Virus record (IMG/VR): IMGVR_UViG_2778261031_000001
Span: 1-9,116 of that record
Length of the DNA stretch: 9,116 nt
Strand: one strand, 5' to 3'
Source: a virus
Lineage: Duplodnaviria; Heunggongvirae; Uroviricota; Caudoviricetes
Part shown: piece after piece, positions 1 to 9,116 of the stretch
Layout of the letters: each line of letters opens with the position of its first letter
How positions within the stretch are numbered: position 1 is the first letter of the stretch
The notes under the pieces: model-generated
The model's database searches: none
The model's input: only the letters and a program-made list of their open reading frames with translations
What the model was told of the DNA's origin: nothing
Made by a program: the position numbers and the translations under genes

Positions 1-110
1 TGCTTCCATCGGAAACGATGATCTGGCAGCCTGAGTTCACAGATAAAACACTCTCCAGGAAACCCGGGGCGGTTCAACTGTGTTGGCTTGCTGTAACTTG
101 CTTGTGTCAT
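1..110 (-). CDS. possible 5' end of a leftward early gene, partial (continues beyond window start)
   Basis: ATG at 110..108 (- strand) opens a frame with no stop through position 1 (MTQASYSKPTQLNRPGFPGECFICELRL...). It lies downstream of cro/nutR where cII or replication genes sit in lambdoid order. RBS is weak and the N-terminus does not resemble lambda CII. Confidence 0.25.
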   Translation of the reverse strand, partial: MTQASYSKPTQLNRPGFPGECFICELRLPDHRFRWK

Positions 111-148
111 TTCTTAATATTTCCAATAGTGAATAGTTAGTTGAAAGG

Positions 149-166
149 TATGCGTGGAAACGCATA
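149..166 (-). promoter_or_regulatory. perfect 7-bp stem / 4-nt loop hairpin between nutR and the next leftward gene (possible tR1-region element)
   Basis: TATGCGT-ggaa-ACGCATA inverted repeat on the + strand; no adjacent T-run, so not a classic intrinsic terminator. Confidence 0.3.
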
Positions 167-213
167 TGGCCTTGGTTGGTCAGATATTCTGGGATTCGCT
201 TTTCAGCGACGTA

Positions 214-241
214 GGACGAATGTCCGTTGTTACAAAGAGCG
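214..241 (-). promoter_or_regulatory. candidate nutR (boxA + boxB) directly after the cro stop
   Basis: - strand reads CGCTCTTTG (boxA-like, 241..233), TAACAAC, then GGACATTCGTCC hairpin (225..214), then TACGT. The same boxA-AACAAC-hairpin-TACGT layout recurs upstream of N at 2946..2973. Confidence 0.45.
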
Positions 242-248
242 GGGTTAC

Positions 249-476
249 TTATGCTGCCAAAAGGTTCTTTTTGCTTATTTCAAGCATTTCGCTTGCTTGA
301 TATTTGCCACCAGAAATCTCTTCGATTTTTGATGCATATTTCGTTTTCCCAAAAAACTCAGTCTTAGGGAGGAAGCCGTTTTTGAGCCACTTATAGACAG
401 CCCTTTCGCTAACTCCACAAGCCTTCGCAACTTCAGGGATGCCGACACCTTTAATCGGCTCATCAAGATTTTGCAT
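249..476 (-). CDS. cro: Cro-like HTH repressor (75 aa if started at 476; the ORF track start at 509 gives 86 aa)
   Basis: Small HTH protein (GIPEVAKACGVSERAVYKWL) divergent from the CI gene. ATG at 476 has SD AAGGA 7 nt upstream and leaves a 78-bp operator region; start at 509 would place the operator palindrome inside the coding sequence. Confidence 0.7.
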   Translation of the reverse strand: MQNLDEPIKGVGIPEVAKACGVSERAVYKWLKNGFLPKTEFFGKTKYASKIEEISGGKYQASEMLEISKKNLLAA

Positions 477-507
477 GTGGATATCCTTTTTCGTACTTTC
501 AGTACGC

Positions 508-535
508 ATTATGATTGAACTGAAAGTTTTTGCAA
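508..535 (-). promoter_or_regulatory. candidate pR (drives cro)
   Basis: - strand -35 TTGCAA (530..535), 16-bp spacer, -10 CATAAT (513..508). The 517..529 operator lies in the spacer and the 493..505 operator covers the predicted start site. Confidence 0.45.
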
Positions 536-541
536 GTGCTT

Positions 542-547
542 TAGTAT
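542..547 (+). promoter_or_regulatory. candidate pRM -10 element giving a leaderless cI transcript
   Basis: TAGTAT sits 7 nt upstream of the cI ATG (555), and no Shine-Dalgarno precedes that ATG, consistent with the leaderless cI mRNA known for lambda pRM. No good -35 (nearest TTGAAC is 21 bp upstream). Confidence 0.3.
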
Positions 548-554
548 CGTACTC

Positions 555-1262
555 ATGGTTCAGAATGAAAAAGTGCGCAAAGAATTCGCCCAGCGGCTAG
601 CGCAAGCCTGTAAAGAAGCTGGTCTTGATGAACATGGTAGGGGAATGGCCATAGCCCGCGCCCTTTCTCTTTCGTCCAAAGGCGTTAGCAAATGGTTTAA
701 CGCTGAGTCTTTACCACGTCAGGAAAAAATGAATGCGCTTGCGAAATTTCTAAACGTTGATGTTGTGTGGCTTCAGCACGGCACTTCGTTAAATGGAGCG
801 AATGATGAAGATACTCTTTCATTTGTTGGCAAATTAAAAAAAGGGTTAGTGCGCGTGGTTGGTGAGGCAATTCTTGGTGTTGATGGTGCCATCGAGATGA
901 CCGAAGAGCGCGATGGGTGGCTCAAGATTTATAGCGATGATCCAGATGCCTTTGGTCTTCGTGTGAAAGGAGACAGCATGTGGCCCAGAATAAAATCAGG
1001 AGAATATGTACTCATTGAGCCTAACACCAAAGTATTCCCGGGTGATGAGGTGTTTGTCAGAACCGTTGAAGGACACAACATGATCAAAGTTCTTGGCTAT
1101 GACAGAGACGGAGAATACCAGTTTACAAGCATCAACCAGGACCATAGGCCAATAACGTTGCCTTATCATCAAGTAGCAAAGGTGGAGTATGTAGCTGGTA
1201 TTCTGAAGCAATCTCGCCATCTGGATGACATCGAGGCAAGGGAGTGGCTGAAAAGTTCGTGA
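555..1262 (+). CDS. cI: CI-type prophage repressor: N-terminal HTH plus C-terminal LexA/S24 autopeptidase domain
   Basis: 235 aa. N-terminal HTH (GMAIARALSLSSKGVSKWFNAESLP); C-terminal GDSMWP serine motif with downstream lysine (HNMIKVLGY) typical of the S24 Ser-Lys dyad; divergent from cro with operators between. Confidence 0.9.
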   Translation: MVQNEKVRKEFAQRLAQACKEAGLDEHGRGMAIARALSLSSKGVSKWFNAESLPRQEKMNALAKFLNVDVVWLQHGTSLNGANDEDTLSFVGKLKKGLVRVVGEAILGVDGAIEMTEERDGWLKIYSDDPDAFGLRVKGDSMWPRIKSGEYVLIEPNTKVFPGDEVFVRTVEGHNMIKVLGYDRDGEYQFTSINQDHRPITLPYHQVAKVEYVAGILKQSRHLDDIEAREWLKSS

Positions 1263-1359
1263 CTTCATCGTCACATAGCTGATAGCCAGTGGCCTGAAGA
1301 GACGTTTGGGTGACAAGAAGCACAGGTATTAACAATAACTTTCATGGTGATACGAATCA

Positions 1360-1902
1360 GTGGCTAAAAAAGGCGACTTTAAGCCTACCCAGAAAGAGGT
1401 TGAACAAGCTATTACTCGCTTGAAAAAAGTAACTTTTAGCGGAGTTACATGGACCGGAAGTGAGGGACGAACCCCAATCTGGTTTAAATTGGATCTCAAA
1501 GCTTTTGATGAAATTGGCAACCCAATCACAGGCATAAGATTTATGCTTCACTGGCGTCCTCCTATCGTTGAAGGGGTGGATATAGTGAAGATTTCATTTG
1601 TGATGTTTCTTCATGACAGGCGCATTTACGCGCTTGACCCGTACCCTGCGGATAACAAGCCACACCGTAATAAATCTATAGTGAACCATCCAGATTTTGT
1701 TGAGGTGGCTCGAGGTCCTCACTATCACATGTACTTCGAATCAGCTGGGGAAGAAATTGCACTTAAGCTTGAAACGAACATCAAGCCAGATGATTTTTTT
1801 GGCTACTGGAATTATTTTTGCGAGGCGCTTAATATCATATATGAAGGCAGCCCACCTTTACCTAATCAAGATAAATCAGGTCAGCTATCATGGGAAATGT
1901 AA
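1360..1902 (+). CDS. uncharacterized protein A (180 aa), first gene of the cassette at the rexAB-equivalent position
   Basis: ORF begins with GTG at 1360 (GGTGA 9 nt upstream); same strand as cI. No transmembrane segment, no recognisable catalytic motif apart from a His-rich patch GPHYHMYFES. Appears lower in GC than the cI and Ea22-like genes. Confidence 0.7.
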   Translation: MAKKGDFKPTQKEVEQAITRLKKVTFSGVTWTGSEGRTPIWFKLDLKAFDEIGNPITGIRFMLHWRPPIVEGVDIVKISFVMFLHDRRIYALDPYPADNKPHRNKSIVNHPDFVEVARGPHYHMYFESAGEEIALKLETNIKPDDFFGYWNYFCEALNIIYEGSPPLPNQDKSGQLSWEM

Positions 1903-2666
1903 CGTGTTCAACAGTCATATCTAAGCTCGGGTTTGAATGCCACCCAATGAGCGACACGTTGCTGCGCGTTATTAGTCCCTTCACATACTACGATGATTGT
2001 GAGCAGATAAGTGTATTCGTTCAAGAGATGAGTGGTCAGTATAGGGTTACAGACTACTGCGATACATTGATGAATATTGAATCACGCGGCATCCACCTGA
2101 CTAAAAAGAAAATTGATCTGATCAGGTCATCACTCGCTTCGCAAGGAATTTCATTAAATGACTCTGGAGAGATATCTGCGTGGGCAGATGAGTCGTCCGT
2201 TGGACAGGTAACTGCAAATGTTATTCGTGGTGGGATTCTTGCATCCGCCCAAACTGCTGATTGGTATGCTGAGGTCAAAGACGATAAGTTCGAAAAATGT
2301 GTAATCAGTTACTTAAAATCAGCAGGGCTTGGGAAGCGACTAGCCTTAAAGGAAAAAGTGAAAGGTATTAGTGGGCATAACATTACTGTTCCGTTAACGC
2401 TAAGGAATGAGTCTCGACTAATACCACCAAAACGCGGGTTTACGGTAAGCCTTGCCAGCAGTAAGGGATGGAATACTGCCCACTCAACAGTTGGGAAGAT
2501 TGTTGACTTAAGTCAGGTCGTTCCTGACATAAACAATAGATTTGTAATAGTTGACAGCGATGGGTTAACACCTGAGCTACAGCAACTATCACTACTATTT
2601 AATGATACCGCACGAGTGTTGCCATTCCATACCAGAGACTCTTGGATTGAGTCTCTGGTAGCCTAG
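1890..2666 (+). CDS. uncharacterized protein B (258 aa; 239 aa if started at ATG 1947), second gene of the cassette
   Basis: ATG 1890 overlaps the stop of protein A (ATGGGAAATGTAA), suggesting translational coupling. Soluble, no family recognised. Followed directly by an intrinsic terminator. Confidence 0.7.
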   Translation: MGNVTCSTVISKLGFECHPMSDTLLRVISPFTYYDDCEQISVFVQEMSGQYRVTDYCDTLMNIESRGIHLTKKKIDLIRSSLASQGISLNDSGEISAWADESSVGQVTANVIRGGILASAQTADWYAEVKDDKFEKCVISYLKSAGLGKRLALKEKVKGISGHNITVPLTLRNESRLIPPKRGFTVSLASSKGWNTAHSTVGKIVDLSQVVPDINNRFVIVDSDGLTPELQQLSLLFNDTARVLPFHTRDSWIESLVA

Positions 2667-2670
2667 AAAA

Positions 2671-2698
2671 ACCCGGCCTCAGCGCCGGGTTTTCTTTG
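2671..2698 (+). terminator. rho-independent terminator ending the cI / accessory cassette unit
   Basis: ACCCGGC-ctcagc-GCCGGGT 7-bp GC-rich stem followed by TTTCTTTG; begins 5 nt after the protein B stop. Position matches lambda tImm. Confidence 0.75.
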
Positions 2699-2856
2699 CC
2701 TCACAGACTTAACAACCGCACATGTGGTAAACCGCAAACCAACACGCCAGCAAAATCATTCTTTCTCCACAACTGACCAGTCTTCAACCTTTACAAAAAT
2801 AAATTTCCTTATATATCAAAATCATATTTCGTAGAGTTAATAAATCACAAAATTTC

Positions 2857-2893
2857 GTACCAATAGTTCTTGATAATGTCGAACTATTAGTTC
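2857..2893. promoter_or_regulatory. oL operators: two 13-bp sites of the same family as oR
   Basis: GTACCAATAGTTC (2857..2869, 1 mismatch) and GAACTATTAGTTC (2881..2893, perfect palindrome); centres 24 bp apart. Confidence 0.55.
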
Positions 2894-2898
2894 ATTAT
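2870..2898 (+). promoter_or_regulatory. candidate pL
   Basis: -35 TTGATA (2870..2875), 17-bp spacer containing the perfect operator palindrome, -10 CATTAT (2893..2898); correctly placed upstream of nutL and N. Confidence 0.5.
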
Positions 2899-2945
2899 TA
2901 TCGCCATCAGCAGGAAGCTGGAAGCCAAACGGAACAGACTGGCAG

Positions 2946-2973
2946 GCTCTTTAAACAACGTCGAACACTCGAC
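2946..2973 (+). promoter_or_regulatory. candidate nutL (boxA + boxB)
   Basis: GCTCTTTAAACAA (close to the rrn/lambdoid boxA consensus) followed by GTCGA-acac-TCGAC hairpin and TACGT, about 120 nt upstream of N. Confidence 0.5.
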
Positions 2974-3089
2974 TACGTGGCTGAAAAGCCAGATCACCCA
3001 ACCACATAAGCTGTGGGATGCAATGCCGAAGCAACCGTCTCAGGAGGGGCTTCGAGATTGCATCGCCAAAGTTTATTCGGGAGGAATCT

Positions 3090-3362
3090 ATGTCCAGAAA
3101 AACAGAATTTAAAGGAACCGCAGCTTCTCGCCGTAGAGCTCGTCGTGCAAATCTGCAAAGTCAGGAGGCGATCAGCTCCGACAAGCTACACAGGCCAACC
3201 CCTTCACGAGTGGTCTTGCAATGCAAGCGCAAACCAGCAATGAGAGCAGAAGTGATAACTCTGACAACGTTGACCAGAAAATATGAAGGTTCAACTTGTC
3301 TTCCGAACGTAGCCATTTACGCGGCAGGCTATCGGAAATCAAAACAACTGACGGCGAGATGA
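3090..3362 (+). CDS. N: N-type transcription antiterminator, P22 gp24-like (90 aa)
   Basis: Arg-rich N-terminal motif (TAASRRRARRANLQ); C-terminus LPNVAIYAAGYRKSKQLTAR closely resembles the P22 gp24 C-terminus as I recall it. Strong RBS GGGAGG 5 nt before ATG 3090. The track's 3018 start is an unsupported upstream extension. Confidence 0.85.
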   Translation: MSRKTEFKGTAASRRRARRANLQSQEAISSDKLHRPTPSRVVLQCKRKPAMRAEVITLTTLTRKYEGSTCLPNVAIYAAGYRKSKQLTAR

Positions 3363-3426
3363 CTTGTGTTGGTCGCCAGAAGCAACGCGGAAAATCAATT
3401 CCAGCTTATTACGATTGAGGTGAGCC

Positions 3427-3564
3427 ATGCTCAAGAAAGTCAAACGCCGACTTTACAAAGAAGGTAGATATTCATGCCAGTTGCCAAAATGCGACACAAC
3501 AAAATGGAGTGTCGATGATTGGTGTAACTGGATAGATAGATACGGAACTTGGTGGGATAAATAA
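3427..3564 (+). CDS. small Cys/Trp-rich protein (45 aa), below the ORF-track length cutoff
   Basis: ATG 3427 preceded by TTGAGGTGAG (3415..3424). Translation MLKKVKRRLYKEGRYSCQLPKCDTTKWSVDDWCNWIDRYGTWWDK; the same 10-mer precedes the next gene. Confidence 0.4.
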   Translation: MLKKVKRRLYKEGRYSCQLPKCDTTKWSVDDWCNWIDRYGTWWDK

Positions 3565-3618
3565 CAGGTAACTTAAGCGTATTTACTTTCGCAGCAAACC
3601 AATTATTTGAGGTGAGAT

Positions 3619-4089
3619 ATGACAAAATCATGGAGCGTACCTTTTCCTGAATCAGAAACTGAACATGAGGGAATGCCTGTTTTCTGGAGATTCCAGGAGA
3701 CAGTTGAAGAAGATGGAATCAAAATATTCGCACTTCAATATATAGCTTTTCATCAGACAGAGCATTATGCATGGTTGGTTCCTGCGCATTGGATTGTTAA
3801 TTTTAAACCAACACCAAATCAGTGGTTACAGGAATGGAAACAAAAGAGAAATAGATATGCAATTAAGAAAGTAGCAAAAAATGCAGAAAGATCTTTTGCA
3901 TTCCCAACGAAGAAACTTGCCATTGAAAGTTTATTGCGCCGGAAGAAATACCATTTAATGATAATCAAACAAGATTTGGCTGTTGTATCAACTCTTGTTG
4001 ATGGGATGAAGAATATTGATACATCAACACCAGATATTGAATATAACTTTGGACACAACCAAGAAACAGAAAACTGGGTGTTTTATTAG
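3619..4089 (+). CDS. uncharacterized AT-rich accessory protein (156 aa)
   Basis: ATG 3619 preceded by TTGAGGTGAG (3607..3616). Markedly AT-rich compared with neighbours. Sits between N and cIII, the lambda ral/sieB/ea10 neighbourhood. Confidence 0.75.
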   Translation: MTKSWSVPFPESETEHEGMPVFWRFQETVEEDGIKIFALQYIAFHQTEHYAWLVPAHWIVNFKPTPNQWLQEWKQKRNRYAIKKVAKNAERSFAFPTKKLAIESLLRRKKYHLMIIKQDLAVVSTLVDGMKNIDTSTPDIEYNFGHNQETENWVFY

Positions 4090-4103
4090 TACGAATAAGC
4101 ACT

Positions 4104-4131
4104 GTGTATTCATTCCAACGAGTGAATACAC
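4104..4131 (+). promoter_or_regulatory. perfect 9-bp stem / 10-nt loop inverted repeat after the AT-rich gene
   Basis: GTGTATTCA-ttccaacgag-TGAATACAC; no T-run follows, so an RNA structure or protein-binding site rather than an intrinsic terminator. Confidence 0.3.
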
Positions 4132-4193
4132 GGAGCAATGTCGCTCGTAACTAAACAGGAGCCGACTTGTTCTGATTATTGGAAATCTTCTTT

Positions 4194-4217
4194 GCCCTCC
4201 AGTGTGAGGGCCTTTTT
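4194..4217 (+). terminator. rho-independent terminator inside the pL operon (tL-like)
   Basis: GCCCTC-cagtgtg-GAGGGC stem-loop followed by CTTTTT. Confidence 0.6.
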
Positions 4218-4279
4218 ATATGCATACCAATAACGCTTCACTAGAGGCGTTTTCGTTATGTATAAATAAGGAGCACACC

Positions 4280-4420
4280 ATGCAATATGCCATTGCAGGG
4301 TGGCCTGTTGCTGGCTGCCCTTCCGAATCTTTACTTGAACGAATCACCCGTAAATTACGTGACGGATGGAAACGCCTTATCGACATACTTAATCAGCCAG
4401 GAGTTCCCAAAAATGGATAA
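4280..4420 (+). CDS. cIII: CIII (protease inhibitor protecting CII), 46 aa
   Basis: MQYAIAGWPVAGCPSESLLERITRKLRDGWKRLIDILNQPGVPKNG matches lambda CIII as I recall it, minus the last ~8 residues. Strong RBS AAGGAG 6 nt before ATG 4280; the track's 4220 start is an unsupported extension. Confidence 0.85.
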   Translation: MQYAIAGWPVAGCPSESLLERITRKLRDGWKRLIDILNQPGVPKNG

Positions 4421-4526
4421 AACACTTATGGCTATCCAGACTAAATTCACTATCGCCACTTTTATTGGCGATGAAAAGATGTTTCGTGAGGCCATCGAAG
4501 CCTACAGAAAATGGAGGTCAAAATGA
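4413..4526 (+). CDS. kil: Kil-like host cell-division inhibitor (37 aa)
   Basis: MDKTLMAIQTKFTIATFIGDEKMFREAIEAYRKWRSK resembles lambda Kil from memory; immediately downstream of cIII as in lambda; SD AGGAG 9 nt upstream. Start overlaps the cIII 3' end by 8 nt. Confidence 0.75.
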   Translation: MDKTLMAIQTKFTIATFIGDEKMFREAIEAYRKWRSK

Positions 4527-4711
4527 TTCCGGTAGAACTGGCGAAAACTCCAGAATTAAGTCGATTAAAAAGAGAATATCACATTGCTGAGGCTCGTTAC
4601 TGGCGTAAAGCGGGAGATAAATCAAAGAAACAACTTTGTTTATGGCAGGCTCAAAGAGAGCGCATGAATGAGCGCGAGTTTCTTTCCTCCCCATCCGAAC
4701 TACCATTCTGA
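4523..4711 (+). CDS. hypothetical protein (62 aa)
   Basis: ATG 4523 overlaps the kil stop (ATGA) with GGAGG 5 nt upstream. Basic, helical-looking; no family recognised. Confidence 0.6.
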   Translation: MIPVELAKTPELSRLKREYHIAEARYWRKAGDKSKKQLCLWQAQRERMNEREFLSSPSELPF

Positions 4712-4719
4712 GGCAAATT

Positions 4720-5400
4720 ATGGGAACTGCGACATTAATACTCGGTGAGTCTGGCACCGGAAAATCAACCAGCATGAGAAATATCAATCCCGAGGAAGCA
4801 ATACTTATAAAACCAATAGGCAAGCCGCTACCATTTAAATCAAAAGAATGGCTGGCATGGGATGCCAGAGCAAAAAAAGGAACCGTAGTTACCACTGACA
4901 AATGGGACGTAATAGTTGCCGTAATTAAGCGTGCTCACGAATACGGGAAAAGAATCGTTATTGTTGATGACTTCCAGTATGTGATGAGCAATGAGTTTAT
5001 GCGCCGCTCAGAAGAAAAATCGTTTGATAAATTTACTGAGATAGGCCGCCACGCATGGGAGGTGATTAAGGCTGCACAGGATGCACCTGATGACCTGAGA
5101 GTCTATTTTCTTGCACACACCGAAGAAACCCCTATGGGGCGCGTGAAAATGAAAACTATCGGCAAAATGCTGGACGAGAAAATCACTGTCGAAGGCATGT
5201 TTACTATAGTTCTTCGCACCCTTACCCGTGATGACCAGTTCTTTTTCACCACAAAAAACAACGGTGCAGACACTGTTAAATCCCCAATGGGAATGTTTGA
5301 CTCCAATGAGATTGATAACGATCTCTCTTTCGTCGATGCCACTGTTTGTGATTACTACGGCATCAATAATGTTCATCAAATTAAGGAAAACGCCGCATGA
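4720..5400 (+). CDS. P-loop NTPase, possibly Sak4-like (RecA/Rad51-core) recombination ATPase, 226 aa
   Basis: Walker A GESGTGKST near the N-terminus and Walker B RIVIVDDF. Size and position (where lambda has gam-bet-exo) are consistent with a Sak4/AAA_24-type protein; the family call is from memory. Confidence 0.8.
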   Translation: MGTATLILGESGTGKSTSMRNINPEEAILIKPIGKPLPFKSKEWLAWDARAKKGTVVTTDKWDVIVAVIKRAHEYGKRIVIVDDFQYVMSNEFMRRSEEKSFDKFTEIGRHAWEVIKAAQDAPDDLRVYFLAHTEETPMGRVKMKTIGKMLDEKITVEGMFTIVLRTLTRDDQFFFTTKNNGADTVKSPMGMFDSNEIDNDLSFVDATVCDYYGINNVHQIKENAA

Positions 5401-5984
5401 GCAACGTAATTTTTACTTATAACGAAGAAGCAGCACTGACCGCAGGGCAAGGTGGTTTTATTAACGAAACTGGCGCTCATATCATTACCATTACTGAAGC
5501 AGAACTAAAGCAATCAGAAAAAGGAGCCAAATTTATTGAGTTTTCTGGCGAATCCGACGACGGACGTAAAATCCAATATCTTAGCGTCTGTGTTCAGAAA
5601 AATGACGGAACGGAAAATAAATTTGGCGCAAATGTCGTCCACGCCATGATGGGGTGTGCCGGGATTGGACAATTAACGCAACATATGGTTTCCGCCAGTA
5701 AATTTGTTGCTCCTGAATTTCATGGAAAGAAAATCGGGTTAGTGCTCCAGAAAGTATTAACCACAAACAAAAAGACTGGCGCAGACAGCTACCAGATGGA
5801 AATACGCATCCCGTTTATTGCACAAACAGGTCAAACCCTTAAAGAAAAGGCGGAAGGCAAGCAACCAGAAACTATCGCCAACATGGTTGCCAGCCTCAAA
5901 GATAAAGACAATCGCTCTAAAAACGTAAGCCAGAATCATGCAGATGATTATGGTTACAGCCAGAACGATTACCCTCCTTTCTGA
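5397..5984 (+). CDS. hypothetical protein (195 aa), possible ssDNA-binding partner of the ATPase
   Basis: ATGA overlap with the ATPase gene. C-terminal tail ...DDYGYSQNDYPPF is reminiscent of the acidic ...DDDIPF SSB tail; Sak4-type genes are typically adjacent to an SSB-like gene. Function is inference only. Confidence 0.75.
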   Translation: MSNVIFTYNEEAALTAGQGGFINETGAHIITITEAELKQSEKGAKFIEFSGESDDGRKIQYLSVCVQKNDGTENKFGANVVHAMMGCAGIGQLTQHMVSASKFVAPEFHGKKIGLVLQKVLTTNKKTGADSYQMEIRIPFIAQTGQTLKEKAEGKQPETIANMVASLKDKDNRSKNVSQNHADDYGYSQNDYPPF

Positions 5985-6007
5985 TTACTGAAAATAAGGC
6001 TCCCATT

Positions 6008-6301
6008 ATGCCAGCGCCTCAGTATGGTGCGGATGACCCGCGCCGCTGTTCCGGCAATTCCGTGTCGGAGGTGCTGGATAAATTCAGAAAAAACTACGAT
6101 CGGATAATGTCGCTACCGCAGGAAACGAAAAAGGAAAAGGAATTTCGCCACTGTATATGGCTTGCAGAGAAAGAAGAACGCGAGCGAATTTACCAGACAT
6201 CAATCCGACCATTCCGCAAAGCCACATATACCCACTTCCCTGAAATTGACCCGCGCCTGCGTAATTACCGCTCACGCTATGGCGCTATCAGTAATGACTG
6301 A
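6008..6301 (+). CDS. hypothetical protein (97 aa)
   Basis: ATG 6008 with TAAGG 8 nt upstream; co-oriented in the early-left operon. Confidence 0.65.
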
Positions 6302-6311
6302 GGAATTTACC

Positions 6312-6476
6312 ATGAGAGGACTTGCATACAATCCCGGCATTCTTCCGGCAGAAATGATTATTCGCCAACGCGTAAAGCCAATGCCATCGAGAGAGGAACT
6401 GCTTAAGAGAAATTCTTTTCCATCAGTAAATCAAAACAAATATCTGAATGTGGTGTGGCGGAGTGGGAAGAAATGA
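6312..6476 (+). CDS. hypothetical small protein (54 aa)
   Basis: ATG 6312 with GAGGA 7 nt upstream; its stop overlaps the next start (ATGA at 6473). The track's longer 6162 start overlaps the previous gene. Confidence 0.5.
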
Positions 6477-7069
6477 AACAAATGTCACTAATTGAGATGG
6501 ATGGATTTCTGAAAGGTAAATGCATCCCACGAGATTTAAAAGTTAACGAAACAAACGCTGAATATCTGGTGCGTAAGTTCGGTGAACTTGAATCAAAACT
6601 AGAAACGGCGTTGCGGGAGTGTCGTTCTGCTGGAATAACGATTGACAACCTTGAGGCTAAGTGTGCGGCGCTGGATGCTGATAACAAGAAAGCAATGGAG
6701 GCAATGAGGCAGGCAGATGCAGCCGTTAAGTTGGCACACGAGAAGTTTTCTGCGCTGGCGGCGGAGAATGCGAGACTGAAATCTGCGCCCCCTCAACCAT
6801 TCGGACCTGAGATGATGAAGGCTCTTGATGCGTATGAGAAGTATCAGGATGAAGTGCCGGAGACTGGGATGCTCAATGCATTTTTCATCTTGCGCGACAG
6901 TATCCGTGTTGACACCCCAGCCACCGACGCATTCCTGGCTGAAGTACGGGCGCAGGGCGTGGAGATGGCTATGGAGCATATGCAGTCGAGCGGCTCGTTA
7001 ACATTTGGAGATTGCTACATATCACTTAACGAGTTCGTCGCAGAGCTTCGCAAAGGAGGCAACCAGTGA
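6473..7069 (+). CDS. hypothetical coiled-coil protein (198 aa)
   Basis: ATGA coupling at 6473; Ala/Glu/Lys-rich central region ([44 protein letters not shown]) suggests coiled coil. The track's GTG 6455 start lies in the upstream gene. Confidence 0.7.
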
Positions 7070-7290
7070 GCGGAAAAAGAATGACTAACAGAGAGCTTGT
7101 CGATGCCGCGATTAAGCTTGCTGGTGACTTTTATTCAATGATGGGGTACGCGCATCGCCCTGGATTCAAATATTGGGAGTCGCCTCACCCGCAAGAGCAA
7201 CTGGTATTTCAAATGGCCTGCCGTGCTTTTGAGGTTATTCGCGGTTCTGATGTGATGGACGCCGTTGCCGACTTGGAGGATGAAGAGTGA
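7066..7290 (+). CDS. hypothetical protein (74 aa)
   Basis: GTG 7066 overlapping the previous stop (GTGA), preceded by AAGGAGG with 6-nt spacing. Confidence 0.7.
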   Translation: MSGKRMTNRELVDAAIKLAGDFYSMMGYAHRPGFKYWESPHPQEQLVFQMACRAFEVIRGSDVMDAVADLEDEE

Positions 7291-7781
7291 CCCAAATTAA
7301 CTATCAGGCGCTGCGTGAAGCGGCGGAGAAGGCCACGGCGCTCAATCTTGATACCGCTCAAGTGAAGCGCGGGAATGATGGATATCTTGAATGCCCATGC
7401 TGTGAGGGCGCTGGCTACGTGGAAGAGGAAAGCGACTTCTGCAATATCGACGGCGTGGCGCTCGGCGTTCAGTTCTACGGCATTGGCGAGCATTACGGAT
7501 TGGCTGAGTCATATCTCAGAGCAGCCAACCCCGCAACCGTTCTGGCGCTGCTGGATGAGCTGGATAAGTGGCAACAGGAATCATCAGCGTGGCAGGCGGT
7601 TGCGGAGAAGCAACTGGCTTTGGCGGCAGATGCAGAGAAGCGCATCGCTGAACTGGAAGAGAGGAAGGTTGTGCCGGATGAAATGACGCCAAAGCAAGCG
7701 TCGCGCTCATATTGCGGAGAAGTTAGAGGGTATCGTGATGGATGGAACGCCTGCCGTGCTGCCATGCTTCAGGGTGCCTAA
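7287..7781 (+). CDS. Ead/Ea22-like family protein (164 aa)
   Basis: GTG 7287 in GTGA overlap with GGAGGA upstream. Features recalled from Ead/Ea22-like prophage proteins: N-terminal ...QALREAAEKA..., CPCCEG Cys cluster, ...LLDELDKWQQE... segment. Confidence 0.75.
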   Translation: MTQINYQALREAAEKATALNLDTAQVKRGNDGYLECPCCEGAGYVEEESDFCNIDGVALGVQFYGIGEHYGLAESYLRAANPATVLALLDELDKWQQESSAWQAVAEKQLALAADAEKRIAELEERKVVPDEMTPKQASRSYCGEVRGYRDGWNACRAAMLQGA

Positions 7782-7853
7782 CCTGTAAGCCAAACTTACA
7801 AGTTGCCTCCCCTGTCATCCAACGAAGTAAACGACGCGGCATGGAAATTACAC

Positions 7854-8153
7854 AACATGCTGACTGAACACGGCCCGCTAAATGGGCGTCAGTTCAACAA
7901 TCTGAAAGGTTGCTTCTATGAGGCATTAAAGGTCGCAATGCGCAACTCTCCGGTAACTCCGGATGGTTGGATAAGCTGTAGTGAGCGAATGCCCGCTCAA
8001 GATGATTGGATTTTAATTTATTCAAAGCACGGCGAGTATATGGCAGGACAGGGACAAGGGGAATACGTGGAGTTGAGCGACGGCACTTTATCGTGGTTAG
8101 GGAACGCCTTGTACTGGATGCCGCTACCAGAACCGCCGCAGGAGGCGAAATGA
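7854..8153 (+). CDS. DUF551-like prophage protein (99 aa from ATG 7854; track ORF begins at TTG 7803)
   Basis: C-terminal ...WMPLPEPP... matches the DUF551 signature as I remember it. Start is uncertain: neither TTG 7803 nor ATG 7854 has a clear SD. Confidence 0.7.
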   Translation, partial: NMLTEHGPLNGRQFNNLKGCFYEALKVAMRNSPVTPDGWISCSERMPAQDDWILIYSKHGEYMAGQGQGEYVELSDGTLSWLGNALYWMPLPEPPQEAK

Positions 8154-8431
8154 TGGACTCCTTCGCGAAATATACGATTATTGACTGGATAGCCTTCCTT
8201 CAGGTTTTGCTCATCTGGTTTTATATGGCTTACAGGAGTGGACAGTGGATTGTCAGTGTAGCCTGTAGCAAGGGATGGCGTTGGTGGAACCGAAAGAATA
8301 AAAAAGCACTGGCCTTGGATTCGTTTTACGAAGCATTCAATCTTAACAGCCTTCAGCCTGGTTCTGTCATTGTAGTCACCACTCAAAGTGGCATGACCAT
8401 TCAGATTCATAAACCAAAAGAGGAAAAATGA
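8150..8431 (+). CDS. small predicted membrane protein (93 aa, one TM helix)
   Basis: ATG 8150 with GGAGG 5 nt upstream, overlapping the previous stop. Hydrophobic stretch YTIIDWIAFLQVLLIWFYMAY near the N-terminus. The track's 8006 start is an in-frame extension inside the upstream gene. Confidence 0.65.
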   Translation: MMDSFAKYTIIDWIAFLQVLLIWFYMAYRSGQWIVSVACSKGWRWWNRKNKKALALDSFYEAFNLNSLQPGSVIVVTTQSGMTIQIHKPKEEK

Positions 8432-8517
8432 TGTGGCTTATATGTGTTAATTGCGGACGGATGTGCCTATCTGGATGGTGCCGAAAGTGCGACAAATGCA
8501 CGAAGCAAAGACAATAA
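8428..8517 (+). CDS. possible Cys-rich micro-protein (29 aa)
   Basis: ATGA overlap with the upstream stop, GAGGAAAA just upstream. Translation MMWLICVNCGRMCLSGWCRKCDKCTKQRQ has 7 Cys in 29 residues; a terminator follows. Confidence 0.35.
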   Translation: MMWLICVNCGRMCLSGWCRKCDKCTKQRQ

Positions 8518-8551
8518 CAATCCTCGCACTCGCGGGGATTTCTTTTATCTG

Positions 8552-8576
8552 AACTCGCTACTGCGAGTTTTGTTTT
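8552..8576 (+). terminator. rho-independent terminator
   Basis: AACTCGC-tact-GCGAGTT stem-loop followed by TTGTTTT. Confidence 0.55.
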
Positions 8577-8588
8577 ATGGAGATGATT

Positions 8589-8888
8589 ATGGCCTGTTCA
8601 ACATTCAACCCTTTAACGTTACAGAAATACCAGCCAGACCCTGAAGATTTATGCTCACTGTGTGGCGGAGATCATGGTAAAGCCGCCATGATCGAATGTA
8701 AGGACAAAATCCACATATGCCTTGATTGCGTTGATGTCCTCGTTGATATCAAAAATGAAAGAGAAGATAAAAAGCGTAGCGAGGCTATTCGCGCCTTAGA
8801 TTCATGGATGCGAGATGGGTATAGTGCTGCGCAAATTTATGACTTAGCCATTTCAAAAGGCGAAATACCAGGTGTGCGAATCGAATAA
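8589..8888 (+). CDS. hypothetical protein with paired CxxC motifs (99 aa from ATG 8589)
   Basis: Three in-frame ATGs (8577, 8583, 8589); GGAG lies 6 nt before 8589. Contains CSLCGG ... CLDC, a zinc-ribbon-like spacing. Confidence 0.7.
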   Translation: MACSTFNPLTLQKYQPDPEDLCSLCGGDHGKAAMIECKDKIHICLDCVDVLVDIKNEREDKKRSEAIRALDSWMRDGYSAAQIYDLAISKGEIPGVRIE

Positions 8889-8923
8889 GAAGCGCACTCA
8901 AGCATCTTTTGGGGAAATCACAA

Positions 8924-9091
8924 ATGCACTTCCGAGTCACAGGTGAATGGAATGGAGAGCCATTCAACAGAGTTATCGAATCGGAGAACATCAACGACTG
9001 CTATGACCACTGGATGCTGTGGGCGCAGATAGCACATGCAGACATAACCGATATTCGAATTGAAGAACTGAAAGAACACCAAGCCGCCTGA
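8924..9091 (+). CDS. hypothetical small protein (55 aa from ATG 8924; track ORF starts at TTG 8909)
   Basis: GGGGAA 7 nt upstream of ATG 8924; followed immediately by a terminator. Confidence 0.55.
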   Translation: MHFRVTGEWNGEPFNRVIESENINDCYDHWMLWAQIAHADITDIRIEELKEHQAA

Positions 9092-9103
9092 TGGCGGTTT
9101 TTT
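9084..9103 (+). terminator. rho-independent terminator overlapping the stop of the last gene
   Basis: CCGCC-tgat-GGCGG stem-loop followed by TTTTTT. Confidence 0.6.
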
Positions 9104-9116
9104 CTTGCGTGTAATT

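Follow-up and report, generated by a model that had tools for sequence, protein, structure and literature searches.

The operators of the Shiga-toxin phage 933W have reportedly been the subject of work by Koudelka et al. (2004), Tyler et al. (2004), and Bullwinkle and Koudelka (2011). The phage carries five natural operators, OR1 to OR3 and OL1 and OL2, each of which comprises 15 bp arranged with rotational symmetry about a central pair (Bullwinkle et al. 2012, PMC3317979). Positions 4 and 5 of these operators are invariant, the central pair is A-T, only one OR2 half-site is without G-C at position 2, and position 6 is occupied by T in 7 of the 10 half-sites and by C in the other 3 (PMC3317979). 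The same laboratory has published that 933W has no OL3 (PMC3317979 and a later paper), and its later papers, in which the footprints are restated, report that 933W CI binds all five operators. OR1 is the strongest site, bound at approximately 0.3 nM and approximately 10-fold more tightly than a designed consensus (PMC3317979), and OR2 and OR3 are weaker than OR1 and similar to each other in affinity. Activation of the 933W promoter pRM requires CI at OR2, occupancy of OR3 represses this promoter, and full repression takes only approximately 4-fold more repressor than maximal activation. In 933W lysogens, the cI transcript is 10- to 30-fold less abundant than in lambda and 434 lysogens, the repressor concentration is significantly lower, and the prophage is easily induced.

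A second Stx phage, BAA2326, resembles 933W in having a three-site OR, in filling OR2 and OR3 at similar repressor concentrations, and in displaying strong pRM self-repression and a "hair-trigger" induction (PMC5977221). Its repressor, however, is unrelated in sequence to 933W CI (19% identity; PMC4848623), and the same outcome is reached through cooperative OR1-OR2 binding, unlike in 933W (PMC5977221).

This study analyzed a 9,116-nucleotide stretch of viral DNA (IMG/VR record IMGVR_UViG_2778261031_000001, positions 1 to 9,116), hereafter the window, in which a preliminary description had recognized a family of inverted repeats at the positions expected of lambda-like repressor operators. Almost certainly, the window contains a lambdoid prophage immunity region of the 933W type, with the repeats being its OR1-3 and OL1-2, to which CI binds without cooperativity.

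Identity with the 933W immunity region

Direct reading of the sequence confirmed that five 13-bp inverted repeats are present at the positions given in the preliminary description (Table 1). The functional operator in the literature is the 15-bp sequence composed of the 13-bp repeat and one additional base on each side, and both forms are listed. The OR sites span 69 bp between cro and cI, and the OL sites span 37 bp upstream of an N-like gene; the names OL1 and OL2 are our reading of the lambda convention.

Between positions 78 and 2918, the window is approximately 96% identical to the immunity region of 933W and of many Stx phages, with a gap at which the cargo differs, and the homology resumes at tM after the exchanged cargo. 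OR1, OR2, and OR3 agree base for base, and with the same spacing, with the 15-mers that GenBank record AF125520 of 933W labels oR1, oR2, and oR3. The arrangement of two OL sites without an OL3, as in 933W, was also found in the window. A search of the 150 bp upstream of OL2 revealed no third OL site, the best matrix score being 5.9 versus 12.5 to 18.9 for the operators, and the matrix scan detected no additional sites beside OR.

Table 1. Coordinates of operators, promoters, genes, and terminator in the window
Feature	Position	Strand	Sequence or elements	933W counterpart or basis
cro	249-476	-	ATG at 476; AGGA Shine-Dalgarno 7 nt upstream	75/75 aa identical to 933W Cro (AAD25431)
OR1	492-506 (15-bp operator); 493-505 (13-bp repeat); centre 499		Operator CGTACTTTCAGTACG, perfect palindrome; repeat GTACTTTCAGTAC, perfect	Equals 933W "operator oR1"
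pR (predicted)	508-535	-	-35 TTGCAA 535-530; 16-nt spacer; -10 CATAAT 513-508	Sigma-70 consensus scan; position of 933W "pR putative"
OR2	516-530 (15-bp operator); 517-529 (13-bp repeat); centre 523		Operator TGAACTGAAAGTTTT; repeat GAACTGAAAGTTT, 1 mismatch	Equals 933W "operator oR2"
pRM (putative, weak)	520-547	+	-35 CTGAAA 520-525; -10 TAGTAT 542-547	Transferred from 933W GenBank "pM"
OR3	548-562 (15-bp operator); 549-561 (13-bp repeat); centre 555		Operator CGTACTCATGGTTCA; repeat GTACTCATGGTTC, 1 mismatch	Equals 933W "operator oR3"
cI repressor gene	555-1262	+	Pfam HTH_3 and Peptidase_S24 (HTH domain, S24 autopeptidase domain)	235/235 aa identical to 933W CI (AAD25430)
Cargo ORF, 180 aa	1360-1902	+
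Cargo ORF, 258 aa	1890-2666	+
tM, cI operon terminator	2672-2693	+	CCCGGC-CTCAGC-GCCGGG followed by TTTT	Identical to 933W "tM" feature
OL2	2856-2870 (15-bp operator); 2857-2869 (13-bp repeat); centre 2863		Operator CGTACCAATAGTTCT; repeat GTACCAATAGTTC, 1 mismatch	Identical to 933W
pL (predicted)	2870-2898	+	-35 TTGATA 2870-2875; 17-nt spacer; -10 CATTAT 2893-2898	Sigma-70 consensus scan
OL1	2880-2894 (15-bp operator); 2881-2893 (13-bp repeat); centre 2887		Operator CGAACTATTAGTTCA; repeat GAACTATTAGTTC, perfect	14/15 bases equal to 933W
N antiterminator ORF, 90 aa	3090-3362		Begins MSRKTEFKGTAASRRRARRANL	Pfam N_peptide, E = 8e-32

We then compared the ten half-sites of the window with the published description. 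A at position 4 and C at position 5 are invariant, G occupies position 2 in all but a single OR2 half-site, position 3 is W, and the central pair is A-T. OL2 carries T and C at positions 3 and 6, respectively, in agreement with the description of OL2 in PMC3317979. Position 6 is T in 8 half-sites and C in 2, owing to base 2889 in OL1. Because the half-sites reproduce all of the statistics in PMC3317979 when this OL1 difference is allowed for, the five sites of that paper are these five. The proposal that the repeats are repressor operators was thereby borne out: they coincide with the annotated oR1-3 of 933W and fit all of the stated properties of the five footprinted and measured operators of an identical repressor. 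No observation contradicted this assignment.

The window and 933W share CI, Cro, OR1, OR2, OR3, OL2, tM, and the promoter hexamers, together with the spacings of 24 and 32 bp in OR and 24 bp in OL. They differ in OL1 base 2889, in the inter-operator bases 507 and 514, and in the stretch that separates the cro Shine-Dalgarno sequence from its ATG, and other sequences take the place of the 933W cargo (between cI and tM) and of its nutL/N module (downstream of pL). The operator set is already known; it consists of the characterized repressor sites of 933W, here located on a related prophage.

Operator spacing and repressor binding

A centre-to-centre distance of 24 bp between adjacent sites had been reported and taken to imply cooperative CI binding. 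The distance was reproduced for OR1-OR2 and OL2-OL1, but that between OR2 and OR3 measured 32 bp. In a lambda-style cooperative switch, CI dimers 24 bp apart would touch through their C-terminal domains, OR1 and OR2, as well as OL1 and OL2, would fill together, and looping between OL and OR would help OR3. The spacing of both pairs, which equals that of lambda, and the two-domain HTH and S24 architecture shared by CI speak for such a switch, but the published measurements contradict it. For the identical protein and OR DNA, OR1, OR2, and OR3 had relative KD values of 1, 10.3, and 15 on separate fragments and 1, 13.6, and 26.4 in the intact OR; because OR2 is bound equally well as an isolated site and in the intact OR, an occupied OR1 provides no help. 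By comparison, the relative KD of lambda OR2 falls from 75 when isolated to 2 in the intact OR. The authors of the 933W measurements concluded that the repressor is unable to bind adjacent sites cooperatively, and simulations without cooperativity from the Koudelka laboratory match regulation in vivo. The title of a cited paper assigns the 933W OL-OR loop no role in pRM control, whereas lambda CI both binds cooperatively and forms loops. Considering also that OL3 is absent and that this type of switch has already been tested and rejected for 933W, we regard it as very unlikely at this locus.

Non-cooperative operators of the 933W type are the preferred reading. Binding, affinities, non-cooperativity, and the activation and repression of pRM are carried over to the window from experiments on identical CI and identical OR DNA, and would be expected to hold by analogy; binding has been published for the identical OL2 sequence as well.

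Enrichment of the operators over chance

The exact pattern G(A/T)ACT-N3-AGT(A/T)C occurred twice in the whole window, versus 0.03 matches expected. When up to one mismatch was allowed, 6 matches were found in the whole window versus 0.54 expected, a count reached in 0 of 200 shuffles, and 5 of the 6 fell in two short intergenic clusters. The core defined in the literature, GWAC-N5-GTWC, yielded 5 matches in the window versus 0.34 expected, 4 of which are operators. In a leave-one-out test, in which the half-site matrix was derived from the remaining four sites, every operator ranked 2nd to 7th among 9,102 positions.

A genome-wide scan for the motif had been suggested as a check of whether it is confined to these two loci. 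Strict confinement did not hold, although the entire excess over chance resides there. The complete 933W genome (61.7 kb), scanned at up to one mismatch, contains the five operators and five matches elsewhere, compared with approximately 3.7 expected. The sixth match in the window (9065-9077, GAACTGAAAGAAC) lies inside an ORF and was taken as a chance occurrence, approximately 0.5 such matches being expected per window; a core-pattern match at 8102-8114 was likewise taken as chance. The 15-mer at 9064-9078 (AGAACTGAAAGAACA) is the top operator-like sequence outside OR and OL, with a matrix score of 10.6 versus 12.5 for OR2.

These counts also bear on whether the repeats could be chance palindromes in AT-rich intergenic DNA with no binding function. 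Matches at up to one mismatch do occur elsewhere at approximately the chance rate, both at 9065-9077 and in 933W. At that density, however, only 0.004 matches would be expected in the 69-bp OR span and 0.002 in the 37-bp OL span, where the five sites lie, and no shuffle equaled the observed count. The sites are moreover placed exactly on elements of pR, pRM, and pL, and binding to the same sequences has been measured for 933W, leaving a chance origin with a negligible probability.

A role of the OR1 palindrome as an RNA hairpin or intrinsic terminator, rather than as a protein-binding site, is hardly credible: a scan flagged 492-506 on the + strand (6-bp stem, 3-nt loop, and T-rich tail), but it returned 2 such sites versus 2.4 expected by chance, the stem contains only 3 G-C pairs, the same symmetry recurs in the four other sites without a T tail, and a terminator here would block pRE-driven cI expression.

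Promoters and the cI start

We examined the positions of the operators relative to the promoters by using a sigma-70 consensus scan and the 933W annotation. Three placements made previously were upheld. OR1 lies over the pR start, covering approximately -5 to +10 of the predicted promoter, and OR2 fills the spacer of predicted pR, both according to the consensus scan and the 933W annotation; OL1 fills the spacer of predicted pL according to the consensus scan. OL2 adjoins the pL -35 element on its upstream side. The putative pRM matches the consensus at 8 of 12 positions and remains under the scan threshold.

OR3 had been described as lying over both the pRM -10 element and the cI ATG. The ATG, the A of which is the OR3 centre, is covered together with the start point, but the putative -10 is adjoined rather than covered by the 15-bp operator. 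The suggested autoregulation through OR3 agrees with the literature, in which repression of pRM via OR3 is published for 933W.

No Shine-Dalgarno sequence for cI was found in the 20 nt upstream of its ATG. Because the putative pRM -10 stops 7 nt short of the A of this ATG and no Shine-Dalgarno sequence accompanies it, the cI mRNA from pRM is predicted to be leaderless or nearly so, judging from the arrangement of these elements. A literature search found no statement on a leaderless 933W cI; such statements were found for lambda cI and for paaR2 of the cryptic prophage CP-933P.

The entire putative pRM -35 element lies under OR2, the centre of which would be located at approximately -32, one helical turn closer than the -42 of lambda, if transcription starts at or just before the ATG. 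Activation from this position is not obviously expected, which is a caveat to the best explanation. TAGTAT is the only plausible -10 element for cI and leaves no space for a leader. If it is used, a dimer bound to OR2 at approximately -32 covers the pRM -35, and stimulation could then not rely on a lambda-style contact with sigma region 4 at -35. There is consequently an outside chance that pRM activation in the 933W immunity type differs from that of lambda. Activation of pRM from the OR2 position is the sole part of the locus where something undescribed might remain.

A longer reading of cro with 86 aa (249-509) was considered and rejected. Its additional in-frame ATG (509-507) lies inside the pR -10 element and upstream of the transcript, and the extension is therefore an artefact. 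This ATG is due to base 507, which is C in the window and T in 933W; the same C occurs in several related contigs.

Variation of the operators among relatives

OL1 is the only operator in which the window departs from 933W. Base 2889 (position 6') is A in the window and G in 933W, and the A renders the palindrome of OL1 perfect. OL1 position 6' is G in all 41 IMG/VR contigs that carry this oL, and the exact oL had no match in species-representative genomes. The A variant and the downstream sequence of the window also occur in a prophage of E. coli MS 196-1, which was isolated from the human colon, and the variant is therefore a sublineage marker rather than a sequencing error.

The 933W work allows the effect of this base to be predicted. 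Binding is weakened by the consensus bases at positions 3 and 6, and exchanging the consensus T-A at position 6 of both half-sites for C-G improves it more than 2.5-fold (PMC3317979). On the basis of these position-6 data, and contrary to a reading based on the consensus, the "perfect" OL1 of the window is predicted to bind CI slightly more weakly than 933W OL1, by up to approximately 2-fold, the prediction being transferred by analogy.

We also assessed variation at oR in a gapped comparison, confined to oR, of 12 haplotypes from 40 related loci that had been chosen by their oL. In the interval from the cro Shine-Dalgarno sequence to the cI ATG, the 12 haplotypes showed substitutions only at positions 500, 507, and 514, in addition to a 1-bp indel in the T-run to the left of OR1. 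Position 500 corresponds to OR1 position 7', which is not contacted by the repressor, and is substituted in one contig, and positions 507 and 514 both lie between OR1 and OR2. At the low diversity of these haplotypes, the substitution pattern would be compatible with constraint on the operators.

One related contig (L034, IMGVR_UViG_2585427768_000008) retains an OR of the 933W type and Cro up to residue 33, beyond which an unrelated reading frame follows; this suggests a recombination or rearrangement breakpoint inside cro.

Cargo slot and N module

Two overlapping ORFs on the + strand occupy the slot between the cI stop (1262) and tM (Table 1). This slot contains rexAB in lambda and L0084-L0083-stk-L0081 in 933W. 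The Pfam matches of the two ORFs were DUF6978 (weak, below the cut-off) and DUF1828, and PADLOC weakly matched each of the two components of PDC-M24, a candidate two-gene defence system (A, E = 4e-4; B, E = 5e-7). At a coverage of at least 80%, the cassette was found in 61 complete E. coli genomes and in no deposited phage record. Among 41 viral contigs with the same oL, the distance from OR3 to OL2 fell into approximately 13 length classes ranging from 1588 to 3051 bp, indicating that the slot exchanges its cargo very frequently.

Homology to 933W stops approximately 25 bp downstream of the pL -10 element (approximately position 2918), beyond which the nutL/N module is different. The N antiterminator ORF in this region yielded no alignment to the 933W N region. 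Because the flanks differ, the window is a mosaic in which a 933W immunity cassette lies between other modules.

Comparison with lambda

The locus was described previously as lambda-like in its geometry, a characterization that proved accurate for the 24-bp spacing but not for the number of OL sites, the OR2-OR3 spacing, or the positions of the sites relative to pRM. In both lambda and the window, OR comprises three sites and lies between the divergent cI and cro genes, and an OL-controlled pL lies downstream of a cI-linked cargo slot and a terminator. The OR1-OR2 and OL1-OL2 pairs are 24 bp apart in both (lambda centres 38006/37982 and 35599/35623). The two systems also share negative autoregulation through OR3 and a cI gene that lacks a Shine-Dalgarno sequence and begins just after the -10 element.

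The differences concern the operators themselves and their placement. Lambda operators comprise 17 bp of another sequence, whereas those of the window comprise 15 bp. The lambda OL contains three sites spaced 24 and 20 bp apart, whereas that of the window contains two, and the OR2-OR3 distance is 23 bp in lambda compared with 32 bp in the window. Measured upstream from the cI ATG, which in lambda is the pRM start, the centres of OR3, OR2, and OR1 lie at 19, 42, and 66 bp in lambda but at 0, 32, and 56 bp in the window. Relative to lambda, the OR array of the window is shifted toward cI by approximately one helical turn for OR1 and OR2 and by approximately two for OR3.

Discussion

The 933W experiments suggest how the switch of this prophage would operate. 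Each operator would be a 15-bp, two-fold symmetric site (N-G-W-A-C-T/C-N, the central pair, and the mirror image) to which one CI dimer attaches by means of its helix-turn-helix domain. Occupation of OR1 and OR2 by CI would block pR, and that of OL1 and OL2 would block pL. CI at OR2 would stimulate the weak pRM, and CI at OR3, which lies on the cI start point, would turn pRM off. The dimers would not help one another, whether they are bound side by side or brought together by an OL-OR loop that acts on pRM. Occupancy would instead be set by intrinsic affinity alone, in the order OR1, OR2, and OR3, with OR2 and OR3 near each other. As a result of the close affinities of OR2 and OR3, pRM would be partly self-repressed, the repressor concentration low, and the prophage easily induced. 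Cro probably uses the same operators and, by analogy, would be expected to prefer OR3, and the one-base variant of OL1 presumably still binds CI.

The operator finding is a rediscovery of a well-characterized non-lambda switch, and the operators themselves provide no new biology. It nevertheless demonstrates that a complete and correct operator set can be recovered from raw sequence alone. It also marks the limit of arguments from geometry: a lambda-like spacing of 24 bp is no guarantee that binding is cooperative, nor need a "perfect" palindrome be the operator that is bound most tightly. The finding places the prophage in the 933W immunity group, in which low repressor concentrations and easy induction underlie the release of Shiga toxin in Stx-carrying relatives.

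Follow-up and report, generated by a model that had tools for sequence, protein, structure and literature searches.

The window analyzed here, a stretch of 9,116 nucleotides from a Caudoviricetes virus record (IMGVR_UViG_2778261031_000001, positions 1 to 9,116), carries two co-oriented genes between the gene for a CI-type prophage repressor and the oL/pL region (Table 1). An earlier reading made from the DNA letters only (hereafter the sequence-only reading) had described this gene pair, the stop-to-start overlap that joins its members and a strong intrinsic terminator ahead of oL/pL, and all three were found in our analysis. The two genes, which we call A and B, are annotated by RefSeq at the same coordinates in other genomes (WP_001074607.1 and WP_000528776.1). 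The terminator that closes the cassette scores -21.4 kcal/mol (z -3.4), or -41.2 kcal/mol (z -8.4) jointly with the hairpin located inside B, and an identical terminator is also found 3' of the ev207-type pair. TTCGTAC operator half-sites are repeated in oR and in oL. Further downstream, the N antiterminator matches Pfam N_peptide (5.8e-32, on residues 23-114 of the ORF 3018-3362) and is annotated as a 273-nt CDS at the related locus L001.

Table 1 Features of the A/B cassette and of its surroundings in the window.
Feature	Position	Strand	Details
cro-like gene	249-509		Divergent to the repressor gene
CI-type prophage repressor gene	555..1262	+	Pfam HTH_3 and Peptidase_S24; context, not cargo
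cI-to-A spacer	1263..1359	+	97 nt
Gene A	1360..1902	+	180 aa, GTG start
A/B stop/start overlap	1890..1902	+	13 nt, ATGGGAAATGTAA
Gene B	1890..2666	+	258 aa
Perfect hairpin	2630..2660	+	12-bp stem, 7-nt loop; within the last codons of B, directly 5' of the terminator
Intrinsic terminator closing the cassette	2665..2697	+	Stem 2672-2677/2684-2689 (CCCGGC/GCCGGG), 6-nt loop, U-tract
oL/pL/nutL region (context)	2820..2992	+
pL-like promoter	2870-2898		Promoter scan
nutL-like boxA/boxB	~2948-2990
N antiterminator (context)	3090..3362	+	90 aa from the probable start at 3090; start as in related-genome annotation

Scanning of the cI-to-A spacer for consensus promoters and terminators revealed neither a terminator nor a convincing promoter, and A and B are therefore probably expressed by read-through from the cI (pRM/pRE) transcript. 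The first 51-58 nucleotides of this spacer constitute a junction that is common to prophages with unrelated cargo; 66 phage records align to query positions 1-58 only.

The arrangement of the locus is that of lambda, with cI on the 5' side, two genes, then a terminator, oL/pL and N on the 3' side, and the assignment of the pair to the rexAB position by the sequence-only reading thus stands. The spacer following cI is also of similar length (112 nt between cI and rexA, 97 nt in the window), and like rexAB the window pair is presumably expressed in the lysogen. In contrast, the size order of the two genes is reversed, the folds differ and the multi-pass membrane protein RexB has no counterpart in the pair. 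The maximum Kyte-Doolittle hydropathy over 19 residues reaches 1.22 in A and 0.79 in B, neither protein having a window above 1.6 or a transmembrane segment, against a maximum of 2.39 and 51 windows above 1.6 for RexB, in agreement with the claim that both proteins are soluble. Homology to RexAB was ruled out, as had been anticipated: BLASTP gave only E>1 (best 1.7 or higher) and no PADLOC Rex model matched at E<=1.

Comparison of the slot between related prophages, a check suggested by the sequence-only reading, confirmed that its cargo is variable. Phage BP-4795 has a near-identical C-terminal half of cI (95% identity over the C-terminal 154 residues by BLASTP) followed by the same junction, but the N-terminal DNA-binding HTH part of its repressor is unrelated. 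In place of A and B it carries a cassette related to PD-lambda-2 and CmdTAC, whose genes match PD-Lambda-2_A (2.5e-42), PD-Lambda-2_B (3.8e-50, N-terminal part only) and PD-T4-9_C (3e-11), and a cassette of this kind occupies the same slot in 88 E. coli genomes. PD-lambda-2 and PD-T4-9 (CmdTAC) are experimentally validated toxin-antitoxin-like abortive-infection defences (Vassallo et al. 2022; PMC9519451). Like the window pair they consist of several overlapping components, and the presence of a chaperone-type component suggests a comparable logic in which a chaperone senses a phage protein. The two are however not homologous: the window pair contains no recognizable toxin family, and the chaperone-like domain of B resembles T3SS chaperones and YbjN rather than SecB. 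The slot that holds rexAB in lambda is occupied in the Salmonella prophage BTP1 by bstA, which lies directly 3' of the repressor gene, is closed by a terminator of its own and shows high expression in lysogens (Owen et al. 2021). The position of bstA, like that of the pair, is strikingly conserved across diverse prophages. BstA is nevertheless a single protein with a KilA-N-type domain, without homology to A or B (no BstA or KilA-N match with PADLOC and Pfam), and no aba-like self-immunity element was identified at the window locus.

The sequence-only reading could place neither protein in a known family, a statement that has to be revised. Residues 30-112 of B match Pfam DUF1828 with 40.9 bits, above the gathering cut-off of 22, and the same domain is matched by 13 out of 14 members of the B family. 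In the structure model, this N-terminal domain (residues ~1-125) adopts a fold like that of T3SS chaperones and YbjN, the likeness being one of fold only. The C-terminal domain (~130-258) has a restriction-endonuclease-like alpha-beta-beta-beta-alpha-beta core; since its strands 1-3 are arranged as a hairpin meander, we discarded a Rossmann/CARF reading of this domain. Can2/Card1 and the type II restriction endonucleases of the NgoMIV/PspGI/Cfr10I group, which have the PD-(D/E)xK fold, share 5-15% identity with B, which has neither a CARF domain nor a partner methylase. Their catalytic D...(D/E)xK motif is absent as a conserved feature across the B family, which makes nuclease activity of the domain doubtful: the position of the canonical D is H/R163, preceded by the invariant S161-G162, and strand 3 lacks a conserved acidic-x-Lys, K181 being lost in distant members. 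The residues conserved in this domain are S161, G162, H/R163, W194, D206, R217 and D/E222.

Protein A matches Pfam DUF6978 weakly (23.1 bits, below the curated cut-off of 29.6), and within the A family (n=33) this model is matched by 7 members (best 2e-6). Ten residues are invariant in the family (W31, R88, D93, H102, N104, H121, H123, F153, P168 and Q175). The His-rich patch that the sequence-only reading had pointed out in A is genuine, as it holds two of these invariant histidines, H121 and H123; together with D93, H102 and N104 they make up an Asp/His/Asn/His/His cluster that we regard as a putative metal site. The C-terminal tail of A (residues ~166-180) is conserved, yet predicted to be disordered. 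No solved structural relative was found for the predicted structure of A, and a Foldseek search of the model against BFVD returned one uncharacterized siphovirus protein as its sole match. Pfam detected neither a DNA-binding domain nor a known antitoxin domain in A.

Both proteins also match the profiles of PDC-M24, a PADLOC defence candidate described as the cassette FAM_00129>>FAM_00065 and proposed on the basis of "guilt-by-embedding" (Payne et al. 2024 preprint), PDC systems being defined as cassettes embedded within BREX, DISARM or type I RM. The match of A to PDC-M24A is weak (E 4e-4) and confined to the C-terminal third of the protein, and 4 of the 33 A family members match this profile. 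The match of B to PDC-M24B (E 5.4e-7) aligns protein residues 5-169 with profile positions 4-167 of 256 and falls short of the strength that PADLOC would routinely require; relatives of B match the profile over their full length (4e-15). Gene order and sizes (~146-180 aa, then ~255 aa) are similar in PDC-M24 and in the window pair, B is homologous across both domains, and the C-terminal half of A is shared, including the HxH region. The pair, with its weakly DUF6978-like A and its DUF1828 B, is probably a divergent branch of PDC-M24. It differs by the weakness and partial coverage of its HMM matches (4e-4 and 5e-7) and by its location in a prophage immunity region instead of an RM, BREX or DISARM operon. 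Both A and B have PHROGs (2017, 1960), NCBIfam gave no match for either, and neither a toxin, an antitoxin nor a SecB-like chaperone was matched in Pfam, NCBIfam or PADLOC. Searches of PDB-chain sequences with the single proteins and with profiles gave nothing beyond chance-level matches (TCP-1 delta, a designer propeller and SPT16). In the literature on DUF1828, DUF6978, PDC-M24 and the RefSeq accessions of the pair, we found no functional study.

A lies directly 5' of B in all 27 related loci, including the 11 that were found via B alone in a genome scan with one peptide pattern, which is not a census. The two genes overlap by 4 nt in 21 of these 27 loci, compared with 13 nt in the window. 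The window locus and all Enterobacterales loci are situated in prophage immunity regions, and in prophages of E. coli, the Klebsiella group, Yersinia, Providencia and Xenorhabdus the pair always follows the repressor gene, whichever repressor this is. A sister subfamily, in which A is ~40% identical, occupies the same slot in Enterobacteriaceae, Xenorhabdus, Providencia, Yersinia and Izhakiella; this variant is present in 4.4% of the complete E. coli genomes, that of Nissle 1917 among them, and the two subfamilies jointly in ~5.5% (61 + 239 of 5,426). In Nissle 1917 the ev207-type pair corresponds to EcN_1291/1292, two genes labelled "hypothetical" that lie between sieB and cI. Also among the carriers are the type strain ATCC 11775 and an Stx1a-converting phage.

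The sequence-only reading had considered the pair to be horizontally acquired, partly because its genes seemed richer in AT than their neighbours. This argument from composition fails since the difference is negligible: the GC content is 42.4% for A and 43.6% for B, against 46.2% for cI, 45.0% for the window and 35.7-56.4% for the remaining genes of the window. Mobility of the cassette nonetheless holds, as it is found after at least five different repressors; out of the six E. coli copies sampled, all six are placed directly after an S24 repressor gene and before N, with five different repressor proteins. This observation also bears on the possibility that A and B, which adjoin cI, are accessory factors of lysogeny or excision that tune the switch, the induction or the recombination of their own prophage and do not act on foreign phages. 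The repressors concerned differ in immunity specificity and the cassette stands beside differing replication and recombination modules; moreover it is wholly absent from many lambdoid phages, and homologous pairs exist outside prophages, adjoining restriction-modification genes. We consider such a role improbable.

Those distant pairs (28-29% identity) are found in Beta- and Gammaproteobacteria. In Betaproteobacteria, relatives with 28% identity directly adjoin restriction systems of type III or of a McrBC-like kind, a proximity reminiscent of PDC-M24. Restriction genes are adjoined only by the distant-relative loci L012, L014, L024, L026 and L029. The pair is located directly 5' of an N6_N4 methylase gene and ResIII in L024, of a methylase gene in L029, of genes for a methylase, an AAA protein and DUF2357/PDDEXK_7 in L026, and of genes for a PDC-M26A-like protein, DUF2357/PDDEXK_7 and a pAgo-like protein in L012. 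An association of this type in unrelated bacteria is specific to a defence context and speaks against a lysogenic-conversion moron with a role in host fitness unrelated to phages, whether in stress tolerance, metabolism or virulence. Such morons do occur in lambdoid prophages, bstA was first tied to virulence phenotypes, and the cassette is present in commensal, ETEC and STEC backgrounds. Both proteins are however cytoplasmic, with no signal peptide or transmembrane segment, and matched no metabolic or virulence family in Pfam or NCBIfam, so that a fitness role appears to us, by a little, the least probable of the alternatives.

A stronger competitor, although still an unlikely one, is a toxin-antitoxin-type addiction module that would keep the prophage by post-segregational killing after its loss or excision, any anti-phage effect being secondary. 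Two small overlapping genes in invariant order, one of which encodes a product with a nuclease-type fold, would suit such a module; the alternative cargo of the BP-4795 slot is itself toxin-antitoxin-like, being annotated as a HigB-family toxin, and the pair has been retained in a defective prophage of Nissle 1917. A would however be an atypical antitoxin, with 180 residues, an invariant His cluster and no DNA-binding or antitoxin domain, and no toxin-antitoxin model was matched in Pfam, NCBIfam or PADLOC. In addition, no copy of the pair was detected among 72,556 plasmids, replicons rich in addiction modules, and the distant relatives adjoin restriction systems, not mobile-element backbones.

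Taken together, new and independent evidence from genomic context supports three points put forward by the sequence-only reading: the assignment of the slot, the dissimilarity to RexAB and the proposal that the cargo serves defence and is expressed in the lysogen. Three independent lines argue for defence: the constant position after the repressor, the allelic defence cargo of BP-4795 and the restriction-adjacent relatives. Guilt by association may equally flag addiction modules or regulators. We conclude that the cassette is probably a two-protein anti-phage defence expressed in the lysogen, carried as exchangeable cargo between repressor and pL, and forming a prophage-adapted branch of the DUF6978 + DUF1828 (PDC-M24) family.

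How such a defence might work can be outlined from the predicted folds and the conserved residues. A and B would be translationally coupled and would form a complex, the N-terminal domain of B, with its T3SS-chaperone-like fold, holding the conserved disordered tail of A. This complex would be disturbed by a product that the phage makes early in infection, with release of an effector activity, which may reside in the restriction-endonuclease-fold domain of B or in the putative metal site of A, and which would act on nucleic acid so that the infection is aborted or blocked. In its most specific form, this model supposes a new mechanism of defence: B would act as a chaperone-like sensor, and phage proteins competing for its sensor domain would set free an effector that is either metal-dependent or of a non-canonical restriction-endonuclease fold. 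If this were true, the sister variant would be the "second factor" in the complete resistance of Nissle 1917 to lambda and Stx phages. We put forward this combined proposal, mechanism and Nissle 1917 factor together, as a tentative one that may well prove wrong.

If active, the cassette would represent a new defence family in the best-studied prophage slot, the rexAB position of lambda, made up of two proteins without a characterized relative, one of which is also without a solved structural neighbour. Given its frequency of ~5.5% in E. coli and carriers such as a probiotic strain, the type strain and an Stx1a-converting phage, the family could influence how phage therapy turns out, how Stx phages spread and how far probiotics resist phages. 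The occurrence of the same family beside restriction systems of Betaproteobacteria ties prophage "morons" to the cargo of defence islands.

The plus strand of the window resembles the leftward arm of a lambdoid immunity region, and the anatomy described in the sequence-only reading (cI, then a coupled gene pair, a terminator and oL/pL) proved correct, since the reading frames, hairpin, operator half-sites, pL, nutL and N were all located. The two genes, A and B, overlap by 13 nt (ATGGGAAATGTAA) and the same two CDSs are annotated by RefSeq in other genomes. The hairpin within the last codons of B and the terminator fold in tandem with an energy of -41.2 kcal/mol (z = -8.4); only the terminator is common to the ev207-type locus, which carries a related A/B subfamily (the sister variant) and no 12-bp hairpin. 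A 15-nt inverted pair (200-214 and 2973-2987, 93% complementary) matches boxB-like hairpins on the opposite arms and probably corresponds to nutR and nutL. The N antiterminator was recognized by Pfam N_peptide (6e-32). Because this match starts at residue 23 of the ORF as listed (3018-3362), a strong Shine-Dalgarno lies upstream of the ATG at 3090 and the N CDS is annotated as 273 nt in related genomes, N is probably encoded by 3090-3362 (90 aa). Just downstream of N, a 156-aa ORF (3619-4089) has the lowest GC content in the window (35.7%; GC3 29%), no Pfam match and a place in phrog_1636 (unknown function). It is the same gene as ORF18 of BP-4795, located after N, and may be another moron. 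The pL operon (4720-6301) encodes an AAA_24 (Sak4-like) ATPase, an SSB-like protein (phrog_743) and a P22 Abc2-type anti-RecBCD protein (2e-62); this recombination module is P22-like and not lambda Red-type.

Features of the window and of compared loci (L-numbers)
Feature	Position	Strand	Details
cro-like HTH gene	249-509	minus	divergent from CI-type repressor
CI-type repressor	555-1262	+	Pfam HTH_3 + Peptidase_S24
cI-to-A spacer			97 nt between cI and A
Gene A	1360-1902	+	GTG start, 180 aa
Gene B	1890-2666	+	258 aa
Perfect 12-bp hairpin	2630-2660		7-nt loop; within last codons of B, just before terminator
Intrinsic terminator	2665-2697		directly 3' of B; GC-rich hairpin + U-tract, -21.4 kcal/mol
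Repeated TTCGTAC half-sites			downstream of terminator; also in cro/cI intergenic region
pL-like promoter	2870-2898		downstream of cassette
boxA/boxB-like nutL			downstream of pL-like promoter
Sister pair, L031	4789150-4790456		E. coli Nissle 1917, NZ_CP022686.1
Sister pair, L002	4450-5756
Downstream of pair, L024			type III-like N6_N4 methylase + ResIII helicase
Downstream of pair, L029			methylase
Downstream of pair, L026			methylase + AAA protein + DUF2357/PDDEXK_7 protein
Downstream of pair, L012 and L014			PDC-M26A-like protein + DUF2357/PDDEXK_7 + pAgo-like fragment

The cassette is a divergent, uncharacterised member of a computationally flagged candidate family, located in a known defence hotspot. 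It had been proposed to be a lysogen-protecting moron on the basis of its position, coupling and composition, with neither product placed in a known family; the slot and the likely role stand, composition and lack of family do not. GC is 42.4% in A and 43.6% in B; cI has 46.2%, the window as a whole 45.0% and its other genes 35.7%-56.4%, and the pair is not meaningfully AT-richer. B belongs to Pfam DUF1828 (40.9 bits, curated threshold 22), A scores 23.1 bits with DUF6978, under the threshold of 29.6, and the two proteins fall into PHROGs 2017 and 1960, both of unknown function. Both proteins also match components of the PADLOC candidate system PDC-M24 (A 4e-4, B 5e-7), and the match to PDC-M24B spans the full length of relatives of B (4e-15). 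The PDC-M group consists of phage defence candidates with several genes each, nominated because members lie within operons for BREX, DISARM or type I RM (bioRxiv 10.1101/2024.01.29.577857). Our literature search found no functional study of DUF1828, DUF6978, PDC-M24 or the RefSeq accessions of the pair. The proteins are indeed unlike RexA and RexB: BLASTP against the lambda proteins gave only E>1, and neither A nor B has a hydrophobic segment, unlike RexB.

Cassettes of the window type (at least 98.5% nucleotide identity) were found in 61 of 5,426 complete E. coli genomes. In each of the six copies examined, an S24 repressor immediately precedes the pair and N comes after it; five different repressor proteins and differing flanking modules are represented among them. 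Close protein relatives (60-90% identity) occur in Enterobacter, Klebsiella, Cronobacter, Kosakonia, Salmonella and Yersinia. The same slot harbours the sister subfamily (about 40-42% identity for A, about 51% for B) in Escherichia phages ev207 and ev017, in an Stx1a phage, in Providencia, Yersinia and Izhakiella prophages and, with four further repressor types, in prophages of Enterobacteriaceae and Xenorhabdus; this subfamily is present in 239 of the 5,426 E. coli genomes, among them Nissle 1917 and ATCC 11775. An additional gene for a 113-aa DUF3024 protein (L019 5052-5393, L020 5053-5394, L023 5044-5385) is inserted between the repressor and A in prophages of Providencia and Izhakiella, hence the slot can hold stacked cargo.

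The family is rare, as the profile of A retrieved only 42 clusters (50% identity) among 1.84 billion representatives. Wherever the contig of a distant A relative could be read, a DUF1828 gene comes next and overlaps it by 4 nt. A genome scan that started from B alone gave 11 loci, each with A immediately upstream, and overall the pairing holds at 27/27 loci. In metagenome-assembled genomes of Beta- and Gammaproteobacteria, where the pair has 28-29% identity, restriction-type genes lie directly downstream of it on the same strand. Two unrelated kinds of neighbourhood, prophage immunity slots and restriction islands, thus both point to defence. That the pair regulates the switch or excision of its own prophage would agree with some fold neighbours of B, but is contradicted because the cassette is promiscuous, occurring with various immunity types, and is also found outside prophages. 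Nothing specific supports a conversion gene unrelated to phages.

The expectation that cargo in the slot varies among related prophages was borne out. The repressor is a mosaic: its C-terminal 154 residues (82-235) share 95% identity with BP-4795 cI, while its DNA-binding N-terminus is unrelated. The first 51-58 nt past the cI stop codon also occur in 66 phage records whose slot holds other cargo than the pair, which suggests that these 51-58 nt are a recombination boundary sequence. In BP-4795 the slot holds three genes that match PD-Lambda-2_A (2.5e-42), the N-terminal part of PD-Lambda-2_B (3.8e-50) and PD-T4-9_C (3e-11), and this cassette type occurs in 88 E. coli genomes. Experiments have validated PD-lambda-2 and PD-T4-9/CmdTAC as abortive-infection defences of a TA-like kind (PMC9519451). 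The slot is occupied by rexAB in lambda and by bstA in BTP1, and the cI-N region was already called a mosaic hotspot by the bstA authors (PMC8585504). The slot is thus a defence hotspot, as allelic replacement demonstrates here. An overlapping pair with a TA-like allele in the same slot could also be an addiction module of the TA type; this reading is weakened because neither protein matches a TA family, A is atypical as an antitoxin and the pair was absent from 72,556 plasmids.

We favour, as somewhat the better bet, a lysogen-expressed two-protein defence system. A was modelled at pLDDT 87 and pTM 0.83; ten of its residues are invariant in members down to ~20% identity (W31, R88, D93, H102, N104, H121, H123, F153, P168 and Q175), a pattern that fits a putative metal-binding or catalytic site; the His-rich patch GPHYHMYFES, singled out earlier, holds its core. 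The last ~15 residues of A (…PLP…SGQxxL…) are conserved and yet predicted to be disordered, a combination typical of docking motifs. B (pLDDT 82) is modelled with a T3SS-chaperone-like N-terminal domain, in which C6, C17, D36 and D55 are conserved, and a C-terminal domain with F134, S161, G162, H/R163, W194, D206, R217, D/E222 and W252 conserved family-wide. This domain has the restriction-endonuclease superfamily fold, but since the B family does not conserve a canonical D...(D/E)xK motif, the assignment concerns fold and not catalytic competence.

From the observed position, pairing, folds, conserved residues and associations we infer a four-step working, which we put forward as a doubtful proposal. 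A and B would be co-transcribed with cI, as the 97-nt spacer has neither a terminator nor a convincing promoter and the cI-rexA gap of lambda is similar (112 nt). The two would be translationally coupled and form a complex, in which the chaperone-like domain of B would bind the A tail. An early phage protein would then disturb the complex and free an effector, which would be the non-canonical endonuclease-fold domain in B or else the putative metal site in A. CmdTAC offers a parallel, its chaperone component being proposed to sense phage proteins; a related chaperone gene is part of the alternative BP-4795 cargo.

Bury et al. 2018 (PMC5987069) showed complete resistance of E. coli Nissle 1917 to lambda and Stx phages. 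In its defective lambdoid prophage 3, the 'pr' gene accounts for an EOP decrease of just ~200-fold, and a further resistance factor of this prophage was postulated; Table S2 of that study lists two 'hypothetical' genes, 1291 and 1292, between a sieB-like gene and cI (PMC5987069). In the Nissle genome the interval from sieB to cI contains an N-like gene, a small hypothetical gene and the ev207-type A/B pair, which adjoins cI within the defective prophage at icd, between cI and N/sieB. Judging from gene order, genes 1291 and 1292 are most probably this pair. The cassette is less a surprise than a good and inexpensive target for experiments.

Follow-up and report, generated by a model that had tools for sequence, protein, structure and literature searches.

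A GAAA-loop boxB candidate behind a variable spacer hairpin in the putative nutL and nutR sites of a Shiga-toxin-phage-like prophage region

Results

The two sites described here appear to be genuine nutL and nutR antitermination signals of a lambdoid phage, and in both of them the true boxB would be a second hairpin, directly after TACG, with the same GAAA loop at each site. They lie in a window of 9,116 nucleotides (the whole stretch of DNA that was analysed), which by its gene content spans the immunity genes and early-left part of a prophage that is lambdoid and Shiga-toxin-phage-like (Table 1). The hairpins with the loops ACAC and AUUC, found between boxA and TACG, are on comparison with relatives most likely spacer hairpins that match the "reducer" stem-loop already described for phage H-19B. 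These sites are of the H-19B and VT2-Sakai kind, which has been annotated publicly and dissected experimentally, and they are therefore already known.

The plus strand of the window corresponds to the leftward direction of lambda. In DNA, the N region shares about 95% identity with VT2-Sakai and many Stx2 phages; no single phage record reaches a coverage of the window of at least 80%, and the window is therefore a mosaic. Compared with VT2-Sakai, the immunity region between nutL and nutR is a different mosaic, with 933W-like cro and cI plus two other genes, and no stx gene is present in the window. From its position, the PL-like promoter would drive transcription of nutL and N. The sequence-only reading had assigned the two sites to a P22-gp24-like N, and the C-terminus of this N does resemble P22 gp24: there is a Pfam N_peptide match (8e-32) and an identity of 49% to a P22-type N with the shared ending CLPNVA(I/L)YAAGYRKSKQLTAR. 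A search of PDB sequences with this N gave no match even at E<=10, and the scan of the window against Rfam at gathering thresholds gave no nut family, its sole match being Lambda_thermo at cIII. The N leader, outside the nut site, is itself strongly folded (segment 3000-3085 at -38.6 kcal/mol; 2905-3095 with z = -4.09), and its long hairpin recalls the RNase III-processed leader of lambda N.

Two observations concern the rest of this map. Two overlapping genes (1360..1902 and 1890..2666, +) occupy the position of lambda rexA and rexB, between cI and the terminator before PL; they match PHROG 2017 and 1960, of unknown function, with a weak match to DUF6978 and a match to DUF1828, and are a candidate for a prophage-encoded exclusion or defence pair. 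At the other end, after nutR and a tR1-like hairpin, an ORF at 1..121 (-) starts with MTQASYSK…, which is comparable with the start of relatives' cII-type proteins (MERTSYSK…), then loses this likeness and is cut off by the edge of the window; another mosaic joint may lie here.

Table 1. Features assigned in the window, with the evidence for each; nut elements are predicted
Feature	Position	Strand	Evidence
Putative nutR boxB, UCGCU-GAAA-AGCGA	196..209	-	folds at -6.5 kcal/mol, z -2.9
Putative nutR spacer 3' flank, UACG	210..213	-	sequence; UACG precedes boxB in nutR sites from N-protein loci
Putative nutR spacer hairpin, GGAC-AUUC-GUCC	214..225	-	folds at -5.2 kcal/mol
Putative nutR spacer 5' flank, UAACAAC	226..232	-	sequence; related-site comparison
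Putative nutR boxA, CGCTCTTTG	233..241	-	sequence; identical to VT2-Sakai 'putative N-utilization rightward' feature
cro stop codon	249-251	-	
cro	249..476	-	HTH and weak P22_Cro Pfam matches; PHROG 35 transcriptional repressor 9e-16; 94% DNA identity to 933W cro
cI (S24 peptidase and HTH)	555..1262	+	domain matches
Two genes in rexAB position	1360..2666	+	Pfam and PHROG matches
PL-like promoter, TTGATA-17-CATTAT	2870..2898	+	consensus scan; homologous to VT2-Sakai AP000422 'putative major leftward promoter'
Putative nutL boxA, GCTCTTTAA	2946..2954	+	sequence; inside homologue of VT2-Sakai 'putative N-utilization leftward' feature; PL-to-boxA segment common to P22-type phages (L087)
Putative nutL spacer 5' flank, ACAAC	2955..2959	+	ACAAY near-invariant in 64 distinct related nut sites
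Putative nutL spacer hairpin, GUCGA-ACAC-UCGAC	2960..2973	+	folds at -5.7 kcal/mol
Putative nutL spacer 3' flank, UACG	2974..2977	+	UACG directly before boxB in every nut site recovered via N-protein loci
Putative nutL boxB, UGGCU-GAAA-AGCCA (stem 2978-2982/2987-2991, loop 2983-2986)	2978..2991	+	folds at -7.1 kcal/mol, z -3.4
Long hairpin in N leader, between nutL and N Shine-Dalgarno, outside nut site	3006..3076	+	folding
N antiterminator gene, 90 aa, arm KGTAASRRRARRANLQSQ, residues 1-25 MSRKTEFKGTAASRRRARRANLQSQ	3090..3362	+	Pfam PF25694 N_peptide 8e-32; PHROG 271 'anti-termination protein N-like' 1.4e-25
cIII thermometer, Rfam RF01804 Lambda_thermo	4267..4325	+	88.5 bits; overlaps start of cIII-like ORF 4280..4420

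The same order of elements, namely boxA, AACAAC, a short hairpin and TACG, is read directly at 2946..2973 (+) and at 241..214 (-), and the loops of the two hairpins are ACAC and ATTC, as first described. The shared TACGT is also present, but just beyond the end that had been given to the arrangement, which was rightly taken for nutL and nutR but closed about 18 nt too early and missed the second hairpin. Both sites are where lambdoid nut sites are found: nutL lies between PL and N, about 50 nt past the -10 element of PL, and nutR lies just 3' of cro and before cII/tR1, its boxA beginning 8 nt past the cro stop codon. Each has, 5' of boxB, a boxA of the form YGCTCTT(T)A (GGCTCTTTAA at 2945-2954 (+) and CGCTCTTTG at 241-233 (-), to be compared with CGCTCTTA in lambda). 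Exactly two copies of the pattern GCTCTTT N1-2 AACAACG N10-14 CTACGTSGCTGAAAAGCS are present in the window, where 200 shuffles give an expectation of 0.00, and the pattern shared by nutL and nutR is not due to chance.

The likeness of the two sites does not stop at TACG but runs 13 bases further (TSGCTGAAAAGCS; 2 matches against 0.01 expected), where it reads T(G/C)GCT-GAAA-AGC(C/G)A. This is the hairpin that we assign to boxB. Its stem has 5 bp and a U-A closing pair and differs between nutL and nutR by one pair only, a compensatory change from G:C to C:G; its loop is identical at 2978-2991 and 209-196, which is not the case for the ACAC and AUUC hairpins. With boxA held single-stranded, the structure with both hairpins is the minimum-energy fold of each site (-12.8 and -11.7 kcal/mol). 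Across relatives, the loop and the three loop-proximal boxB pairs are invariant within a class, and compensatory changes are seen in two of the five boxB pairs.

Lambda and P22 boxB carry one of the pentaloops GAAAA, GAAGA or GACAA, which fold like GNRA with one base extruded. The loop found here is none of these, having only the 4 nt GAAA, and the boxB of the window is thus a tetraloop variant, a true GNRA tetraloop without a pentaloop. This fits the model of GNRA-fold recognition by the lambda N arginine-rich motif that Legault and colleagues are said to have put forward in 1998 (Cell). We know of no previous study of a GNRA-tetraloop boxB of this N class.

We then compared the boxB loop with the N arm in about 290 related loci, obtained by three N-based scans and a pattern scan that share some contigs. 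From IMG/VR, 80 loci were gathered for the 90-aa N type and 80 for the 127-aa H-19B-type N; GAAA was present at nutL and nutR in 77/77 loci of the former in which both sites were found, and GACAA at both in 76/76 such loci of the latter, the loci being heavily related and the independent events far fewer than these counts. Although nutR lies apart from N, across the mosaic immunity region, its loop follows N and not cro. The two main cro 3'-end classes occur with both N types, in all four combinations (23, 72, 50 and 4 loci), and the nutR loop follows N without exception. The window itself looks recombinant: its cro is 933W-like, yet the nutR behind it has GAAA, where 933W has GACAA.

The survey was also run in reverse, from the DNA pattern CTACGTSGCTGAAAAGCS to the N genes read downstream of it. 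The N genes found 3' of a GAAA boxB comprise over 30 arm variants with C-termini of several unrelated kinds, among them the lambda-like …GKSIPLI, and every N in this position carries G[ST][AS]A[SGA]RRR[AE][RQ]R[AS]xLQ[SN]. The window N has the N-terminal arginine-rich motif of a cognate N, and in the surveyed loci loop and arm class match perfectly. The GAAA loop goes with a lambda-like arm, RRR(A/E)RRAxLQ, and a spacer hairpin; the GACAA loop goes either with the H-19B-type arm GNSRSRRRERLKAKALANG and a spacer hairpin or with the P22-type arm GNAKTRRHERRRKLAIERD and a linear spacer without hairpin. Counted by hand from the alignment, the window arm matches that of lambda (DAQTRRRERRAEKQAQ) at 9/15 positions (A-x-[ST]-RRR-x-RRA-x-x-Q-x-Q), against 5/15 for the H-19B arm and 6/15 for the P22-type arm.

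A scan of GTDB representative-genome contigs added 4 loci, of which one, L087 from Escherichia albertii, was used in the comparison. Two others, L085 and L088, are E. coli-phage-like contigs in a Segatella copri MAG (JAJXBQ01) with an N 96-99% identical to that of the window, and L086 is a contig of 394 bp from Xanthomonas pisi (NZ_JPLE01000327) with an N 40% identical to it; all three most likely result from mis-binning or contamination.

The ACAC and AUUC hairpins behave differently from boxB. Both fold alone, with z of about -3.5 (energies in Table 1). The sequence-only reading had made its case depend on their conservation in related phages, and this was found for position and pairing but not for sequence. 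In phages whose N proteins share 98% identity or more, the nutL spacer loop takes the forms CUC, ACAC, ACUC, AUC and GCAC. The nutR hairpin GGAC-AUUC-GUCC is also found in the nutR of H-19B and 933W, which have a different N arm and the boxB loop GACAA; being common to phages with different N arms and boxB loops, it therefore cannot carry N specificity.

The variation of this hairpin was followed in 64 distinct related sites, picked by TACG plus a perfect 5-bp boxB stem, so that TACG invariance and 100% boxB pairing are there by construction. In 64/64 of them the hairpin ends exactly at UACG, while by our own estimate chance alone would place a stem of 4 bp or more at a given position in about 11% of sequences. 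They comprise 11 spacer stems (GUCGA, GGAC, GGACA, GGACG, GGCGA, GGGC, GGUGA, GGUGAA, GAUUCA, GAUUCG and GAUUGC) and loops of 3-6 nt that are free in sequence. Changes on both sides are seen in 5/6 spacer-helix pairs, and moving the pair partners by 1-3 columns abolishes pairing and covariation; compensatory counts nevertheless overstate the independent events, the sequences being related and some contigs shared, and the number of distinct stem types is more robust. Hardly any variation is seen in the outermost G-C pair or in the flanks ACAAY and UACG, UACG being a selection criterion of this set. Unguided MAFFT put boxB loop classes and spacer stems out of register, and N-padded sequences of equal length, which MAFFT left unchanged, were used instead; this hand-padding fitted the alignment to the structure, and shuffle statistics lean towards structure accordingly.

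The window sites share the marks of a reducer site: a spacer dyad lies between boxA and boxB (2960-2973 and 225-214), natural variation indicates that its pairing matters and not its sequence (11 stems, loops of 3-6 nt), and the flanks ACAAY and UACG are conserved in all four site classes of window-type and H-19B-type phages. When loci with the 90-aa-type or the H-19B-type N were sampled regardless of their nut sequence, a hairpin was present in every nut site, whereas P22-type sites had none.

Comparison with known systems places the sites more exactly. In VT2-Sakai (AP000422), both homologous stretches, with both hairpins, are annotated in GenBank as putative nutL and nutR, and the nut sites of 933W are annotated likewise. 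Over the nut site, the nutR of VT2-Sakai and that of the window are identical; between the two nutL sites the spacer loop is the single difference, CUC in VT2-Sakai and ACAC in the window, with boxA, both flanks (ACAAC and UACG) and the GAAA boxB alike. H-19B and 933W present the same order, (boxA), ACAAY, spacer hairpin, UACG and boxB, the same nutR spacer hairpin (GGACAUUCGUCC) and an N that is 57-58% identical to that of the window, with an identical C-terminus. They differ in boxB, which is UCGCU-GACAA-AGCGA in 933W and GCGCU-GACAA-AGCGC in H-19B, a GACAA pentaloop with the arm GNSRSRRRERLKAKALANG against the GAAA tetraloop with the arm GTAASRRRARRANLQSQ in the window. Moreover, the nutL of H-19B has no recognisable boxA, whereas both sites of the window have a good one, and with these better matches the host-factor requirement may differ from the independence of NusB/S10 and of boxA that goes with sites of the H-19B type.

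The P22-type relative in E. albertii (L087) has a PL-to-boxA segment homologous to that of the window (…GGCAGGCTCTTTAA), the same N C-terminus and a boxB that also has a 5-bp stem and a U-A closing pair. In contrast to the window, its spacer is linear, of 11 nt and without hairpin, its boxB loop is the pentaloop GACAA and its arm is GNAKTRRHERRRKLAIERD. Of the arms compared, that of lambda N is the most similar to the window arm, and the top of lambda boxB, CU-GAAA(A)-AG with a U-A closing pair, is like that of the window (for example GCCCU-GAAAA-AGGGC). However, lambda has the pentaloops GAAAA and GAAGA, a spacer of 8-9 nt without hairpin and an N with Trp18, which is absent from the window N, and the C-terminal regions of the two proteins are unrelated. 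The view that the nut architecture of the window departs from those of lambda and P22 is upheld.

Discussion

The reading that we consider very probable is that the GAAA hairpin is bound by the arginine-rich helix of N, that boxA serves NusB/S10 and that the first hairpin is a structural element which shortens the spacer. In the nut RNA, boxA would come first, next a spacer (ACAAC, short hairpin, UACG) and last boxB. The helix SRRRARRANLQSQ, most like that of lambda (TRRRERRAEKQAQ), would contact the boxB loop and upper stem, with boxA as the site for NusB/S10. The spacer hairpin most likely acts as proposed for the H-19B reducer, its folding taking 12-14 nt off the linear path and its closure joining the conserved flanks ACAAC and UACG, and the 23-24 nt between boxA and boxB would then act like a P22-type spacer of about 10-11 nt. 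Measured from GCTCTTT(A/G), boxB lies at 24 nt in nutL and 23 nt in nutR, distances that become 10 and 11 nt with the hairpin closed; the spacer is 11 nt in the P22-type site and 8-9 nt in lambda. For this phage, N binding, the use of Nus factors and the reducer mechanism are all predicted from sequence and from the likeness to studied systems.

The idea of a reducer comes from H-19B. Neely and Friedman, in 2000 (Mol Microbiol 38:1074), reportedly found a dyad symmetry in the H-19B nut spacers, where breaking one arm is said to have inactivated the site and compensatory changes to have restored it, with deletion of the dyad having little effect; they are said to have given the stem-loop the name "reducer", as it joins the sequences on either side of it. 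Work from the Sen laboratory bears out part of this arrangement for the nutR of H-19B, where N plus NusA/NusG protect spacer and boxB and boxA stays unprotected (PMC3526286).

A further step would be to regard the GAAA-boxB sites as nut sites that are naturally "minimal": a lambda-like arginine-rich helix without Trp18 would read a GNRA tetraloop with no extruded base. In lambda, the NusA-dependent complex requires loop positions with which N binding can dispense; in the GAAA-boxB class, N and NusA would then have to come together on the RNA in another way, perhaps through the ACAAC/UACG junction that the spacer hairpin creates. We put this forward tentatively and regard it as possible rather than probable; if true, it would link tetraloop and reducer functionally. 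The GAAA-boxB class is widespread in IMG/VR, but this wider set was retrieved with a pattern that includes the TACG junction and cannot test a link between tetraloop and hairpin.

Another role for the spacer hairpin might be to bind, or to occlude, NusA and/or Rho: the nutR spacer overlaps a rut site, and folding could tune both Rho loading at tR1 and NusA recruitment. In H-19B nutR, N plus NusA/NusG protect the spacer and boxB and leave boxA unprotected, Rho alone protects the spacer too, and NusA and Rho cross-link there (PMC3526286). The near-invariant outermost G-C pair and flanks would also suit such a role. Against this, stem and loop are free to vary, with 11 stems observed, which makes it less likely that the hairpin itself is recognised by its sequence, and nutL has an equivalent hairpin with no obvious Rho terminator next to it. 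Deletion of the dyad, reportedly of little effect, also speaks against it. We therefore hold this role to be rather unlikely as the explanation of the hairpin, although it is possible alongside, and compatible with, the assignment of boxB and a spacer-shortening hairpin.

The folding analysis raised the question of a switch, in which boxA (GGCUCUUU / CGCUCUUU) would pair with the 3' arm of boxB (AAAAGCC / AAAAGCG) as an alternative, inactive nut fold. When the two 61-nt nut RNAs (2940..3000 (+) and 247..187 (-)) are folded without constraint, the minimum-energy structure of each does pair boxA in this way and encloses the spacer hairpin, and the first boxA base (G vs C) matches the difference between the boxB stems. 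However, the z of the whole site is only -1.8 and -1.7, and the gain over the two-hairpin fold is 0.2-2.1 kcal/mol. Furthermore, the AGGCTCTTTAA segment is also found in P22-type sites with a different boxB, and the apparent G/C covariation is therefore inherited and not co-evolved; TGCTCTTT variants occur with boxB unchanged, and local hairpins would be expected to form first during transcription. With a weak z, a small energy gain and no independent covariation, the switch was rejected as very unlikely.

It had been proposed that the ACAC and AUUC hairpins are themselves boxB, and that N reads 4-nt loops which are neither identical nor canonical, or else stem shape alone. They do occupy the same place after boxA, fold stably and keep their pairing. 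Yet their loops differ between nutL and nutR and vary in length and sequence among phages with nearly the same N (at least 98% identity), one of them, GGAC-AUUC-GUCC, serves phages with different N arms, and a canonical boxB whose loop is invariant and tracks N lies 4 nt downstream. The proposal is hardly tenable. Instead of non-identical boxB loops, nutL and nutR both have GAAA, invariant across relatives, and with this canonical boxB in place there is no need to redefine boxB or to suppose a non-canonical target of N.

Finally, the dyad at 2960-2973 was listed on the minus strand by a terminator scan and might be taken for an intrinsic terminator or a DNA-level protein-binding palindrome, a reading with next to no credibility, as its tail GTTGTTTAAA has no clean T run, the equivalent nutR hairpin has no T tail, directly downstream of 2973 there is no sign of a convergent gene on the minus strand, and the scan gave 6 terminator-like matches in the window against 4.1 expected by chance; the terminator was dismissed as such a chance match.

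The preferred reading, a spacer hairpin followed by a GAAA boxB, is of slight importance beyond correct annotation. Nut sites control N-dependent early transcription, which in Stx phages contributes to toxin expression. In phages of the H-19B/Sakai type, the first hairpin after boxA is not boxB, and annotation, automated or by eye, should look for ACAAY, a hairpin and UACG, followed by a GAAA or GACAA loop on a 5-bp stem. In addition, the survey adds a natural specificity table of N-arm class against boxB loop and many natural compensatory changes in spacer hairpins, both usable for studies of RNA recognition by arginine-rich motifs or of NusA recruitment.

Two minor observations from the survey may be recorded. 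One of the IMG/VR loci, L208 (IMGVR_UViG_2588253791_000003), has a tandem double nut-like site at about 1410..1515 (+). Its first site (TGCTCTTTCA-CAGTTTACG-GCGCUGAAAAAGCGC) lacks a spacer hairpin and carries a pentaloop of the lambda type, and its second, immediately after, has a spacer hairpin and a tetraloop (TGCTCTTTTCCAAAC-GGACACUCGUCC-UACG-UCGCUGAAAAGCGA); two N specificities might be served by this tandem, or it may have been left behind by recombination. In the window, a short out-of-frame ORF at 3359..3418 (+), MTCVGRQKQRGKSIPAYYD, overlaps the N stop codon (ATGA) and resembles the C-terminus of lambda N (…ITCSGRQKIKGKSIPLI). A matching remnant follows the P22-type N in E. albertii (L087 2560..2600), and some relatives' N proteins end in …RGKSIPAYYD, …KMKLGSKPLI or …GKSIPLI. 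The out-of-frame ORF has the look of a relic of exchange between the two N C-terminal modules, or of the point at which they are switched.
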